Source of the DNA: an uncultured Verrucomicrobiae bacterium
GTDB taxonomy: Bacteria; Verrucomicrobiota; Verrucomicrobiia; Limisphaerales; Palsa-1400
Length of the DNA stretch: 64,000 nt
Direction of reading: 5' to 3'
NCBI GenBank assembly: GCA_963702845.1
Contig: OY969763.1
Span: 5,440,001 to 5,504,000 of the forward strand
The stretch's first letter is position 1. Every line of letters begins with the position of its first letter. A program made the position numbers and the translations under genes. This document shows, one piece after another, positions 1-64,000 of the stretch. A model generated the notes under the pieces. The model was given only the letters and a program-made list of their open reading frames with translations, did not search any database and had not been told where the DNA came from.

Positions 1-1273
1 AGCGGTCGAAGTGGACTAGTTTATTCGTCGGTTCGGTGGCAGCGACAAATAAGGAATGGAGCGCGCCCATGGAGTAGCCCATCAATGCTTTTTCACCTAA
101 GCGGTTTGGATACTGTTTACGCAATCGGCCATCAATCACAGTTAACGCAACGTGCAAATCGTGACCATCCACCGGCAGATACCCGGGCAGCGCAGCGGTG
201 GAAGCGTGTTCCATGAATTCGGAATTGAAAGCGCTGCTGACGCATACAACGGAAAAGCCATTGCTGTGAACCAATTCGGCCAAAGCGAGTGATGTCTGCG
301 CCATGCGATGAGAGCCTATTCCTGGAACGATATAAACGACGGGCGCCTGCTTCGGTTGCAGCCAATAAGTGAAGTCCAATTTACGACCGGTCGTTGGAAT
401 TACGACTGAGCGCGTCTTGCCGATATGGGGAAAGTTCGGGTCTTTGTAGGTGAAGAAAACGGACTCGAGTGTTTCGAGCGATGCTTCGTCTTGTTTTCCT
501 TTTACCTGAAAATCTGCCACGCGATTTTTTCTGGCGAATGTCCACGCATATTGAATTTCCGAGTAAGGATCCATCTCCGCGCGACTGAAGCGCACGAATT
601 CGCCAACGCTGTCACTCAGATCGTTATACATGACCGCGTAGGTGAAATAACTATAGACACCAAAATAGGTGAGCGGGTTGTTTATATCGAAGCTGTAGGG
701 CGTGACATAAACCAACGGATTGGACGCAGTATCGGCGGCCCAGCCCACGGCGTCGCGCTCGTTACTCGGTCCGAGAAACGGCAGCATCAAATAACACTTG
801 GGATCCCAGCCCCATTGCCCGAAGGTCTGGCCAAAGTCCGCTTCTGATTTTGGAATTTTGCGTTTGCTGGCGACATCGATAAAACCCGCGACGCCGAATG
901 TGGTGTTAAAAAGAAACCGCCGCGACTCATCACCCGCACCCGCCCATTTGCCCTGGAGCAGGTTATTGATCAAGCGTCCTGGGTAAGTGAGATTTTTGCC
1001 AAAATTTCCAATGCCGGTCCGGACCGGCTTGACCACGATGAATCGATAGACCCGGCTCGTCGGTCTGATGAGATCGGTCATGAAGGCTTTGTTGAAACCC
1101 CACATCAATCGATTGAATGGTTCAATCGGGTCAGGAACCGATTTGGGAAGGACAACTTTTTCCGTGATCGAGTTCGTCGCCGGGTGCGGCGACTCTTGTG
1201 CAGATGCGATGGATGCGACGCTCAATGAGAGAAGCATCAGTGCGACATTTAAAATCTTCAGAATTGGTTGCAT
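1..1273 (-). CDS. MlaA/VacJ-family domain fused to a C-terminal alpha/beta-hydrolase domain (runs off the left edge; absent from the ORF track)
   Basis: Manual translation from ATG 1273: signal peptide MQPILKILNVALMLLSLSVASIASA; MlaA motifs DPIEPFNRLMWGFN, NTTFGVAGFIDVA, DFGQTFGQWGW, YLMLPFLGPSNERD; then VVYIVPGIGSH and a GYSMG nucleophile elbow near 66-80. No stop before the window edge. Confidence 0.85.
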   Translation of the reverse strand, partial: MQPILKILNVALMLLSLSVASIASAQESPHPATNSITEKVVLPKSVPDPIEPFNRLMWGFNKAFMTDLIRPTSRVYRFIVVKPVRTGIGNFGKNLTYPGRLINNLLQGKWAGAGDESRRFLFNTTFGVAGFIDVASKRKIPKSEADFGQTFGQWGWDPKCYLMLPFLGPSNERDAVGWAADTASNPLVYVTPYSFDINNPLTYFGVYSYFTYAVMYNDLSDSVGEFVRFSRAEMDPYSEIQYAWTFARKNRVADFQVKGKQDEASLETLESVFFTYKDPNFPHIGKTRSVVIPTTGRKLDFTYWLQPKQAPVVYIVPGIGSHRMAQTSLALAELVHSNGFSVVCVSSAFNSEFMEHASTAALPGYLPVDGHDLHVALTVIDGRLRKQYPNRLGEKALMGYSMGALHSLFVAATEPTNKLVHFDR

Positions 1274-2266
1274 TTAGGTGGTCAGTTTTTCCAACATTAC
1301 GCTGGGAGACGCGATGTGATCCCTGGTTAAAGGTTGTTTTAAGTATTCCGAAATACCGACACGGCTCACTTCACAGCCGGCCGCGGCGATGGAAGACAAC
1401 ACGCGGTCCTCGTCCATGATGACGCGGTCGCGCTTGTAAATCGGATAATTGGCGCGCGCCGCCTCTGGCGTCAGGTTAATCGTCGCCAGGTTCGCGCCAG
1501 CGTTGAAAGCGCGGACATAACCATCCTCGGCCACCAGGCTCATGGCACTGACGGCGGGGATGATCCATTGCGGTGCAGCTAACCGCATCTCCGCGACGCA
1601 ATCGAGAGTTCTTTCGATATCGCCGCAGGGCGCCCCGGCAAAAGGCGTATCCACACCGGCGACAAAAGGACTGACGCTGCAACCGGCCAGCGGCAGTTGT
1701 GAGAGTAATTCCAAAGTTTGATCAATGTGCGACGGTCTTTGGCCAGGAAGGCCGACGATAAAACCCGAAGACACTTTCCAGCCCGAGTCGGCGAGATAGC
1801 GAATGGCGGCAAGGCGTTTGGCCAAAGTACCGGGAGCGCCAATGTATTGAAAATGAGCGGCATCACCGGTTTCGATTTTTATGACGTAAAAATCGCCGCC
1901 CGCATCGCGGAGTTCGTCGTATTCAAACGGAGATAGCGTGCCGAGACAAAGCGTGATGCCGAGATTGGTGCGCTTGCGCAGCTCGCGAACGAGCGGGAGC
2001 ACTACTTCGCGCACGGCTACGGGATCTTCGCCGGCCTGGATGTCGATGTCGGTGATGGCAGCGGGACGATGATGGATGATCAATTCGGCCAGTTCATCGG
2101 CTTTGAGCCGGTAGCGATCAAGCGACCGATTGTCGCGGCGCATCGCGCAATACTGACAATTTTGGCGGCAGAAGCTGGAGACTTCGACTACTCCGCGCAC
2201 AAAGACGCGGCGTCCGAACACCTCGTCGCGCGCCTCCCGTGCCTGTTCATGCAAAATGGGTCTCAC
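1274..2266 (-). CDS. Radical SAM enzyme, BioB/HydE/PylB-like clade
   Basis: CRQNCQYC cluster motif; C-terminal AGANLATINLTP...YPIYK resembles HydE/PylB. The stop abuts the ATG of the MlaA fusion. Start uncertain. Confidence 0.85.
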   Translation of the reverse strand: MRPILHEQAREARDEVFGRRVFVRGVVEVSSFCRQNCQYCAMRRDNRSLDRYRLKADELAELIIHHRPAAITDIDIQAGEDPVAVREVVLPLVRELRKRTNLGITLCLGTLSPFEYDELRDAGGDFYVIKIETGDAAHFQYIGAPGTLAKRLAAIRYLADSGWKVSSGFIVGLPGQRPSHIDQTLELLSQLPLAGCSVSPFVAGVDTPFAGAPCGDIERTLDCVAEMRLAAPQWIIPAVSAMSLVAEDGYVRAFNAGANLATINLTPEAARANYPIYKRDRVIMDEDRVLSSIAAAGCEVSRVGISEYLKQPLTRDHIASPSVMLEKLTT

Positions 2267-2603
2267 TTGGGCCTGCGCATCGAAACCGAGAACGGCTGTA
2301 GTTGAAAGTGGATGAGATGTGCGTTCACGGCCAGGCAGACGAATCCTGCGGCCTTTCTTTTTCCCTTGGCATCATAAACGGCGGTCACAAAGTCGCCGAA
2401 TGTTACCCGGTTTTTATGCTTCGATGCAATCACGTGTCAAGAGTAGGTCAGCGAGTGCCGGATACTCCATAAGGTGTTTCCCCCATCAGCGAAGATCGGG
2501 CCGCGCAGCCGGCGCTGGACCTTCCCGATGAACAAGGGTTTTTCCGCATTGGCGCAAGGAACCTCCCAGTTGTGAGGCGCCTCGCCGCGGTGAACTGTGA
2601 GTC

Positions 2604-2783
2604 ATGAGAAAATTTCGTTCAGCTCCTGCAATGGCATCCGACGCGGCCAAAGTTTGCAGTGCCGAAACCCAACGAAAGTTAACTCAGTTGCAGATCCACT
2701 TCCGCAAACAAACGCGTTTCGAAGTCTTACGGATCATTGCTCTGAACGAACCGGTTAGTCTGTTCAAACACCGGATTGACTGA
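2604..2783 (+). CDS. Possible 59-aa hypothetical protein
   Basis: ATG..TGA ORF MRKFRSAPAMASDAAK...FKHRID downstream of a regulon-like palindrome; no family recognised. Confidence 0.25.
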   Translation: MRKFRSAPAMASDAAKVCSAETQRKLTQLQIHFRKQTRFEVLRIIALNEPVSLFKHRID

Positions 2784-2834
2784 ATCTGGCGGGTGGTGAT
2801 GGGATGAGTGCTTGACCTGTTAGACGCCCGAAGG

Positions 2835-3413
2835 TCAGGTTGCTTTTCCCTCGCCGCCCGTCACTTCTATTACGCCTGCGCCGATGGCAAACCGCACCAA
2901 CCCGGCAACATCATGGAGGTTGAGAGCGTCCATCAGTTTCATCCGATGATACTCGACAGTCTTGGGGCTCAAATCGAGAGCGGCGGCGATGGTTTTAGTG
3001 TTTTGGCCTTGAGCGATGAGACAAAGAATCTCGCGTTGACGCGCGGTCAACCGTTCCAACCCTTTGTGGCCATGGCAGCCTTTGCCCGGCGAAACTTTCG
3101 CAACGCTCGCCTTTTCCTCGTCACAATGTTCCATCGCCCGCTCTAACGCCGTTTCGGCCGCTTCAGTTCGAGTCTCGGCTTGTTCGGCGCGCGTTTCGGC
3201 CATCTCGGTCCGGGTTTGTGCTTGTTCAGTGCGAGTTTCGGCCTGTTCGGTCCTGGTCTCGGCCATTTCGGTGCGGGTTTCGGCGTGTTCCGTGCGAGCC
3301 TCGGCCTCGGCCGTGCGCAATTCCGCACGTTCCACCCGATCGGTATTTCCGGTGACGGGGATGTGTTGGGTCTTCTTCTGTTCGACTAAGGGAGTTTGCG
3401 CGGTTTTTGCCAT
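2835..3413 (-). CDS. LuxR/NarL-type HTH regulator with an N-terminal heptad-repeat coiled coil and no receiver domain
   Basis: C-terminal LTARQREILCLIAQGQNTKTIAAALDLSPKTVEYHRMKLM; eight RTEQAET-like heptads. Confidence 0.85.
   Translation of the reverse strand: MAKTAQTPLVEQKKTQHIPVTGNTDRVERAELRTAEAEARTEHAETRTEMAETRTEQAETRTEQAQTRTEMAETRAEQAETRTEAAETALERAMEHCDEEKASVAKVSPGKGCHGHKGLERLTARQREILCLIAQGQNTKTIAAALDLSPKTVEYHRMKLMDALNLHDVAGLVRFAIGAGVIEVTGGEGKAT
3150..3317 (-). repeat. 8 x 21-bp coding tandem repeat (RTExAET-like heptads)
   Basis: Units such as CGCACGGAACACGCCGAAACC and CGCACCGAAATGGCCGAGACC. Confidence 0.9.
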
Positions 3414-3451
3414 GACAACAGGCACAATGAGCGAGGTAAACTGATTGGTCT

Positions 3452-3469
3452 ATCAGGTGAACACCCTAC
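3452..3469 (-). promoter_or_regulatory. Regulon palindrome upstream of the coiled-coil LuxR gene
   Basis: ATCAGGT-GAAC-ACCCTAC; -10-like CATTGT 22 nt downstream on the minus strand. Confidence 0.55.
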
Positions 3470-3499
3470 GGCGGTGCGTGGTCAGGAATAGTTTACGAT

Positions 3500-4018
3500 T
3501 TACGCATTATTGACGGCGCCGGCAAAACGTTCCCCCAACTTGCCGCGGCTAATGGTGGGCAGATGTTTCCCGGTCGAATCGACCTGCGGGATCTCGCAAG
3601 TCATCCAATAGTCGTAAAGTAACTTAAGTTGCGTGCGCATCATTTCAGGACTGCTGGGTTTGATATGATAGGAGCTCGCCCCCAACGCGTAGGCCTGTTT
3701 GATGTCGTCCAGATCGGACGACGCCGAGAAAATAACCGTGGGAATAATCGCCCATTGCGGGTTCTCCTTGAGATGATGTAACACGGCAAATCCATCCAAC
3801 TTCGGCATTTTCAAATCCATCAGAATGAACGTCGGGTATTGATAGGTCTCGCGGTCGGCAAACTGGCCTTCCCCCTGCAAATAGGCGAGGGCCTCTTCGC
3901 CGTTTCCGACAGCCTGGATCGGATCGGTCACTCCGATCTTGCCAAAGGCCGCCTTGATGAGGAACTGGTCGTTGGGGTCGTCTTCGACCAAGAGAATTGT
4001 GAAGTTAACGGTTTTCAT
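3500..4018 (-). CDS. Single-domain response regulator (Rcp1-like receiver)
   Basis: MKTVNFTILLVEDDPND...ILMDLKMPKLDG...YHIKP; acidic pocket, phospho-Asp and Lys intact. Confidence 0.9.
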   Translation of the reverse strand: MKTVNFTILLVEDDPNDQFLIKAAFGKIGVTDPIQAVGNGEEALAYLQGEGQFADRETYQYPTFILMDLKMPKLDGFAVLHHLKENPQWAIIPTVIFSASSDLDDIKQAYALGASSYHIKPSSPEMMRTQLKLLYDYWMTCEIPQVDSTGKHLPTISRGKLGERFAGAVNNA

Positions 4019-4229
4019 GGAAGGTTCTCCCCGAATGAATTTTCGGCTATCTCGGGAGTTTGGCAATGGGGCCTTTATACTACTCTTTCCGGGACGAAAG
4101 CGGCACCCCTTGGGCTTCCACTTCGCGACGATCTGAGATTCCATTAAAAAGTTTGTGGCGACTGCGACTATTACCACCGGGGCCGGCGAGGCACGTGGAA
4201 ACTGAGGATGAGTTGTAAAAAACAACGAT

Positions 4230-4349
4230 AGGAAAGCAGACCATCCTGCCATTCTACTCGTAGAAGACGGTCCCAACGACCAACTCCTGATCAAGCGCAC
4301 GTTCAAGACCCTTGGCATCGTCACTCCCAAGCGCAATCAGCGGCGTTAA
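4230..4349 (+). pseudogene. 5' remnant of a single-domain receiver gene
   Basis: Frame reads (R)KADHPAILLVEDGPNDQLLIKRTFKTLGIVTPKRNQRR*, matching the N-termini of 3500-4018 and 31552-32071. No in-frame ATG (AGG at the expected start) and an early stop. Confidence 0.65.
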
Positions 4350-4597
4350 TGTCTACCCAAGATCCTGTTGGCGCCAACTCTCTCGAGCTGGCGCCAACTT
4401 GGGATTTCCGCGCACCAGCGCGGTTTGCCCGTTGACGGGCGTTGTCGGACATCCGCCAACGGAGAAAGCAGTTAGACCAACGACTCGCGCGAGCTTGCAG
4501 ATTGTCTCGCAAAGGCCGCCAAGAAGAGGATCGGATTCTTTGCCTTCGCGATCTTTGCGGACTTCGCGAGACATTTTTCCGACGTTGCCAAGCGGGC

Positions 4598-6559
4598 TCA
4601 AGTAATCGCCACCCTCTGCGCTGCATGATTGTTCGGTTCGCCTGCTTTGCGCAGTTCGAACCAAAAGCTCGATCCGTCCCCCGCCTTTGGTTCCACGCCT
4701 ACTCGGCCGCCCATCCGCTCGATTGCTCTTTCGACGATGGCCAGCCCAATGCCGGTTCCGGGGAACTCGCCGCCGTTCAAGCGTGTGAAAATTTTAAAGA
4801 TTTGGGGATGATATTCCAAAGAGATGCCCAAACCGTCGTCTTCCACCCACACACGCACGAATTCGCCTGCATCGGTGGTGCGCAATCGGATCGTTGGCGT
4901 CATCCCGGGACTGACAAATTTGAGCGCATTGGAAATCAAGTTCACGAAGACCTGGCCGATCGTTGCGTCATGCCCCTGCACCTCGCACCAAGGCCCGATG
5001 GAATCTACCACCGCTCGTTTGTCACGAATTTCGTCATGGAAAAACGAAAGCACCGAAGCGACCACCGCTTCCAGATTGACTGGATCGAGCTTCATTTCCT
5101 GTTGCGCGATGCGGCTGAAGGCCAGCAAATCTCGAAGCAGCCGGTCCATCTGCCCGGCAGATTTATTGATGCGCACGGCATAATCTTTTGCTTCGGGGTT
5201 GAGTGTGTCCTTTGCCTCTTGCAAGAGCATTTCGGAAAAGCCTTGCATGGCGCGCAGCGGCGCACGCAAGTCGTGGGCGATGGAATAGACAAACGCCTCC
5301 AAGTCTTTGTTGGAGGCCGTCAGTTGGGCGGTGCGCTCGGTGACCGCTTGTTCAAGATGCACGGCGCGATCGGCCAATTGCGATTGGGCCTGGCGCAAGG
5401 AGGCATCGGTGGCAACGCGTGCGGAAATATCGCTAAAAAGAACAGCCACTTTGCGATTTTCGTGGTCTGCGACCCGAAAGGCATAAACATCGAACCACCG
5501 ATTCATCGTTTTGGCCTCATCAATGAAACGAACCGGCTCACCGGTCAGGGCTACTTTCCCGTAAATTTCAAACCAATGCGCCTCGAGATCCGGAACCATT
5601 TCGCGCATGCGTTTGCCGGTCGCCTCTAGCAGGCCGGATTGCTTTTCGAACGATGGGTTCGATTCCAAAAAACGGTAATCGACGGGATAGCATTTCTCAT
5701 CAAACAGCACCTCGATCACGCAGAAGCCTTCATCGATCGAATTGAAGAGACTGCGATAACCTTCCTTGCTCCGGAAGAGTTCGCGATTGAGGGTCTCCAT
5801 GTCCTGCCGGGCACGCACGGCATCCTCCATCAAGTTGAGCGAGGCGCTGCGCGCATTTTTTGCTTCTAGATTCGCAATTTGAAGATCGGCCATGCTTCGC
5901 GCCAGTTGGCTGTGGTTGTGGCGCATCGTTTCGCCTTGCTGCGCGAAAGCTTCCATGAACGTCACAGCCTGATATGCCGAAGAGGCGAAGCGTCCCAAGC
6001 CGGTGAGCAAGCGCAGATCTTCCGCGTCGAACTTGCGCTCTTCATCATGCGCCACCGCCCAAATCGTGCCGACGGCCTTTCCTTCCACGTAAAACGGAAC
6101 CAATAGACACGTTGCCCCCGGCGGCATGACCGCTGCGAAATATCCGTATCGGCGTTCCGGATGACGCATCAGCAGCGGCCCATTGCAATCCAACACGTCT
6201 CCACAAGGGCCAAAATCCCGGAAAGTGCCGTTGCCGATATTTGGTTTCCATGCGCCGGCGATGGCCGGCCAATAAAATCTTTTTTCGTCTTTGGTTAACA
6301 AACTGATTCCGGCCGAACCGGCATCCAGCGCGACACGTATCGTATCGGCCAATGTTTGGAGAACTGACTGCGGCGAGTCAGCTAACGCCTGCGATAACAA
6401 AATCAGCGCACGGTTTTCCGTTTGATAATCCGGTGCGCGCAAAGGCCGCTGGTTTAATTCTTCCGTGCAAAGGACCTCTTTCAGCGGCGCGAGGGCGACA
6501 TGGGAAATATCCAGAGTGCTTTCGCTGGTCACTTCGGGGGTTGGCTTGTAGGCACTCAT
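4598..6559 (-). CDS. GAF-PAS sensor histidine kinase (HisKA + HATPase_c)
   Basis: GAF region, PAS, H-box FVYSIAHDLRAPLR, N-box NLISNALKF, G-boxes DDGLGI and GTGIGLA. Confidence 0.93.
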   Translation of the reverse strand: MSAYKPTPEVTSESTLDISHVALAPLKEVLCTEELNQRPLRAPDYQTENRALILLSQALADSPQSVLQTLADTIRVALDAGSAGISLLTKDEKRFYWPAIAGAWKPNIGNGTFRDFGPCGDVLDCNGPLLMRHPERRYGYFAAVMPPGATCLLVPFYVEGKAVGTIWAVAHDEERKFDAEDLRLLTGLGRFASSAYQAVTFMEAFAQQGETMRHNHSQLARSMADLQIANLEAKNARSASLNLMEDAVRARQDMETLNRELFRSKEGYRSLFNSIDEGFCVIEVLFDEKCYPVDYRFLESNPSFEKQSGLLEATGKRMREMVPDLEAHWFEIYGKVALTGEPVRFIDEAKTMNRWFDVYAFRVADHENRKVAVLFSDISARVATDASLRQAQSQLADRAVHLEQAVTERTAQLTASNKDLEAFVYSIAHDLRAPLRAMQGFSEMLLQEAKDTLNPEAKDYAVRINKSAGQMDRLLRDLLAFSRIAQQEMKLDPVNLEAVVASVLSFFHDEIRDKRAVVDSIGPWCEVQGHDATIGQVFVNLISNALKFVSPGMTPTIRLRTTDAGEFVRVWVEDDGLGISLEYHPQIFKIFTRLNGGEFPGTGIGLAIVERAIERMGGRVGVEPKAGDGSSFWFELRKAGEPNNHAAQRVAIT

Positions 6560-6579
6560 TTCGTTTTCCTTTCTTCTCC

Positions 6580-7938
6580 CTACGCACGGATCGCGGGGGG
6601 GGCGGGGGAGTGATTTTGCTCAAACTGGAGCGGGTAGGGCGGGTCTTCGCCGTGTTGCCGGTGCAGTTCGTTGATTTCTTTCTTTAATTCAATCATGCGC
6701 AACTCGCGGCCGACGGCGGCGCGATTGAACCTGCTTAACTCCTCTGCATGCGCCAACAGATCTTCATGCAGTTTTCGCGTGGCTTCCTCGGCGTGTTTGC
6801 GGGCGGTAACGTCGCGGATGTTGCACTGGATGATTTTCTTTTCACCCTCCGGATACAGGTTGCTGACAAATTCCACTTCGCGCCGTTGGCCGGTTTTTGT
6901 TTTCAAGGGCAGATCCTCGTAACGGATAAATCCATTCTCCTGCAGCTCTCGAAACGCTTCGCGGCTGGCCTCCTCATCTTTTAGGAGGCCGATCTCAAAC
7001 AATTCTTTGCCCAACAACATTTCGTGCGAGTAACCGAGCAGTTCGGACATGAACGGATTTGCGTCGAGGATCTTTCGTGTGTGAGGATCGACGATCAGGA
7101 CGCCGTCGCGGGCCGCTTCGAAAAGCCGGCGGTAACGCCGTTCCGAATAACGCATCTGCGCCTGGAAATGCAGCATTTGGGTGACGTCCTGAATTTCCAG
7201 CAACACTTTTCCGGGCTGACCGTTGGTGGCGATGAGTGTGCGACCGCTCAACAACATCGTGCGCTCGCCCAGGTCCGTGAACTGACCGGTCACCTCAAAA
7301 TTATCAAAGAAACTGTGGCGCGGTAGAATATCTCCCAGCAATTGGCGCAGGCGCGGGATGTTCCACTGCGCCTCGCCCAATGCGAAGAAAGATTGTCCTA
7401 CGACCTGGGCGGGCGACACGCGGAACGTCTGGCAAAACGGCTCGTTCGCCCAGTCCACGTTCAGGGCGGCGTCCAACACCAACACCGGGTTGCGCGCGCT
7501 GCGGACGATCGCTTCAGCATCACCACGGGCGGCGGCGAGCGTGGTCTGAGCGGCGTGCAATGCATTATTGCAACGCGCCTTGTCGATGTTGAGGGCCTGC
7601 ACCTCCGAATTTACTGATTGCAGGCTTTGTCTCGACGCGGCGAGGAATTCGTTGGCGTGGCGCAATTTCTCGTTCGACCGGCGCATTTCCAGAGTGGAAG
7701 CGTGCAGCTCCTCGGCCGCTTCCTGGCAGCGCTTTTCGAGGGTGTCGACCGAGTTGGCGGCCTCCACCAAACGCCGTTCAACCTTTTGGATCAAAGCGCT
7801 GTTGCCGGCGATGACGCCACGTTTACGCACGGGCGGTTTGCTTTGCGTCGGAGTGCTCCGCGTTGAGGCGAGGGACTTGAGTTCTTTCGCGGCCTTTCCA
7901 CTTGTGCTGCGGCCTTTGGGTTGTCGCGTCGTTTTCAT
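6580..7938 (-). CDS. Coiled-coil plus two PAS domains, no recognisable output domain
   Basis: PAS segments PVLVLDAALNVDWANEPF and SERRYRRLFEAARDGVLIVD; ends in the coiled coil RFNRAAVGRELRMIELKKEINEL. Confidence 0.8.
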   Translation of the reverse strand: MKTTRQPKGRSTSGKAAKELKSLASTRSTPTQSKPPVRKRGVIAGNSALIQKVERRLVEAANSVDTLEKRCQEAAEELHASTLEMRRSNEKLRHANEFLAASRQSLQSVNSEVQALNIDKARCNNALHAAQTTLAAARGDAEAIVRSARNPVLVLDAALNVDWANEPFCQTFRVSPAQVVGQSFFALGEAQWNIPRLRQLLGDILPRHSFFDNFEVTGQFTDLGERTMLLSGRTLIATNGQPGKVLLEIQDVTQMLHFQAQMRYSERRYRRLFEAARDGVLIVDPHTRKILDANPFMSELLGYSHEMLLGKELFEIGLLKDEEASREAFRELQENGFIRYEDLPLKTKTGQRREVEFVSNLYPEGEKKIIQCNIRDVTARKHAEEATRKLHEDLLAHAEELSRFNRAAVGRELRMIELKKEINELHRQHGEDPPYPLQFEQNHSPAPPAIRA

Positions 7939-8009
7939 TCCAGAAAATTTTCCGTCGGATTTTGTTCTTCCGAGACAGAAACCATAGCTGTCTACGCGAA
8001 GGCGAACTA

Positions 8010-8027
8010 GTGGGGTGTTTTCCCCAT
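8010..8027 (-). promoter_or_regulatory. Regulon palindrome upstream of the PAS/kinase operon
   Basis: GTGGGGT-GTTT-TCCCCAT; TATGGT 23 nt downstream on the minus strand. A second copy lies at 8101-8118. Confidence 0.6.
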
Positions 8028-8196
8028 AGATTTTCCCGCCGCGAAACATCGGGGATACCATTAAGCCCGAGTTCACCCCCCCGCCTACCCTCGTGGCACC
8101 AATGGGTATTCACCTGACTAGATGCGGCCGGTGTGGCGCGACGCTGGGGACAACTTCAAGGCCGCGTTCGGTGGTCATAGTCGTAGCGGCTGAAAA

Positions 8197-8275
8197 GGTA
8201 GGGACGCGTTCCACCGCGTCCCCAATATTATTTTCGTGAAGGAAAGAATGGGACGACGTGGAAGTCGTCCCTACC
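8197..8275. repeat. GTAG-type REP doublet (REPIN-like)
   Basis: GGTAGGGACGCGTTCCACCGCGTCCC ... GGGACGACGTGGAAGTCGTCCCTACC: an inverted pair in which each arm is itself a hairpin. Confidence 0.7.
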
Positions 8276-8277
8276 GG

Positions 8278-8528
8278 TTACGGTTTGCAACTGATAACCA
8301 CTTCATTGCTGAAGTTGCCGACGACTTGGTCGTTGACCATGAATTTGGCGCGGTATTCGCGCAACTCGGCTTTGCCGACGGCGAGCATGGGCCGGTTATC
8401 GAGGTGAGGCGAATGCAGGGCGACGATCAAACGGGTGAAGTCCGGTTCATCGCCGCGTTTGTCTTGAAGTTATCGTGCCAGGCCAGGAAGGCATCGTCGC
8501 CACGGGGAATGAATCCATCTCTTTGCAT
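8278..8528 (-). pseudogene. Frameshifted, probably internally deleted hypothetical gene
   Basis: N-terminus MQRDGFIPRGDDAFLAWHDNFKT joined out of frame to KRGDEPDFTRLIVALHSPHLDNRPMLAVGKAELREYRAKFMVNDQVVGNFSNEVVISCKP*. Confidence 0.55.
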
Positions 8529-8593
8529 ATGTTGTTTATTTCTAAGTGTTTATACCATTGTTTAGGACTAGTTTTTGGAGGTTGGGAGGATTT

Positions 8594-8806
8594 GTACAGA
8601 GCCGCCGAACAACCGTACAGCGGCGCTGTGCAACTGTTCGGAGCGGCTGAACAACAGGTACAGAACCGCTGTACGGTTGCACGGCGGCGCTGAACAACAG
8701 GTACCGAGCCGCCGTCCAATTGCACGCCGCCGCCGAACAACCGTACAGAGCCGCCGTACAACAGGTACGGAGCCGCTGTGCAATTGAACGGAGGGATTGT
8801 ACAAAC
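8594..8806. repeat. Intergenic degenerate tandem array of ten 21-22-bp units
   Basis: Consensus GTACAGAGCCGC(C/T)GAACAAC(C/AG); mixed 21 and 22 bp lengths, so no codon phase is kept. Confidence 0.85.
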
Positions 8807-9049
8807 GAACGAAGGAAGGACACGTCGCGCCCAAGCTCCGGATACCGATTCCGGAATGCCCACCCGTGCTTTTTTGAACCCGCCACATTTTCCGCCCGCG
8901 TTTGTGCCAAAGGCGCAAAGTGAGGTCAAGCGTTTGTTGCGCTTGATTCGCAGCGGCAGCAGAACAATAGTCTCCTCAACCAATATGAACCAACCGTTCG
9001 TATATCAAAATGACCGCGACACCCGGTCGCATAATCATTGTTAGGCCAC

Positions 9050-9361
9050 ATGCGCGCACCACAGTTCAAACGCATAGCGCTGGTCTTCGCCGTCCAGTTG
9101 ATTCTGATACTCACTGTGGACACTTGGGGACGCAAGCCTTGGGGTTTGCCCGAGCGAGTTTGCTTCTTTGGCGCTTACGTGTTGCCGTTTGTTGGCTATA
9201 TCGCGTTTCTCTACGGCGCACCGATGTGCGCGACCATGTCCAGCATCCCGAAGATGGCGTGTCTGACGCTTCTGTCTTTTGTCATGACGATGGGCGGCAC
9301 GATGGTCATCCTTGTGCTTTGGTTCTTGTTGTCCGCCGTTACAGGAGTTCCATTGCGCTGA
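9050..9361 (+). CDS. Small hypothetical membrane protein (about 3 TM)
   Basis: Three hydrophobic stretches; no family recognised. Confidence 0.55.
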   Translation: MRAPQFKRIALVFAVQLILILTVDTWGRKPWGLPERVCFFGAYVLPFVGYIAFLYGAPMCATMSSIPKMACLTLLSFVMTMGGTMVILVLWFLLSAVTGVPLR

Positions 9362-9392
9362 GCTTGGGTCCTTAGACTGCTTCGCACTTTCC

Positions 9393-9626
9393 CTACGCGC
9401 TCCATTTCCAATCGCGAATATCCGGCATGTCGTCGCCGTGCTCGCGGATGTAATGTTTGTGTTCCATGAGTTTGTTTTGGATGGCCTGTTTGGCGTAGGC
9501 GGCCCGCGCGCCCAGTTGCGGCAGGCGGTCGATCACGTCGGCGAAGAGATGGAATCGGTCCAGGTCGTTCAAGACGACCATGTCGAAGGGCGTCGTGGTG
9601 GTGCCTTCCTCTTTGTAGCCGCGCAC
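9393..9626 (-). pseudogene. xfp: C-terminal fragment of phosphoketolase
   Basis: [26 protein letters not shown]...[13 protein letters not shown] is the phosphoketolase C-terminus; only 77 codons remain, directly after the NarL regulator stop. Confidence 0.85.
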
Positions 9627-9638
9627 GGCTCTGTTCGC

Positions 9639-10325
9639 TTAAATAATCGTCACCTGCACGCTGCTCTCGATGATGCCCGCGCTGATGGCGTAGCGGGTCA
9701 GGCCGGCGGTGTCGTGGATGTCCAGCTTTGACATCAGGTGTTCGCGATGTTTCTCGACAGTCTTGATCCCAATGCCCAGTTCGTCGGCCGTTTGTTTGTT
9801 GGCTTTGCCTTCGGCGATGAGTTGCAGGACTTCCAGCTCGCGCGAGGTCAGGGTGGAGTGGCGCGATTTGCGGGAACCGGTCCGGGGCGCTTCCTGGACG
9901 TCGCGGCCATTCATGCGTTTGGAGATTTCGTTGGAGAAAAAGCTATTGCCCTGCATGACTTGGCGAATGGCGTCGACGACGAGTTGGGAGGAGGTTTGCT
10001 TGATCAAAAATCCGCGCGCGCCGGCGGCAGCGGCTTCGTCGACATAGGCGTCGTCGCTGTGGGCGGAGAGCATGATGACTCTGGCGGCGGGCGTGGCCAG
10101 GACGATCTGGCGGGCGGCTTCCAGGCCGTTGAGCAAAGGCATGGCGATGTCCATGAGGACGACGTCGGGCCGCACCTTGGCGAACATGGCCACGGCTTCA
10201 CGACCGGTTTTGGCTTCGCCGATGACGTGCATGTCCGCTTCGAGATCGAGCATGCGATGGAAACCTTCGCGGACGATCGTGTGATCTTCGGCGAGGAGGA
10301 TCGAGATTTTCTTAGTGGGCTTCAT
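9639..10325 (-). CDS. NarL/LuxR-family response regulator (REC + HTH)
   Basis: AEDHTIVREG, DVVLMDIAMPLLNG, LTSRELEVLQLIAEG...KTVEKHR. Confidence 0.95.
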   Translation of the reverse strand: MKPTKKISILLAEDHTIVREGFHRMLDLEADMHVIGEAKTGREAVAMFAKVRPDVVLMDIAMPLLNGLEAARQIVLATPAARVIMLSAHSDDAYVDEAAAAGARGFLIKQTSSQLVVDAIRQVMQGNSFFSNEISKRMNGRDVQEAPRTGSRKSRHSTLTSRELEVLQLIAEGKANKQTADELGIGIKTVEKHREHLMSKLDIHDTAGLTRYAISAGIIESSVQVTII

Positions 10326-10334
10326 GATAGATTT

Positions 10335-11891
10335 CTAGTGGGTAGGGCGCGTCGCTCCGCGCGCGCCGTTTTGTTCGGTCTCGGCAGCGGCGCGCACGGA
10401 GCGACGCACCCTACCTGGAGCCGGGGTGACTGGTGCAATGAAAGGAATGATGGCGACGACGGCAGTGCCTTTGCCGGGAGTGGCCTCGATGGAAAATATG
10501 CCGCCAATCATTTCGATGCGCTCGCGCATGCCGAGCAGGCCGAGGCGTTTGCTGGCTTTGAGTTTGGCACTGGCGGTGTTCTTGAAAGATCGGCCGTCGT
10601 CCATGATGCGCATGGAAATGTTTTCGCCGACTCTCTCGATGCGCACTTCGACGCGGGTGGCGTGCGCATGGCGTGCGACGTTGTTGAGCGCTTCCTGCGC
10701 CACGCGGAAAAGAGCGGCGCGGCGGTCTTGATCGAGCTCTTCGATTTTGGCAAAGGCGACGAGGTTGCAATGCACGCCGGATTGCGCCGTGAAAGTCTTC
10801 ATGAACACGTGCAGCGCGGGGACGAGGCCAAGATCATCGAGCACGGCGGGACGAAGTTGGCGCGCGAAATTGTGGACGACATCGACGGCTTTGAGGACGA
10901 GCGCCTGGGTTTCGGCGACGCGGATGTCGAAGCCTTTGCCGAAGTTGCCGGCTTCCTTGGCGAGTAGCGCAAGGCGGACGTTGATGCCGGTGAGCGTCTG
11001 GGCAATGACATCGTGCAATTCGCGGCTGATGCGCTTGCGCTCTTCTTCCTGCGCGTGCAGGACCTGGCGCGAGAGGTTGCGGAGCTGTGCCTGCATGAAC
11101 TCCGATTGTGCCAAAAGGTGAACCTGGTGTTGCTCGCTTTTCTTGAGGGATTTCTCGACGGCCTGGCGTTGGACGATCTCGCGGCGGAGATCGCGGTTGG
11201 ACAAAGCCAATTCCTCGACGCGCAGTTGCGCCTCCTGCGCGCGCTTGAGGGCGGTGATGTCGGAGACGACGACGCGGCACCACTTTTTTGGGCCTTTGGC
11301 GGACGCGGAGCTCGTGCCGTGGAAGTCAGCCCAGAACTTCGTGCCGTTTCCCCGGACGAGCGGCGCTTCGCAAACTTGTTTGCCTGCCCCGCTGAAGACG
11401 CGCTTAAGAAACGCGAGAAAGATGACGCGACTTTCCTGGACGATGAACGACGGCAAATAGCGGTTGAGCAAGTGCGCGCGGCCCAAACCGAGCAGCGACG
11501 CGCCGGTCAGGTTGACTTCCAAAATGCGACCTGCTTCGTCGAGCGAGAGATAACCGACTGGCGCGAAATCGTAGAGGTCGGTGTATTTCTCCAGCAAAGA
11601 TTCCATGCGGCCGCGGGCTTCCTGGAGTTCGGCGTTCTGCATTTCCAGTTCGACATGGTGGACCTGCAACTCGTGCAGGACGCGTTGGGTGTTCACTGCC
11701 ACTTCCGCTTTGGAATGCGCAGCTGCATCTTTGCGCACTTTGATCCGCGCTTCGGCTCGAAGGTAAAGGCCGGTCGTGCCCTCGCGTTCCGCGCGCGGGT
11801 CACCGAACCACGCCTGCGCCGATCGCCGGCGGCGACCGTGATCAGTCGGCTTCGCCGGACGCGTGGGCTTTTTATGCAAGGGACGTTTCAC
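10335..11891 (-). CDS. PAS sensor histidine kinase, HisKA_3 (NarX/UhpB type)
   Basis: EEERKRISRELHDVIAQTL, QEALNNVARHA, LGLLGMRER. Confidence 0.93.
   Translation of the reverse strand: MKRPLHKKPTRPAKPTDHGRRRRSAQAWFGDPRAEREGTTGLYLRAEARIKVRKDAAAHSKAEVAVNTQRVLHELQVHHVELEMQNAELQEARGRMESLLEKYTDLYDFAPVGYLSLDEAGRILEVNLTGASLLGLGRAHLLNRYLPSFIVQESRVIFLAFLKRVFSGAGKQVCEAPLVRGNGTKFWADFHGTSSASAKGPKKWCRVVVSDITALKRAQEAQLRVEELALSNRDLRREIVQRQAVEKSLKKSEQHQVHLLAQSEFMQAQLRNLSRQVLHAQEEERKRISRELHDVIAQTLTGINVRLALLAKEAGNFGKGFDIRVAETQALVLKAVDVVHNFARQLRPAVLDDLGLVPALHVFMKTFTAQSGVHCNLVAFAKIEELDQDRRAALFRVAQEALNNVARHAHATRVEVRIERVGENISMRIMDDGRSFKNTASAKLKASKRLGLLGMRERIEMIGGIFSIEATPGKGTAVVAIIPFIAPVTPAPGRVRRSVRAAAETEQNGARGATRPTH
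10341..10415. repeat. GTAG-type REP doublet inside the 3' end of the kinase ORF
   Basis: GGTAGGGCGCGTCGCTCCGCGCGCGCCG ... CGGCGCGCACGGAGCGACGCACCCTACC long inverted repeat. Confidence 0.7.
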
Positions 11892-11894
11892 TGT

Positions 11895-14723
11895 TTAAGT
11901 TCGTTGCGATTTGAGAGCGTGTTTAGTTTTTTTCGGCGCGACGGCGAGGGCGACGGCGCGTTTGCCATCGCCGCCGTTGCCGCCAACTTTTGCGCCGCGG
12001 TCTACAATGAGTTTTTCCAGGGCGGCCTGTTGCTCGCGTAATTTAATTTCCAAATGCTTGGCAATGGTGATGTCCGCGAAGGTCATGACCACGCCGTCAA
12101 CGCGATCGTCGTTCGTTCGATAAGGCATGATGCGCACGCTGAACCAACGTCCGTCGCGTGTGCTGACCGCCTTTTCGACAAAGCCAAGGGAGCGCAATAC
12201 TTGGCGGGCGTCGGACACGAGTTGCGGGTAGAGCAGATCGGAGGCGAGATCGGTGATGGGCCGGCCGACGTCGCTTGGAATGAGTTTGATAATTTTCGTA
12301 GCCTGCGTGGTGAACCGGCGCACATTGAGGGCCAGATCCAAAAAGAGCGTGGCGATGTCGGTGCTGTTGAGCAGGTTCTTCATGTCGCTGCTCGTCCGGG
12401 ACAACTCGTCGACCTTGACCTGCAATTCGGCGTTGACCGTCTGGAGCTCTTCATTCAACGACTGCATTTCCTCTTTGGAAGTCGTGAGTTCTTCGTTGGC
12501 CGACTGAAGCTCTTCGTTGGTGGATTGTTGCTCCTCGTTGGTCGAGCGCAATTCTTCCTGCGACGTCTGCATTTCTTCCCGTACCGACTGCGCTTCAAGG
12601 CGAGCGAGTTGATATTTTCGCCCCAACTCTTCCATGCGCAAAGTGCGACCCGGATTTTTGTCGGCCTTGGTGGAACGCGGGGATGCGATGGGTTCGGCCG
12701 GCGTGCTAACGTCAGTGAAAACAATCATCACCAGGCCGCGCATCGCTTCCGGTTCGAAAAGCCGTTGCACGGAAATATCCATGAATTGCTGCCCGACGCT
12801 GGTCATGATGTGCAGTCCGCGAACGATTACAGGAGTTTTTTGGTCGAGCGCTTTGTGGAAGGCGTTGCTGATTTCGTCGCGCAAGCCTTCGCGTGCCATG
12901 GCGAAAATGTTCCAATTTGCTTTGCCGGCGGCAGGCTCCAGATATTTGCCCGTCCGTCCGCTGATATAGAGAATGTTGCCCTCTGAATCTGCGAGAACCG
13001 TGGGCGCGGCAAAATGTTCCAAAACAAATTGGTCCGCCACCGACTGAAGACTCACATTCGTTTTTGGTTCAGCAGGCAACTTGACGTCGTCCGGCATGGG
13101 AGAAGCGAACGACGTCGGGAACTGAATCGATTCGGAACGCAACGTGGCTGGCGTCCGTTGAAAGATTCGCAATTTATTGTTCAACGGCGTGAACAGATCG
13201 GAGAAGGTTCCGATAGTTTCCGCACTGCCGAGGAATAAAACGCCGCCGGGACTCAAGCTATAATGAAACAACGGAATGAGTTTCTTCTGCATCTCCGGCG
13301 CGAGATAGATCAGCAAATTGCGACAGCTCAAAACATCCAGTTTGGTAAAGGGCGGGTCCTGAATGAGGCTTTGTTCCGCGAAGATGACCATCTCGCGAAT
13401 CTCGGGCTTCACCCTGTAGCCGCTCTCGTTTTTGGAGAAAAAGCGGCTCATTTGTTTTGGCGAAACGTCAGCGCAAATATTTTCCGGGTAAATGCCCAGG
13501 CGCGCCTTGGCAATCGCGTCCTTGTCCAGGTCGGTGGCAAAAACCTGAAGAGTAATCTTTTTCTTCGGCTTGATCTTGTCCATGACCTCTTTGAAGACCA
13601 TGGCGATGGAATACGCTTCTTCACCCGTGGAACATCCCGGCACCCAAACGCGCAAGACGTGGCCAGCGGGCCTCTTGGCAATCAGTGCGGGAAGAATCTT
13701 TTTGCGCAGTTCTTCCCATGCGGCAGGGTCACGGAAAAAGCTGGTGACGCCGATCAGGAGCTCTTTGAAGAGCAGGTCCAACTCCTGGGAATTCTCCTGC
13801 AGGTAGCGGACGTAATCGGCCATCTTATGGATCTGATGGATCCCCATGCGGCGCTCGATCCGGCGAAAGAATGTGTTTTTCTTGTAAAGAGAAAAGTCGT
13901 GCCCGGTGTGAGTGCGCAGCAGAATGATCGCCTTCTCCACCGTTCCCTGGGCCTTGGTTTCCAGCGCGCTCTCGAGATTGCGTCCGAGCGGAGTGCGCTT
14001 GAGATACGCAACGATCCTGTCCGGCAGATCGTCGACGGGTGCCACGATGTCGGCCAAACCAGCATCAATTGCGCTGCGCGGCATGCCATCGAATTTGGCC
14101 GTTAACGGGTCCTGCACCAAAACGACGCCGCCTTTTTCTTTGATGGCGCGCAAGCCGAGCGTGCCGTCGGAGCCCATGCCGGAGAGAATCACGCCGATGC
14201 TCTGTTCCTGCTGGTCCTGCGCGAGAGAGCGAAGAAAAAAATCAATGGGAAGGCGCAAGCCTCGCGGCGAAGCGGGTGGCAGCAGATGAAGAGTCCGGTG
14301 CAGAATGGACATGTCCTTGTTCGGCGGAATGACATAGACGCGATTCTGCTCGACCTTCATGCGGTCCCTCACCTGGACAACTTTCATCCCGGTCGCACGC
14401 TGCAATAGTTCAGGCATGATGCCTTTGCGCGTCGGATCCAAATGTTGAACAATGACGAAGGCCATGCCGGCATTTTTCGGCACGCGATATAGAAAATGTT
14501 CCAAGGCCTCCAAACCACCGGCGGATGTGCCAATGCCAACTATCGGAAATTTGAGGCGCGATGAGGGTCCGACGGAGAGCTTGCGGCCAGCTTTGGCGGT
14601 CATTTTCGGAGCAATTCGCGCTTTGTTCTTTTTTTTCACATTAACCTTTTCACCGCTCACAGGAGACACAAGAGACTGGCCCTGCTTGCCTTTGAAAGTG
14701 ATGTTCTGACTCCCGCTATTCAT
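11895..14723 (-). CDS. CheB methylesterase-CheR methyltransferase-PAS fusion
   Basis: GIGTSAGG, VQHL and GMGSDG (CheB triad); VTSFFRD, GCSTGEEAYS and CRNLLIY (CheR); NEELQS coiled coil; PAS. Confidence 0.95.
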   Translation of the reverse strand: MNSGSQNITFKGKQGQSLVSPVSGEKVNVKKKNKARIAPKMTAKAGRKLSVGPSSRLKFPIVGIGTSAGGLEALEHFLYRVPKNAGMAFVIVQHLDPTRKGIMPELLQRATGMKVVQVRDRMKVEQNRVYVIPPNKDMSILHRTLHLLPPASPRGLRLPIDFFLRSLAQDQQEQSIGVILSGMGSDGTLGLRAIKEKGGVVLVQDPLTAKFDGMPRSAIDAGLADIVAPVDDLPDRIVAYLKRTPLGRNLESALETKAQGTVEKAIILLRTHTGHDFSLYKKNTFFRRIERRMGIHQIHKMADYVRYLQENSQELDLLFKELLIGVTSFFRDPAAWEELRKKILPALIAKRPAGHVLRVWVPGCSTGEEAYSIAMVFKEVMDKIKPKKKITLQVFATDLDKDAIAKARLGIYPENICADVSPKQMSRFFSKNESGYRVKPEIREMVIFAEQSLIQDPPFTKLDVLSCRNLLIYLAPEMQKKLIPLFHYSLSPGGVLFLGSAETIGTFSDLFTPLNNKLRIFQRTPATLRSESIQFPTSFASPMPDDVKLPAEPKTNVSLQSVADQFVLEHFAAPTVLADSEGNILYISGRTGKYLEPAAGKANWNIFAMAREGLRDEISNAFHKALDQKTPVIVRGLHIMTSVGQQFMDISVQRLFEPEAMRGLVMIVFTDVSTPAEPIASPRSTKADKNPGRTLRMEELGRKYQLARLEAQSVREEMQTSQEELRSTNEEQQSTNEELQSANEELTTSKEEMQSLNEELQTVNAELQVKVDELSRTSSDMKNLLNSTDIATLFLDLALNVRRFTTQATKIIKLIPSDVGRPITDLASDLLYPQLVSDARQVLRSLGFVEKAVSTRDGRWFSVRIMPYRTNDDRVDGVVMTFADITIAKHLEIKLREQQAALEKLIVDRGAKVGGNGGDGKRAVALAVAPKKTKHALKSQRT

Positions 14724-15423
14724 ACCGGTGGCTGTCCAGTTCGCTCGCGACCTCTCGAACGGATTTAACCGACTGTGACACGAGCCGCTGGGTGCTGGCG
14801 ATTTGATTCTTAAGACTTTTGGTATTGCCCTTGGCGCCGCGCCTTAACGACAGCAGCCGGACATTGATGCTCAACAACAACTGCGCCACGTCGTCCTGCA
14901 GTTCGTGGCTCATTTTTTTGCGCTCCGCTTCCTGCGCGGTCAGACCCTTCCGGGCCAACTGCCGCAAACCTTCCTGGAGTTGAAGCGAATCCTTCAGCAG
15001 CTCCATATAATGCTCGCCGCTTTTTTTCAACGTCACTTCCATCGTCTTGTATCGAACGATTCCCTTTTGCAGCAAACGATTGCTGTCGGCCAGTTCGGTC
15101 GTGCGGCGGCTGAGCATTTCGTTAAGCTGGATCACGTCACCATTGCTTTGGCGTGCGGAACGGTGCGTTTGAAAAATCGGAATGAGCGCCTGGGTGAAGA
15201 AAACCTGAGCACGCTTGTTCAGGCGTTCTGCTGTGGGTGATAACTTCAACGTGGCCAGGGCTTTTTCGTGGATGTCGGCCAGTTGCAACGTCTCAAGCCC
15301 AAGTAAAACGGCGCGCTGTCCCATTTGGAGAGCGGGTCGCGATGTTTTGGCCGCACCTTTTCCGAGGTGTTTTCGCAGGGCCGCGACATATTGCTGCGAC
15401 AACTTGTTAAAGTTTTCTTTCAT
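14716..15423 (-). CDS. RsbU_N-like domain plus HisKA_3 phosphoacceptor, lacking HATPase
   Basis: N-terminal QQYVAALRKHL...LADIHEKAL; C-terminal EAERKKMSHELQDDVAQLLL; ends after the DHp helices and overlaps the cheBR start. Confidence 0.7.
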   Translation of the reverse strand: MKENFNKLSQQYVAALRKHLGKGAAKTSRPALQMGQRAVLLGLETLQLADIHEKALATLKLSPTAERLNKRAQVFFTQALIPIFQTHRSARQSNGDVIQLNEMLSRRTTELADSNRLLQKGIVRYKTMEVTLKKSGEHYMELLKDSLQLQEGLRQLARKGLTAQEAERKKMSHELQDDVAQLLLSINVRLLSLRRGAKGNTKSLKNQIASTQRLVSQSVKSVREVASELDSHRYE

Positions 15424-15530
15424 TCTGATTGCCCAACCCATCGCGTCAGTTCGGAGGTTTAACACCCCCCACCTCCCTGGCGCGGGCATTAAATCCACAC
15501 TCAATATCGGGTCAAACCTTCGGGATGTAT

Positions 15531-15548
15531 ATGGGGTAAACACCCCAT
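15531..15548. promoter_or_regulatory. Perfect regulon palindrome between the divergent signalling operon and ohr
   Basis: ATGGGGT-AAAC-ACCCCAT; TAACTT 22 nt downstream on the plus strand. Confidence 0.75.
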
Positions 15549-15637
15549 TGGCCGCCGCTGGATAAGTCGCTAACTTCGATGAACTGGCGGAAAATCACGG
15601 AATCATCAACCCCTCGCTCCCGCTAACACTTACCGAC

Positions 15638-16051
15638 ATGAAAACTTTATTTACATCAGAAGCCATTTCCAAAGGCGCACGGTCCGGGACAGTTAAAACG
15701 CCGGACGGCTTGCTCGACGTTACGTTGGGAAATCCTTTGGAACCGGGCATTGAGAAACGCGGGCCCAATCCCGAACATCTGTTTGCCGCCGCTTACTCGG
15801 CCTGTTACCACGGGGCGCTGATCAATGCCGCGAAAAAACTGGGCACATCAATGGGTGCCTCAACCGTCCGCGCGCTGGTGAGTTTGATTGAGGATGATCA
15901 AGGGGGCTACCGTTTGTCGGTGGAACTTCATGCGCTGATGCCCGGAGTCGAACATAGCCAAGCCGGACGCATCATGGAAGAAGCGCACAAAACCTGCCCT
16001 TATTCCAAAGCGCTCCGCGGCGATACTGCGGTTGAGTTGTTGGTGGACTAG
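15638..16051 (+). CDS. ohr: Ohr-family organic hydroperoxide resistance protein
   Basis: GPNPEHLFAAAYSACY and AHKTCPYSKA motifs. Confidence 0.92.
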   Translation: MKTLFTSEAISKGARSGTVKTPDGLLDVTLGNPLEPGIEKRGPNPEHLFAAAYSACYHGALINAAKKLGTSMGASTVRALVSLIEDDQGGYRLSVELHALMPGVEHSQAGRIMEEAHKTCPYSKALRGDTAVELLVD

Positions 16052-16196
16052 CAGCTCCGCAGGTCATACAGCGTTTCTCTTTAATCGGACGCCGCCCGCC
16101 CGGGAATTCTCCCCAAGGAATAGCCTAGCAGAACATTCCTAGTCGTGGGGTTATGCTCTGTAAAGAGAATATCGGTAATTCAACAATGCGAAATGT

Positions 16197-16511
16197 ATGA
16201 TCTCAAACGAACGCCCCTCGCCATATGGTTCCCCCTCTGAACGGTCGTTCCACGATCGCTCCTATGGGAATGGCCCGCCCAAACCGCGCGCGGACGAAGA
16301 CACGTTAAGAAGGGTAACCTTCAAGATCGAACGCAAAACTTTTATACTTACGCTGAAAGAAAATCCGCGCGGTCGTTTTCTTCGAATCACTGAAGACGTC
16401 AACGGTCGCCGTGACAACGTGATTATTCCTTCGACGGGCCTGGATGAGTTTTCCAAGATCCTGGGCGAGATGGTTAAAGCATCCGCCGAAATTCCGGTGA
16501 AGCCGGCTTAG
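16197..16511 (+). CDS. PUR-alpha-like single-stranded nucleic-acid-binding protein
   Basis: IERKTFILTLKENPRGRFLRITEDVNGRRDNVIIPSTGL. Confidence 0.85.
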   Translation: MISNERPSPYGSPSERSFHDRSYGNGPPKPRADEDTLRRVTFKIERKTFILTLKENPRGRFLRITEDVNGRRDNVIIPSTGLDEFSKILGEMVKASAEIPVKPA

Positions 16512-16563
16512 CTGTCGCTGAAAAAATTCCCCGCTGGGGATTAACGCTAGTCGACGACGATCG

Positions 16564-16580
16564 GAAGGGTTACACCCCAT
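16564..16580 (+). promoter_or_regulatory. Regulon palindrome
   Basis: GAAGGGT-TAC-ACCCCAT; TAGCAT 21 nt downstream. Confidence 0.65.
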
Positions 16581-16614
16581 AGCGAACGTTCCTGAATGCC
16601 GTAGCATCGCGGCC

Positions 16615-17160
16615 ATGAATCGATTCATACACAACCAAATCATAATTGCAGCAGCGGTCGCGCTACTTGCATCCACCGCAGCTTTCGCCGAAGGGAGCAC
16701 TGGATATTCCCAATGCGACCTTTACCGTCCGAATGAACTGTCGCTCGACATGTTCGGCACTGCTTCAGTGGGCAAATACACCATTCACCATTTGTCAGGC
16801 GAACGTATCAGAGACAACACCCGGCTGGGCGCGGGTCTGGGCGGCAACTTTTTCTTCACTAAGTACCTCGGCATTGGCGCCGATGTTTATTCGGAAAATC
16901 TGACGGGCGCATTTATCGACAGCGTCTCGGCCAATGTGATTTTCCGTTTTCCATTGGGCAATAGTGGATTTGCTCCTTATGGCTTTGGCGGCGGCGGCCA
17001 TCAGTTCGATCCGGCTGACGTTTGGTTCGCTCAGTTCGGAACCGGCATGGAATATCGCTTCACTCCGAACATCGGTGCGTTCCTGGATGGCCGCATGGTG
17101 TTTCCGAATGAGACAAAATATTTCGGCGTCCTTCGTCTCGGCTTGCGTTTTCCTTTCTAA
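16615..17160 (+). CDS. Small outer-membrane beta-barrel protein
   Basis: Signal peptide, alternating amphipathic strands, C-terminal LRLGLRFPF. Confidence 0.85.
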   Translation: MNRFIHNQIIIAAAVALLASTAAFAEGSTGYSQCDLYRPNELSLDMFGTASVGKYTIHHLSGERIRDNTRLGAGLGGNFFFTKYLGIGADVYSENLTGAFIDSVSANVIFRFPLGNSGFAPYGFGGGGHQFDPADVWFAQFGTGMEYRFTPNIGAFLDGRMVFPNETKYFGVLRLGLRFPF

Positions 17161-17178
17161 ATAAACCCAGTTCCATTT

Positions 17179-17214
17179 GAGCGCCGGAGGCAATCCTCCG
17201 GCGCTTTTTGTTTT
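17179..17214 (+). terminator. Rho-independent terminator
   Basis: GAGCGCCGGAGG-CAAT-CCTCCGGCGCTT followed by a T-run. Confidence 0.85.
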
Positions 17215-17263
17215 CGGGATCGACGTTCGTGGTCCGACAAAATTTGGGACCAACCAACCACGA

Positions 17264-17280
17264 GTAGGGTTTCACCTAAT
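17264..17280 (+). promoter_or_regulatory. Regulon palindrome
   Basis: GTAGGGT-TTC-ACCTAAT; TAGCCT 23 nt downstream. Confidence 0.5.
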
Positions 17281-17355
17281 AGGTTTATGCCCTGGTGAAG
17301 ACGTAGCCTCAGCATTATCAAAAAAGAGCAATCAATCACCAAAACCAAAATCACT

Positions 17356-17799
17356 ATGAAACATAAAGTATTATTCCTCACCCTTCTTTCTGCCGGCGCA
17401 CTTGTCGTCGGATGCAATCAAGACTCCGCCTCGAAGCAACTCGACAAGGTCGAGGTCAAAACGGCAAACGCGGCCGATGACATGAAAGATTACACTTTCG
17501 CGCAGAAAGCAGAATTTACTGCAAAAATGCAGGCGCAGTTGGTCGACATCAACAAGGACCTCGACACGCTCCAGGCCAAGATTGACAAGTCCAGCGACGC
17601 CGTTAAGGCCGAGTGTAAACCCAAGCTTCAAGTCTTGCGCGATCAGCAGTCCGCACTGGGCAAACAACTGGACCAGGTCAAAGACGCGACTGAATCCACC
17701 TGGGACTCCGTCAAATCCGGCACCAGCAAAGCGTACGCTTCCTTGAAAGAAGGCTTCCAACAATCTCGCCAATGGGTAAGCGACAAAATCGCCCCATAA
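17356..17799 (+). CDS. Helical coiled-coil lipoprotein (hypothetical, stress-protein-like)
   Basis: Lipobox VVG-C; K/D/A/Q-rich amphipathic helices. Confidence 0.8.
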   Translation: MKHKVLFLTLLSAGALVVGCNQDSASKQLDKVEVKTANAADDMKDYTFAQKAEFTAKMQAQLVDINKDLDTLQAKIDKSSDAVKAECKPKLQVLRDQQSALGKQLDQVKDATESTWDSVKSGTSKAYASLKEGFQQSRQWVSDKIAP

Positions 17800-17839
17800 G
17801 CTGCGCACAATTTAAGAATCAAAGGAGGTGAGTGCATTT

Positions 17840-17959
17840 ATGGCAAAGAAAAGTCGAGGCGGTCGAATGACTGCCGCTAAGAAACGGGCCGCAAAAGGAC
17901 CCGGTGGAAAAGGAATGGTCAAAAACCGTCCCGCAGGTCGAAAAATCATGAGCACTTAA
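17840..17959 (+). CDS. 39-aa basic microprotein (not in the ORF track)
   Basis: MAKKSRGGRMTAAKKRAAKGPGGKGMVKNRPAGRKIMST*, preceded by a very strong SD, AAAGGAGGTGA. Confidence 0.65.
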   Translation: MAKKSRGGRMTAAKKRAAKGPGGKGMVKNRPAGRKIMST

Positions 17960-18034
17960 TACTGCTCGAATACAAAAACCGCTCAAGCGCGCCCAGGTTG
18001 AAAAACCTGGGCGCGCTTGAGGTCACAATAAAAT

Positions 18035-18280
18035 ATGAAACACAGAAGACATCAGGATCAGGATCAGAAACCCCTCGGCACACCACGCTCAACGGCGGTC
18101 GCCGCCCCAGCAACCAACGCCATCCCCCACGCGCTAACGGTCGAAGAAGTGGCCAGAAAAGCATACTTCATCTATTTGAGTCAGGGTTCGCCGCACGGAC
18201 GCGAAATGGATCACTGGCTGTCAGCCGAAGCCGAGTTGATCGCCAATGCCAAACCGAATCAACCGCCATTATTTTCCTGA
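18035..18280 (+). CDS. DUF2934-domain protein
   Basis: EEVARKAYFIYLSQGSPHGREMDHWLSAEAEL. Confidence 0.85.
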   Translation: MKHRRHQDQDQKPLGTPRSTAVAAPATNAIPHALTVEEVARKAYFIYLSQGSPHGREMDHWLSAEAELIANAKPNQPPLFS

Positions 18281-18374
18281 TCGCGCCTTTATGAAAACTG
18301 CCAAGAGGTCGGAAGTACCGGTTTTCGCACAGGCCCTCCATTACATTCGCCAGCGGACCGCGTCGAAGACCGTC

Positions 18375-18497
18375 ATGCCTGGCAAATCAAAGAAGCGCGA
18401 CAATACTTTTTCCAAATCCCGCGACACCCGTGAAGACCGCGGCACCCGCCAGGCCAAGACCATGCATAGTTCACGGACGCAATCGCGCGGGCGCTAA
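18375..18497 (+). CDS. Small basic hypothetical protein (alternative start 18291)
   Basis: MPGKSKKRDNTFSKSRDTREDRGTRQAKTMHSSRTQSRGR*. Confidence 0.45.
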   Translation: MPGKSKKRDNTFSKSRDTREDRGTRQAKTMHSSRTQSRGR

Positions 18498-18535
18498 GGA
18501 GCGCCGCCGAAAAGCTGCTGCCTAAGTGTGCTCAG

Positions 18536-18552
18536 TAAGGGTTACACCCCAT
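18536..18552 (+). promoter_or_regulatory. Regulon palindrome
   Basis: TAAGGGT-TAC-ACCCCAT; TACTCT 22 nt downstream. Confidence 0.65.
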
Positions 18553-18630
18553 TGGGCATTCGAAGCCGATCAACTACTCTCTCCTCTGCGCGGAAACTCC
18601 CGTTCGCGGTATCACACGAAAGACACAATT

Positions 18631-19284
18631 ATGAAAAGCAAAACCCTTTTCGTCCGATTCAGTGCAATGAGCGTGTGGCTCGTTAACATTGCTTTGTTCG
18701 CTCAATCCGAAATACCCGGAACAAAAAAGTACGCCACCACCGTCCAAATAGTCGAAACGTCGACTTTACCTCAGGCCATCGTCGTTCGGGTAAGCGGGAA
18801 ATGTGAATATTCAGAGGACGGCACAACTTTCCGGGCCGTAAAAGTAAATAATGTCTTTAAAGAAGGCGTCACTTTCCGGACTGCCGTTAATTCGCGACTA
18901 GATATGTTTTTCAGGAGGATCGGCACCAGCGTTCGGTTGCAAGAAGGCACTGAGGTGAAGCTCGAAAAATTGGAGCGTCACCTGAAAGAAGGAACGCCGC
19001 AAATGGAGACCTTGCTCGACCTGCGCGCGGGCAGAATTTTTACCGTGGTGCGTGCCCTGGTGCCCGGATGCACGTTCGAAATCAATAATGCCGCCGGACG
19101 CTCAGTGGTCGAAGGCGGAGGTGCCGAGGGTAGATACATTATCACCGCCGATGGCACGCATGTGACGGAGAAACACTCCACCACGCCACTTAAATTGATC
19201 CGCGAAACCGGCGTCACCGTCATTGCTCCCGGAATGCGATACGATGCGAAGGAAGGTAAAACATTTTCTCTTCGTCACTCCTGA
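18631..19284 (+). CDS. Secreted FecR-like beta-domain protein
   Basis: Signal peptide; FRTAVNSRLDMFF...SVRLQEGTEVKL...LDLRAGRIF pattern resembles FecR. Confidence 0.65.
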   Translation: MKSKTLFVRFSAMSVWLVNIALFAQSEIPGTKKYATTVQIVETSTLPQAIVVRVSGKCEYSEDGTTFRAVKVNNVFKEGVTFRTAVNSRLDMFFRRIGTSVRLQEGTEVKLEKLERHLKEGTPQMETLLDLRAGRIFTVVRALVPGCTFEINNAAGRSVVEGGGAEGRYIITADGTHVTEKHSTTPLKLIRETGVTVIAPGMRYDAKEGKTFSLRHS

Positions 19285-19383
19285 ATCAGTGAAGTCTCTC
19301 ATCGAATTTGATGAGTTGCACTCGCTAGTGGAACAAGAGGACGGGAAGAAAGAATAGATTCAACCAACACCAAAATACACTTT

Positions 19384-20388
19384 ATGAAAAACATTAGATG
19401 CTCCGCAGGCAAAATTGCGATTGCTCTTTGCAGCGCGCTGCTGAACTCCTCAAGTTACGGACAGCCCACTATTGAAGTCAGCGCACCGTCGGTGCACGTG
19501 GCACTACCCTCGATCGAAATTCGCACAGAGAGCGATTTCTACGAACCGCTCGCCCCACAGGGAGAATGGGTTATTGTCGGCTCGTATGGGCGTTGCTGGC
19601 GGCCCGCTCATGTCGCGCGCGATTGGCGTCCTTATTGTAACGGCAATTGGGAGCAGACAGATGCCGGTTGGTACTGGGTCAGCGACGAACCTTGGGCCTG
19701 GGCGACGTATCATTATGGCCGCTGGGATTATACTGACACATTCGGCTGGTATTGGGTACCGCAAATTCAGTGGGCACCGGCTTGGGTATCGTGGCACCAG
19801 GGCGGCGGTTATATTGGCTGGGCGCCATTGCAACCGTCCGTAAGAATTTCCGCTAGCGGTTACGTCGGATTCAACCAGAGCAGACTCCCGGCTCGCGCCT
19901 ATGTCTTCGTGCAACCCGGTCACTTTCTGGAACCGGTCCGCCCCACAACAGTGGTTGTGAATACAACCACGATCATCAACAAGACCGTCATTATCTCGAA
20001 CACGAAGGTCGTAAACAACACCGTCATTAACGGCGGCCCGGCCACAGCGGTTATCGAAAAAGCCAGTGGCCGAAAAGTCCAGGCGGTTGCCGTCCACCAA
20101 TTGCGCCAAAGGGAAGAAGCGCCGGTCGCTCAACATGGCTCCGCTACTCACGCCGCGAATACGAAGTCCGCTCCCGGTGGTGTGGAACCTCGAACTACGG
20201 TCACTCATCCTGCGCCAATTAAAGAAGCAGCGGGTAAGAAATTCGATGGCCAACTTCAAAAACAAGCGAAGCCTGTCAAACAACAAAAGCAACCGGCGCA
20301 CGAAGAACAGCACGTCCACGAACAACCGGCTGCACGTGAAAGACAGGAAGCGAACCCCAATTCGGAAAAAGAACACGGAAAGCCCTGA
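19384..20388 (+). CDS. DUF6600-like Trp-rich secreted protein
   Basis: FYEPLAPQGEW...WRPYCNGNW...SDEPWAWATYHYGRW; disordered tail. Confidence 0.8.
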   Translation: MKNIRCSAGKIAIALCSALLNSSSYGQPTIEVSAPSVHVALPSIEIRTESDFYEPLAPQGEWVIVGSYGRCWRPAHVARDWRPYCNGNWEQTDAGWYWVSDEPWAWATYHYGRWDYTDTFGWYWVPQIQWAPAWVSWHQGGGYIGWAPLQPSVRISASGYVGFNQSRLPARAYVFVQPGHFLEPVRPTTVVVNTTTIINKTVIISNTKVVNNTVINGGPATAVIEKASGRKVQAVAVHQLRQREEAPVAQHGSATHAANTKSAPGGVEPRTTVTHPAPIKEAAGKKFDGQLQKQAKPVKQQKQPAHEEQHVHEQPAARERQEANPNSEKEHGKP

Positions 20389-20647
20389 TCGTATGCAACC
20401 AACTTTGATCGACAAAGAACCGTCACGAAGCCACCATACCCTCACCAAACCTAAACGAGTCGGCGCGTCCGTCGGTTTAAGTTTGGTTTGTTGGTTTTTG
20501 ATGGGGCCGCCAGGATGCGTTTCGCCCGGCGGTTTGCCACATCCGCCCGGTTTAGGCGCGGTAGGCCAACACAACAAAGCACTCGTAAGGATGACCGAGA
20601 GCCTGGCACCCCGTGAGAATGCCGTGTTCTAAGGTTAAAAATTGTCT

Positions 20648-21985
20648 ATGAAATTATCCCAACGCCTCGGCGGAAAAATAGCGATTGTGACATGCAGCGC
20701 TTTAACAGCCTGCACGACCTATGTCGAACAGCCGCGTCCACGGGAAGTCTACGTCGCACCGCCACCACCAGTCTACGAACAACCTGCGCCCGTAGTAGTG
20801 GAGCCTGTCGCGTCGGTCGGAGTTGTCATTCAAACCGAAGCTGATTTTTATGAGCCACTCACTCCTTACGGAACGTGGGAAGTGGTTCCTGGTTATGGCC
20901 GTTGTTGGGTTCCGAGAAATGTCGATCGCAACTGGCGTCCGTATTGCAACGGTAACTGGGAGCGCACTGACGCGGGTTGGTATTGGCAGAGCGACGAACC
21001 GTGGGCATGGGCGACATATCACTATGGTCGCTGGGACTTGAGCCCACAATTTGGCTGGTATTGGGTGCCGCAAACACAATGGTCGCCAGCGTGGGTTTCG
21101 TGGCACGAAGGCGGCGGTTATGTCGGCTGGGCGCCGTTGCAACCAAGCCAGAGATTTTCGGGCGGCGCGATGGTGGTGAATGTTGCGGTCATCGCACCGC
21201 AAGCTTATGTCTTTGTCGAACCCCGGTATTTCATGCAGCCCGTTCGTCCAACGACTGTGGTTATCAATAACACCACCATCATCAACAAGACGGTAAACAT
21301 CACGAATATTAAAATCGTAAACAACACCGTGATCAACGAAGGGCCGCGCACGCAAATCATCGAACAGGCGAGCGGAACTACAGTGCGTTCGGTTCCAGCT
21401 CGTGACTTGCGTCGCAAACAGGAGGCTGCCGTTGTGGTCCGTAGACCAGCAGCGCCAGTAGCTCGCGAAAAAGTTCAAAAGAACATTCCACCACCGGCCC
21501 GAGTTGAAATTCAGCCGCGTCCAACCACAAATCCGGCGGACGCGCAACGTCGCGCGAATGAAGCCCAGGTGCGAGCGCATCAACAAGCAACGCTCGACGC
21601 AAAACAAGCCGAACTTCAAGCGCAACGCAACGAGGCCGAAACGAAACGAGCAGCCTTGGCCGAATCTCAAAAACAGGCGAGAGAAGCCGGAGTGAAAGCA
21701 CAGCAACAAGCGCGTGTCGACGCCAACGAAGCCCGACTTGAGGCACAACGGAAATCCGTCGAGGCCGCGAAGCTGAAACCTGTGTCTCCCCGCGCCAAAG
21801 AAACCCCGACCAATTTGCGTCCACCCGTCGCGCCGCAATCACAGCAAGCGTTGCAACAACCACACGGCAAACAAAATCTGAACGCGAAAAACGTGCCGCA
21901 GAAGAACGGTAAGAAATTTCAGCCAGCGGCGGAAAAACCTGCTGCCGATACTCGCACGCTCGAACCGGTTTCGGAGAAAAAGTAG
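20648..21985 (+). CDS. DUF6600-like lipoprotein with a long A/Q/K-rich C-terminal tail (paralogue of the previous gene)
   Basis: Lipobox LTA-C; same Trp-rich domain; helical AQR/AEL-rich tail. Confidence 0.8.
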   Translation: MKLSQRLGGKIAIVTCSALTACTTYVEQPRPREVYVAPPPPVYEQPAPVVVEPVASVGVVIQTEADFYEPLTPYGTWEVVPGYGRCWVPRNVDRNWRPYCNGNWERTDAGWYWQSDEPWAWATYHYGRWDLSPQFGWYWVPQTQWSPAWVSWHEGGGYVGWAPLQPSQRFSGGAMVVNVAVIAPQAYVFVEPRYFMQPVRPTTVVINNTTIINKTVNITNIKIVNNTVINEGPRTQIIEQASGTTVRSVPARDLRRKQEAAVVVRRPAAPVAREKVQKNIPPPARVEIQPRPTTNPADAQRRANEAQVRAHQQATLDAKQAELQAQRNEAETKRAALAESQKQAREAGVKAQQQARVDANEARLEAQRKSVEAAKLKPVSPRAKETPTNLRPPVAPQSQQALQQPHGKQNLNAKNVPQKNGKKFQPAAEKPAADTRTLEPVSEKK

Positions 21986-22051
21986 TCGCGCCGGGCCAGA
22001 TTAGCCGGTGCTTGGATGCAAGACGGACCGTGCGCGCTAAAGTTAAAATTC

Positions 22052-24731
22052 ATGACCCCAGTTGCATTACCGAATACCTCCGCTGAAAAACAGCGCATCG
22101 CCGACGACAAATCAGGCAAACAAAACTGGCGGCAATGGGGGCCATATTTGTCCGAACGGCAATGGGGAACCGTGCGCGAGGATTATTCGCCCGACGGCGA
22201 CGGCGTGGGATTATTTTCCGCACGAGCACGCACGGAGCAGAGCATATCGCTGGGGCGAGGACGGCATAGCAGGTTTCAGCGACAATTGGCAGCACCTTTG
22301 TTTTTCGCTGGCGCTCTGGAACGGCAAGGATCCGATTCTTAAAGAGCGGCTTTTCGGCCTCAACAACGCCGAAGGCAATCACGGCGAGGACGTGAAGGAA
22401 CTATACTATTATCTCGACGCCACCCCGACGCATTCCTACCTGAAGATGCTCTACAAATATCCGCAGGGAGAATTTCCCTATGCGCGGCTCGTTGATGAGA
22501 ACAGCCGTCGTGGCGCGGATCAGCCAGAATTTGAATTGCTCGACGCCGGTATGTTCGATGAAGACCGTTACTTCGATGTATTTGTCGAATATGTCAAAGC
22601 CGCGCCGGACGACATTTTAGTTTTGATAACGGTTCACAACCGCGGGCCGGAAGCGGCAAAACTTTCGCTGCTGCCACAACTGTTTTTTCGGAACACCTGG
22701 TCCTGGAAATCAAATTCGTCCAAGCCGAAACTCACAGCGGAAAACGGCGGCGTTAAAATTGAACACAGCCAATTGGGAAATTTCCAACTCGATTGCGACG
22801 GCAACCCGACGTTGCTTTTTTGCGAGAACGAAACGAATGTCCGCCGGCTTTTTGGCGAGCGGGACGCGCCAGGTTTTTTCAAAGACGCATTCCACGAATA
22901 CATTGTCGACGGCAATCACAGCGCGGTAAATCCGAAACAGACCGGAACAAAAGCCGGGGCGCTGTATGAATTGAACGTTGCGGCGAACGGTTCAGCAACG
23001 GTGCGATTGCGGCTAAGAAAATCAGAGGCCTCTTCCCAAAATCCATGGACAGACTTCGATAAAAGTTTTTCTGAACGCAAACGGGAAGCGGACGAATTTT
23101 ACGCCGCGTTGCAGGTAAAAATTACGGACGCCGATGCGCGGCTCGTCCAGCGCCAGGCTTTCGCCGGACTGATTTGGAGCAAACAATTTTTCCATTACGA
23201 CGTTGATCTTTGGTTGCGAGGCGACCCTGCGCAACCGCCGCCGCCAGCGCAACGCAAACGTGGTCGCAACTGCGATTGGAAACATTTGAACAACGCGGAA
23301 ATCATTTCCATGCCCGACAAATGGGAATATCCGTGGTTTGCAGCGTGGGACTTGGCGTTTCATTGCATCGCCTTCGCGGAAATTGATTCCGAATTTGCCA
23401 AATCGCAACTGCTCATGCTCACGCGCGAATGGTATATGCACCCCAACGGCCAATTGCCCGCTTACGAATGGGCGTTCGGCGACGTGAATCCGCCCGTGCA
23501 CGCATGGTCGGCCTTTCGCGTGTTTGAAATCGACCGACGGCAGCGGCGGGAAGCCGATCCAAAAGACGCAGGCGATTTGATGTTTCTGGAGCGCGTGTTT
23601 CAAAAATTGCTTTTGAATTTCACGTGGTGGGTCAATCGCAAAGACGCGCAAGGACGGAATATTTTCCAAGGAGGATTTCTCGGGCTCGACAATATCGGCG
23701 TGTTCGACCGCAGCAAACCGTTGCCGACCGGCGGCTTCATCAATCAAGCCGATGGCACGAGTTGGATGGCGATGTATTGCCTGAACCTCTTGCGCATTGC
23801 TCTGGAACTGGCGTTGCACAATCACGTTTATGAAGATATCGCCACTAAGTTTTTCGAGCACTTTCTGGCAATCGCCGGCGCCATTAATGGCGTTGGTGAC
23901 GATGCGCTCGGACTTTGGGACGAAGCCGACCAATTCTACTACGACCATCTCAATTTAACAGACGGCGAAAATGTGCCGATGAAAATTCAATCCGCTGTCG
24001 GGCTGATTCCATTGCTGGCCGTCGAAACGCTTGAGCCGGACATGCTCAAACAATTGCCCGAATTTTCCGCGCGGATGGAATGGTATCTCAAGCATCGCCC
24101 GCAATTGGCAGCGTTGATTTCCGATTGGAAAATTCCCGGCGCCGGCGACCGCCGTCTACTTTCTTTGCTGCGCGGCCATCGCATGAAAGCGTTGCTCAAA
24201 CGGATGCTTGATGAAACGCAGTTCCTGTCCGCTCAAGGCGTGCGCTCCGTTTCAAAAGTTCATGAGCAACATCCTTTTCGTTTTGACGCCGGAGGACAAA
24301 CTTACGAAGTGAAATATTGGCCTGCCGAATCAGAAAGCCGAGTGTTCGGCGGCAATTCCAATTGGCGCGGCCCGGTTTGGATGCCGATCAATTATCTCAT
24401 CATCGAGGCGCTGCAAAAATTCCATCACTATTACGGCGACGATTTTAAAATCGAATGTCCAACCGGCTCGGGAAAATTTATGAGCATCAAAGACGTGTCC
24501 AATGAATTGTCGCGCCGGCTCACAAAACTATGTTTGAAAGGCGGCGACGGCCAACGCCCCGTTTTGAAAAGTCATCCGAAACTCGCGGGCGATCCGCATT
24601 TTAAGGATTACATTTTGTTCCACGAATATTTTCACGGCGACAACGGTCGCGGCGTTGGCGCATCGCATCAGACCGGTTGGACGGCCCTGGTAGGCAAGCT
24701 GCTTTGTCCTCGAGAATCGCGCCCGAATTAA
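22052..24731 (+). CDS. GH63/MGH1-like glycoside hydrolase (one frameshift near 22200, likely an error)
   Basis: WRQWGPYLSERQWGTVREDYS in one frame, then WDYFPHEHARSRAYRWGEDG, MPDKWEYPWFAAWD and GVGASHQTGWT. Confidence 0.9.
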
Positions 24732-24749
24732 ATTGAACTGAAAACAACT

Positions 24750-25517
24750 ATGAATTTAAAAGACAAAGTCGCCATCGTCACCGGCGGCAACAGCGGCATC
24801 GGCAAGGCCATCGTTTTGGAATTGGCGCGGGAAGGTGCAAATATCGTCATTGATTACGTCGCGCATCCCGAAGCGACTGAAGAATTGGAAAAACAAATTC
24901 GTGCGTTAGGCGATAACGTCATCGGCGTAAAAGCGGACGTCAGTCAAACCGCCGAACTGCAAAACCTATTCGCAACGGCCTTAAAAGAATTTGGCCGCGT
25001 GGACATCATGGTCAACAACGCCGGCATTGAAACGCGCACTTCCATTCTCGACACGACCGAAGCCCAATACGAACGCGTTCTGGCCATCAATCTCAAGAGT
25101 GCATTTTTCGGCACACAACTCGCCGCGCAACAAATGATCAAACAAGGCGGAGGCGGACGCATCATCAATATCACTTCCGTGCATGAAGACTGGCCGATGC
25201 CGGGCAATACGGCTTATTGTCTTTCCAAAGGCGGAATGAGGATGTTGACGCGCACGGCGGGCGTCGAGCTTGCCCCGCACAATATTTTGGTCGTTGGCGT
25301 CGGTCCTGGCGCGGTCGCAACGCCGATCAATTCGGGCACGATGAATGACCCGGCGCTTTTGAAAAAACTCGACAGCACAATTCCGCTCGGACGAATGGCC
25401 AAGCCGGAGGAAATTGCCAGCCTCGTCGCATTTCTCGCGAGCGACGGCGCCAGTTACATTACCGCGACAACTATTTTTGCCGATGGCGGCATTATGCAGA
25501 GCGGTCCTGGACTGTAA
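24750..25517 (+). CDS. Short-chain dehydrogenase, glucose 1-dehydrogenase-like
   Basis: TGGNSGIG, NNAG, SVHE, YCLSK. Confidence 0.92.
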   Translation: MNLKDKVAIVTGGNSGIGKAIVLELAREGANIVIDYVAHPEATEELEKQIRALGDNVIGVKADVSQTAELQNLFATALKEFGRVDIMVNNAGIETRTSILDTTEAQYERVLAINLKSAFFGTQLAAQQMIKQGGGGRIINITSVHEDWPMPGNTAYCLSKGGMRMLTRTAGVELAPHNILVVGVGPGAVATPINSGTMNDPALLKKLDSTIPLGRMAKPEEIASLVAFLASDGASYITATTIFADGGIMQSGPGL

Positions 25518-25543
25518 AATCCACCTGCATCCGCTCGTCACAA

Positions 25544-25561
25544 CTGGGGTGAACACCCCAT
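25544..25561 (+). promoter_or_regulatory. Regulon palindrome upstream of mlaE/mlaD
   Basis: CTGGGGT-GAAC-ACCCCAT; TATAGT 22 nt downstream. Confidence 0.7.
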
Positions 25562-25598
25562 GCCGCCGAACGCGCTGGAAAGTTATAGTTGGAGAGTT

Positions 25599-26405
25599 AT
25601 GTCTCCAAATCCTTCCCTCAACGTAGTCGGCAGGTTGGGCGCGGGAGTTTGGGGGCTGTGGGATCAATTGCGGCATATTGCGGCAGTTGTGGGAACCGTC
25701 CTTTTAGTTTCCGTTCAGCCGCGAAATTGGGTGGCATCGGTTCGGAAAGCCTTTTCCATGCAAGTGCTGTCGATCGGCATCGAACCGCTTTGGTTTGTTG
25801 GCGTGGCAGCAGTGTTCGTCGGCATTTCAGTTGTCGTCCAACTTTCATTTTGGAGCGGCATCGCCGGTCAGTCGCAAATGGTCGGGCCGCTGTTGGTAAC
25901 AGTCATCGCCCGCGAACTTGGTCCGGTGCTAATCAACCTCATCGTCATTGTCCGCAGCGGCAGCTCTATGACGACCGAACTAGGCGTCCTGAAAATCAAC
26001 GGGCAAGTGCGCGCGCTGGAGAAGCAACGATGCGATCCATTCCTGCACCTGGTTTTGCCGCGTGTGCTGGGTATGGCGGTCTCCACGTTTTGTCTGACGA
26101 TTGTCTTTATCATCATTGCGTTCGCGAGCGGTTATTTTTTCGCGGCATGGATGGGCAAAGGCAGCCGTGATTTATTTCTGTTCGTCGATAGCGTGGCCAG
26201 CGCGCTTCAGTTCAAGGACGTCTTGAATATTCTCGCCAAAAGTATTTTACCCGCACTGTTTGCGAGCGCCTGCTGTTGTATCGGCGGGCTGGGCGTGGGC
26301 GGATCGGATACGGAAATTCCGCAAGCGACGCAACGGGCGCTGACCTGGTCGATGGCTGGGCTGTTCGTCATCTCCGCGGCAGTATCGGTTCTCACTTATT
26401 TCTGA
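25599..26405 (+). CDS. MlaE-family ABC permease
   Basis: IARELGPVL, RSGSSMTTELG, LVLPRVLG. Confidence 0.88.
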   Translation: MSPNPSLNVVGRLGAGVWGLWDQLRHIAAVVGTVLLVSVQPRNWVASVRKAFSMQVLSIGIEPLWFVGVAAVFVGISVVVQLSFWSGIAGQSQMVGPLLVTVIARELGPVLINLIVIVRSGSSMTTELGVLKINGQVRALEKQRCDPFLHLVLPRVLGMAVSTFCLTIVFIIIAFASGYFFAAWMGKGSRDLFLFVDSVASALQFKDVLNILAKSILPALFASACCCIGGLGVGGSDTEIPQATQRALTWSMAGLFVISAAVSVLTYF

Positions 26406-26407
26406 TT

Positions 26408-27448
26408 ATGAACGAAGCGCCTGACATCTTAGATCCGTTGCGTCAAGACGAACCAAAAAAGGAACGGTTCAAGTTTCGCCGCGTCAACGAAATCACCGGC
26501 GTGTTCGTTCTAGTCATCGTTGCGGTGCTGGTCGCCGCCATTGTTTGGGCGGACCGAAGCCAGCGCTGGTTCAAGAGTAATGTTACCTTGCGCATCGTTC
26601 TTCCCGAAAACGGCGCGGCCGGTATTCGGCAAGGTTCGGAAGTTTACTTTCTCGGCACGCTCGTCGGCTCCGTGTCTGATGTCATCGTCGCGCCCACAGG
26701 GCGGATGGAGGCCGAGACGCATATCCGGCACGACTTTTTTCGTTTCGTTCGCGAGGATTCGTCAGCGGTGGTCAAAAAGAAATTTGGCGTTGCTGGCGAT
26801 TCATTTTTTGAAATCACGCGGGGCGTGGGCAAGCCACTGCCTGAAGTTGATGCGTCCATCGTTTGCAACGAGCAGTTTCAAAATGCACTTGAATCCGCCA
26901 TCGAAGAAATCCGACGCGAAACGTTGCTCGTTTTGAAAAAAACCAGCACTGGCCTGGATACGTGGACCAAATTGGGAGCGGACCTGGTCGAAACGCGCAA
27001 GCACCTGGACCAACTCACCGTCCGTATGGAAAATATGGCCGCTGGAATCGAAGCGGGTAAAGGCACGGTGGGCAAATTGATTACCGACACCGCAGTTGTC
27101 GACGACGCTCAGGCTCTTCTCGCCCGCGCCAACGCCACCATGACCGAATTCCAAGGCATGCTGACAAATCTGAATGTAGCCGTGAAAAACGTAGAGAAAG
27201 GCACAGTGCGTTTGCCAGAAATTTCTGATGCTGTTGCAATCGATGCGAAAAGCCTCGCTGCACTTATTCTGCAGTCACACACCTCTATGCGCGAGTTCCA
27301 GCGTTTGACTGAAGCCGCGCAACACCATTGGCTCTTGCGCAAGTATGTCAACCAAACCAACCCGCCGTCCGATCGTCCGCTCGAAATTGGGGCGTCAGAA
27401 AAGAAACTGTTGAAAACGCTTCGTTCACCTAATCAGTCTCCGAACTAA
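26408..27448 (+). CDS. MlaD/MCE-domain protein
   Basis: TM anchor, AAGIRQGSEVYFLGTLVGSV, helical C-terminus with GKGTVGKLI. Confidence 0.88.
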   Translation: MNEAPDILDPLRQDEPKKERFKFRRVNEITGVFVLVIVAVLVAAIVWADRSQRWFKSNVTLRIVLPENGAAGIRQGSEVYFLGTLVGSVSDVIVAPTGRMEAETHIRHDFFRFVREDSSAVVKKKFGVAGDSFFEITRGVGKPLPEVDASIVCNEQFQNALESAIEEIRRETLLVLKKTSTGLDTWTKLGADLVETRKHLDQLTVRMENMAAGIEAGKGTVGKLITDTAVVDDAQALLARANATMTEFQGMLTNLNVAVKNVEKGTVRLPEISDAVAIDAKSLAALILQSHTSMREFQRLTEAAQHHWLLRKYVNQTNPPSDRPLEIGASEKKLLKTLRSPNQSPN

Positions 27449-27499
27449 GTTCGATTTGAAGCGGCGAGGAGGTTATAGCTGCCGGCTATCAAATAGGCG

Positions 27500-27516
27500 G
27501 TCGGGTTAGACCCCAT
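27500..27516 (+). promoter_or_regulatory. Regulon palindrome upstream of the ice-binding protein operon
   Basis: GTCGGGT-TAG-ACCCCAT; TAACGT 22 nt downstream. Confidence 0.65.
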
Positions 27517-27596
27517 AGCAGTGGGACAGTCAGCGACGTAACGTAGCTTCGTATTACTAATCGGAATATCACAACAATCAATTGAAAGTAAATTTA

Positions 27597-28394
27597 ATGA
27601 CTATCACTTCACAGTATTCAAACAACGTCGCAGCAACAAAGAAGCAACGTTCCATCCACATACCTCTAGCGGCCGCGCTCCTTGCACTGCTTTGCAGCCC
27701 CTTTTTAGGAATCGCGGCACCCCACCAGCCTCCAACGGCTAAGCTGGCGCCAGTTCAGCTCGGCTCGGCGGGAAATTTCGCGATTCTTTCGAAATCAGGC
27801 ATTACCGACGTTCCTTCATCTGCGATTTTCGGAAACATTGGGACGAGTCCGATCACAGGCGCAGCCATTGGCGTCACTTGTCCAGAGGTTAGCGGTAGAA
27901 TCTACACAGTTGATGCAGCCGGCCCGGCCTGCAGGTTGGTAGCGCCAGTCTTATTGACGACGGCTATCGGCGACATGCAGACCGCGTATTCCGACGCTGC
28001 TGGACGAAAACTGCCCGACTTCACTGAACTCGGCGCAGGAAATATTAGCGGTTTGACACTTACTCCTGGCCTCTACAAATGGGGAACCGGAGTGCAAATC
28101 AACACTGACGTCACCCTCTCGGGCGGTAAAAACGACGTCTGGATTTTCCAGATCGCTCAAGGTCTTACCGTGGGTAATAACGTCACCGTTACGCTGGCCG
28201 GCGGTGCACAGGCCAAGAATATCTTCTGGCAGGTCGCTGGCGGAACGACACTCGGAACAACGGCAGACTTCAAGGGCGTCATTTTGTGCAAAACGTTGAT
28301 CGCGATGAACACACACGCGACGTTGATCGGCAGAGCCCTTGCTCAGACCGCAGTTACTTTGCAGATGAATGCGATTTCGACGCCTGCAAAATAA
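27597..28394 (+). CDS. Ice-binding protein (DUF3494), secreted
   Basis: VQLGSAGNFAILSKSGIT, LTPGLYKW, AKNIFWQVAG, GRALAQTAVTL. Confidence 0.92.
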   Translation: MTITSQYSNNVAATKKQRSIHIPLAAALLALLCSPFLGIAAPHQPPTAKLAPVQLGSAGNFAILSKSGITDVPSSAIFGNIGTSPITGAAIGVTCPEVSGRIYTVDAAGPACRLVAPVLLTTAIGDMQTAYSDAAGRKLPDFTELGAGNISGLTLTPGLYKWGTGVQINTDVTLSGGKNDVWIFQIAQGLTVGNNVTVTLAGGAQAKNIFWQVAGGTTLGTTADFKGVILCKTLIAMNTHATLIGRALAQTAVTLQMNAISTPAK

Positions 28395-28454
28395 TAAAAT
28401 CCTCAAAAACGCAGATTCATTTCACTAAAAACTAAACAAGAAAATAAGATTATC

Positions 28455-29240
28455 ATGAAAATCAAATCAACAATCCCACTCGCGCTGATTGCAGCGACGA
28501 GTTCTTTATTGCTCGCGAACACTTCGGTGCGCGCCAACGAAACCGACGACCGCATTGTGTCCTCGGCAAAATCGTCCTACGTGTTCAAAACGTATCTGAA
28601 AGATGACTCCATCAAAACCAAGTCCAAAGATGGCGCGGTCACTTTGAGCGGCTCCGTCGCCGATGCGTCCCACAAGACGTTGGCCGAGAACACGGTCGAA
28701 AGTCTTCCCGGAGTCGTTAGCGTGAACAATCGCATCAAGGTCAAAGGTGAAAATCCGCCTGAACATTCTGATTCCTGGATCACGACAAAAGTGAAGTCAG
28801 TGCTGCTGTTCCATCGCAACGTCAGCTCCAGCGGAACCTCAGTTTCGACCAAAGATGGAGTCGTCACCTTGACGGGTGAAGCTTCCAGCATGGCCCAGAA
28901 AGAATTGACCACCGAATACGCCAGGGACATCGATAACGTCAAAGAAGTCGATAACCAGATGACCGTAGTCGCGACCCCAGCTAAGGCTGATGAAACTATT
29001 GGCGAAAAAATGGACGACGCGTCCATCACGGCTGAAGTCAAATCGACCTTGATGTCGCATCGCTCAACGAGTGCGATCAAGACCAAAGTCTCCACCACCG
29101 ACGGCGTGGTCACCTTGAGCGGCATCGCCAAAAACGACGCCGAGAAAGCTCTCGTCACCAAGCTCGTCACCGATATCAATGGTGTCACCAGCGTAGTCAA
29201 CAACATGACCGTCGAAGTCAAAGCCGCGTCAAACAACTAA
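28455..29240 (+). CDS. Triple BON-domain (OsmY-like) periplasmic protein
   Basis: Three D..I...K...DG.VTL.G...GV.SV.N repeats. Confidence 0.92.
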   Translation: MKIKSTIPLALIAATSSLLLANTSVRANETDDRIVSSAKSSYVFKTYLKDDSIKTKSKDGAVTLSGSVADASHKTLAENTVESLPGVVSVNNRIKVKGENPPEHSDSWITTKVKSVLLFHRNVSSSGTSVSTKDGVVTLTGEASSMAQKELTTEYARDIDNVKEVDNQMTVVATPAKADETIGEKMDDASITAEVKSTLMSHRSTSAIKTKVSTTDGVVTLSGIAKNDAEKALVTKLVTDINGVTSVVNNMTVEVKAASNN

Positions 29241-29309
29241 CCAACCCGTGACTGTCGGCTGGCGTGAGAGCGCCAGTCGGCAGGCATAAATAAAATCGAA
29301 AGAAACAAT

Positions 29310-29462
29310 ATGTTATACACAATTGCCGTCGTCTTGATCATCCTCTGGCTCCTCGGCCTCGTCACTGGCTACACCATGGGTTCATTCATTCACGTTCTCC
29401 TCGTCATTGCGGTCATCATGATTCTGGTGAATCTCATCTCTGGGAAGAAACGCCTCTTGTAA
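29310..29462 (+). CDS. lmo0937-family small membrane protein (not in the ORF track)
   Basis: MLYTIAVVLIILWLLGLVTGYTMGSFIHVLLVIAVIMILVNLISGKKRLL*. Confidence 0.85.
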   Translation: MLYTIAVVLIILWLLGLVTGYTMGSFIHVLLVIAVIMILVNLISGKKRLL

Positions 29463-29501
29463 TTCGACTTCAACAAACAAATTCAAAATCGAAAGCTCAC
29501 T

Positions 29502-29708
29502 ATGAATAAAATATTTTCCTTGGCTATCCTTGCCGGCGGAATTGCCCTGATAATCGTAGGCATCAACGCCACAAACTCTTTCAGTTCAGATGTGTCCCGC
29601 TTCTTTACCGGTTCGCCGACAGACAAAGCCGTCTGGATGCTCATCGGCGGAATTGTCGCCACCCTGATCGGTTTTACGACGTTGATGCGCAATGCAAAGC
29701 AAACATAA
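29502..29708 (+). CDS. DUF3185-family small membrane protein
   Basis: SFSSDVSRFFTGSPTDKAVWMLIGG. Confidence 0.85.
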   Translation: MNKIFSLAILAGGIALIIVGINATNSFSSDVSRFFTGSPTDKAVWMLIGGIVATLIGFTTLMRNAKQT

Positions 29709-29720
29709 CCCGGAGATTGT

Positions 29721-29942
29721 ATGAAAACCGCTGCTTCAAGAACATTGCGGAGAGTGAAATCAGACGAAGTCGTCAGGCAGGGTGACTTCGTCGTGGCCGG
29801 AAATGGTTTCGAACCATGGGAAGGACCGAGCGGTTTCCGGGCCAATTCATTTTTAAAACCCATCTTCCGTGCGCTAGCCGTGCCTGCGGGCACGAGCGAG
29901 AAAACTAAGGAACCGGATCAAAATGTCCGCAAACGGCTGTAA
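29721..29942 (+). CDS. Hypothetical protein
   Basis: Tightly packed ORF in the operon, GGAGA upstream. Confidence 0.6.
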   Translation: MKTAASRTLRRVKSDEVVRQGDFVVAGNGFEPWEGPSGFRANSFLKPIFRALAVPAGTSEKTKEPDQNVRKRL

Positions 29943-29948
29943 ATAACT

Positions 29949-30125
29949 ATGAATCGCCTAAAGGTTTTTGGCTTAGCCTGCGTTCAATTGATCAAACAAG
30001 CCTGGCAACTTCCCCAGTCAATAGCGACTGCGTTCCGAGCGCGCCAGCAGGCGTTAGTGCTGGATGAACGCGAAGCCGAACGACTCGACCGGTTACGTAA
30101 CCCATCGAAGTACCTGGGGAGGTAA
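29949..30125 (+). CDS. 58-aa hypothetical protein (not in the ORF track)
   Basis: MNRLKVFGLACVQLIKQAWQLP...EREAERLDRLRNPSKYLGR*; 6 bp after the previous stop. Confidence 0.6.
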   Translation: MNRLKVFGLACVQLIKQAWQLPQSIATAFRARQQALVLDEREAERLDRLRNPSKYLGR

Positions 30126-30276
30126 TCATTTTTGATTTCACAGGGGCAAATTCCTCTTCTCATTTGTTCGCCGATTCCTTGCGTTTTAATCACACTGCGG
30201 AGTGATTGTTTTCTTTCAACTGTCCAGCAGCTGCTGAGGTGCAGCGCGTGGTCCTATAAGGACGGCGGCTCTGCGT

Positions 30277-30294
30277 ATCAGGTAAACTCCCCAT
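30277..30294 (+). promoter_or_regulatory. Regulon palindrome upstream of the receiver cluster
   Basis: ATCAGGT-AAAC-TCCCCAT. Confidence 0.5.
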
Positions 30295-30398
30295 GCGGCG
30301 TTCGGCGACTTGCCTTGCATCGAGCGGCACAATGTGCGACTCTGTGCCTGCTGCCTCGGGATCTATGTTCCGGTTATCCGGCGGTGAACACGCTTTCT

Positions 30399-30857
30399 AT
30401 GAACAAAACCCTTCTTTACGTTGAAAACGATCCCGCTGATGTCATCGTTGTCCGCAAGGCGCTCCTTGGCTCTGATATCCCTTTCAATCTCCATGTCGTC
30501 GGCGAAGGCCTCCCCGCCATGGCTTATCTGAGCGGCAAAGGGATTTATTCGGATCGCGAGAATTTTCCTCTGCCCGACGTCCTGCTGTTAAATGTCCGCC
30601 CAGAGAACAAGCGGCCCTTTGAAGTTTTGGAAGGCGTGCGCGATGAAAAGCAGTTTCGCAATCTTCCCATCCTGGTTCAGTCGAATGGCTTTCGCGCGGG
30701 GGATATCAAGGACGCGACTGACTCAGGCGCGACAGCCTGTTTTCGCAAGACGGCCGATTGCGGCAAGCTCCTCGATTTTCTGCAAGCGAAGGTTCGCACT
30801 TACGCCATGCGCGACGCTTGCGCGGCCCGCGACCGCGCGACCCGGGCCAACGCCTAA
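30399..30857 (+). CDS. Single-domain pseudo-receiver (phospho-Asp replaced by Asn)
   Basis: LLYVENDP...PDVLLLNVRP...CFRK. Confidence 0.8.
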   Translation: MNKTLLYVENDPADVIVVRKALLGSDIPFNLHVVGEGLPAMAYLSGKGIYSDRENFPLPDVLLLNVRPENKRPFEVLEGVRDEKQFRNLPILVQSNGFRAGDIKDATDSGATACFRKTADCGKLLDFLQAKVRTYAMRDACAARDRATRANA

Positions 30858-30881
30858 GTCACCCGCCCGATTTCGCTCGCA

Positions 30882-31337
30882 TCACTTGCATTTGAAGCCG
30901 GTGTCGAGAATCGGCAACTCCGCGAGCCGCCAATAACGGTCGAGCGCTTCGATCCCTTCGGACATTTCATCGACGCTCTGCGGTTTCTTGAAGACCGTGT
31001 TCACGTCGAGTTGATAGGCCTTCCTCACTTGTTCGGGCGCGGGATCATCGCTCAGCAGGATGGCAGGAATGACGTTACATATTGGATTTTTTCTCAGCCA
31101 TTGCATCACCTCGATCGCGGAGCGGACGGGCATGTCGAAATTCAAAACCAACCAACTTGGGAACGGATAGGCAAGTCGATCGCGGTATTTGCCCTTGGCC
31201 TGGAGGTATTCAATCACTTCGCCGCCGTCGAGGACGATGTGGAATCCAACGCCGCGCAATTTGAGGAAGGCAAGGTTGAAGACCTGCGCCTCTTCGACGC
31301 TTCGTTCGCCGACCAGAACAAAGACGCGCTTGTTCAT
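30882..31337 (-). CDS. Single-domain atypical receiver (degenerate acidic pocket, Asp to Asn)
   Basis: VLVGERS...PSWLVLNFDMP...VFKKP. Confidence 0.8.
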   Translation of the reverse strand: MNKRVFVLVGERSVEEAQVFNLAFLKLRGVGFHIVLDGGEVIEYLQAKGKYRDRLAYPFPSWLVLNFDMPVRSAIEVMQWLRKNPICNVIPAILLSDDPAPEQVRKAYQLDVNTVFKKPQSVDEMSEGIEALDRYWRLAELPILDTGFKCK

Positions 31338-31551
31338 GTACTGAAAGCTCGGCTTTGCTATGGGTTGCGCAAGGGGGCTGACCCAGTTTTTTCGCAGCGG
31401 CAAATGGATAATGTCGACTGCCCGATCTGAACGCGAACGGTGACAATTAAGGGCTGCGCCTGCCTTGCGCAGAATGTATTCACCGACACGAGAAACCTCG
31501 TTGCGTAAAAGCGCGCTCGGACCGACCGTTCAAGGTGGCTTGAGCCACTCT

Positions 31552-32071
31552 ATGAAAGCTCAACGTCCTGTCATTCTACTTATCGAAGACGACCGGAACG
31601 ACCAGCTTTTGATTGAACACGCATTCAGGAGCATTGGCGTTGAAATGCCCATTCGCATCGTTGACAACGGACAGCAAGCGCTCGATTACTTGAACGGCGA
31701 TGGCAAATATCAGGATCGTGAGCGCTTCCCTTTTCCCACCACCATCATCACCGATTTGAAGATGCCGAAATTAGACGGGTTTGGGGTGCTGGAACGGCTG
31801 AAAGACAATCCGCACTGAGCTGTTATTCCGACGGTCGTCCTGTCCGCCTCGGCGGAATCTCGACGACATCAAGAAAGCCTACATGCTGGGCGCGTCGGCT
31901 TTTCACACCAAGCCGAACGAGACCGACGATTTGCGCGAGCTGCTGAGACGGTTCCACGATTATTGGTGCACAGTTGAAGTCCCGGAGTCCGACGTGCACG
32001 GCGAAATGCTCCATACGGAGGCCGCTGGCAAACTCGGCGAGCGATTCGAGCAGGAGAAGTATCGCGCTTAA
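31552..32071 (+). pseudogene. Single-domain receiver paralogous to 3500-4018, interrupted by TGA at 31816 and a +1 frameshift near 31856
   Basis: MKAQRPVILLIEDD...ITDLKMP...NPH*AVIPTVVLSASA/DLDDIKKAYMLGASAFHTKP...GKLGERF; could be an assembly artefact. Confidence 0.65.
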
Positions 32072-32279
32072 TTCGTCGTGGCCGTCCAGCGGCGGGTCTG
32101 CATGTGACACTTCGCTCCGTGTGAGGAACCATCAGGTTTCTCACATAAAAATCCAGCCAAACACCACTACGCGATTTCCAGCAAATGCCCGAAACGATAT
32201 AGCTTCGTCGGCGCGCGCACGGGGAGTATTTGTTGATAGCCAACTGGAGGAGAGAAGCGGTTGAGCCGAGGGACTAATA

Positions 32280-32747
32280 ATGACAGCTAGTGCCGATAGA
32301 GAAAGATTTCCAATCGCTAACGCGACGCTGAAATGCGTTCTCTTCGTTGAGGACAGCGACGACGATTATGTCGTCGCCTGGCATGAGCTCAAGAAAATCA
32401 AGCTATGCAACCCCGTTCGCCGTGTCCGCACTGTGGAGGAATTGTTCGATTATCTCGACGGCATGGTCGAGTACCACGACGGCAAAATATACCTGGTGCC
32501 CGCCGCGATCATTCTCGATATGCGCCTACCAGGCATAGATGGTTTGCAAGTCCAGGCCATGCTGCGCACGAACATGAAATACCGGAACATTCCGATCATA
32601 CCCATCAGCGGCCCTGAACGCATGACCGTGCTCAAGACTGCGCTCGAGCTCGGCGCTGACGCCTACCTGGTCAAACCAATTAACGGAGTGAGCTTCAAAT
32701 ACGTCGCCAGCAAGATCAGCCTGCCGCTCCAGTTCTCCGAGGCTTGA
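32280..32747 (+). CDS. Single-domain response regulator
   Basis: LFVEDS...IILDMRLPGIDG...YLVKP. Confidence 0.9.
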   Translation: MTASADRERFPIANATLKCVLFVEDSDDDYVVAWHELKKIKLCNPVRRVRTVEELFDYLDGMVEYHDGKIYLVPAAIILDMRLPGIDGLQVQAMLRTNMKYRNIPIIPISGPERMTVLKTALELGADAYLVKPINGVSFKYVASKISLPLQFSEA

Positions 32748-32878
32748 ATAGTCCTCTGAACAAAGGGTTTAATCTGCGCCAGTGATTTGCTGATTCTGTC
32801 AAAAACATTTTGCCCCTATAGACAAAACTTTCTTTCTCGCTAGGATGGCACCTTCCAATCCGTTCAGTCCGAACTTGT

Positions 32879-33370
32879 ATGGCTCCCCAAAAGAAACAAG
32901 TCGCTGCGCCAGTCGTTCTCTACGCCGAAGACGACCCGAATAACGTCCTTCTCCTCCAACACGCCCTCAAACGACTCACGGGCCGGCTTGATTTGCGCAT
33001 CATCAACAACGGTGACGAAGCCATCGCCTGGCTCGCCGGGCACGGTCTTTACGCCGTGCGCAAAGTTTATCCCATGCCAGCGCTGGTCATTACTGACCTG
33101 AAGATGCCGTGCAAAACTGGCTTCGACGTGCTGCGTTGGGTGCGCACCCAACCGATAAACCAACAAGTGCCCATGGTCGTGCACAGCAGTTCCATGCAGG
33201 CCGACGACGTCCTTCTTGCCCGGGCAGTCGGGGCGACGGATTACTTCGTCAAGACGCCCGATTGCGAGCCGTTGCTCGCCTTTTTGGGAAAACATTTCAA
33301 CTGCGTTACACATCCGCCTGCTCACGTTCCCAAACGCCCCAGCTCGGCTCCGCCTGTTCTGCGGGTTTAG
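32879..33370 (+). CDS. Single-domain response regulator
   Basis: LYAEDDP...VITDLKMPCKTG...YFVKT. Confidence 0.9.
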   Translation: MAPQKKQVAAPVVLYAEDDPNNVLLLQHALKRLTGRLDLRIINNGDEAIAWLAGHGLYAVRKVYPMPALVITDLKMPCKTGFDVLRWVRTQPINQQVPMVVHSSSMQADDVLLARAVGATDYFVKTPDCEPLLAFLGKHFNCVTHPPAHVPKRPSSAPPVLRV

Positions 33371-33479
33371 CCGACAAAAACATTGCACGCTAGAGGTCGC
33401 CAAATGGATTTTATAGTGTATAAAGAATTGGCTCTGGTTCTTTGACGCATATTCCCGGTGCCGAAATAGAACAACTATT

Positions 33480-34160
33480 ATGAGCACACCCATCATTTCC
33501 AAAGACCTCAGCAAACGCGCCCCCAAGAGCCCGCGCGAACGCATCGGCGGCTTCGTCATCGCAGGCCGCGCCATCGACAAATGCCGCGCCAGCCTCGACG
33601 GAACGCTCGGCAACTATCATTTCGATTGCCTGTTGGATAACGTTCTTTTCCGTTTCAAAGGCATCACCGCCGACCAATTCAAATCCGCCGTCGCCGCCGC
33701 GAAAACTTATGAAGAAGTCGCCGATTGGCTGCACGCCAACGGCACCAGCAGAACACCAGAGGAAATCAAAGCGTGGTCCGACGAGACTGAAGCTTCCAGC
33801 CTGATGAAAGACCCGGAGAAGCGCGCGTATTTCATCGAGAGTTGCTCCAGGCTGATGATGAATCCTGAAATGAACACGACGTTCGATTGGCTCGAAGCCG
33901 ACGACGCGCGCACATCCTGGCCAACCACTCCAGAAATACCGGTATCTGTTTCGAGAGCCACCGCGACCTTGCCCCCAGCCACTGGCGACCAGAACATGCA
34001 AGCGCCCGTTCCCAATTCCATGGGAGCACCGGTCTTTGGGCAACCGCGGCAAGGCATGGGTCAGCAACAAGGCCCCCGACCCAATAGACGGGGCCACAAA
34101 TCGCGCCACCCGCGTCACGACCGTCAGGCGAACTCGCGCACCCAATCGCGCGGCCGCTAG
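33480..34160 (+). CDS. DUF5069-domain protein with a disordered basic tail
   Basis: DLSKRAPKSPRERIGG...RAIDKCRA...YHFDCLLD. Confidence 0.8.
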   Translation: MSTPIISKDLSKRAPKSPRERIGGFVIAGRAIDKCRASLDGTLGNYHFDCLLDNVLFRFKGITADQFKSAVAAAKTYEEVADWLHANGTSRTPEEIKAWSDETEASSLMKDPEKRAYFIESCSRLMMNPEMNTTFDWLEADDARTSWPTTPEIPVSVSRATATLPPATGDQNMQAPVPNSMGAPVFGQPRQGMGQQQGPRPNRRGHKSRHPRHDRQANSRTQSRGR

Positions 34161-34270
34161 CAATCAATTCCGTTTAAAACCTAAAAGGTTTACGTAAGCA
34201 GTCGAGTTGTTCTCTCGGTGCTTTTGCACAGGGGGAACCATCTTCACAATCACACGCCCCCTCCCGCAGT

Positions 34271-34298
34271 CGTAACACAATTGTCACAGAACTGTTCT
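34271..34298 (+). promoter_or_regulatory. Pho-box-like 11-bp direct repeats
   Basis: cGTAACacaatTGTCACagaacTGTTCT upstream of pstS. Confidence 0.65.
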
Positions 34299-34375
34299 TT
34301 CAAAGTCATGCGCGTGGGTTACAGGTAAATTGAGCGGAGAAACAGCGGTCTGACTCACGAAACCAAAGACACGAC

Positions 34376-35394
34376 ATGAAAACAACGACTCTAAAAACGC
34401 TCATCGGCGGCACACTCGCTTTGGTCACCACCTTCACTGGGTCAGCTCAACTGCTGATCAACGGCGCGGGCGCAACGTTTCCTTATCCCATTTATTCCAA
34501 ATGGTTCGATGAATACAGCAAGGTCGATCCGTCCGTCCGGTTTAACTACCAGTCGATCGGCTCCGGTGGCGGGCAAAAACAAATTCTCGAACAGACCGTC
34601 GACTTCGGCGCCTCAGATGGTCCGATGAGCGACGCGAATCTGGCCAAAGCGACCTCCAAATTGCTTCATATTCCGACAGTCGCCGGTGCCGTCGTCATCA
34701 CCTACAACCTGCCCGGGGCGCCGAAGCTGAAGCTCGACGGCCCAACCATTGCTGCAGTCTTCACGGGGGATATTTCGAAGTGGAACGATTCGAAAATCGC
34801 GTCGCTCAACCCCGACGTGAAGTTACCGAACCTCGACATCGTTGTCGTTCATCGCTCCGACGGCAGCGGAACCAGCTATATCTTCACGGACTATCTGAGC
34901 AGCGTTAGCCCCGATTGGGCCAAGCGCGTCGGCAAAAACACATCGGTCAAATGGCCGACGGGTCTCGGTGCGAAAGGGAATGAAGGCGTCGCCGGCCAGG
35001 TAAAACAACTCGAAGGCGCGATCGGCTATATCGAACTGGCCTACGCCCACCAAAATAAATTGCCCTTTGCTGATTTGAAAAACGCAGCGGGCAAAACGAT
35101 ATCGCCTTCGCTCGAATCAATCACGGAAGCGCTGGCGAACGCGCAAAATTCCGGATGACTTCCGATTTTCGATCGTCAATGCGCCCGGCGAAAACGCATA
35201 TCCGATTGCTGGCGCAACCTGGCTTCTGGTCTATCAAGCAGCAGAAGGACGCGACCAAAGGTCAGAAGCTGGTCGAATTCCTGAATTGGGCTTTGACGAA
35301 AGGTGAGACCCAAGCCGCAACTCTCGATTATGCGCCCATGCCGGATTCATTGCGTGAACGTGTTTTGGAGAGAGTTAAAACGATCAAGTATTAG
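34376..35394 (+). CDS. pstS: Phosphate-binding protein (frameshifts near 35145-35240, likely errors)
   Basis: GAGATFPYP, YQSIGSGGG, HRSDGSGTS, GAKGNEGV. Confidence 0.92.
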
Positions 35395-35438
35395 TTTACA
35401 GGCTAGTCACCATCTGGCCTGCAAAGTAAAAGAAACCC

Positions 35439-36416
35439 GTGAACCAATCTGCTGCCACTCCCGGTATTGCTGTCCGGCCTGAGACGTTCTCGGGCCGGCA
35501 TTTTGGCGACCGCGCGTTCAAATGGCTGACGCTTGCGATGGCAGTTTCGGTTTTTGTGTTGGTCGTCGCTGATTGGTTTCGAGTTGGCCAAAGGCTCGCA
35601 CCTGACATTGAAAAAGTTCGGGTGGACGTTTCCTGGGTGGATCGAATTGGGATCCGGTGAACGAAGAGTTCGGTGCGCTGCCGTTTATTTTCGGCACCCT
35701 CGTTTCATCTGCCATCGCGCTCATCATCGCCGTGCCTCTCAGCATCGCCACCGCAGTTTTTCTCACCGAACTAGCGCCCCGCTGGCTGCGCAAACCGCTG
35801 ACGATTTTCATCGAGTTGCTTGCGGCCGTTCCGAGCGTGATTCTCGGTTTGTGGGGAATTTTTGTGATGGTGCCGTGGTTGCGCGAACACTTGTTCCCGG
35901 TGCTTCGAAACACGTTCGGGTTTCTGCCCTTTTTCAAAGGCCCGATTTACGGCGTCAGCATGTTGGCCGGCGGCATCATCGTCGCGATCATGATTCTGCC
36001 GATCATCACTTCCGTATCGCGCGAAATCCTTCGTTCGGTGCCGGATCTGCAGCGCGAAGCCGCCTACGCGCTCGGCGCGAACGCGTTGGGAAGTCACGCG
36101 CATCGCCGTCCTGAGTTACGCGAAGAAAGGTTTGTTTGGCGCGGTGATCTTGGGTCTCGGCCGCGCGCTTGGTGAAACGATGGCCGTCACGATGGTCATC
36201 GGAAATCGTCCCGAAATCGCCAAGTCCTTGTTTGCGCCGGGCTACACTTTGGCCAGCGTCATCGCCAACGAATTTACCGAAGCGACTTCGGAAATGTATT
36301 TGAGCGCGCTGTTTGAAATTGGATTGGTGCTGCTTGCCGTCACCGTGCTGGTCAACGCCATCGCGCAGCTTTTGTTGAAAACATTTGGTGGCACATCCCC
36401 ATCGTCGCGCTCGTGA
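35439..36416 (+). CDS. pstC: Phosphate ABC permease (several frameshifts)
   Basis: FGALPFIFGTL, IELLAAVPSVILGLWG, GRALGETMAVTMVIG. Confidence 0.9.
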
Positions 36417-36417
36417 A

Positions 36418-37270
36418 ATGAACAACGCAAATCACCATTGGCGAAAGACGAAGAATGCTGCGATGCAGGTCTGACATTATGCTGCGCCCTCGCCGTGGTA
36501 GCGCCGTTGGCGTTGATTTTTTTCCATCTGCTGAAGTCAGGCATCGGCGCGTTGAACCTGGAATTTTTCACTCACCTTCCCAAGCCCGTTGGAGAAATCG
36601 GTGGCGGCATGGCCAACGCGATTGTCGGCTCATGCGAATTGTTGTTGCTGGCGGCGCTGTTTCGGTGTGCCTGTTGGCGTGCTTGGCGGAATTTTTTTAT
36701 CGGAATACGGCGGTTCCAAACTGAACTGGTGGATTCGATTCGTGGCGGACATTTTGAACGGCGTGCCTTCGATCATTTGGGGAATCTTCGTTTACGCCCT
36801 GCATCGTCGTTCCGGCAAAAGGATTTTCGGCGCTGGCGGGTGGAGTTGTGCTCGGGTTAATGATGATTCCGTTGATCATGCGCACGACCGAAGAGGTCCT
36901 GCGCCTCGTGCCGAATGGATATCGCGAAGCGGCGCTGGCGCTGGGGATCGCGCAATGGCGTGTCATTGTGCAAATCATCGTCCGCACCGCACTGAAAGGA
37001 ATTGTCACCGGCATCCTGCTCGCGCTCGCTCGTGTGGCCGGCGAAACTGCGCCCCTGTTATTCACCGCCTTCGGCAACCGTTTCTGGAACAACCATCTCA
37101 CCGATCCCATCGCCGCACTGCCGTTGCAGATTTTCACCTATGCGATTTCGCCGTATGAAGATTGGCATCGACAAGCATGGGCGGGCGCGCTTGTGTTGCT
37201 GTTGATGGTTACTTTGCTCAGTGCCACCGTGCGGGTGCTGACGCGGGATCGTTTTGCAGAGCAAAAGTGA
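36418..37270 (+). CDS. pstA: Phosphate ABC permease (several frameshifts)
   Basis: [33 protein letters not shown]. Confidence 0.9.
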
Positions 37271-37277
37271 GCACGCC

Positions 37278-38129
37278 ATGACCGCCATCGAAGAAACCAG
37301 ATCAACCGCAATGAGAGTCGTTGTTACACCGGCGTCAAAACCTGAATCGAAGTCGGACCAGCCAGCTCTGGCAAAGTCTGCTTTTTCGATCAAAAATCTT
37401 TCGGTGTTATTCAACGACCAGCCGGTGTTGAAAAAAGTCTCGATCGACATCCGCGCAAATGCAGTCACCGCAATCATCGGTCCAAGCGGCTGCGGTAAGT
37501 CCACGTTCCTACGCGCACTCAATCGCATGCACGAACTGTCGCCGAACGCTCGCATGGAGGGCGATATTTTATTATTTGGCGAGAACATCTATTCGCCGAA
37601 AATCGAACCGGTGATGGTGCGGCGTCGCGTTGGGATGGTGTTTCAGAAATCGAATCCGTTCCCGACCATGTCCATCGCCGACAATGTCACGGTAGGCCTT
37701 CGCCTCAACGGCATGCGCGATCGTTCGATGCTCAATGCGCGGATGGAAGAGTCGTTGAAAATGTCGGCGTTGTGGGACGAAGTGAAAGATCGATTGGACG
37801 CCCCAGCGGTCAGCCTTTCAGGCGGCCAACAACAGCGGCTGTGCATTGCGCGCGCTTTGGCGGTGCGTCCCGAAGTGCTGCTGATGGACGAACCGGCGTC
37901 CGCTCTGGACCCACTCGCGACCTCTAAAATAGAGGACTTGATCATCGAACTGAAAAAGCAGTTCACGATCGTGATCGTCACGCACAACATGCAACAGGCG
38001 GCGCGCATTTCCGATTCCACGGCATTTTTCTATCTCGGTGAGTTGATCGAATACGATAAGACCGACAAAATGTTTACGAACCCCTCCAAAAAACAAACCG
38101 AAGATTACGTCACGGGCCGATTCGGCTAA
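37278..38129 (+). CDS. pstB: Phosphate ABC ATPase
   Basis: [32 protein letters not shown]. Confidence 0.96.
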
Positions 38130-38137
38130 AAAGCTCT

Positions 38138-38794
38138 ATGCAACACCTCGACCAGGAAATTGCCCTGCTCAAACAACGGCTGCTCACGATGGCGAGCAAT
38201 GCCGAGTTCGCGGTCATCAACGCCGTCAAAGCATTGGTGGAACACAGCGATGATCTCGCGCGAGGCGTCCAGGAAAAAGACAGCGTCGTTGACCTTCTCG
38301 AAGTTGAGATCGACGAAATGGCCGTGCAACTGTTGTCAAAAGCGCCCCTGGCTTCCGACCTTCGGTTCATCATCGTCGCGAGCAAGATTGCGCAGAACCT
38401 CGAACGCGTTGCCGACGAAGCGACCACGATCGCCCGTCGCACTTTGGAACTGAACCAGGAACCGCAGCTCAAGGAATATATCGATATCCCGCGCATGGCC
38501 GAGATTGCGTTGGACATGTTGAAAGTGGCACTCGACGCCTTCGTGAATCGCGAGCCGGAAAAAGCGCGCACCGTCATCCCACGCGACAAGCAGGTCGATC
38601 AAATTCACAAACAATTCCAACGCGAATTGGCCAGCTACATGATTGAAAACCCCAAGAATATCACGCGCTGCCTGAACCTGATGGTCGTCTCGAAAAGTCT
38701 CGAGCGCATCGCCGACCATGCGACGAACATCGCCGAAGAGGTAGTTTATCTCTGCGAAGCCGAAGACATCCGTTACCCCAGGCAGACCCAATGA
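38138..38794 (+). CDS. phoU: Phosphate signalling complex protein
   Basis: Two PhoU repeats; LERVADEA and LERIADHATNIAE. Confidence 0.95.
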   Translation: MQHLDQEIALLKQRLLTMASNAEFAVINAVKALVEHSDDLARGVQEKDSVVDLLEVEIDEMAVQLLSKAPLASDLRFIIVASKIAQNLERVADEATTIARRTLELNQEPQLKEYIDIPRMAEIALDMLKVALDAFVNREPEKARTVIPRDKQVDQIHKQFQRELASYMIENPKNITRCLNLMVVSKSLERIADHATNIAEEVVYLCEAEDIRYPRQTQ

Positions 38795-39471
38795 GCCGAA
38801 CGATCCTGATTGTTGATGACGAGCCGGATGCTCTTGAACTGGTTGCCTACAACCTCAAACAAGCTGGTTACAACGTCGTGGCCGCGAAAGATGGAGCGGA
38901 AGCGTTGGAGAAAGTGAGAAGCACCGCCCCCGACCTGATCGTGCTCGACGTCATGCTGCCGGAGATGGATGGGTTTGCCCTGTGCAGGGTTTTTAAGGGG
39001 GCTCCAGTCACGGCGGGTATTCCAATAATCATGCTCACCGCAAAAGCAGCCGAGATCGATCGCGTCCTGGGACTCGAACTCGGTGCTGACGATTACGTCA
39101 CGAAACCCTTTAGTCCGCGCGAGCTGCTGCTGCGCGTGAAAAAATTGTTACAGCGCAGCGCGGGTGGCGACAGTGGAGATCAATACAGATTCAGTAAACT
39201 CGTCATCGACGTCCCGCGCCACCTTGTCACGGTTGAGCGTCAAAAAGTCGAACTCACCGCAACAGAATTCAAGTTGTTGCTCTACTTGATCGAAGCGCGC
39301 GGCGCGGTCCGCACGCGTGAGCAGCTTCTCACACAGGTTTGGAACTACGAAAAATACGTCGACACGCGCACGGTGGATACGCACATGCGCCGGCTGCGCG
39401 ACAAACTCGGAGCCGCTGCGCAATATATTCAGACCACCCGCGGGGTCGGTTATCGCTTCGTGACTGAATGA
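38791..39471 (+). CDS. phoB: OmpR-family response regulator of the pho regulon
   Basis: REC plus winged helix (RTVDTHMRRLR); operon context. Confidence 0.9.
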   Translation: MSRTILIVDDEPDALELVAYNLKQAGYNVVAAKDGAEALEKVRSTAPDLIVLDVMLPEMDGFALCRVFKGAPVTAGIPIIMLTAKAAEIDRVLGLELGADDYVTKPFSPRELLLRVKKLLQRSAGGDSGDQYRFSKLVIDVPRHLVTVERQKVELTATEFKLLLYLIEARGAVRTREQLLTQVWNYEKYVDTRTVDTHMRRLRDKLGAAAQYIQTTRGVGYRFVTE

Positions 39472-40646
39472 TGTGGCCACTCGCAACATGTCTCGCGCTC
39501 GCTTTGGCGTTCGTGATCTATCTCCGCGAACGGCGAAGAACGCGCGACCTTCAACGCAGTCACGAAAAGCAACTCGCTACGTTGCGCGAGCAACACAAGA
39601 GCACGATCGACAAAATCCAGGCCCAGCAAAAGGCGCTCCTTAACAGCATGACTGATGGGTTGCTCGTGCTCGACGACCGAGGTGCCATTCAGATCACCAA
39701 CCGGGCTCTTCACGAATTTTTTACCGTTGCCGACGGCCTCGCTGGAAAAACTGTCTTGGAAGCATTTCGCCTCCACGAACTCGCCGAGATTGTCGATCGC
39801 CTCAAATCGCAATCACAGGTTCTGGATTACGAGGTAGAAGTTCCCGGCCTAAAGAGCCGTTGGGTTTACGTCAATGCCGCGACGATCGTTGGCGATCACA
39901 ATGAGCACTTGGGCGCGGTGCTTATCTTTCATGACGTTACGCGCCTGAAAACTCTGGAAAACACGCGTCGCGAATTCGTCGCCAATGTCAGTCACGAACT
40001 GCGCACGCCTCTGTCCATGATCAAGGGCTTTGCTGAAACATTGCTCGGCGGCGCGATGCAGGATCCTGAAGTTTCCACCAAATTCCTGCAAACCATCGAA
40101 AAACATGCCGACCGCCTTGCGCACCTGATCGAAGACCTCCTCACCATTTCCGAATTAGAGAGCGGCGACACCAGCCTGAGCATGCGTCCTGTGCATATCG
40201 TGCAACTGGTCGATGCTGTGTTCGACGACCTGCGCTCGCGCGCAGCCGTTCAGGAGATTGAATTGCGAAACGAGGTGAGTCCGGAAACCATTGTGGAAGG
40301 TGACAACGATCGGCTGAAACAAGTTTTTTGGAACCTTATCGAAAACGCAGTCAAATACGGAAAAAAAGGAGGGCAAGTCGCCGTCGCGACACAACCCGAT
40401 GACAATCAATTTATCCGCGTGATGGTGAGCGATAACGGTCGCGGCATTCCTGCGGACGCTCTGCCGAGAATATTCGAGCGGTTCTATCGCGTTGACAAAG
40501 CGCGCTCACGGGAAAGCGGCGGAACAGGCCTGGGACTCGCCATCGTCAAACACATTGTGCAAAGCCATGGCGGAAAAGTCTGGGCTGAGAGCGCAGTTGG
40601 TTGCGGTACAACATTTTGTTTCACTATCAGGGTTAGCCCTAATTGA
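39468..40646 (+). CDS. phoR: Phosphate regulon sensor kinase
   Basis: TM, PAS, EFVANVSHELRTPL, FYRVDKARSRESGGTGLGL. Confidence 0.92.
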   Translation: MMWPLATCLALALAFVIYLRERRRTRDLQRSHEKQLATLREQHKSTIDKIQAQQKALLNSMTDGLLVLDDRGAIQITNRALHEFFTVADGLAGKTVLEAFRLHELAEIVDRLKSQSQVLDYEVEVPGLKSRWVYVNAATIVGDHNEHLGAVLIFHDVTRLKTLENTRREFVANVSHELRTPLSMIKGFAETLLGGAMQDPEVSTKFLQTIEKHADRLAHLIEDLLTISELESGDTSLSMRPVHIVQLVDAVFDDLRSRAAVQEIELRNEVSPETIVEGDNDRLKQVFWNLIENAVKYGKKGGQVAVATQPDDNQFIRVMVSDNGRGIPADALPRIFERFYRVDKARSRESGGTGLGLAIVKHIVQSHGGKVWAESAVGCGTTFCFTIRVSPN

Positions 40647-40701
40647 CATCAGGTCGTGAAAACCTTTAAATAACACCGAATCCAGAAGTCTTGTGCACGT
40701 C

Positions 40702-41538
40702 ATGTCCACGCCAAAAAGCATTCGTCTCCGAGTCAGTCGATCGAACCCTGTGCAAAATAGGTTCGCCTTTACGTTGATCGAACTACTGGTCGTTATCGCC
40801 ATCATCGCCATTCTCGCCTCGTTGTTGCTACCGGCTTTGGCGCGGGCCAAGGACCAGGCCAAAAAGGTCGGCTGTGTTAATAACTTGAAACAAATGGGGC
40901 TGGGCTCGCAAATGTATGCAGGCGATTTCAAGGGTGACCTGGTCGCGCCAACATGGATCCCAAAATACCTCGCGACATTACCTCCTAACTCCGATCGTCA
41001 CGGATCGGACGACGACCTGAACTGGTTAATGCCGCTGAGTTACGTCAAGAACGTCAAAAGTGGCGTTTGTCCTGCGACACGCAACTTCATTCGAGAGACA
41101 TGGGTAACCTATAAACCAGGGGCAAACGGTAATTTGTTGCCACAGGGCCGTTATTTGGATGACCTGACTGACAATGCCGCTAACACGACCTTGAACCACC
41201 ACAGTTACGAAGTGTTTGGGGATCTGAATATCAACGGCGTAAGCTGGAAGAAAACTGAACGGAATGTTTCCAGCCGCCTGATGAATACTTACCTTCCTTT
41301 GAAAGGCGGGCGCACCGGACCTTCCCAAATCATGATGATTGCCGACTGCGACGACAAAGCGACAGATCCTAATACTTCGCCTCTAAACAAGATAAACAAC
41401 TGGCCCGAGACGGGAAATAACCATGGAGCCCAAGGCACCTGTATGAACTTCTGCGATGGCCATGCAGCATTCATTCCGATTAAAAAGTACCCCGAGACAT
41501 GGGACATCAGCCAGGATTCAAACATCGCCATTCCGTAG
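40702..41538 (+). CDS. Prepilin-type N-terminal cleavage/methylation protein with an H-X9-DG C-terminal motif
   Basis: [41 protein letters not shown]. Confidence 0.9.
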
Positions 41539-41588
41539 CTTTGTTGAAACTCCAAAATTCACGCACTCCACATCATTATACCTAAATT

Positions 41589-44500
41589 ATGAAACACCCC
41601 TACACTACACGTAACCTCGTGGCGACGATCGCTGCCGTGGCGTTGGCACTCGTGCCTTTGGCGAAAGCCACGCCGCCCGCGCACAACGTTGCTGCCGGTC
41701 TTGTAAACGTACAGATGCTTGATACGGGTACGACGGCGTCTTCGATCATCGTAACGTGCCCGCTTTCGATCAACGATTTTCGATTGCGCACAGGATCGAC
41801 TGTTGGGTCCTCTCGCATCCAGATTGGTTCCAGCTCTACGGACGATGGAACCGCTGGCGTTGTGATGTCTTGCCCGTCAGAAAACAACAAGGATTACTCC
41901 GGAGTCGTATCTGGAGGAGGATTTAGCAACGTTTGCGCAGCGGCTTATGTCGACGGAGCTAACGCGTGGAACATAGCAACCTTTGGCGTAATGGGTCTGG
42001 CTGGCGGTTCGAACCCACGGTTGAACATCAACACCGCTGGAGCCTACTTCCCGTTCAGCACCTGGATTGGCGGGTGGGTCAAAAACTCGGGCGCCACAAA
42101 CGGCGGCACGATGGATACGTACATCGGTAATACCAATATTGTCATTGGGACCAACGACCTCACCAAAGGCGGCTACGTCGACAACGGCGCTGGTATTTCA
42201 ACGATCGACTTGCGCCATCTCGGCATCGACTCGCGCGTGAGCGGTGTTCTCCTTGCTAGTGGCGCAAAAAACGAGACGGCTAATTTCGGTATCACTTCCA
42301 CGAACGTCGACGGCACTTGGAAAATCTTCATCCACGACGATGGCGCGAACACCTCGAACCACGAACAGGATCCAATCGGATGGGTGTTCATCCCCAAAAC
42401 AAACACCTCGATTATTTCCGGACGTTTCGATTCGTCAGCTAATATCGAAATCTTCAGCGGTAATACGCCACAATTTACCGTTACCAGCAACGCCCTTGGC
42501 ACATATGAACTCAAACCCATTGGTGTAGCGGCGACAAACGCCGTGCTGGTCCTGAGCCCTGAAGGTGGTCGCACGACCGCCAGTGGCGTAGCCGGTCACG
42601 ACGGCAATTTGGACAATTACGTCAGTTACCTGATGAACAACGCTAAAGACGGCTGGATCATTCAAACCCACGACTGTCCTCTCGGTGGCGTGGAATCCAT
42701 TCCCCCCGGTCAGGCAATTTGCTCGTTCGCAATTGTTCCAGGTGGCACGCCTGGTTTCACAGTGACCCCGACTAATAACATCTTCACCACTGAAAGCGCC
42801 GGAATCGCGCAATTCCAGGTTTCTCTCGACATACAGCCCACCGCAGACGTGACGATCTCCGTCAGTTCCTCAAATCCCAACGAAGGCACTACCGACGTCA
42901 ATTCATTGACATTTACCTCCGGCAACTGGAATCAGCCCCAAACCGTGACTGTCACTGGCGTGGACGACGGCGTGTCCGATGGAACGGTTTTCTACTCGAT
43001 CAATCTCGGGACTGCCTCCAGCGCTGATTCGGGCTACAACGGTTTACAACCGGCCAGTGTTAGTGTTGGAAACATCGATAACGACCCTGGTATCACCGTC
43101 ACCCCAACGAGCGGCTTGTTCACAACCGAAGCTGGTGGCACCGCTACCTTCAACGTCCATTTGAACACGCAACCGACCGACACAGTGACCATCTCCTTAA
43201 CTTCGAGTAATCCAAACGAAGGCACCGTTTCGCCGGCATCGGTCATCTTCGACCAGAACACCTGGAATCAAGATCAACTCGTCACGATCACTGGAGTAAA
43301 TGACTTCGTCCAGGATGGAGATAAGGCTTACACGATTATCACGGGTGCCGCCCAAACCACCGATCCAGCATATACGGGCAGTAACCCGCCGGACGTCTCC
43401 GTCGTAAACAAAGACAACGACGCTGTAGGCATCATTGTCAGCGCGGCTGGGCCCGACGGTTTAACAATCGTTGAAGGGCGTGGCAGCAACTATACCGTCC
43501 GCCTCAACAGCCAACCGACGCAGAATGTTACGGTCAACGTAGCGTCGAGCGACACAGCTCAGGGCGGCACCGTCTCACCTTCCGCGCTCGTCTTTACTTC
43601 GGGCAACTGGAGCAATGCGCAACCAGTCAACGTCAGCGCGACGGACGATCTCTCGATTGACGGCACGACATCCTGGTTCATTACGAACAGTGTTAGTTCA
43701 TCCGATGCCCTTTACGCAGCGCTCGCTCCTGTTCCTGTCGTAATGCACACCTTGGACAATGAGCCGACGATTACCCTTTCTCCTGTGACCACCGTCTTCG
43801 GCATCGGCAACGGCGCAGTCGGGATCGACGGTCGCGCTACAGTTTCAGACCCGAACACGTCTGTTTACACCGGCACGACTTTGACTGTCACGATCACCAA
43901 CAATGCTGCCGCCGGCGACCAACTGAGCGTGCGGAACGACGGAACAGTCGCAGGTCAAATCGGCGTCTCCGGCAACGCGATAAGTTACGGAGGCGTCACA
44001 ATAGGCACCTTTACCGCTGGCTCTGTGTCGACTCCGCTGGTGGCTACGTTCAATAGCGCCGCGACGACTACAGCAATTGAAGCAGCATTGCGCGCCGTCA
44101 CATTCAACAACCCGGGCGCTTCGCCTTCGGTGGCATTGAGGTCAGTATCCGCCGCGCTGCGTCACGCGGATGGCGGCCAGAGTTCCGCATCGGTCACCAT
44201 TCGTGTTGGCCTGTTGCGCGCCGCAGATTTCCAGGAAGGTGCCGACCACGGTTACGGTCGTTATACTGGTGAAGCCGACATCGAATTGCGTGAGGCCAAT
44301 CCCAACACCGCGTTCCCCGGCGGCAATGCCGGTAATAATATGGTCATTGACTGGCCGGATGCAGGCTCGGCCAACACCTCTGAGGTGTTGATGAGGTTTG
44401 ACAACATCTTCGGCAGCGGCCCCGGTCAGATTCCGTCGGATGCAGTCATTGCCGAAGCGTTGTTGACCTTCCACATTAATAGCGATTCTGGCGACGGCAG

Positions 44501-45647
44501 CCCACTGTATCGCATGCTGATCGATTGGGACCCGACCAACTCAACTTGGAGCAGTTTCGGCGCGGGTATAAACATTGGATCTCAATCGCAACCGACCGCT
44601 GAATCGGTTTGGGGATTGCCTGACGGCAGTGCGACCACTTTCACAAACGATTGTACGATCAGCGTCCTCGCGGACGTGAACGCGTGGTTGCGTGGCGACG
44701 CCAATCACGGTTGGGTCATGCCCGGCTGGAACGGCAACACTGACGGCACCGGCTTCAGCCCAAGCGAAGAAGCGAACATCTCATGGCGTCCTGAACTGCG
44801 TGTGTTATGGCTGCCGGCTGGCGTTTCCTCAAATAGCTTCCGCCAAAACGTCAACGGCTATACCAATGCCGTCGACACACAGATTCGCGGGAACGATCCG
44901 ACAAACGGCACCTTTGGTTTATCCGCAACGATTGGCGTTGACTGGAACGTTGTCACGCCCGGCGATCAATCTCAGGTTCTAATGCGATTCGACAACATCA
45001 TCGGCTCCGGGCCGAACCAGATTCCGCCGGGTTCACAAGTGCATGCGGCCATTCTTGATCTGACCAGCCAAAGCGGTTCGGCGCAGGGTCATGGTGGCAC
45101 ATTCCACACGATGTTGATTCCATGGAACGATACGGATTCCTTCTCCACGTTCGGCAGCGGAATTCTCGCAAACGATGTGCAGGCCAGTTCGGCAGTATCG
45201 CTTGCCGCCGGTGCCGCCGATCTGTCGTTCTTCGTCCAGGGTGGCTACCTGTCGTTTGAACTGACCGCGGACGTCGCTCAATGGGTGAGCGGCGCGAAGC
45301 CAAACTACGGTTGGGTCATCCTGCCGTGGGTCAACGGCAATGACGGTTGGTTCTTCGGCACGGCCGAAAACGCCAATGAAGGCTACCGCCCCCAACTGCG
45401 TGTCTATTACACGCCGGGAACAGTGCAGTCCCAGATCAGGATTACGTCCGCCGGTCGCACGGGCACAACCGCATTCGTGAACTTCACCGGTGCGCCGAAC
45501 ACGACCTACAGCGTCGTTCGTGCAACGACTGTTCACGGAACCTATGGTTCGATCGGCACCGCAACGACCGATGCAAACGGCATCGGCACGTTCAACGACA
45601 ACGGCTCACCAGCCGGCACGGCGTTCTACCAGGTTTCAAATCCGTAA
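41589..45647 (+). CDS. 1352-aa secreted modular protein: unknown N-terminal region, three Calx-beta/Ig-like repeats, a cadherin-like domain, two DNRLRE-like domains and a C-terminal Ig-like tail
   Basis: Signal peptide; repeats QPT..VT...SS....G.....L.F...NW; paired LMRFDNI.GSGP.QIP...RP.LRV domains; ends AFYQVSNP. Confidence 0.8.
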   Translation: MKHPYTTRNLVATIAAVALALVPLAKATPPAHNVAAGLVNVQMLDTGTTASSIIVTCPLSINDFRLRTGSTVGSSRIQIGSSSTDDGTAGVVMSCPSENNKDYSGVVSGGGFSNVCAAAYVDGANAWNIATFGVMGLAGGSNPRLNINTAGAYFPFSTWIGGWVKNSGATNGGTMDTYIGNTNIVIGTNDLTKGGYVDNGAGISTIDLRHLGIDSRVSGVLLASGAKNETANFGITSTNVDGTWKIFIHDDGANTSNHEQDPIGWVFIPKTNTSIISGRFDSSANIEIFSGNTPQFTVTSNALGTYELKPIGVAATNAVLVLSPEGGRTTASGVAGHDGNLDNYVSYLMNNAKDGWIIQTHDCPLGGVESIPPGQAICSFAIVPGGTPGFTVTPTNNIFTTESAGIAQFQVSLDIQPTADVTISVSSSNPNEGTTDVNSLTFTSGNWNQPQTVTVTGVDDGVSDGTVFYSINLGTASSADSGYNGLQPASVSVGNIDNDPGITVTPTSGLFTTEAGGTATFNVHLNTQPTDTVTISLTSSNPNEGTVSPASVIFDQNTWNQDQLVTITGVNDFVQDGDKAYTIITGAAQTTDPAYTGSNPPDVSVVNKDNDAVGIIVSAAGPDGLTIVEGRGSNYTVRLNSQPTQNVTVNVASSDTAQGGTVSPSALVFTSGNWSNAQPVNVSATDDLSIDGTTSWFITNSVSSSDALYAALAPVPVVMHTLDNEPTITLSPVTTVFGIGNGAVGIDGRATVSDPNTSVYTGTTLTVTITNNAAAGDQLSVRNDGTVAGQIGVSGNAISYGGVTIGTFTAGSVSTPLVATFNSAATTTAIEAALRAVTFNNPGASPSVALRSVSAALRHADGGQSSASVTIRVGLLRAADFQEGADHGYGRYTGEADIELREANPNTAFPGGNAGNNMVIDWPDAGSANTSEVLMRFDNIFGSGPGQIPSDAVIAEALLTFHINSDSGDGSPLYRMLIDWDPTNSTWSSFGAGINIGSQSQPTAESVWGLPDGSATTFTNDCTISVLADVNAWLRGDANHGWVMPGWNGNTDGTGFSPSEEANISWRPELRVLWLPAGVSSNSFRQNVNGYTNAVDTQIRGNDPTNGTFGLSATIGVDWNVVTPGDQSQVLMRFDNIIGSGPNQIPPGSQVHAAILDLTSQSGSAQGHGGTFHTMLIPWNDTDSFSTFGSGILANDVQASSAVSLAAGAADLSFFVQGGYLSFELTADVAQWVSGAKPNYGWVILPWVNGNDGWFFGTAENANEGYRPQLRVYYTPGTVQSQIRITSAGRTGTTAFVNFTGAPNTTYSVVRATTVHGTYGSIGTATTDANGIGTFNDNGSPAGTAFYQVSNP

Positions 45648-45667
45648 CACACGCTAACAACAAACAA

Positions 45668-45704
45668 GAAGCAGCCGCCGTTTAAAACGGCGGCTGCTTC
45701 GTTT
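45668..45704 (+). terminator. Rho-independent terminator
   Basis: GAAGCAGCCGCCGTTT-A-AAACGGCGGCTGCTTC perfect hairpin. Confidence 0.85.
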
Positions 45705-45898
45705 CCGCCCAGCGTTGGAGGGCGAACAGCCCAAATCGCGCAAAGCGTCGCACGCTTGGAACCCTACAATTCAATCCCAAGCAAACCTGCCGTGTTTGAC
45801 ACGTGTCAACACCCAGCGTGTTTTCCTTTGACGCATTGTTCTGCGCTACCTAGATTGACAATCTAAATTTCGGCAAATTTATTGAAGTATATTGATTT

Positions 45899-47041
45899 AT
45901 GGAAAGTGCCACCACGCCCATTTCACCAGTGACAAAAGGACTCGATGGAGTTGTTGCCGCTCAAACGCGCCTCAGCGACGTCCGGGGTGAGCAGGGGGAG
46001 CTGATCTATTGCGGATACGACATCAACGAACTCGCGGGCAAGGTCTCCTACGAAGAAGTTGTCCACCTGCTTCATCGCAATCATTTGCCGACGCGCGATG
46101 AACTGGCGGCTTTCAAAGCCATCCTGGCTGGCGACCGCGAATTGCCCAAAGGCATTGTCGATATCCTGAAGACCGTTCCCAAAGATACGCCACCGATGGA
46201 CGCCATTCGCACGGCCGTGTCAGCCTTGGGGTGCTTTGATCCTGAGCGTGACGACAATTCGCAAGACGGCCAGCGCAGGAAAGCAATGCGACTGATCGCA
46301 CAAATCCCGATTATCACCGCCTATTTCCATCGGATTCGCCAGGGCAAAAGCATTTTGCAGCCCGACCCGAGTCTAGGCGAAGCCGCCAATTTTTTGTATT
46401 TGATGGACGGCGTCAAACCCTCGGCTGAAAAAGCCAACACGCTCGATCTGTGCTACGTCCTGCACGCCGATCACGGCATGAACGCTTCGACGTTCAGCGC
46501 GCGTGTGACCATCGCCACGTTGAGCGACATGTATTCCGCCATCACCAGCGCCATCGGCACCTTAAAAGGCCCGCTCCACGGCGGCGCTAACGAAGGTGTT
46601 ATCAAGATGCTGATGGAAATCGGCTCGCTCGATAAGGTCGACGCCTACGTGGAAGATTGTCTTGCCCAAAAGAAAAAGATCATGGGCATCGGCCATCGCG
46701 TTTACAAAACCCTCGATCCTCGTGCGCCGCACCTCAAGAAAATGGCGCAAATTCTCAGCTCAAAACTCGGCGAGCCGAAATGGATTCAGATGAGCGACCG
46801 CATCGCGGAGTTGATGCTCAAGCGCAAAAACTTGCACGCGAACGTCGATTTCTACTCAGCGACCGTTTACTACTCGCTCGACATCCCGACGGATTTGTTC
46901 ACGCCAATTTTTGCCATCGCGCGAACCGCCGGATGGACCGCGCACGTGTTGGAGCAACTCGCGGACAATCGACTCATCAGACCACAAAGCGCCTATACCG
47001 GCGCCGTGGGCTTGAAGGTCGTTCCGCTATCCGAACGTTAA
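45899..47041 (+). CDS. gltA: Citrate synthase (dimeric CitZ/PrpC-like type)
   Basis: HADHGMNASTF, KGPLHGGAN, MGIGHRVYK, NVDFYS. Confidence 0.93.
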   Translation: MESATTPISPVTKGLDGVVAAQTRLSDVRGEQGELIYCGYDINELAGKVSYEEVVHLLHRNHLPTRDELAAFKAILAGDRELPKGIVDILKTVPKDTPPMDAIRTAVSALGCFDPERDDNSQDGQRRKAMRLIAQIPIITAYFHRIRQGKSILQPDPSLGEAANFLYLMDGVKPSAEKANTLDLCYVLHADHGMNASTFSARVTIATLSDMYSAITSAIGTLKGPLHGGANEGVIKMLMEIGSLDKVDAYVEDCLAQKKKIMGIGHRVYKTLDPRAPHLKKMAQILSSKLGEPKWIQMSDRIAELMLKRKNLHANVDFYSATVYYSLDIPTDLFTPIFAIARTAGWTAHVLEQLADNRLIRPQSAYTGAVGLKVVPLSER

Positions 47042-47047
47042 TTCCAG

Positions 47048-47320
47048 TTAGTGGTGACTGCCGCTCAAAATTGCGCTGCCAGCCCCGAAAACAATGATGA
47101 GCAACGCGATTACAACGGCAATAATGGTCAAAATAGTTGCGATCATTCCGCAAATGCGTCCAGCGTTAGTGGTGCTGCGTCCGCTTGGATCCATCAATCC
47201 GGCGTCCATTTGTTTGATGTCCCCATTTCCCATGACCCATGCTGCGATGCCGAGCGGTCCGCAAAGCACAAGACCTAAAATTCCTAAGACCAAAACCAAC
47301 GTGCCACGATGAGGTTTCAT
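47048..47320 (-). CDS. DUF4190-like small membrane protein
   Basis: PHRGTLVLVLGILG...AGRICG; two TM segments. Confidence 0.8.
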   Translation of the reverse strand: MKPHRGTLVLVLGILGLVLCGPLGIAAWVMGNGDIKQMDAGLMDPSGRSTTNAGRICGMIATILTIIAVVIALLIIVFGAGSAILSGSHH

Positions 47321-47392
47321 GTTATCCTTTGTTTAGGTTGACTAACGTTGCGGTCAATTTGAGACTACCTATTCGTAGTGCAAGCTTAAAAA

Positions 47393-48598
47393 ATGAACAT
47401 TCACGAGTATCAAGCAAAGCAGCTTCTCGCCCAATACGGCGTTCCGGTCCCTCTTGGCGAAGTCGCGGACACACCCGAGGCGGCAAAAAAGATCGCTGAA
47501 AAGATTTTTGGCGCGGGCGAAAAGCTCGCCGTTATCAAGTCGCAAATCCACGCTGGTGGCCGCGGTAAGGGAACGTTCAAGAACGGTTTCAAAGGCGGCG
47601 TGAAGCTAGCCAAGAGCGCGGACGAAATCTACGAGTACGCCAAAAACATGCTCGGCCAGGTGCTCGTCACCAAGCAGACCGGCCCTGACGGTCGACTCGT
47701 CAGTAAAGTGCTCATCGCCGGCGCGCCTGAGATTAAAAAAGAATTTTATTGTGCCGCGCTGCTCGACCGCAATACCTCCAGGCCGATCATCATGGTCAGC
47801 ACCGAAGGTGGCGTGGACATCGAAGAGGTCGCCGAGAAACATCCCGAAAAGATCATTAAAGAAACGATCGATCCCGCGGCCGGTTTTTATCCGTACCAGG
47901 GCCGCAAGCTCGCGATTGCCCTCGGTTTGAAAGGCGATTTAATCGCTGCCGGTGCGAAATTTTTCGCGGCACTCTACAAAACATTCTGGGAATGCGACGC
48001 GAGCATGGTTGAAATCAACCCGCTCTGCATCGTCGTCGGTCGCGACGGAAAAGAAAGCCTTTCCGCCGTCGACGCGAAGATCGGCCTCGACGACAACGCG
48101 CTTTATCGCCACGCCAACATCCAGGCGATGCGCGACCTCGCCGAAGAAGCGCCGCTCGAAATTGAAGCGAGCAAATTCAATCTCAATTACATCAAGCTCG
48201 ATGGCAGCATCGCTTGCCTCGTCAACGGCGCTGGTCTGGCCATGGCCACCATGGACATCATCCAGCATTTCGGCGGCGAACCGGCGAACTTCCTCGACGT
48301 CGGCGGTGGCGCGAGCAAGGAACAAGTCACGGCCGCATTCAAAATCATTTTGAGCGACCCGCACGTAAAAGGAATTCTCGTGAACATTTTCGGCGGCATC
48401 ATGCAGTGCGACATCATCGCCGCAGGCATCGTTGCCGCCGTTAAAGAAACGGGTTTGAAATTGCCGCTGGTCGTTCGCCTCGAAGGCAACAATGTCCAGA
48501 TCGGTAAACAGATTCTCAAAGAATCCGGCCTGCCCATCATCAGTGGTGATTCGATGGCCGACGCCGCGCAAAAAGTTGTCAAAGCCGTTAAGGCATAA
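47393..48598 (+). CDS. sucC: Succinyl-CoA synthetase beta subunit
   Basis: [39 protein letters not shown]. Confidence 0.97.
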
Positions 48599-48606
48599 AG
48601 GGGAAA

Positions 48607-48963
48607 ATGAAAATCACCGAGATCGCTTTCTGCTGCTACGCCGTTACGGACATCGCACGCGCACGCAAATTTTACGAAGGCGTTCTCGGCCTCGAACCCA
48701 CGACCATCTCGGGTGAGCAATGGGTTGAATACGCCTGGGGCTCTTATGCTTTGGCGATTGGTTCATCGCCGCAATGGAAACCAAGTCCCGACGGTTGTTC
48801 TGCCGCACTTGAAGTCGAAGATTTCGACGCTGCCGTAAAACAGCTCCGCGACAGCAACGTAAAATTCCGCATGGAACCCTATGAAGGTCCCGTTTGCAAA
48901 ATGGTCGCCGTCTTTGACCCCGATGGCAACACCATCGTCATTCACAAGCGCAAAGGTTTATAA
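48607..48963 (+). CDS. VOC/glyoxalase-family protein
   Basis: [18 protein letters not shown]...FDPDGN. Confidence 0.9.
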
Positions 48964-48968
48964 TTTCT

Positions 48969-49868
48969 ATGGCCATTCTCGTTAACTCCGACACAAAAAT
49001 TCTCGTCCAAGGCATCACCGGCAGTTTCGGTGCGCGCCACACTCAACTCAGCATTGATTACGGCTCACAAGTCGTCGCCGGCGTCACGCCCGGCAAAGGG
49101 GGCCAGAGCTTTGAGCACAACGGCAAAAAAGTTCCCATCTTCGACAGCGTCGCCGAAGCCGCCAAACAAACCGGCGCAACCGTCTCCGCCATTTTCGTTC
49201 CGCCACCGTTCGCTGCCGATGCCATCATGGAAGCAGCCGATGCCGGGCTCGATCTCGCCGTTGCCATTACCGAAGGCATTCCGGTGAATGACATGGTCCG
49301 AGTGAAGAGCGCCATGCGCGGTAAAAAAACCCGCCTCATCGGCCCGAACTGCCCCGGCGTCGTCACACCTGGGACTGGCAAAGATTCCGCCGGCGGTTGC
49401 CGCATTGGCATCGCGCCCGGATACATTCACAAAAAGGGAAACATCGGCGTCGTCTCCCGCAGCGGCACGTTGACTTACGAAGCCGTCTGGCAACTGACCT
49501 GCCGGGGCGTTGGCCAATCCACCTGCGTCGGCATTGGTGGTGACCCAGTCAACGGCACCTCGCATTTGGACATCATCAAAATGTTCAACGATGACCCTGA
49601 AACAACTGGCATCATCATGATCGGCGAAATCGGCGGTTCCGCTGAAGAAGAAGCTGCTGAATGGATTAAGAAGAATTGCAAAAAGCCGGTCGCTGGTTTT
49701 ATCGCCGGAGCCACCGCACCCCCCGGTCGCCGCATGGGTCACGCCGGCGCCATCATCAGCGGCGGAAAAGGAACTGCGGCTGCCAAAATCGCGGCGTTTA
49801 AAGAAGCGGGTATCGGCATCGCCGCCACTCCGTCCGAAATGGCAGATACGCTGCTTAAAATGATGTAG
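48969..49868 (+). CDS. sucD: Succinyl-CoA synthetase alpha subunit
   Basis: [30 protein letters not shown]. Confidence 0.97.
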
Positions 49869-50994
49869 TCAGGATTCGGCCTTCGACTTTTTTTGCCAAC
49901 GCCGCCAGGTAACGGGCGGCGTTCTTTTTTGCTTTTTCAGTGGTCGTTATTTCCGTTAGCGCTGAGACGCTGGTAAACAATTTCTGTTTTGCTGGGACAT
50001 TTGCGGTTCCTCCAAACGCGATGCACCGCACGTGATGTTTTTTGCACAACGTCGCCAACTGTCCGACGCCTTTGCCCATAAATGTCTGTTGATCGATCGC
50101 ACCTTCACCGGTGATGACCAAATCGGCTGAACGAATGTGCGCTAACAAATTTGAATGCTTCGCAAACAGTTCGAAACCATTCGCCAGCTTCGCATCGGCA
50201 AACGCCATTAAGCCAAAACCAAGTCCACCAGCCGCACCCGCACCAGGGGATTTTGCGAGGTCGCGTCTGAACTGTCGTTTGTAAACTTTGGCCAGCTGTC
50301 CCAATGCGTTTTCGGCTAAAGCAAAATCTTCTTGGTCCAATCCTTTCTGTGGCCCGTAGACTCGTGTACAACCTTTGGGGCCGAGTAATGGATTTTTCAC
50401 GTCGACGGCTACTGTGATTTTCAACGACAACGCCGAAGTCGACTTCTCAATTCGTACCAACATCCCAAGCTGCCACCATTCATCAAGAAGTCTCGTTGGC
50501 GCGCAACTGGGACAATCATCTGATGCCAAAAATTTCCAGCCAAGCGCACGTGCCAATCCGAACCCTGCGTCGTTAGTCGCACTCCCGCCAATTCCAACTA
50601 TGCACTCCTTCGCTCCAGCGCGTGCGACGCTCTGCAAAACGCGCGCGAGGCCTAACGTATCCAACTGAAAGGGATGAAATTTCCGATGTGGCAACATCGC
50701 CAGTCCATTCACCAATGCCGCCTCAACAATCGCCGTGTGCGTTTTCGCATCCCACCACCACGCCGCTTCGATCGGTTGATGAGCGGCATCGACTGTTTCA
50801 ATAATTTGCTTTTTCGCACCAATCGCGCGTCCCATCACCTCACCGAATCCATCACCGCCGTCACTCATTGGCAGCAGCGTTAGTTTGTCGTTCGGTCGAG
50901 CCGTTTTCCATCCCCGCGCAATCGCCTTGGCCGCCTCACTGGCCGAGAGCGTGCCTTTGAACTTATCGGGTGCGATTAATACGCGTTGCGCCAT
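49855..50994 (-). CDS. glxK: Glycerate kinase (GlxK/GarK family)
   Basis: [37 protein letters not shown]. Confidence 0.92.
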
Positions 50995-51046
50995 GCGATT
51001 GATTCGAACAAAGCCGCGTCCGTTAGCAAGCGGTTTATCAAACCAA

Positions 51047-51412
51047 TCACAATTTAAGAGCGCGTAAGGCTTCGGGAAAATCTTTGCATGTCACGTTTCG
51101 CACGCTGCGACCGTAATGAAACACCGAAAGAATATTCAGCCCGATGTCCTTGTGCGAGTCGGGTATGATTCGCACGACCAACTCAATTCCAGCTGATTTG
51201 AAAAAATCCATTCTCTTCTCAAGCTCCGGCACGCATTCCTTATCCATCGATTGCAGTTGTTCCAAATCACTGAGCAGTCGGAAGTCCCGACCCAATTCTG
51301 CCACCAACGTTTGCACCTCGACGGCCTGAGCGCGCATCTCCTCGCCAGTGACGTTTCCGACGAACTTTAAATACAGCAGTCGTTGCGCCTTGTTCGCTGT
51401 CGCTAGAATCAT
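51047..51412 (-). CDS. Hypothetical protein, possibly STAS/SpoIIAA-like fold
   Basis: Alternating beta/alpha pattern, FRLLSDLEQL; the fold call is tentative. Confidence 0.6.
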   Translation of the reverse strand: MILATANKAQRLLYLKFVGNVTGEEMRAQAVEVQTLVAELGRDFRLLSDLEQLQSMDKECVPELEKRMDFFKSAGIELVVRIIPDSHKDIGLNILSVFHYGRSVRNVTCKDFPEALRALKL

Positions 51413-51506
51413 GCACCGTCAAAATAGCATAGTCCGGGCCAGTGGCGAGAGCTGTTAGGTTCGGGCTTTATCGGTTTGAGTGGACTGCGTAATCTATCGC
51501 CGCGTT

Positions 51507-52730
51507 TTGAAAATCCTTTGGCTCAAGACCGGACCGTTGCATCCGTTGGACACGGGCGGGAAGCTGCGCACCTATCACATGTTGCGCGCGTTGCGGGCGG
51601 GCAATCACGTGACGTTTTTGGCGTTATGCTCGCCGGACCAACGAGCCGCGACAGAAAAGGCCGGCGAATATTCGGACGCGCAGTGTTGGATCGATTGGCA
51701 GGAAACACCGAAACGAAGCGGACGTTTTTTTACGGAGCTCGGCGCGAATCTCGTTTTCTCAAATTTGCCCTATGTCATTTCGAAATACCGATCATCAGAA
51801 ATGGCGAACGCCATTAGGCAGTATGATATCGACCGCGAGTTTGATCTCATCATCTGCGACTTCTTAACTCCGAGCATCAACCTCTTCGCCAACGGTTGGT
51901 GGACCAAATCGCCGGTGCTCTTGTTTCAGCACAATGTCGAGTCACTGATTTGGAAGCGCCTCTACCAGACCGCGTCCGGTTTGAAGAAAGTTTACTTCCG
52001 CGACCAATGGAAGCGCATGGTCGCATTTGAAAAAAAAGCCTGCGCCGCATCGGACGCGGTGGTCGCAGTATCCGAAGAGGATGCAACGCTGTTGCGCTCG
52101 GAGCTTGGTCTCAGCAACGTGCTCGGCGCGGTTCCAACCGGTGTCGATGCCGCTGGCTTTGCGTCCTGTCGCTCGGCGAAGAAGAAGCCGAAGTCGCTGG
52201 TATTCCTGGGATCGATGGATTGGATGCCAAACATCGACGCCGTGCTGTGGTTCTGCCGCGAAATCTTTCCAGCGCTGAAAAAACGTTTTCCTGAATTAAT
52301 GCTAAGCGTCGTGGGACGCAATCCGACAGCCGAGGTCAAGCAGCTCGCCAAAACCCCCGGTGTTGAAATCACCGGAACCGTGGACGATGTAAAACCGTAC
52401 ATGGGTCAGGCCGAAGTAATGATTGTGCCCTTGCGTGTTGGTGGCGGGACGCGGGTGAAAATTTTTGAAGGGATGGCCGCTGGTTTGCCGATCGTCTCGA
52501 CGCGTATTGGCGCCGAAGGTTTGCCGGTGCGTGATGGAGAAAATATTCTCCTGGCCGATACGCCCGGTGCCATCGTCGACAAGATTACGGATCTTCTCGG
52601 AAAACTGGAATTGCGCACGAATATGGGTGCTAGTGCAGCGCGGTTCGTCACTGACAACTACAGTTGGGAATCTGCGACAAAAAAGTTCGAGGACTATTGT
52701 CACCTGACCTTAACGAAACGTTCGTTGTGA
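51507..52730 (+). CDS. GT4-family glycosyltransferase
   Basis: PLDTGGKLRTY, HNVES, GSMDWMPN, GGGTRVKIFE. Confidence 0.92.
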   Translation: MKILWLKTGPLHPLDTGGKLRTYHMLRALRAGNHVTFLALCSPDQRAATEKAGEYSDAQCWIDWQETPKRSGRFFTELGANLVFSNLPYVISKYRSSEMANAIRQYDIDREFDLIICDFLTPSINLFANGWWTKSPVLLFQHNVESLIWKRLYQTASGLKKVYFRDQWKRMVAFEKKACAASDAVVAVSEEDATLLRSELGLSNVLGAVPTGVDAAGFASCRSAKKKPKSLVFLGSMDWMPNIDAVLWFCREIFPALKKRFPELMLSVVGRNPTAEVKQLAKTPGVEITGTVDDVKPYMGQAEVMIVPLRVGGGTRVKIFEGMAAGLPIVSTRIGAEGLPVRDGENILLADTPGAIVDKITDLLGKLELRTNMGASAARFVTDNYSWESATKKFEDYCHLTLTKRSL

Positions 52731-52877
52731 CTGCTAAGTATTAAACAGTAATCCCTAATCGGTGCACTTCGGACGCCGCCTTATCGGAATACTGATTACT
52801 CAATACTGAATACCGGTTACCTCCTATCGCGGCTCACCCCGATTGACCGGTGTCACACACGCGGTAATGTCGCTTGT

Positions 52878-53234
52878 ATGACAATCTTAACGGACGTTTC
52901 ATCGGCGCTGCTGCGACGGGCGGTTCAATTGAAGGAGCAAATCGAGGGACTGGAGAAAGAGTTGAATAACATTCTCGGTCAAACCAGCCCTAAGCGCAGC
53001 ATGGCGATGACGCGAAGCCGCCCGGGTATCAGTCCGGCTGGACGCGCGCGGATTGTCGCCGCACAAAAACGCCGCTGGGCGATGCATCGGGCCCAGGCCA
53101 AAGCCGCAACCCGATCCAGCAGCAGCGCGCGCATAGCAACAAAAGCACCGAAAGGTGGCATCCCCCCCCAACTACGCGCCAAATTGGCCGCCCAGGCAAA
53201 AGCTCGTTGGGCCAAAGTTAAGTCGATGGGCTGA
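52878..53234 (+). CDS. Small basic protein, possibly nucleoid-associated
   Basis: N-terminal coiled coil plus two R/K-rich repeats (GRARIVAAQKRRWA and LRAKLAAQAKARWA). Confidence 0.7.
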   Translation: MTILTDVSSALLRRAVQLKEQIEGLEKELNNILGQTSPKRSMAMTRSRPGISPAGRARIVAAQKRRWAMHRAQAKAATRSSSSARIATKAPKGGIPPQLRAKLAAQAKARWAKVKSMG

Positions 53235-53363
53235 CCAAAAGCGTTTCGATTTCCTGCAACAGTTGCGTCCCACTCAATTCTCTAACGCCCCGACGAACGA
53301 TTCTCTGTATTCGCCGGTCGCTCGGCAGCACCTCAGCAAACGGTGACCGAGTGATGGCTCGGA

Positions 53364-53564
53364 TTAGTCACGTCGCTTTGCTGGAACAACACACCAGCCG
53401 AGACAAGCGAAGTAAATCAACACCGAAACAAGAGAGACCCACTTCCCGACCGTAAAAGCAGGCGGACGATACTCCATTTTCAAGAGATGATGGCCAGCGG
53501 CCAACGGCACTGCGCGCAAACAAAGTAATCCTCGAATCACCGCCCCAACCCGCGCCTGATTCAC
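53364..53564 (-). pseudogene. C-terminal fragment of a YfhO-like membrane protein
   Basis: LRAVPLAAGHHLLKMEYRPPAFTVGKWVSL plus a final TM helix; upstream portion absent. Confidence 0.6.
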
Positions 53565-53799
53565 GGTGGAGATGATAAGAGTTATGTTAAATGACGGAAT
53601 TCAAAAAAGAGTTTTTAAATGGATTAGCGCGCCTTCAGACAGCCTGGAACATTGATGTCAATTAGTCCACGACAGAGCCGGGTGCGGTAACACTGAATTA
53701 AAAAACGATTTCCCTTGGATTACCGGCACTTCAGACAATGAGCGCCCCGTTGTGTCAAGTATTACACGACAGAGCTTTTACGGTTTTCCCTGAAAACAG

Positions 53800-53818
53800 A
53801 ACCGGCGGAACCCCGATT
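53800..53818. promoter_or_regulatory. Palindromic site upstream of GH25 copy 1 (also at 56016-56034, 57135-57153, 58189-58207, 59242-59260)
   Basis: Consensus AATCGG-N7-C(C/T)GATT followed by GT in five of the six upstream regions. Confidence 0.6.
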
Positions 53819-53896
53819 GTTGTTTTTGTCAAATAGTTCACTGTGGCGTTGTCCCATGAAAACCCACGACGAGTGGCCAAGAACCTTTGTGCCGCC

Positions 53897-53959
53897 ACGA
53901 TGTCTTGTACCGTTTGCAGGCCGGTGCTCGAGATCGTCTCCATAACAAAAGCAGCCTGC
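53897..53959 (+). ncRNA. Candidate cis-regulatory pseudoknot, GH25 copy 1 leader (type B)
   Basis: Stem ACGA/TCGT, TCTTG/CGAGA, GTACCG/CGGTGC; loop GCAGGC pairs with downstream GCCTGC. Confidence 0.55.
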
Positions 53960-53985
53960 CGACAAAAAGCAAAAAACAAAAAGCA

Positions 53986-54745
53986 ATGAAAACGATCATT
54001 AAAACCTCGTTAGGGTTGGTTGCGGGATTGGCGCTGTCGTTTACCGGCATGCAAGCCAAAGCTAACAACACGACCCACAGTCTCCTCGGCATTGATGTCT
54101 CCAGCTATCAAGGTTTCGTCACATGGGCAGCGTCCATGGTGACGGCGTAGCGTTCGCATTCGCCCGCGCCACTGAAGGAACCGCCAGCAACGACTCGGAT
54201 TTCTCCGGCAACATGAGCCGCGGCAAAAGCGCTGGTGTGAAATGGGCGCTTATCACTTCGCCTATCCAGCCGAAGGGTGCCCCAGCGTGCAGGCCAATCA
54301 CTTCTGGTCTATCGCCGGCGGCAAAATCACCGCTGACGGCAAATCAGTCATGCCGATGGTGGATTGCGAAGAATTCACTGGTGTTGGCTGCTCCGAAGGC
54401 ACCTACACCACCTGGTACAATGATTGGGCGACAGACCTCAAGACTCATTCTTCTGGCCTGCGTCCTGTCATCTATGTCAGCGCCTGCAATGCGTCTCACT
54501 TGACCACCGGCATCGCGGACTTGGGTGCATGGATTGCCGACTACAATGGCGGCAACCTGTATACCGGCAACCCATGGACCACCTGCTGTGGTGACTGCCG
54601 CTGGGGTTCCACCTCCTGCAACAACAACACCTGGACCTACTGGCAGGTCAGCTCCACTGGAGCGATCAGCGGTATCTCCGGCAACGTCGACCTCGATGCC
54701 TACAATGGCACCTTGGCCCAGTTGACCTCCTGGCAAGGTGTCTAA
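53986..54745 (+). CDS. Secreted GH25 muramidase, copy 1 (two 1-nt frameshifts near 54126 and 54241, likely errors)
   Basis: Signal peptide, GIDVSSYQG, RATEG, GAYHF, DCE, WQVSSTG, VDLD. Confidence 0.85.
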
Positions 54746-54760
54746 TCTAGTTTGAAGCAA

Positions 54761-54790
54761 GCCCGCGCGAGGCCAAAACCTCGCGCGGGT
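54761..54790 (+). terminator. Terminator-like hairpin after GH25 copy 1
   Basis: GCCCGCGCGAGG-CCAAAA-CCTCGCGCGGGT; weak T-tract. Confidence 0.7.
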
Positions 54791-54922
54791 CTCACATTGT
54801 CGAACCCATAAGTCGTCACAATCAACAAAAAGCAAAAAGCGCCTGAACCCAACAGGCATTTAAGCTGTTCGTTTGAAATTTTTTCAGTAGCGAAACTAAG
54901 TGCGTTAGTGATCTCTGAGTTT

Positions 54923-55008
54923 GAGTCCAGAGCGCGTGCTTTGGCGGCCTTGCAGGAGGACGCTTAAGTCCGTGAACCAAACTAAAAAACAACCTGCAAT
55001 GACGGAAA
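54923..55008 (+). ncRNA. Candidate pseudoknot, GH25 copy 2 leader (type A)
   Basis: GAGTCCAGAG, 18-bp imperfect stem, loop TGCAGG pairing with CCTGCA, then ATGACGGAAA. Confidence 0.6.
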
Positions 55009-55020
55009 GATAACAATAAA

Positions 55021-55785
55021 ATGAAACGCAGTACTCTAGTTACATACGCACTTGGCATTGTTGCCTCCGCAGCCCTTCTCGGTGCTACGGAAGTTCGCGC
55101 TAACAACACGACCCACAGCCTTCTCGGCATCGACGTCTCCAGCTATCAAGGTTTCATCACCTGGAGCAGCGTCAAAGGTGACGGCGTTGAGTTCGCATTC
55201 GCCCGCGCCACTGAAGGAACCGCCAGCAACGACTCGGATTTCTCCGGAAACATGACCCGCGGCAAAAGCGCTGGTGTGAAGATGGGCGCTTATCACTTCG
55301 CCTATCCAGCCGAAGGGTGCCCCAGCGTGCAGGCCAATCACTTCTGGTCTATCGCCGGCGGCAAAATCACCGCTGACGGCAAATCAGTCATGCCGATGGT
55401 GGATTGCGAAGAATTCACTGGTGTTGGCTGCTCCGAAGGCACCTACACCACCTGGTACAATGATTGGGCAACAGACCTCAAGACTCATTCTTCTGGCCTG
55501 CGTCCTGTCATCTATGTCAGCGCCTGCAATGCGTCTCACTTGACCACCGGCATCGCGGACTTGGGTGCATGGATTGCCGACTACAATGGCGGCAACCTGT
55601 ATACCGGCAACCCATGGACCACCTGCTGTGGTGACTGCCGCTGGGGTTCCACCTCCTGCAACAACAACACCTGGACCTACTGGCAGGTCAGCTCCACTGG
55701 AGCGATCAGCGGTATCTCCGGCAACGTCGACCTCGATGCCTACAATGGCACCTTGGCTGACTTGACGTCCTGGCAGGGTGTGTAA
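55021..55785 (+). CDS. Secreted GH25 muramidase, copy 2
   Basis: Same motifs, intact. Confidence 0.92.
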   Translation: MKRSTLVTYALGIVASAALLGATEVRANNTTHSLLGIDVSSYQGFITWSSVKGDGVEFAFARATEGTASNDSDFSGNMTRGKSAGVKMGAYHFAYPAEGCPSVQANHFWSIAGGKITADGKSVMPMVDCEEFTGVGCSEGTYTTWYNDWATDLKTHSSGLRPVIYVSACNASHLTTGIADLGAWIADYNGGNLYTGNPWTTCCGDCRWGSTSCNNNTWTYWQVSSTGAISGISGNVDLDAYNGTLADLTSWQGV

Positions 55786-55810
55786 TCCTGACCTGACTGT
55801 TTGTTAATTC

Positions 55811-55843
55811 AACCCGCGCGGATGAAAGTCCGCGCGGGTTTTT
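55811..55843 (+). terminator. Rho-independent terminator
   Basis: AACCCGCGCGGA...TCCGCGCGGGTTTTT. Confidence 0.85.
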
Positions 55844-56152
55844 ACATTCCTATCAGATTTTCGTCGACAGCCCATGTCAACAGAACCGCTACAAATCACG
55901 TTCTTTCTCACGCTCAATGAGCGTGATGTTCTTTCTCGAAAGCAGTATCAGGTTTCACCGCGAATTATTGTCAATTTAAGTTCGACACACCAATTACGCT
56001 TTTTGCTGAGTAGCGAATCCGCATAGACCTGATTGTTCCTCGGAACGGAAAAGTCCATTGTCTTGCCCGTTACCCGAGCGATAAAAAAGCACTGAACCCA
56101 CCAGCGCTCCTCCAGCGGTCCATTCGCGTGGATCTCAGTCTGATTTGAATTT

Positions 56153-56235
56153 GAGTCCAGAGTGCGTGTTCTGTACGGCGCGCAGGAAGACGTTACAGAA
56201 CACGATAAAACAAAAAAATCCTGCAATGACGGAAA
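56153..56235 (+). ncRNA. Candidate pseudoknot, GH25 copy 3 leader (type A)
   Basis: Stem CGTGTTCTGTA/TACAGAACACG; loop GCAGGA pairs with TCCTGC. Confidence 0.6.
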
Positions 56236-56242
56236 CCACTAA

Positions 56243-57004
56243 ATGAAACGTAATCTAATACAAAAGATCCTCGGCATCTGTGCGGCTGCAACACTGCTCG
56301 GAACCACCGGCGCTCGCGCCAATAACACCACCCACAGCCTCCTCGGCGTGGACGTTTCGAGCTATCAAGGCTCAATCAACTGGAGCAGTGTTTACGGTGA
56401 CGGCGTCCGCTTCGCGTCTGCCAAAGCCACCGAGAGCACCGGTTACACCGATGCCTATTTCGCTGGCAACATGAACAACGGCAAAGCCGCAGGCTTGCAG
56501 ATGTGTGCATACCACTTCGCCCATCCTGAATCCACCTGTCCAAGTGCACAAGTGAACCACTTCTGGTCTGTCGCCGGCAGCAAGATCACCGCAGACGGCA
56601 AATCGGTTTATCCGATGGTCGACTGCGAAGTCTTCAGCGGCGTCACCTGCAGTGAAGGCACCTACACCACGTGGTACAACGACTACTCCACTGACCTGAA
56701 GGCCAAGACGGCCAACTTCCTGCACCCGGTCATCTACGTCAGCGCCTGCGCTGCCAGCCACCTGAGCACCGCGATCACGCTCTCGGCCTGGATCGCCGAC
56801 TACAACGGCGAGAACCTCTACACCGGTAATCCTTGGACCACCTGCTGCGGCGACGACCGTTGGGGTTCCACCTCCTGCAACGCCAACACCTGGACCTACT
56901 GGCAAGTCAGCAGCACCGGCGCTATCAGCGGCATCTCCGGCAACGTTGACCTCGATGCCTACAACGGCACCTTGGCTGACTTGATCTCGTGGCAAGGAGT
57001 GTAA
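56243..57004 (+). CDS. Secreted GH25 muramidase, copy 3
   Basis: GVDVSSYQG, KATES, DCE, VDLD. Confidence 0.92.
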   Translation: MKRNLIQKILGICAAATLLGTTGARANNTTHSLLGVDVSSYQGSINWSSVYGDGVRFASAKATESTGYTDAYFAGNMNNGKAAGLQMCAYHFAHPESTCPSAQVNHFWSVAGSKITADGKSVYPMVDCEVFSGVTCSEGTYTTWYNDYSTDLKAKTANFLHPVIYVSACAASHLSTAITLSAWIADYNGENLYTGNPWTTCCGDDRWGSTSCNANTWTYWQVSSTGAISGISGNVDLDAYNGTLADLISWQGV

Positions 57005-57028
57005 TCTGATCTGAGTTTGTTATACTGC

Positions 57029-57059
57029 ACCCGCGCGGACGCAAGTTCGCGCGGGTTTT
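57029..57059 (+). terminator. Rho-independent terminator
   Basis: ACCCGCGCGGAC-GCAA-GTTCGCGCGGGTTTT. Confidence 0.85.
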
Positions 57060-57204
57060 CTCTTTTCGGAAGGCCGGCTGAACACCATGTCAAATTTAAC
57101 ACGACACAGCACCTCAGCCTTTTGCTCACCGCCGAACCGGCTGATGCCTGATTGTTTGATTGTACCACAAAGTCCAAAGTGGGCTGTTCCCAAAACCTAA
57201 CGCC

Positions 57205-57282
57205 GGCAAACGATTGTCGTTCGCCCGAAGTTTGTCTCTGGTTGCAGACTGGACAAAGTTCGCCTACTAAAAGCACCTGCAA
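57205..57282 (+). ncRNA. Candidate pseudoknot with a 5' accessory hairpin, GH25 copy 4 leader (type B)
   Basis: GGCAAACGA/TCGTTCGCC hairpin; CGAAGTTTGT/ACAAAGTTCG stem; TTGCAG pairs with CTGCAA. Confidence 0.55.
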
Positions 57283-57302
57283 AAAAGCAAAAAACAAAAA
57301 GC

Positions 57303-58052
57303 ATGAAAACCACTAAATTACTCCTTGCTGCGCTCGCGTTGTCCCTCGGGGCTACTCTGGCGCAAGCTAACAATACGACTCACAGTCTCCTCGGAATCGA
57401 CGTGTCGCACTATCAAGGCGGCATCACCTGGAGCAGTGTTTACGGCGACGGCGTCCGTTATACCTTTGCCAAAGCTGTCGAAGGCACCGGTTATACCGAC
57501 CCTAACTTCAGCTCTTACGCCAGCGGTGCTAAAGCAGCTGGTTTGAAGTTTGGCGCCTATGACTTCTGCCATCCAGAATCCGGCTGCCCAAGTGCCGAAG
57601 TCAACCACTTCTGGTCGGTTGCTGGTGGCAAGATCACCGCTGACGGCAAGTCCCTCTATCCGATGCTCGACTTGGAAGTGTTCTCCGGTGTTGCTTGCGG
57701 TGAAGGCACCTACACCGGATGGTCCAACGACTGGTCAACCGATGTCAAAGCGAAGACCGGCAACTTCCTGCATCCGGTTATCTATATCAGCGCATGCAAT
57801 TGCTCCCACCTGAGCACTGCTATCACGCTGTCTGCCTGGATTGCGGACTACAACGGCCAGAACCTCTACACCGGTAACCCGTGGAGCACCTGCTGCAGCT
57901 ACGACCGTTGGGGCTCCACCGCCTGCAATGCCAACACATGGACCTACTGGCAGGTCAGCTCGACCGGTCGCATCAGCGGCATCTCCGGCAACGTTGACCT
58001 CGATGCCTACAACGGCACCTTGGCTGAATTAACGTCCTGGCAAGGTGTTTAG
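57303..58052 (+). CDS. Secreted GH25 muramidase, copy 4
   Basis: GIDVSHYQG, KAVEG, DLE, VDLD. Confidence 0.92.
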   Translation: MKTTKLLLAALALSLGATLAQANNTTHSLLGIDVSHYQGGITWSSVYGDGVRYTFAKAVEGTGYTDPNFSSYASGAKAAGLKFGAYDFCHPESGCPSAEVNHFWSVAGGKITADGKSLYPMLDLEVFSGVACGEGTYTGWSNDWSTDVKAKTGNFLHPVIYISACNCSHLSTAITLSAWIADYNGQNLYTGNPWSTCCSYDRWGSTACNANTWTYWQVSSTGRISGISGNVDLDAYNGTLAELTSWQGV

Positions 58053-58082
58053 TCTGGCAACCTGAAGCTGTTCCTATACTGC

Positions 58083-58115
58083 AACCCGCGCGGGTGAAAA
58101 CTCGCGCGGGTTTTT
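58083..58115 (+). terminator. Rho-independent terminator
   Basis: AACCCGCGCGGGT-GAAA-ACTCGCGCGGGTTTTT. Confidence 0.85.
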
Positions 58116-58260
58116 ACGTATTCAAAACGTGCTTATCGCACTGTCGATAACAACGTGACAGGGCAGTTCAGCTTATTACTGACTGCTGAATCGACTGACG
58201 CCTGATTGTATATTTTACAGCAAGGCTCAGAGTCGCACTGTTCCAAAAAAAACCAACGTC

Positions 58261-58340
58261 GGCAAACTATTGTCGTTTGCCCGAAGTTTGTCTCTGGTTG
58301 CAGACTGGACAAATTTCGCCTCACTAAAAAGTAACTGCAA
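58261..58340 (+). ncRNA. Candidate pseudoknot with a 5' accessory hairpin, GH25 copy 5 leader (type B)
   Basis: GGCAAAC/GTTTGCC hairpin; CGAAGTTTGT/ACAAATTTCG stem; TTGCAG pairs with CTGCAA. Confidence 0.55.
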
Positions 58341-58358
58341 TTAAGCAAAAAACAGAAA

Positions 58359-59123
58359 ATGAAACGCACTACTCTAGTCCAAAATGCCCTTGGCATCGTC
58401 GTCGTCGCCGCCCTCACCTTGGGCGCGACCTCCCTCCGAGCTAACAATACCACGCACAGCCTCTTGGGCGTGGACGTCTCAAGCTATCAAGGCTCCATCA
58501 CCTGGAGCAGCGTCTACGGTGATGGCGTCCGTTTCGCGTCTGCCAAAGCCACCGAAAGCACCGGTTATACCGATGCTTATTTCTCCGGCAACATGAACAA
58601 CGGCAAAGCCGCCGGTTTGCAAATGTGCGCGTATCACTTCGCCCATCCCGAATCCACCTGCCCAAGCGCGCAAGTGAATCACTTCTGGGCAGTCGCCGGT
58701 AGTAAAATCACTGCGGACGGCAAGTCGATCTACCCGATGGTTGATTGCGAAGTCTTCAGCGGCGTGACCTGCGGTGAAGGCACATACAATACCTGGTACA
58801 ATGACTATGCTGCCGATCTCAAAGGCAAAACCTCATTGTTCCTGCACCCAGTCCTCTACACCAGCGCGTGCAGTGCCTGCCATCTGAGCAGCGCCACCAC
58901 GCTCTCGGCTTGGATCGCGGACTACAACGGCCAGAACCTCTACACTGGTAACCCTTGGACGACGTGCTGCTCCTGTAACGTCTGGGGCGGCGGTTGCAAT
59001 GCCAACACCTGGACCTACTGGCAGGTTAGCAGCACCGGTGCCATCAGCGGCATCTCCGGTAACGTCGACCTCGATGCCTATAACGGCACCTTGGCTGAAT
59101 TGGTGTCCTGGCAGGGTGTCTAA
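58359..59123 (+). CDS. Secreted GH25 muramidase, copy 5
   Basis: GVDVSSYQG, KATES, DCE, VDLD; 10 Cys. Confidence 0.92.
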   Translation: MKRTTLVQNALGIVVVAALTLGATSLRANNTTHSLLGVDVSSYQGSITWSSVYGDGVRFASAKATESTGYTDAYFSGNMNNGKAAGLQMCAYHFAHPESTCPSAQVNHFWAVAGSKITADGKSIYPMVDCEVFSGVTCGEGTYNTWYNDYAADLKGKTSLFLHPVLYTSACSACHLSSATTLSAWIADYNGQNLYTGNPWTTCCSCNVWGGGCNANTWTYWQVSSTGAISGISGNVDLDAYNGTLAELVSWQGV

Positions 59124-59153
59124 TCCTTCCCTGACTACATTTCAAAACTGCAC

Positions 59154-59183
59154 CCCGCGCGAAGCAACACTCGCGCGGGTTTT
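59154..59183 (+). terminator. Rho-independent terminator
   Basis: CCCGCGCGA...TCGCGCGGGTTTT. Confidence 0.8.
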
Positions 59184-59303
59184 CATTTTTGCACTGTCAA
59201 GCGAACCATTACTTGTATGTCAATAATACATCTACACGCCAAATCGGGGTTTGCCTGATTGTGGTTTTGTGGGAAATGTAGAAACTCACCTCGTTCCCAA
59301 CAC

Positions 59304-59390
59304 GAGTCCAGAGCGCGTGTTTCATTTTGCTTGCAGGAGCGATTTGAAAATCCGTGAAGTAAATCAGTAAATCTCCTGCATTGACCGAAA
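59304..59390 (+). ncRNA. Candidate pseudoknot, GH25 copy 6 leader (type A)
   Basis: GAGTCCAGAG; stem CGCG/CGTG, TTTCA/TGAAA, TTGCT/AGCGA; loop TGCAGG pairs with CCTGCA; then TTGACCGAAA. Confidence 0.6.
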
Positions 59391-59398
59391 GTAGTATA

Positions 59399-60166
59399 AT
59401 GAAACGCAGTAATCTGATCAAAAACGTACTTGGACTAGTAGCTGGCGTCGCCCTCCTGGGGGCTTCGGAAGCACGCGCAAACAATACCACCCACAGCCTT
59501 CTCGGCATTGACGTCTCCAGTTTTCAAGGTTTCGTCACCTGGAGCAGCGTCAATGGTGATGGCGTTGCCTTCGCGTTCGCTCGCGCTACTGAAGGAACCG
59601 CGAGCAATGATTCCGATTTCTCCGGAAACATGACCCGAGGTAAAAGCGCAGGCGTGAAAATGGGCGCTTATCACTTCGCCTATCCAGCCGAAGGCTGCCC
59701 CTCAGTCCAAGCCAGTCACTTCTGGACTCAAGCCGGTAGCAAAATCACGGCTGATGGCAAGTCGCTCATGCCGATGGTTGACTGTGAAGAGTTCACTGGT
59801 ATCGGCTGCTCTGAAGGCACCTACACCACCTGGTACAATGATTGGGCCGCAGACCTCAAGACCCACACGACCTTGACCCTGCGTCCAGTTATTTATGTCA
59901 GCGCCTGCAATGCCTCGTTTTTGACTACCGGCATCTCGGGTTTGGGCGCTTGGATCGCCGATTACAATGGCCAAAACCTCTACACCGGCAACCCATGGAG
60001 CACCTGCTGCGGCGACGACCGTTGGGGTTCCACCTCCTGCAATGCCAACACCTGGACCTACTGGCAGGTTAGCAGCACGGGTGCCATCAGCGGCATCTCC
60101 GGTAACGTCGATCTCGATGCCTATAACGGCACCTTGGCTGATTTGACCTCCTGGCAAGGTGTGTAA
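59399..60166 (+). CDS. Secreted GH25 muramidase, copy 6
   Basis: GIDVSSFQG, RATEG, DCE, VDLD. Confidence 0.92.
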   Translation: MKRSNLIKNVLGLVAGVALLGASEARANNTTHSLLGIDVSSFQGFVTWSSVNGDGVAFAFARATEGTASNDSDFSGNMTRGKSAGVKMGAYHFAYPAEGCPSVQASHFWTQAGSKITADGKSLMPMVDCEEFTGIGCSEGTYTTWYNDWAADLKTHTTLTLRPVIYVSACNASFLTTGISGLGAWIADYNGQNLYTGNPWSTCCGDDRWGSTSCNANTWTYWQVSSTGAISGISGNVDLDAYNGTLADLTSWQGV

Positions 60167-60223
60167 GAAACAGTTTGAAGCGTCTGTTCTAATATAAAGC
60201 GTTAGGACAAGCGTCGGATTCAT

Positions 60224-60259
60224 AACCCGCGCGAGTTTTAAAATTCGCGCGGGTTTTTT
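60224..60259 (+). terminator. Rho-independent terminator
   Basis: AACCCGCGCGAGTTT...AAATTCGCGCGGGTTTTTT. Confidence 0.85.
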
Positions 60260-60340
60260 GTGAAAATATTATCTAAAAATTTGAGAAAAATATCGCCTTA
60301 AGTGGTCTATCCGATAAACTAAAAACACATCACCGGCCCC

Positions 60341-61311
60341 ATGAAAAGTGTCCGCTATTAGCAATTTTCGTCCTGAATTCAGTTTTGATTTCGGCCTTGC
60401 TGATCCGCTTGGACCCGAATGCGCCGGTTAAACCGCCGCCTACGCCACCGAAACCTGATCGCGAGAAGACGAGTTATGCGATCGGCATGAATCTCGGCCT
60501 GCAGCGCAAACAGGCCAAGTCCGACGCCGATATCGAAGCCTTCGCCAAAGGGCTGAAGGAAACTTTTCGAAAATAAACCGACCGAGATTCCTTTCACCGA
60601 CACGATGCAGGCCATCAATGCCATGCGCACACAGCGGCACCAACGCCACCGCGCAGGAGAAGCGAATGTTTGCTTACGCCATGGGCATGCGCTGGGGCAA
60701 TCAACTTGAAAGGAAAATGCTCCCGATTGTGATACCGCTGTTGTTGTTCGGCCATAAAAGATGTCGCTGACGGCAAGCCGACTAAGATCAAGGAAGCCGA
60801 AATGCAACCTTTGCTCGAACAGGGCCGGGAGTGGTCTCTTTATATCAAAGGCGCAAAAAATCGTGAGGCAGGCGCGGCTTTTCTGGCTGCGAATGTCCAA
60901 GCAACCCGGCGTGCACAATCTCCCCGATGGCTTGCAATATCGAGTCATCAAAGAAGGCACCGGCCGGGCGGCCAGCACCCTTGGATGAACACGAAGTCCT
61001 CTTTATCAGATACAAAGGAACATTCATTGATGGTCGTGAATTTGATCATCATAACCATTTCCCGAAAAATCTCCTCGGTGGCTGGCCTGCCTGGCTTGAA
61101 GCCCTCAAACGCATGAAAGTTGGCGACAAATGGCAGGTTTATTCTCCGCCCGAGTATTCATTTGGCCGCGACGGCGACCCGTCTCGTCAATGTCGGTCCG
61201 GATACCACAGTCGTTTGGGATTTGGAAATTCGCGAAATCGTTGGTGACGATGATCCACGCTTGGGCACCGGCCGGCTCGGTCACGGTATTGCCGGACGCG
61301 ACAATCCGTAA
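60341..61311 (+). CDS. FKBP-type peptidyl-prolyl isomerase (FkpA/Mip-like, apparently duplicated N-domain), heavily frameshifted
   Basis: Fragments EKTSYAIGMNLG, LPDGLQYRVIKEGTG, YKGTFIDGREFD, EALKRMKVGDKWQVYSPPEY. Confidence 0.75.
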
Positions 61312-61397
61312 ATCGAGGTGAAAGAGTGAAGTGAAGCTGTATCCGTAAATCTACCAATTGTCGCTCTCCAATCTCATTCTGACTCACTCCTGCAGCC

Positions 61398-62393
61398 ATG
61401 ATCAAAGTTGAAAATCTCACCAAAGCGTTCGGCGCGAAAGTCGCCGTTAACAACGTCTCTTTTACCGTCGAGCGTGGTGAAGTGCTGGGATTTCTTGGCC
61501 CTAACGGCGCCGGCAAATCCACCACCATGCGCATGATCACCGGCTTTATCCCGCCGACTGATGGAAAAGTTTCCGTCGGTGGACACGACGTGGTTGAAAA
61601 TCCGATCGCCGCAAAGAAGCTCATCGGTTATTTGCCTGAAGCCGCGCCCGGTTTATGTCGACATGACGGTGAAAAGTTTTCTTACTTTCTGCGCCGAACT
61701 CAGCGGCATGCGCGGCGATGCGTTCAAGAGAGCTGTCAATCGCGCCGTCGAACTCTGCTTCCTCGAACCGGTCCTTTATCAAAGTGTCGACACACTGTCC
61801 AAAGGCTATCGCCATCGCACTTGTCTCGCGCAGTCCATCGTTCATGACCCGCCGGTCCTCGTCATGGACGAACCGACCGACGGACTTGACCCGAATCAAA
61901 AGCACGAAATCCGCACTCTCATTCGCGGATGGGTGAAAACAAAGCGATCATTTTCTCCACTCACATTCTGGAAGAAGTCGAAGCCGTTTGTTCGCGCGCC
62001 ATCATCATCGATCGCGGCCAGATTGTTGCCTCCGGAACCCCTGAAGAATTGAAGCGTCGCTCCGAACTCGGTGGTGCGGTCCGTATTTCCGTTCGCGGTA
62101 TCACCGCCCCGCAATTCGCCGACCGCCTCTCGGCCATGCCTCAAGTGCGCAAAGTCGCTGTCCTCGCCGGGAAAAACGGTGACGCCACCGTCCGCGTCTA
62201 TCCGCAGGACGGAATCGGCAAAGATCTCAACGGCGATTTTGTTCGCGGCTTGCTTGAAGCTTCGAGCTGCTGGCAAGTCCTCGATGTTCGCACCGAAGAA
62301 GGCCGTCTGGACGAAGTCTTCCGCAACCTCACGTGGTCCGACACGGTAAGAAAACCGAGCCGGCCGCGGCCGTCGCTGCTTAATAGAAACTGA
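61398..62393 (+). CDS. ABC-2 ATP-binding protein, GldA-like (two frameshifts)
   Basis: GPNGAGKS, LSKGYRHR, MDEPTDGLDPNQ, STHILEEV. Confidence 0.85.
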
Positions 62394-62541
62394 ATCCGCT
62401 AAGAAGACCGCCCCATTTCTGCAAAACTAAGCATGATGCATAAATCGACATCGCGACAAATCGTAGCGCAGGCGAGGCCGACGTCGGCTTTCTAACCTGC
62501 GTCGCGTCGTTGCGCCTTCAGTCGTCGAATTTCTGCGGATG

Positions 62542-62617
62542 CTACTGCAAACGGGTGCAATTTCTGATGATTTTGCACCAATTGCACCAGTCGCACTACT
62601 TGCACCAGTTGCAGTAG
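62542..62617. repeat. Five tandem 9-bp TTGCACCAG-like units with an inverted upstream arm
   Basis: ttgcaccaa/ttgcaccag/tcgcactac/ttgcaccag/ttgcagtag at 62573-62617; CTACTGCAA..GGTGCAA at 62542-62560 is complementary. Confidence 0.65.
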
Positions 62618-62694
62618 TTTTTTTCCCGTTTTTGAAACCGCACGCACGCGTCGTTCCCTCAACATTTAACCAAATCACCTCTCTTTCTCCGAAA

Positions 62695-63447
62695 ATGAAC
62701 TCTCTCGGAAACATCAAAACCGTCGCCAAACGCGAACTCGCCAGTTATCTCACGGCGCCGCTCGCTTATATTTTCGTCGTCATCTTTCTCGCCCTCACCG
62801 GATTTTTCACCTTCTCCATGGAGGAAAATCTGTTCCAGATGGGCCAGGCGAGTTTCTACTCGTTCTTCAAATGGCACCCATGGCTCTACCTCGTTTTCGT
62901 CCCCTGCGTCGGCATGCGACTCTGGGCCGAAGAACGCCGCGTCGGCACCATTGAACTCCTGCTCACGAAACCAATCACCCCGTGGCAAGCCATCGTCGGT
63001 AAATTTCTCGCCTCCTGGATTTTCCTCGGCTGCGCGTTGTTCCTGACCTTCCCAGTCGTCATCACCGTCAATTACCTCGGCTCGCCCGACAACGGCCTGA
63101 TTCTCGCCACTTACATGGGCAGCTTTTTGATGGCCGGTACTTATCTGGCGATCAGTTGCATGACTTCCGCGATGACCCGCAATCAGGTCATCAGCTTCAT
63201 TCTCTCCCTTGTCATCTGCATGTTCCTCGTCATGTGCGGCACGCCGACGGTTACTGATTACCTTACTCGTTTTGACAAAGCCATGGCTGGTCGATCTCGT
63301 TGCTTCGCTCAGCGTCATGACGCATTTCAAGCCTTTCACCGAGGGCTGGATCGATTCGCGCGACATCATTTTCTTCATCTTGATGATGGGCTTCGTCCTG
63401 TTCACCACCGCGGTCATTCTCCGCAGTTATCAAGCGGCGAGCGATAA
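62695..63447 (+). CDS. ABC-2 permease, GldF-like (frameshift near 63285; end approximate)
   Basis: KRELASYLTAPLAY, MRLWAEERRVGTIELLLT, VGKFLA, TRNQVISF. Confidence 0.85.
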   Translation: MNSLGNIKTVAKRELASYLTAPLAYIFVVIFLALTGFFTFSMEENLFQMGQASFYSFFKWHPWLYLVFVPCVGMRLWAEERRVGTIELLLTKPITPWQAIVGKFLASWIFLGCALFLTFPVVITVNYLGSPDNGLILATYMGSFLMAGTYLAISCMTSAMTRNQVISFILSLVICMFLVMCGTPTVTDYLTRFDKAMAGRSRCFAQRHDAFQAFHRGLDRFARHHFLHLDDGLRPVHHRGHSPQLSSGER

Positions 63448-63450
63448 GCT

Positions 63451-64000
63451 GACCAAAGGCAAAACTTCGAGCGCTTGCTATTATTCCACCGGCGGCGTGG
63501 TCGGGATGTTTGTCGTTATGGTGGCACTTTATATTATCAGCAGCGCTGGTCAATCTGCGCGCGGACGTAACTGCTGAAAAAGTTCACACGCTCACCCCGG
63601 GAACGAGGAAAATTCTGGCGCGCCTCGATTCGCGCGTCACCATGCGCTTCTATTGCAGCCAGGGCGAAACTGGTATGCCGCCCCAATTCAAAGCCTACGC
63701 CCATCGCGTTCAGGATTTGCTCAGTGAATATGTCGACGAATCCAAAGGCAAACTGCTGCTGGAAAAATATGATCCGCAGCCCGATTCCGAATCCGAAAGC
63801 GCCGCGACCTTGAACGGGATCGAAGGTCGTCCCGGACCGAACGGCGACAAAGTTTTTCTCGGGCTTGTTCGTCACTTTGTTGAACGAAAAATTTGCTATC
63901 CCTTTCCTGTCGCCTGATCGCGAGCGTTTGCTTGAATACGATATTTCCCGTGCCATTTCCCGCGTCGCTAGCCAAACCCGTCCCGCGATTGGTATTATGA
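63451..64000 (+). CDS. GldG-like ABC auxiliary component (partial, frameshifted; start approximate)
   Basis: RADVTAEKVHTLTPGTRKIL, RVQDLLSEY, LLEYDISRAI. Confidence 0.75.

Follow-up and report, generated by a model that had tools for sequence, protein, structure and literature searches.

Within the window, the 64,000-nt stretch of DNA that was analysed, six GH25 paralogues lie in tandem on the plus strand at 53986-60166, with a unit spacing of ~1.04-1.2 kb, as the original prediction had proposed. The profile search that it suggested was run with PF01183 and gave matches in all six units: copies 2 to 6 scored 99-114 bits and copy 1 scored 51.6 bits over its in-frame 3′ part, against a curated cut-off of 27 bits. 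Copy 2 (55021..55785, 254 aa), copy 3 (56243..57004, 253 aa), copy 4 (57303..58052, 249 aa), copy 5 (58359..59123, 254 aa) and copy 6 (59399..60166, 255 aa) carry the DVS, DxE and VDLD motifs and the SWQGV end that had been claimed for all six; copy 1 (53986..54745) is not an intact open reading frame in the assembly. Copies 2 to 6 have no extra domains, in line with the claimed absence of a cell-wall-binding domain, and their mature forms contain 8, 8, 8, 10 and 7 cysteines, so that the figure of up to 10 holds. The putative signal peptides have a basic start, a hydrophobic core and, by eye, an A-x-A end, which places the mature start at NNTT and not at ANNTT as first thought.

We modelled copy 3 (pLDDT 89.9, low across most of residues 1-28) and obtained a modified beta/alpha barrel whose top 10 fold matches were all GH25 muramidases or lysins, the best being cellosyl (1JFX). 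The four acidic residues of the GH25 motif as defined in PMC7954357, DxE and the flanking N- and C-terminal Asp, were kept in 115-116 of 116 homologues, and seven cysteine columns were kept in 83-116 of the 116 rows. The mature domains are computed to be acidic, with a pI of 4.5-5.0 and a negative net charge at pH 5.5-7. By profile, motif and predicted fold, the array genes are GH25 (Chalaropsis-type) muramidases.

Upstream of copies 1, 3, 4, 5 and 6 we found a putative promoter made of three ~19-bp palindromes repeated at a ~23.5-bp period: box A (TGTC-N11-GACA), a middle box and box B (AAYC-N11-GATT). These phased boxes lie at 55968..56036 (unit 3), 57087..57155 (unit 4), 58141..58209 (unit 5) and 59194..59262 (unit 6), all on the plus strand. 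Unit 1 (53655..53820, plus strand) has an extra box A at 53655-53676 followed by the three phased palindromes, and is conserved in the relative G001 (L017). A sigma-70 scan returned no forward promoter, and the -35 and -10 assignments were made by eye. No box promoter was found upstream of copy 2.

A CCCGCGCG terminator had been proposed for each unit. A CCCGCGCG hairpin does follow all six copies on the plus strand, and the terminator scan flagged those of copies 2 (55811..55840), 3 (57029..57056), 5 (59154..59179) and 6 (60224..60255) as intrinsic terminator-like. The copy 4 hairpin (58083..58112) was unflagged and has a U-run by eye; the CCCGCGCG hairpin of copy 1 (54762..54790) was also unflagged and lacks a U-tract. 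The array was said to consist of six separately transcribed units. Since copy 2 has no box promoter and the hairpin that precedes it has no U-tract, we count five units and not six, with transcription of copy 1 likely to read through into copy 2 on this layout.

The structured leader claimed for each gene was confirmed in a more specific form, an H-type pseudoknot in which the hairpin-loop sequence GCAGGC pairs with a downstream GCCTGC in unit 1 (53890..53973). The other five, likewise on the plus strand, lie at 54926..55011 (unit 2, the one with no box promoter upstream), 56156..56238, 57218..57294 (with a further hairpin from 57205 directly 5′), 58274..58352 and 59307..59393. Across 16 sequences, 5 of them outside the model, 89.7% of cells in the knot were paired, compared with 34-53% in slid controls, and three knot pairs had changed on both sides, a number equalled in 7 of 500 shuffles; with 17 sequences pairing was 76.2% (0 of 500 shuffles), where the shuffles ignore kinship and the training copies were chosen by a core motif. 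Invariant columns were confined to the knot helix. On this comparative evidence, the pseudoknot is kept through compensatory change. Plain folding gave weak z-scores for the six leaders (-0.5 to -3.1) because the folding program cannot form pseudoknots.

All strong matches of the pseudoknot model lay upstream of single-domain GH25 genes. Its 8 matches in the host genome are its training sequences; no further matches appeared there among the 150 of 1422 candidates scored, and five weak ones were found elsewhere (E 0.008-0.03). Two Rfam searches of the leaders, with E limits of 5 and 2, returned no match. By these searches the GH25 leader pseudoknot is new here and absent from Rfam. We saw no terminator or start-hiding alternative structure in the leaders. 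A role of the knot in blocking RNase J was unsupported: none of the 3 genomes searched had an RNase J match above the cut-off.

The host genome (G000) was placed in Limisphaerales (Verrucomicrobiota). It has 21 GH25 matches, and three close relatives have 17 (G001), 10 (G002) and 11 (G003), whereas none of the remaining 27 of the 31 genomes has more than 1. Of the 401 genomes of the order, 68 had a GH25 match and 333 had none, which makes the gene dispensable. In the fused forms the additional modules are Ig, LamG, DUF346 and FG-GAP, with no LysM/SPOR-type own-wall domains. Within the array, all 15 pairs have a dN/dS of 0.08-0.25 and 14 of them a dS of 0.67-1.35; by this measure the copies are old and under long-term purifying selection. 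The flanks of the array are conserved together with GH25 genes in G001, where a close homologue of copy 6 precedes the same FKBP gene. A metagenome contig (L052) has three tandem GH25 copies. A genome of another family, G277, has 19 GH25 matches. Three of them are recent tandem copies that precede the same FKBP-ABC genes and form a separate clade (100/99); judged from this tree, amplification in G277 is independent of that in the array, at the same chromosomal position in two families. An amplified exoenzyme battery under dedicated regulation had been predicted, and it gains support from purifying selection, independent amplification, a promoter motif shared with a secreted DD-peptidase and an Rhs locus, and a search in which no close phage kin turned up. 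A check of synteny and copy number showed, however, that the expansion extends over the whole genome and to relatives, and that the array is just one portion of it.

We also searched the host genome for the box motif. Paired boxes spaced 24 or 47 nt occurred only at the array, a secreted S13 DD-peptidase gene and an Rhs locus, and nine other spacings used as a control gave 1 match in total. The S13 gene is preceded by array-type boxes, and its promoter is conserved in congeners: two loci of G001 retain the boxes, and G002 has a degenerate version. The Rhs pair scores as well as the S13 pair at the same spacing and has an Imm26-like gene as a neighbour; no conserved copy of it was found, so that the Rhs link consists of one promoter in one genome. 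The 1012-aa protein that leads this locus had no Pfam match and has look-alikes in Verrucomicrobiota only. Neither G003 nor G277 yielded the box motif, and a search upstream of several other S13 orthologues did not yield it either; the scan identified no activator gene. The phased palindromic motif shared by the array, the secreted S13 DD-peptidase and the Rhs/Imm26-like locus, a putative promoter element, is new here.

An extra compact S13 gene was present in 8 of 9 GH25-expanded genomes and 2 of 27 others, although the former are kin and not independent; the canonical S13 is a separate gene. A GspD-type secretin is split in the host assembly, and in all 4 of the other genomes searched it exceeded the cut-off. 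The host genome encodes AnmK and a kinase-MurQ fusion, but MurQ, being found in 25 of the 31 genomes, does not discriminate. A broad lytic arsenal was looked for and not found: the host genome had no match to NlpC/P60, GH18 or the type VI component VipB. M23 had 4 matches over the cut-off, three of them clustered in genes un-lysin-like by eye, and Amidase_2 was mildly raised (3-5 in G000-G003 compared with 0-2 in 26 of 27 others and 4 in G028).

Taken as sequence evidence, these data lead us to favor, with moderate confidence, the reading that the six cellosyl-like genes belong to a 21-locus expansion forming an exported kit that breaks the peptidoglycan of other bacteria, to kill and to feed. 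A cooperative dimeric activator would bind the three boxes, the last of which overlaps a weak -35, and would switch on the array units together with the secreted S13 DD-peptidase and the Rhs toxin-immunity locus. The pseudoknot ends 18-32 nt before the AUG and leaves the A-rich start region free, which suggests an mRNA stabilizer or factor binder and not a start-hiding element. The proteins would be exported by Sec, folded with disulfides in the periplasm and released by type II secretion, whereupon the muramidases would cut glycan, the S13 enzyme would cut cross-links and the released MurNAc would feed the kinase-MurQ pathway. Having the genes in tandem would increase dose, and the prey range might be broadened by differences between the active-site loops. 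Several observations count against this reading: the lytic arsenal is narrow, the mature domains are acidic and have no binding domain, the Rhs link comes from one promoter in one genome, and the box motif was not found in G003, in G277 or upstream of several S13 orthologues. A bolder proposal, that several Limisphaerales lineages are overlooked bacteriolytic predators in which repeatedly amplified Cys-rich, cellosyl-type muramidases, the secreted S13 enzyme and the Rhs toxin form one regulon and a leader RNA of a new pseudoknotted class controls the muramidases by sensing, for example, a cell-wall fragment, strikes us as tentative and, taken whole, rather unlikely.

Other readings differ in what is cut and where. 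Acidic mature domains with no binding domain may suit the digestion of debris better than killing, and the enzymes might serve only to scavenge carbon and nitrogen from the peptidoglycan of dead cells, the Rhs promoter match being incidental. The co-expanded enzymes cut only glycan and cross-links, AnmK and MurQ are present, there is no T6SS match, and the Rhs box has no conserved copy that we could find. We regard scavenging without killing as possible though not probable, given that the Rhs/Imm26-like box pair equals the S13 pair in score and spacing and that secreted GH25 enzymes are antibacterial in other organisms (PMC7954357). It is improbable, in our view, that the enzymes have shifted to another N-acetylated glycan, an exopolysaccharide or an oomycete wall. 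The identity to cellosyl is ~35%, there are extra Cys-rich loops, WQY of cellosyl is WQV in the array copies, and a fungal GH25 antagonizes an oomycete (PMC7870139), yet the catalytic DxE and flanking Asp are intact and the genes appear co-regulated and co-occur with a peptidoglycan peptidase. Periplasmic autolysins that remodel the cell's own wall for division, vesicle release or a developmental stage would fit Sec signal peptides, which alone lead only as far as the periplasm, and an apparently co-regulated DD-peptidase. The many genomes of the order that lack GH25, the separate canonical S13, the modules found in the fusions in place of own-wall domains, and ten single-domain copies in one genome, more than any plausible housekeeping need, make this quite improbable.

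Finally, the array might be an assembly artefact or a prophage lysis cassette. The last ~500 nt of copy 1 match copy 2 at ~99% identity (dS 0.05), and this part of the assembly is rich in indels: copy 1, compared with copies 2 and 6, has single-base deletions near 54125 and 54240, and frame-changing gaps are concentrated in the neighbouring FKBP and ABC genes, although some of these gaps may be spurious products of aligning pairs at ~75% identity. The two 1-nt deletions are probably assembly errors; frameshifts occur genome-wide in 1 of 55 matched genes, which argues that such errors are not general. Three DNA runs of one sample gave short contig pieces, none of which crossed the array or the copy 1 breaks, and one read contig of depth 2 lacked bases at two FKBP indels, which is weak evidence. 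Against an artefact, the other 14 array pairs have diverged, both flanks are conserved in G001, and tandem copies recur in L052 and G277. As originally noted, no phage gene is in view: the flanking genes tested encode a glycosyltransferase, FKBP and an ABC-2 transporter, the best phage matches were 33% identical (112 records), and IMG/VR matches reached at most 37% identity among the 80 listed. Non-phage flanks and distant phage matches speak against a lysis cassette, and the artefact-or-prophage reading as a whole is very improbable.

If the exported kit that we favor is real, a Verrucomicrobiota lineage would be an overlooked bacteria-eater. A 2025 review treats soil Verrucomicrobiota as degraders of plant polymers, its abstract naming cellulose, pectin and starch, and lysozyme, predation and antagonism are unmentioned in its text (PMC12714770). 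A lineage with ~20 wall-cutting genes is a candidate consumer of live bacteria or necromass, and the GH25 genes offer a direct marker and assay for such a role. In listings of openly available papers and in the passages cited here we found no description of the GH25 expansion or the leader RNA. The enzymes are small, cysteine-rich members of a family with industrial use (PMC7954357), and the leader, a structured RNA specific to its gene and with no counterpart in Rfam, can be tested in vitro.

Several known systems resemble parts of the locus. The c-di-GMP-II, SAM-II and preQ1 riboswitches are pseudoknots in which an A-rich linker separates the hairpin loop from the downstream strand that it pairs with, ahead of the start codon. 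The leader shares the hairpin loop and downstream strand, the A-rich linker and the position 5′ of the start codon, but has no Rfam match, has conserved letters only in the knot helix, is tied to GH25 genes only and has no terminator or start-hiding alternative that we could see. Cellosyl (muramidase M1) of Streptomyces coelicolor is the best solved match by sequence (E 2e-34) and aligns with the copy 3 model at a fold E of 8e-20, TM 0.70/0.81 and 35% identity. Both are single catalytic domains with DxE, and one cysteine aligns; cellosyl has a single disulfide, whereas the array proteins have 7-10 cysteines and belong to a diderm, with six copies in tandem, 21 in the whole genome, a dedicated leader RNA and promoter boxes. 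Phage GH25 endolysins belong to the same Pfam family but are at most 33% identical, and the array differs in its putative signal peptides and in having no holin or phage genes among the tested flanks. The secreted fungal GH25 muramidases (6ZMV, 6ZM8, 2X8R) are the next-best fold matches, at 24-29% identity to the array protein. They are single-domain exported enzymes that act on foreign peptidoglycan by DxE catalysis with substrate assistance (PMC7954357), whereas the array host is a bacterium with its own wall to protect and shows strong amplification. In Lysobacter-type bacteriolysis a diderm secretes wall-lytic enzymes, with type II secretion discussed as a route (PMC10380237). The array host is likewise a diderm with, by prediction, secreted wall-lytic enzymes, but the Lysobacter enzymes are mainly proteases, whereas in this lineage, known from genomes alone, with no NlpC/P60 or GH18 found, one glycosidase family has been amplified.

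The six tandem GH25 units that the original prediction had claimed were confirmed at positions 53986-60166 of the window. Copies 2-6 are unbroken ORFs of 249-255 aa (69-88% identity to copy 2), each with one PF01183 domain by HMM search, 7-10 mature cysteines, and a leader peptide that by eye follows the basic/hydrophobic/A-x-A pattern. Intact catalytic motifs had been described for all six; the reading frame is whole in these five but not in copy 1, where we found two single-base deletions, each inside a short one-base run. Because they lie in such runs and frame-changing gaps also appear in the neighbouring FKBP and ABC genes when these are aligned to the close relative G001, the deletions are likely an assembly error; the frameshift rate across the source genome, G000, is nevertheless low (1 in 55 genes). 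The flanking genes, an FKBP-type isomerase and an ABC ATPase at 60330-62400, carry several frame-changing indels, are intact in G001, and come after the GH25 locus in G001, in a second close relative, G003, and in G277, a genome of another family. On the left flank, a small basic ORF of 118 aa (52878-53234) is conserved in G001; it has repeated ARWA-type motifs and a possible nucleoid-associated function, and a Pfam search gave no match over the cut-off.

The final ~500 nt of copy 1 are almost the same as those of copy 2 (dS 0.05). Values of dS of 0.67-1.35 in the remaining 14 pairs, together with dN/dS of 0.08-0.25 over all 15, indicate that the array is of long standing and has been maintained; the exception is a single recent conversion, or a consensus error, between copies 1 and 2.

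The array does not stand alone. We counted 21 GH25 loci in G000 and 17, 10 and 11 matches in its close relatives G001, G002 and G003, while the other 27 of 31 genomes had 0 or 1. Ten of the G000 copies are single-domain and the remainder longer; Ig, LamG, DUF346 or FG-GAP modules are found in six of nine longer ones scanned, and the other three end in tails with no Pfam match. Three fused GH25 genes and a split S13-repeat-Ig gene surround ATP synthase genes within less than 20 kb (G000:C1:47647-66178; L149, L167). Order-wide, 68 of 401 genomes gave a match, with at most eight candidates scored per genome and the unpublished G322 included. Five GH25-rich genomes, with counts of 19, 9, 7, 6 and 5, fall outside the close relatives in three other families; a class sample of 400 genomes gave no further match at E 1e-60.

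Comparison of the locus between genomes indicates birth and death of copies. In G001 the left flank is still there together with promoter 1 and leader 1, but coding sequence 1 is gone; a homologue of copy 6 lies upstream of the FKBP gene, where G003 has a GH25 end. A metagenome contig (L052) contains three tandem copies. This leaves an orphan unit (L017, G001:C379, 900-1120, minus strand) that retains the boxes and leader pseudoknot 1, while no more than a 9-codon ORF stands in place of copy 1; it directly precedes the homologue of copy 2, so that two leaders follow one another in tandem. Elsewhere in that genome an array-type GH25, complete with promoter and leader (L016, G001:C176, 1941-2693, minus strand), has its first conserved Asp changed to Gly. 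G277 has three copies ahead of the same FKBP-ABC genes; with dS of 0.10-0.20 these are recent copies, and they group in a clade of their own (100/99), separate from the G000 array clade (100/98), in a tree of 31 rows from which one split, one long-branch and partial rows were omitted. That the gene was amplified independently at a single locus points to selection for dose. A gene for a 275-aa membrane-anchored protein was duplicated along with the G277 copies (L157, G277:C96).

Upstream of copies 1, 3, 4, 5 and 6 lie three ~19-bp palindromes with a period of ~23.5 bp. By eye, the last overlaps a -35 beginning TTG, and a weak -10-like hexamer follows 16-17 nt on, the predicted layout of an activator-dependent promoter. 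No boxes precede copy 2, and the hairpin before it lacks a U-tract, so a shared transcript with copy 1 is probable; separate transcription, as first proposed, fits the other five units. With matrices trained on GH25 promoters only, two further paired sites outside GH25 were found in 6 Mb, and nine control spacings gave one hit. One site precedes the gene for a secreted S13 DD-peptidase that is fused to Ig and repeat modules; two G001 loci conserve its boxes, and G002 has them in degenerate form. An extra compact S13 occurs in 8/9 GH25-expanded genomes versus 2/27 others. The second site, with boxes in G000 only (G000:C1:1136687-1145352; L168, L197), precedes a secreted 1012-aa protein, Rhs-repeat ORFs in three pieces that end weakly GIY-YIG-like, and an Imm26-like gene. 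The 1012-aa protein gave no Pfam match. Since boxes were sought and not found in G003 and G277, box regulation looks genus-level; the leader RNA spans families. In G003 (L049, G003:C115, 32-3101) a single-domain GH25 gene has, ~3.6 kb upstream, what by eye are a sensor kinase and a NarL-type response regulator, a possible lead to the activator. A separate repeated element, core ATATCAAAAT.ACCGCGACACC, occurs at many G000 sites, including window ~9000; more than 10 small genes have it 46-89 nt upstream, and it may be a cassette or a repeat family.

In the leaders of all six copies a hairpin of 13-16 bp carries a loop (core GCAG) that pairs, over 6-8 bp, with a strand lying 14-18 nt further downstream; an A/C-rich linker separates the two, and the knot ends 18-26 nt upstream of the AUG. 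Ten related leaders match this layout. A loose descriptor allowing any core matched 6/6 array copies, 2/10 other GH25 starts tested (one mis-set) and 65 of 900 random genes with non-coding leaders, three of the 65 being GH25 genes. An RNA model built from 17 leaders and run genome-wide gave new hits in G277 (two) and G177 (one), each directly upstream of a single-domain GH25 gene; hits occurred in 2/10 genomes of G277's family. These held-out leaders show one A-U to G-C double change and one A-U to G-U change in the core. Over 16 sequences, 89.7% of cells were paired, with both-side changes at three pairs (slid controls, 34-53%). An Rfam search gave no match. Only the knot helix has conserved letters and nothing covers the start region, which makes it likelier that the leader serves as a stabiliser or a site for protein binding than as a riboswitch. 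No RNase J scored over the cut-off in any of three genomes searched.

Beyond the genes, motifs, selection and shared sites, which are shown directly, we envisage that the units would be activated jointly and that the leader would give stable or efficiently translated mRNA. The proteins would leave by Sec export, disulfide folding and type II secretion (a GspD-type secretin is present, though split in this assembly); GH25 would cut glycan and S13 cross-links, and the products could be taken up via AnmK and a MurQ-type etherase fused to a BadF-type sugar kinase (G000:C1:3658004-3659845; L200). MurQ is common across the order, and frames of similar length to the fusion are present in most relatives. 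An Amidase_2 protein of 1691 aa, secreted and with six Ig domains but lacking boxes (G000:C1:5784370-5789445; L162), is another candidate for a wall hydrolase. The copies differ partly in the loops that follow strands 1-4, which would allow some specificity variation; the C-terminal strands are nearly invariant.

We lean towards reading the array as a killing-plus-feeding kit. The acidic charge of the proteins, the narrow lytic arsenal and the restriction of the Rhs link to a single genome speak against killing, and export for scavenging only is a less probable but serious alternative. Action on another substrate seems unlikely; autolysis ranks below it, and an artefact is very improbable. A phage lysis cassette was rejected because phage matches never exceeded 33% identity, IMG/VR matches reached at most 37% and covered part of the protein, and those neighbouring genes that were tested are cellular.

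The named close homologues come from Limisphaerales MAGs, and a more distant cluster includes one member filed under another phylum. Of 116 homologues, 115-116 retain the DxE motif with its flanking aspartates. The copy 3 model was confident (pLDDT 89.9), and its best match by sequence and fold was Streptomyces cellosyl, followed by fungal secreted GH25s. By every sequence and fold test these are GH25 muramidases, with predicted action like those enzymes. In the literature searched we found no description of the scale of the expansion, the repeated amplification, the shared promoter or the leader RNA. In the portions consulted, an account of antibacterial GH25 transfer has Verrucomicrobia just as a reference taxon (PMC4241558), and another, on a different predatory soil lineage, leaves GH25 unmentioned (PMC13755416). 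The array enzymes would work in a similar mode to the fungal secreted muramidases (PMC7954357), and the ecology of their host may resemble that of bacteriolytic Lysobacter (PMC10380237).

What the first reader, a model, noticed from the sequence alone, without database searches (positions are those of the whole stretch)
53897..59390. Candidate new cis-regulatory RNA: the same H-type pseudoknot precedes all six GH25 start codons
Seen: every leader has a long hairpin whose stem sequence varies but still pairs (e.g. CGTGTTCTGTA/TACAGAACACG in copy 3; TTTCA/TGAAA and TTGCT/AGCGA in copy 6; CGAAGTTTGT/ACAAATTTCG in copy 5). The terminal loop always carries GCAG, followed after an A-rich linker by CTGC about 18-26 nt before the ATG. 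The loop pairing covaries: GCAGGC/GCCTGC (copy 1), TGCAGG/CCTGCA (2, 6), GCAGGA/TCCTGC (3), TTGCAG/CTGCAA (4, 5). Inference: a conserved fold under selection, possibly a riboswitch, a translational enhancer for starts lacking an SD, or an mRNA stabiliser. I cannot match it from memory to c-di-GMP-II, SAM-II, preQ1, pistol or twister.
Basis: partly seen in the sequence, partly recalled or inferred. Interest (0 to 1): 0.85.

Follow-up and report, generated by a model that had tools for sequence, protein, structure and literature searches.

The report
Conserved pseudoknot leader on lysozyme genes
Six neighbouring lysozyme-type (GH25) genes of a soil Verrucomicrobium, and their relatives elsewhere, each carry the same folded RNA leader just ahead of the start codon; it matches no catalogued RNA family and probably controls how these enzymes are made.

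Summary
All six GH25 genes (the first is frameshifted) have a leader with a variable hairpin (P1). Its loop GCAG(G) is complementary to CUGC 18-26 nt before the ATG (P2).

The motif is not confined to this array. A covariance model built from 23 leaders finds 9 copies in this 6.03-Mb genome, all upstream of GH25 genes. It finds 5 in one sister MAG and leaders on 13 of 55 metagenome GH25 contigs, giving 29 distinct full-length copies. It finds none in about 330 other Verrucomicrobiia genomes.

Both helices covary:
- P2: 4 of 7 pairs carry compensatory changes, including GCAG/CUGC to ACAG/CUGU twice.
- P1, in one 6-member subtype: 8 of 15 pairs are compensatory, with 86% of cells paired against 37-57% for slid partners.

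The sense strand folds better than the antisense strand. Rfam 15 gives no hit at E<=10.

The fold does not sequester the start codon, and no leader terminator was found. My reading is a new 5'-UTR pseudoknot acting at translation initiation. Its nearly invariant P2 helix is probably recognised by an unknown factor. A constitutive enhancer or stabiliser, or a riboswitch, remains possible.

The transcription start, the coexistence of P1 and P2, and the function are all untested.

The parts
53897..53937 (+). Copy 1, P1 hairpin (ACGAU...AUCGU). The loop holds GCAGGC at 53916-53921, which is the P2 5' strand.
   Evidence: Sequence; constrained folds; type-B stem covariation.
53954..53959 (+). Copy 1, P2 3' strand GCCTGC, 26 nt before ATG 53986. 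The gene (53986-54745) is frameshifted.
   Evidence: the frameshift is seen.
54933..54974 (+). Copy 2, P1 hairpin. The loop UGCAGG includes the P2 5' strand TTGCAGG at 54950-54956.
54993..54999 (+). Copy 2, P2 3' strand CCTGCAA, 23 nt from the end of CTGC to ATG 55021.
56165..56204 (+). Copy 3, P1 hairpin (CGTGTTCTGTA.../...TACAGAACACG). The P2 5' strand GCAGGA lies at 56182-56187.
   Evidence: energy z -3.8.
56219..56224 (+). Copy 3, P2 3' strand TCCTGC, 18 nt before ATG 56243.
57226..57262 (+). Copy 4, P1 hairpin (CGAAGTTTGTC/GACAAAGTTCG). The P2 5' strand TTGCAG lies at 57242-57247.
57277..57282 (+). Copy 4, P2 3' strand CTGCAA, 22 nt from the end of CTGC to ATG 57303.
58282..58318 (+). Copy 5, P1 hairpin (CGAAGTTTGTC/GACAAATTTCG). 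The P2 5' strand TTGCAG lies at 58298-58303.
58335..58340 (+). Copy 5, P2 3' strand CTGCAA, 20 nt from the end of CTGC to ATG 58359.
59314..59356 (+). Copy 6, P1 hairpin (CGCG..TTTCA..TTGCT / AGCGA..TGAAA..CGTG). The P2 5' strand TGCAGGAG at 59332-59339 overlaps the top of P1 by 2 nt.
59373..59380 (+). Copy 6, P2 3' strand CTCCTGCA, 19 nt from the end of CTGC to ATG 59399.
55021..60166 (+). Five intact secreted single-domain GH25 genes served by the leaders: 55021-55785, 56243-57004, 57303-58052, 58359-59123 and 59399-60166. Each is followed by a GC-rich terminator-like hairpin.
   Evidence: Pfam PF01183 at E 1e-28 to 1e-32; terminator scan.

Best explanation
This is a real, previously uncatalogued structured RNA in the 5' untranslated leader of GH25 muramidase mRNAs. 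I call it the GH25-leader pseudoknot.

Anatomy:
- P1 is a long hairpin of variable sequence, median about 14 bp.
- P1 presents GCAGG in its loop, flanked by 0-3 spare nucleotides in most copies.
- A 13-19-nt linker follows in most copies (median 16). It is about half A.
- CCUGC then pairs with the loop to form P2, giving an H-type pseudoknot topology.
- An unstructured A-rich stretch of 12-26 nt runs on to the AUG.

Most likely mechanism (inferred, not shown): the element acts after transcription, at translation initiation. It sits at the 5' edge of the ribosome landing zone of mRNAs that lack a classical Shine-Dalgarno sequence. Its nearly invariant P2 helix is the recognition site for a trans-acting factor, most likely an RNA-binding protein. 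That factor helps or blocks 30S loading on the adjacent open A-rich region. The result would be coordinate control of the small secreted GH25 genes.

Shown: both helices are conserved by compensatory change, the element is exclusive to GH25 genes, and its spacing to the AUG is constrained.

Inferred: that the hairpin is transcribed, that P1 and P2 coexist, that the target step is translation, and that a trans factor exists.

I put about 0.85-0.9 on 'conserved functional RNA structure'. The 0.45 below is for the whole statement including the mechanism.
For: P2:
- In the unfitted MAFFT alignment of 23 leaders, 87.9% of cells pair, against 24-46% with slid partners.
- 4 of 7 pairs carry changes on both sides. 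The covariation score is 0.139 against a shuffle mean of 0.068, reached by 0 of 500 shuffles.
- The result is the same on 30 distinct rows.
- The core G-C becomes A-U in two copies of different subtypes: L018 ACAGGA/UCCUGU and L045 ACAGG/CCUGU.

P1:
- With the core held unpaired, the minimum-energy fold encloses it in a hairpin in 28 of 29 copies.
- All 29 energy z-scores are negative, 19 of 29 are at or below -2, and the mean is -2.44.
- In the six type-B leaders a 15-bp stem is 85.6% paired (slid partners 37-57%), and 8 of 15 pairs are compensatory; 0 of 500 shuffles reach its covariation score.
- A model-fitted alignment of all copies gives 67.3% paired against 36-47% slid, with covariation 0.418 against 0.218.

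Strand: the sense strand is more stable than the antisense strand in 19 of 29 copies. The mean difference is -3.0 kcal/mol, Wilcoxon p 0.002, on related sequences. The type-B stem has 14 G-U cells against 2 A-C cells.

Specificity:
- 9 of 9 model hits in the 6.03-Mb genome precede GH25 genes, three of them dispersed at 0.49, 1.21 and 5.34 Mb.
- There are 5 hits in sister MAG G001 and hits on 13 of 55 metagenome GH25 loci.
- The proteins behind these leaders have diverged to 41-55% identity.

Spacing and geometry:
- The end of CUGC lies 12-26 nt from the AUG in 26 of 27 copies that have a gene.
- Median L1 is 2 nt, L2 1 nt, L3 16 nt. The L3 A fraction is 0.49 against 0.23 for the genome.

P1 covaries freely while the three central P2 pairs never vary in 29 copies. 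That contrast argues for sequence-specific recognition of P2.
Against: - No transcript data exist, so a start site downstream of the hairpin is not excluded. The sigma-70 consensus scan found no + strand promoter in 53500-60400.
- No candidate binding protein was identified. CsrA was not found.
- The element hides neither the AUG nor an SD. Leader-to-start-region complementarity is not general: mean z -0.30, with only 3 of 27 copies at z<=-2. How binding would change expression is therefore conjecture.
- All copies may descend from one leader-plus-gene unit. The 'regulon' could reflect co-duplication rather than shared regulation.
- The copies are related, so the shuffle controls overstate significance.
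- P2 covariation rests on few events: 2 sequences at the core pair, and 3-5 at the flanking pairs.
- In several copies (copy 6, L013, L050, L058, L059) the extended P2 overlaps the top 2-3 bp of P1. The two helices may therefore partly compete.
- Type-D copies (L007, L024, L057) have a short linker of 0-8 nt that is not A-rich.
- The global P1 alignment is crude. It includes one likely spurious row (L008:1803-1856, E 0.24). Its count of 12 of 12 compensatory pairs was reached by 68 of 500 shuffles.
Confidence: 0.45

Rival explanations
1. Constitutive element. The pseudoknot needs no partner. It either protects the mRNA from 5' decay or keeps the A-rich landing zone unstructured and serves as a standby or S1-docking site, so that SD-less GH25 mRNAs are translated efficiently.
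For: - No alternative fold or expression platform was found: no leader terminator and no general pairing with the start region.
- Classical SD motifs are rare in this genome. GGAG occurs at -10..-6 in 72 of 2255 crude starts.
- The stretch from P2 to the AUG is A-rich, and so is the L3 linker.
- Recalled, not tested: SELEX ligands of ribosomal protein S1 fold as pseudoknots, and 5' hairpins such as that of ompA stabilise mRNAs.
Against: - A purely structural role does not explain why the three central P2 pairs never vary in 29 copies while P1 covaries freely.
- A general enhancer should appear on other highly expressed genes, yet all 9 genome hits are on GH25 genes.
- A stabiliser should sit at a fixed distance from the 5' end. 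That distance cannot be checked, and the upstream regions differ greatly in length between copies.
Confidence: 0.25
2. Small-molecule or second-messenger riboswitch. A ligand stabilises the P1-P2 pseudoknot, as in preQ1-I or SAM-II, and so changes translation of secreted lysozymes. The ligand might be a cell-wall fragment or a cyclic dinucleotide.
For: - The topology is a hairpin, an A-rich linker and a 3' strand pairing with the loop close to the start codon. Recalled: this is the topology of the known H-type pseudoknot riboswitches.
- Recalled: c-di-AMP (ydaO) and c-di-GMP riboswitches control cell-wall hydrolases and secreted enzymes.
- The motif is exclusive to one functional gene class.
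Against: - No Rfam family matches at E<=10.
- Outside P2 no unpaired position is conserved. The nucleotides 5' of GCAGG and the linker vary freely, so no conserved pocket is visible.
- P1 length varies widely.
- P2 does not overlap an SD or the AUG, and no terminator follows.
- The distribution is very narrow: 2 of 31 family genomes, 0 of 150 other order genomes and 0 of 150 other class genomes. That is unusual for a metabolite sensor.
Confidence: 0.15
3. DNA-level element. TGCAGG...CCTGCA is an inverted repeat bound by a transcription factor, or part of the promoter. The hairpin is then incidental or not transcribed.
For: - The two P2 halves are an inverted repeat with a conserved sequence.
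- The transcription start is unknown, and other conserved DNA boxes lie upstream.
Against: - The spacing between the halves varies from 28 to 43 nt, which is poor for a dimeric site.
- Compensatory changes in both halves (ACAGG/CCUGU, GGCAGG/CCUGCC, GCAGAC/GUCUGC) are expected for pairing, not for protein half-sites.
- The intervening P1 stem covaries with many G-U pairs, and the sense strand folds better.
- The fixed 12-26 nt distance is to the AUG, not to a promoter.
Confidence: 0.05
4. No present function. The leader is inherited baggage of a recently amplified gene family, and the apparent structure is a relic.
For: - All copies are attached to paralogous or orthologous GH25 genes.
- Leaders persist next to a frameshifted gene (window copy 1) and where the gene is gone (L018:888-991, L047:20-127).
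Against: - The proteins behind the leaders have diverged to 41-55% identity, and P1 stems are rewritten beyond recognition while pairing is kept.
- Neutral decay would have destroyed a 14-bp stem and a 5-bp long-range helix.
Confidence: 0.05

Closest known systems
H-type pseudoknot riboswitches (preQ1-I, SAM-II/SAM-V, guanidine-III); comparison recalled, membership tested by Rfam
   Same: A hairpin whose loop pairs with a 3' segment after an A-rich linker, placed just upstream of the start codon in a 5' UTR.
   Different: - No Rfam match at E<=10.
- P1 is 2-3 times longer and free in sequence.
- No conserved unpaired pocket nucleotides.
- The P2 3' strand ends 12-26 nt before the AUG and does not cover an SD.
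- The genes served are secreted lysozymes, not metabolic genes.
Protein-bound translational operator pseudoknots: phage T4 gene 32 mRNA and E. coli rpsO (S15) leader (recalled)
   Same: A 5'-UTR pseudoknot next to an unstructured A/U-rich initiation region. The pseudoknot is the nucleation or recognition site, and control is exerted on 30S loading rather than by hiding the AUG in a helix.
   Different: - Those are autoregulated by their own nucleic-acid-binding product.
- Here the product is a secreted enzyme, so a separate, unidentified regulator would be needed.
- No sequence similarity was tested or expected.
ydaO (c-di-AMP) and c-di-GMP-II riboswitches; lysM RNA motifs (recalled as cis-RNAs upstream of cell-wall hydrolase or peptidoglycan-binding genes)
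   Same: A structured leader dedicated to cell-wall-degrading or cell-wall-binding secreted proteins.
   Different: - None of these Rfam models matches the region.
- This motif is much smaller and simpler.
- It is confined to one Verrucomicrobiia genus-level clade plus environmental contigs.
5' stabiliser hairpins and A/C-rich translational enhancers (ompA-type, CA-repeat enhancers; recalled)
   Same: A stable 5'-UTR structure followed by an A-rich unstructured ribosome landing region in an SD-poor context.
   Different: - Those need no conserved long-range loop pairing.
- The invariant GCAGG/CCUGC helix and its restriction to GH25 genes have no counterpart.

Membership tests
Any Rfam 15 family (4227 models) | A covariance-model match at or near the gathering score. 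| tested here: not met
   cmscan of 53000-60500 on both strands at E<=10 gave 6 chance-level matches (E 2-6). They fall on terminators or coding sequence, none on a leader.
H-type pseudoknot (structural class) | Stem 1 hairpin maintained by compensatory change. | tested here: met
   - Type B: 8 of 15 pairs compensatory, 85.6% paired against 37-57% slid.
- All copies: 67.3% paired against 36-47% slid.
- The hairpin encloses the core in 28 of 29 copies.
H-type pseudoknot (structural class) | Stem 2 between the hairpin loop and a downstream single strand, maintained by compensatory change. | tested here: met
   - 87.9% paired against 24-46% slid.
- 4 of 7 pairs compensatory.
- 0 of 500 shuffles reach the covariation score.
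- RNAalifold picks this helix as the consensus.
H-type pseudoknot (structural class) | Both stems form at once, with connecting loops long enough to span them. | tested here: inconclusive
   - Loop lengths are plausible: median L1 2 nt, L2 1 nt, L3 16 nt.
- The extended P2 overlaps the top of P1 in several copies.
- Type D has L3 of 0-8 nt.
- Simultaneous formation needs probing or a solved structure.
Riboswitch (functional class) | Conserved unpaired nucleotides forming a ligand pocket. | tested here: not met
   In alignments A3 and A5 the only invariant columns are CAG and CTG of P2. The loop flanks and the linker vary.
Riboswitch (functional class) | An expression platform: a terminator, or SD/AUG sequestration that alternates with the aptamer fold. 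| tested here: not met
   - No terminator-like site lies inside any leader.
- Leader-to-start-region duplexes are no better than shuffles: mean z -0.30, with 3 of 27 at z<=-2.
Riboswitch (functional class) | Specific ligand binding. | not testable with these tools
   Needs in-line probing or ITC.
CsrA/RsmA-bound leader | GGA in a hairpin loop plus a second GGA at the RBS, with a CsrA protein encoded in the genome. | tested here: not met
   - The loop has CAGGA in 19 of 29 copies, but CAGGC or CAGA in 10.
- The downstream GAC-N-GAAAG box has GGA in only some copies.
- Pfam CsrA PF02599 was not found in the single-contig genome; its marker completeness is 89.8%.
Protein-operator pseudoknot (T4 gene 32 / S15 type) | Specific binding of a regulatory protein to the pseudoknot, with translational repression. 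| not testable with these tools
   No partner is known. This is a working analogy only.

The most novel reading that the evidence does not exclude
The GH25-leader pseudoknot is a sensor that switches on a battery of secreted lysozymes in a bacteriolytic soil Verrucomicrobium. It would be either a riboswitch for a cell-wall-derived or second-messenger ligand, or the operator of a dedicated RNA-binding regulator. It would act together with a transcription-factor box (TGTCAA-N7-10-ACGACA) upstream of the same genes. That would be a new RNA class controlling a predatory or peptidoglycan-scavenging regulon.
Probability: 0.2. Interest if true: 0.8.

Novelty: new variant of a known kind. Interest (0 to 1): 0.62.

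Why it matters
Verrucomicrobia are abundant in soil, and little is known about their post-transcriptional control. This leader would add an RNA family with covariation support for both helices, tied to an unusual target: about nine of roughly 21 GH25 muramidase loci in one genome. It gives a concrete handle on three questions. How are SD-poor mRNAs of this phylum recruited to ribosomes? How is a large set of secreted lysozymes co-regulated? Is a ligand or a protein involved? The element is short, about 100 nt, and modular, so the pseudoknot can be tested directly with compensatory mutations.

Tried and rejected
- **Known RNA family.** Rejected. Rfam at E<=10 shows nothing on the leaders.
- **Descriptor scan.** A loose scan (perfect stem of 5 bp or more, 6-bp P2) gave about 3000 genome hits, and more on the reversed sequence. 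It was too unspecific and was dropped. With an ORF filter, 7 of 154 candidates were GH25.
- **RNA-seq and TSS evidence.** No RNA holder was listed for window:53600-60300.
- **Start-codon sequestration by the P1 5' strand.** Copy 6 shows a striking 10-bp match and L050 and L007 score well, but this is not general: mean z -0.30 over 27 copies. Rejected as the common mechanism.
- **CCUGC pairing with the GCAG of the codons AAA-CGC-AGU at +8.** Only 4 bp across a 30-nt loop, and absent in copies 1, 3, 4 and 5. Rejected.
- **CsrA target.** The CsrA family was not found, and GGA is not universal.
- **Phage origin.** No close viral relative. One locus at 27% identity came from 50 pattern matches.
- **uORF-based control.** The AUG inside CCUGCAAUGACG gives short uORFs in copies 2 and 3 and in L050 and L049b. 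The AUG is missing in L013, L021, L047 and L051. Not a shared feature.
- **One consensus P1 for type A or type E by MAFFT plus RNAalifold.** Failed, with zero pairs, because the stems differ in register. The model-fitted alignment A7 was used instead.
- **Locus L009 (G000 2.519 Mb).** It looked like a weak copy by eye: UGCAGU/GCUGCA, 34 nt from the AUG. The model does not find it at E<=1. Left out of all counts.
- **Earlier notes of this scan.** Two look-ups returned nothing.
- **Literature.** Two full-text searches found no description of such a leader. Terms were Verrucomicrobia/GH25/muramidase/pseudoknot/cis-regulatory RNA, and candidate structured RNAs/Verrucomicrobia/lysozyme/motif. Only the listings and abstract starts were seen.

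Full report
**What is at the coordinates**

Window 53897-60166 holds six tandem, same-strand genes of glycoside hydrolase family 25. The five intact ones match Pfam PF01183 at E 1e-28 to 1e-32. They encode proteins of about 250 aa with an MK(R/T)... signal-peptide-like N-terminus. Their ATGs lie at 55021, 56243, 57303, 58359 and 59399.

The first gene (ATG 53986) is split over three frames. Each gene is followed by a GC-rich terminator-like hairpin, so each has its own intergenic leader of 250-400 nt.

The window is G000:C1:5440001-5504000 of a single-contig 6.03-Mb genome. Titles of near relatives call it a Verrucomicrobiia bacterium.

In every leader a hairpin (P1) carries GCAG in its loop, and a CTGC lies 18-26 nt before the ATG. 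Exact coordinates are given under parts.

RNAalifold on a plain MAFFT alignment of 23 leaders returns the loop-to-downstream helix as its only consensus helix.

**It is not confined to the array**

The upstream regions of dispersed GH25 paralogs in the same genome show the same design with other flanking pairs:
- UUUGCAGG/CCUGCAAA at 1.21 Mb
- GCAGGCGU/ACGCCUGC at 0.49 Mb
- GCAGAA/UUCUGC at 5.34 Mb

I built covariance model R1 from 23 leaders, with 7 P2 pairs. Its results:

| Search | Result |
|---|---|
| Own genome, E<=1 | 9 matches, all directly upstream of GH25 genes (150 of 1165 first-look candidates scored) |
| Family, 31 genomes | 2 with matches: G000 (9) and same-genus MAG G001 (5) |
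| Order, 150 other genomes | 0 |
| Class, 150 other genomes | 0 |

The second same-genus MAG, G002, has no match; it is 67% complete. The order and class searches used stricter filters and sampled genomes.

A protein-based metagenome scan gave 55 GH25 loci. R1 finds a leader on 13 of them, twice on L045, L047 and L049.

Over the 91 sources searched there are 31 matches. One is a duplicate of the same contig (L027 = L024) and one is cut at a contig end (L046). That leaves 29 distinct full-length copies:
- 6 in the window
- 3 elsewhere in G000
- 5 in G001
- 15 on metagenome contigs

GH25 homologues below about 50% identity, and the multidomain GH25 paralogs of G000, lack the motif. About 9 of roughly 21 GH25 loci in G000 carry it. 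No close viral relative exists.

**P2 is supported by covariation**

On the unfitted alignment A3:
- 87.9% of cells pair, against 24-46% when partners are slid by 1-3 columns.
- 4 of 7 pairs have changes on both sides; 6 of 500 shuffles reach this.
- The covariation score is 0.139 against 0.068 for shuffles; 0 of 500 reach it.

The 30-row model alignment gives the same picture. Individual pairs behave as follows:
- The first core pair is G-C 26 times and A-U twice, and never unpaired.
- The next three pairs (C-G, A-U, G-C) never vary in 29 copies.
- The fifth pair is G-C 22, A-U 3, G-U 2 and unpaired 2.
- The flanking pairs switch between U-A/C-G/G-C and between A-U/C-G, but are unpaired in about 40% of copies.

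The two A-U core variants lie in different leader subtypes (L018 and L045), so they are probably independent events.

**P1 is supported more strongly**

With the five core bases held unpaired, the minimum-energy fold encloses the core in a hairpin in 28 of 29 copies; L008 is the exception. All energy z-scores against shuffled flanks are negative. Their mean is -2.44, and 19 of 29 are at or below -2.

The cruder measure, number of enclosing pairs, beat 95% of shuffles in only 8 of 29 copies.

The stems differ so much between subtypes that MAFFT cannot put them in one register. Two alignments get around this:
- Six type-B leaders: a 15-bp stem is 85.6% paired (slid partners 37-57%). Of the 15 pairs, 8 are compensatory (4 of 500 shuffles reach this). 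Covariation is 0.516 against 0.242 (0 of 500).
- Alignment A7, fitted to a second model (R2): over all copies, 67.3% paired against 36-47% slid, and covariation 0.418 against 0.218 (0 of 500).

A7 leans towards the structure and contains one probably spurious row. Its count of 12 of 12 compensatory pairs was reached by 68 of 500 shuffles.

**RNA rather than DNA, sense rather than antisense**

The sense strand folds more stably than its reverse complement in 19 of 29 copies. The mean difference is -3.0 kcal/mol with Wilcoxon p 0.002, on related sequences.

The type-B stem has 14 G-U cells against 2 A-C cells. The distance between the two P2 halves ranges from 28 to 43 nt. That suits an RNA linker and not a dimeric DNA site.

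**Geometry**

From, with genome composition:

| Element | Value |
|---|---|
| P1 | median about 14 bp |
| L1 | median 2 nt |
| L2 | median 1 nt |
| L3 | median 16 nt |
| A fraction of L3 | 0.49 (genome 0.23) |

This fits an H-type pseudoknot with an A-rich strand lying along the P1 groove. There are two complications. In copy 6, L013, L050, L058 and L059 the longer P2 (up to 10 bp) uses bases that also close P1. The three type-D copies have a short linker that is not A-rich. Whether the helices coexist or partly alternate is open.

**What it does not do**

- No terminator-like site lies within a leader.
- The leader does not generally pair with the start region. The mean z is -0.30, and only copy 6, L050 and L007 stand out.
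- Classical SD motifs are rare genome-wide, although the 16S rRNA ends in ...GGAUCACCUCCUUUCU.
- Type-A leaders carry GAC-N-GAAAG 9-14 nt before the AUG. GAAAG is about 3-fold enriched at -15..-6 genome-wide. It could pair with the 3'-terminal CUUUC of 16S rRNA; this is inference.
- The end of CUGC lies 12-26 nt from the AUG in 26 of 27 copies that have a gene, and 64 nt in L008.

**Mechanism**

The evidence points to a cis-acting RNA placed at the upstream edge of the ribosome landing zone. P1 drifts by compensatory change while the centre of P2 is frozen. From that contrast I infer that P2 is read sequence-specifically by an unknown factor that modulates 30S loading. This works like the T4 gene 32 or S15 operators (recalled), without being a member of those systems.

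A partner-free enhancer or stabiliser role is nearly as likely. A small-molecule riboswitch is less likely, because no unpaired nucleotide outside P2 is conserved and there is no expression platform. A DNA operator or neutral baggage is unlikely.

CsrA is not encoded as far as Pfam can see. No regulator gene flanks the array. The neighbours are citrate synthase, succinyl-CoA ligase, glycerate kinase, a glycosyltransferase and ABC transporter genes.

**Novelty**

There is no Rfam match. Two full-text literature searches found nothing (listings and abstract starts only). Earlier notes of this scan held nothing.

This is a new RNA family of a known general kind, a structured 5'-UTR pseudoknot. 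Its phyletic range is narrow and its gene association is unusual.

**What remains open**

- The transcription start. No RNA run was listed, and the sigma-70 scan found no + strand site.
- Whether P1 and P2 form at the same time.
- The regulatory input.
- Whether copies that have lost their gene (see noticed in passing) still act.

Noticed in passing
window 53986-54745: The first GH25 gene of the array is broken. Its reading frame shifts twice (ORFs 53887-54150, 54123-54503, 54242-54745). The 3' two-thirds is 98% identical in protein to copy 2, which suggests recent gene conversion or duplication. Its leader is intact.
   Followed up: partly
L018:888-991 (- strand; G001 contig C379) and L047:20-127: A type-B (copy-1-like) leader survives without its gene. 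In G001 it is followed by a 9-codon relic ORF, and in L047 by no ORF at all. In both, a type-A leader plus an intact GH25 gene comes about 200 nt later. Either the gene was recently deleted, or the orphan leader has a role of its own, for example as part of a long 5' UTR or as an sRNA.
   Followed up: partly
window 53747-53766, 57094-57113, 58150-58168, 59213-59235 and counterparts in L013, L018, L021, L044, L050: A conserved palindrome-like box, TGTCAA-N7-10-ACGACA (TGTC...GACA), lies upstream of many leader-bearing GH25 genes. It is followed about 15-60 nt later by CCTGATTG, and about 30 nt after that by GTYCCMA. These are candidates for a transcription-factor site, a -35-like element and the start-proximal region. 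Copies 2 and 3, L018a, L047a and L051 have a different, longer upstream region.
   Followed up: partly
window 54921-54936, 56151-56166, 59304-59319 and type A, D and E leaders elsewhere: A conserved box, (U)GAGUYCAGAGCGCGUG, lies immediately 5' of P1. In some copies its CCAGAG pairs with an upstream CUCUGG to give a further small hairpin (copy 2, L018a, L047a). Its role is unknown.
   Followed up: no
window 54999-55013 and 56226-56246: Short upstream ORFs begin at the AUG inside CCUGCAAUGACG. Copy 2 encodes M-T-E-R-stop. In copy 3 the 6-codon uORF ends in a UGA that overlaps the main AUG (AUGA). L050 and L049b are like copy 3. In copy 6 and L018a an in-frame UUG or GUG sits at the same place. 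The feature is absent in L013, L021, L047 and L051.
   Followed up: partly
G000 whole genome: The genome holds about 21 GH25 loci (24 tblastn pieces). Many are multidomain proteins of 500-1400 aa, including clusters near 0.05 Mb and 1.79 Mb. That is an unusually large lysozyme complement and suggests a bacteriolytic or peptidoglycan-scavenging lifestyle.
   Followed up: no
window 55811-55840, 57029-57056, 58087-58115, 59154-59179, 60224-60255: The terminator hairpins after the GH25 genes share nearly the same stem (ACCCGCGCG...CGCGCGGGT). The duplicated unit therefore includes leader, gene and terminator.
   Followed up: no
L039:560-640, L052:1-60: More distant GH25 homologues that lack the GCAG/CUGC motif carry other long, perfect hairpins in their leaders, followed by the same kind of A/C-rich run before the ATG. 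A structured leader followed by an A-rich run may be a wider habit of these genes.
   Followed up: no
G000 genome-wide start regions: Classical SD motifs are rare: GGAG at -10..-6 in 72 of 2255 crude starts. The 16S rRNA keeps a canonical CCUCCUUUCU 3' end. GAAAG is about 3-fold enriched at -15..-6. Start calls were crude, so the numbers are diluted.
   Followed up: partly
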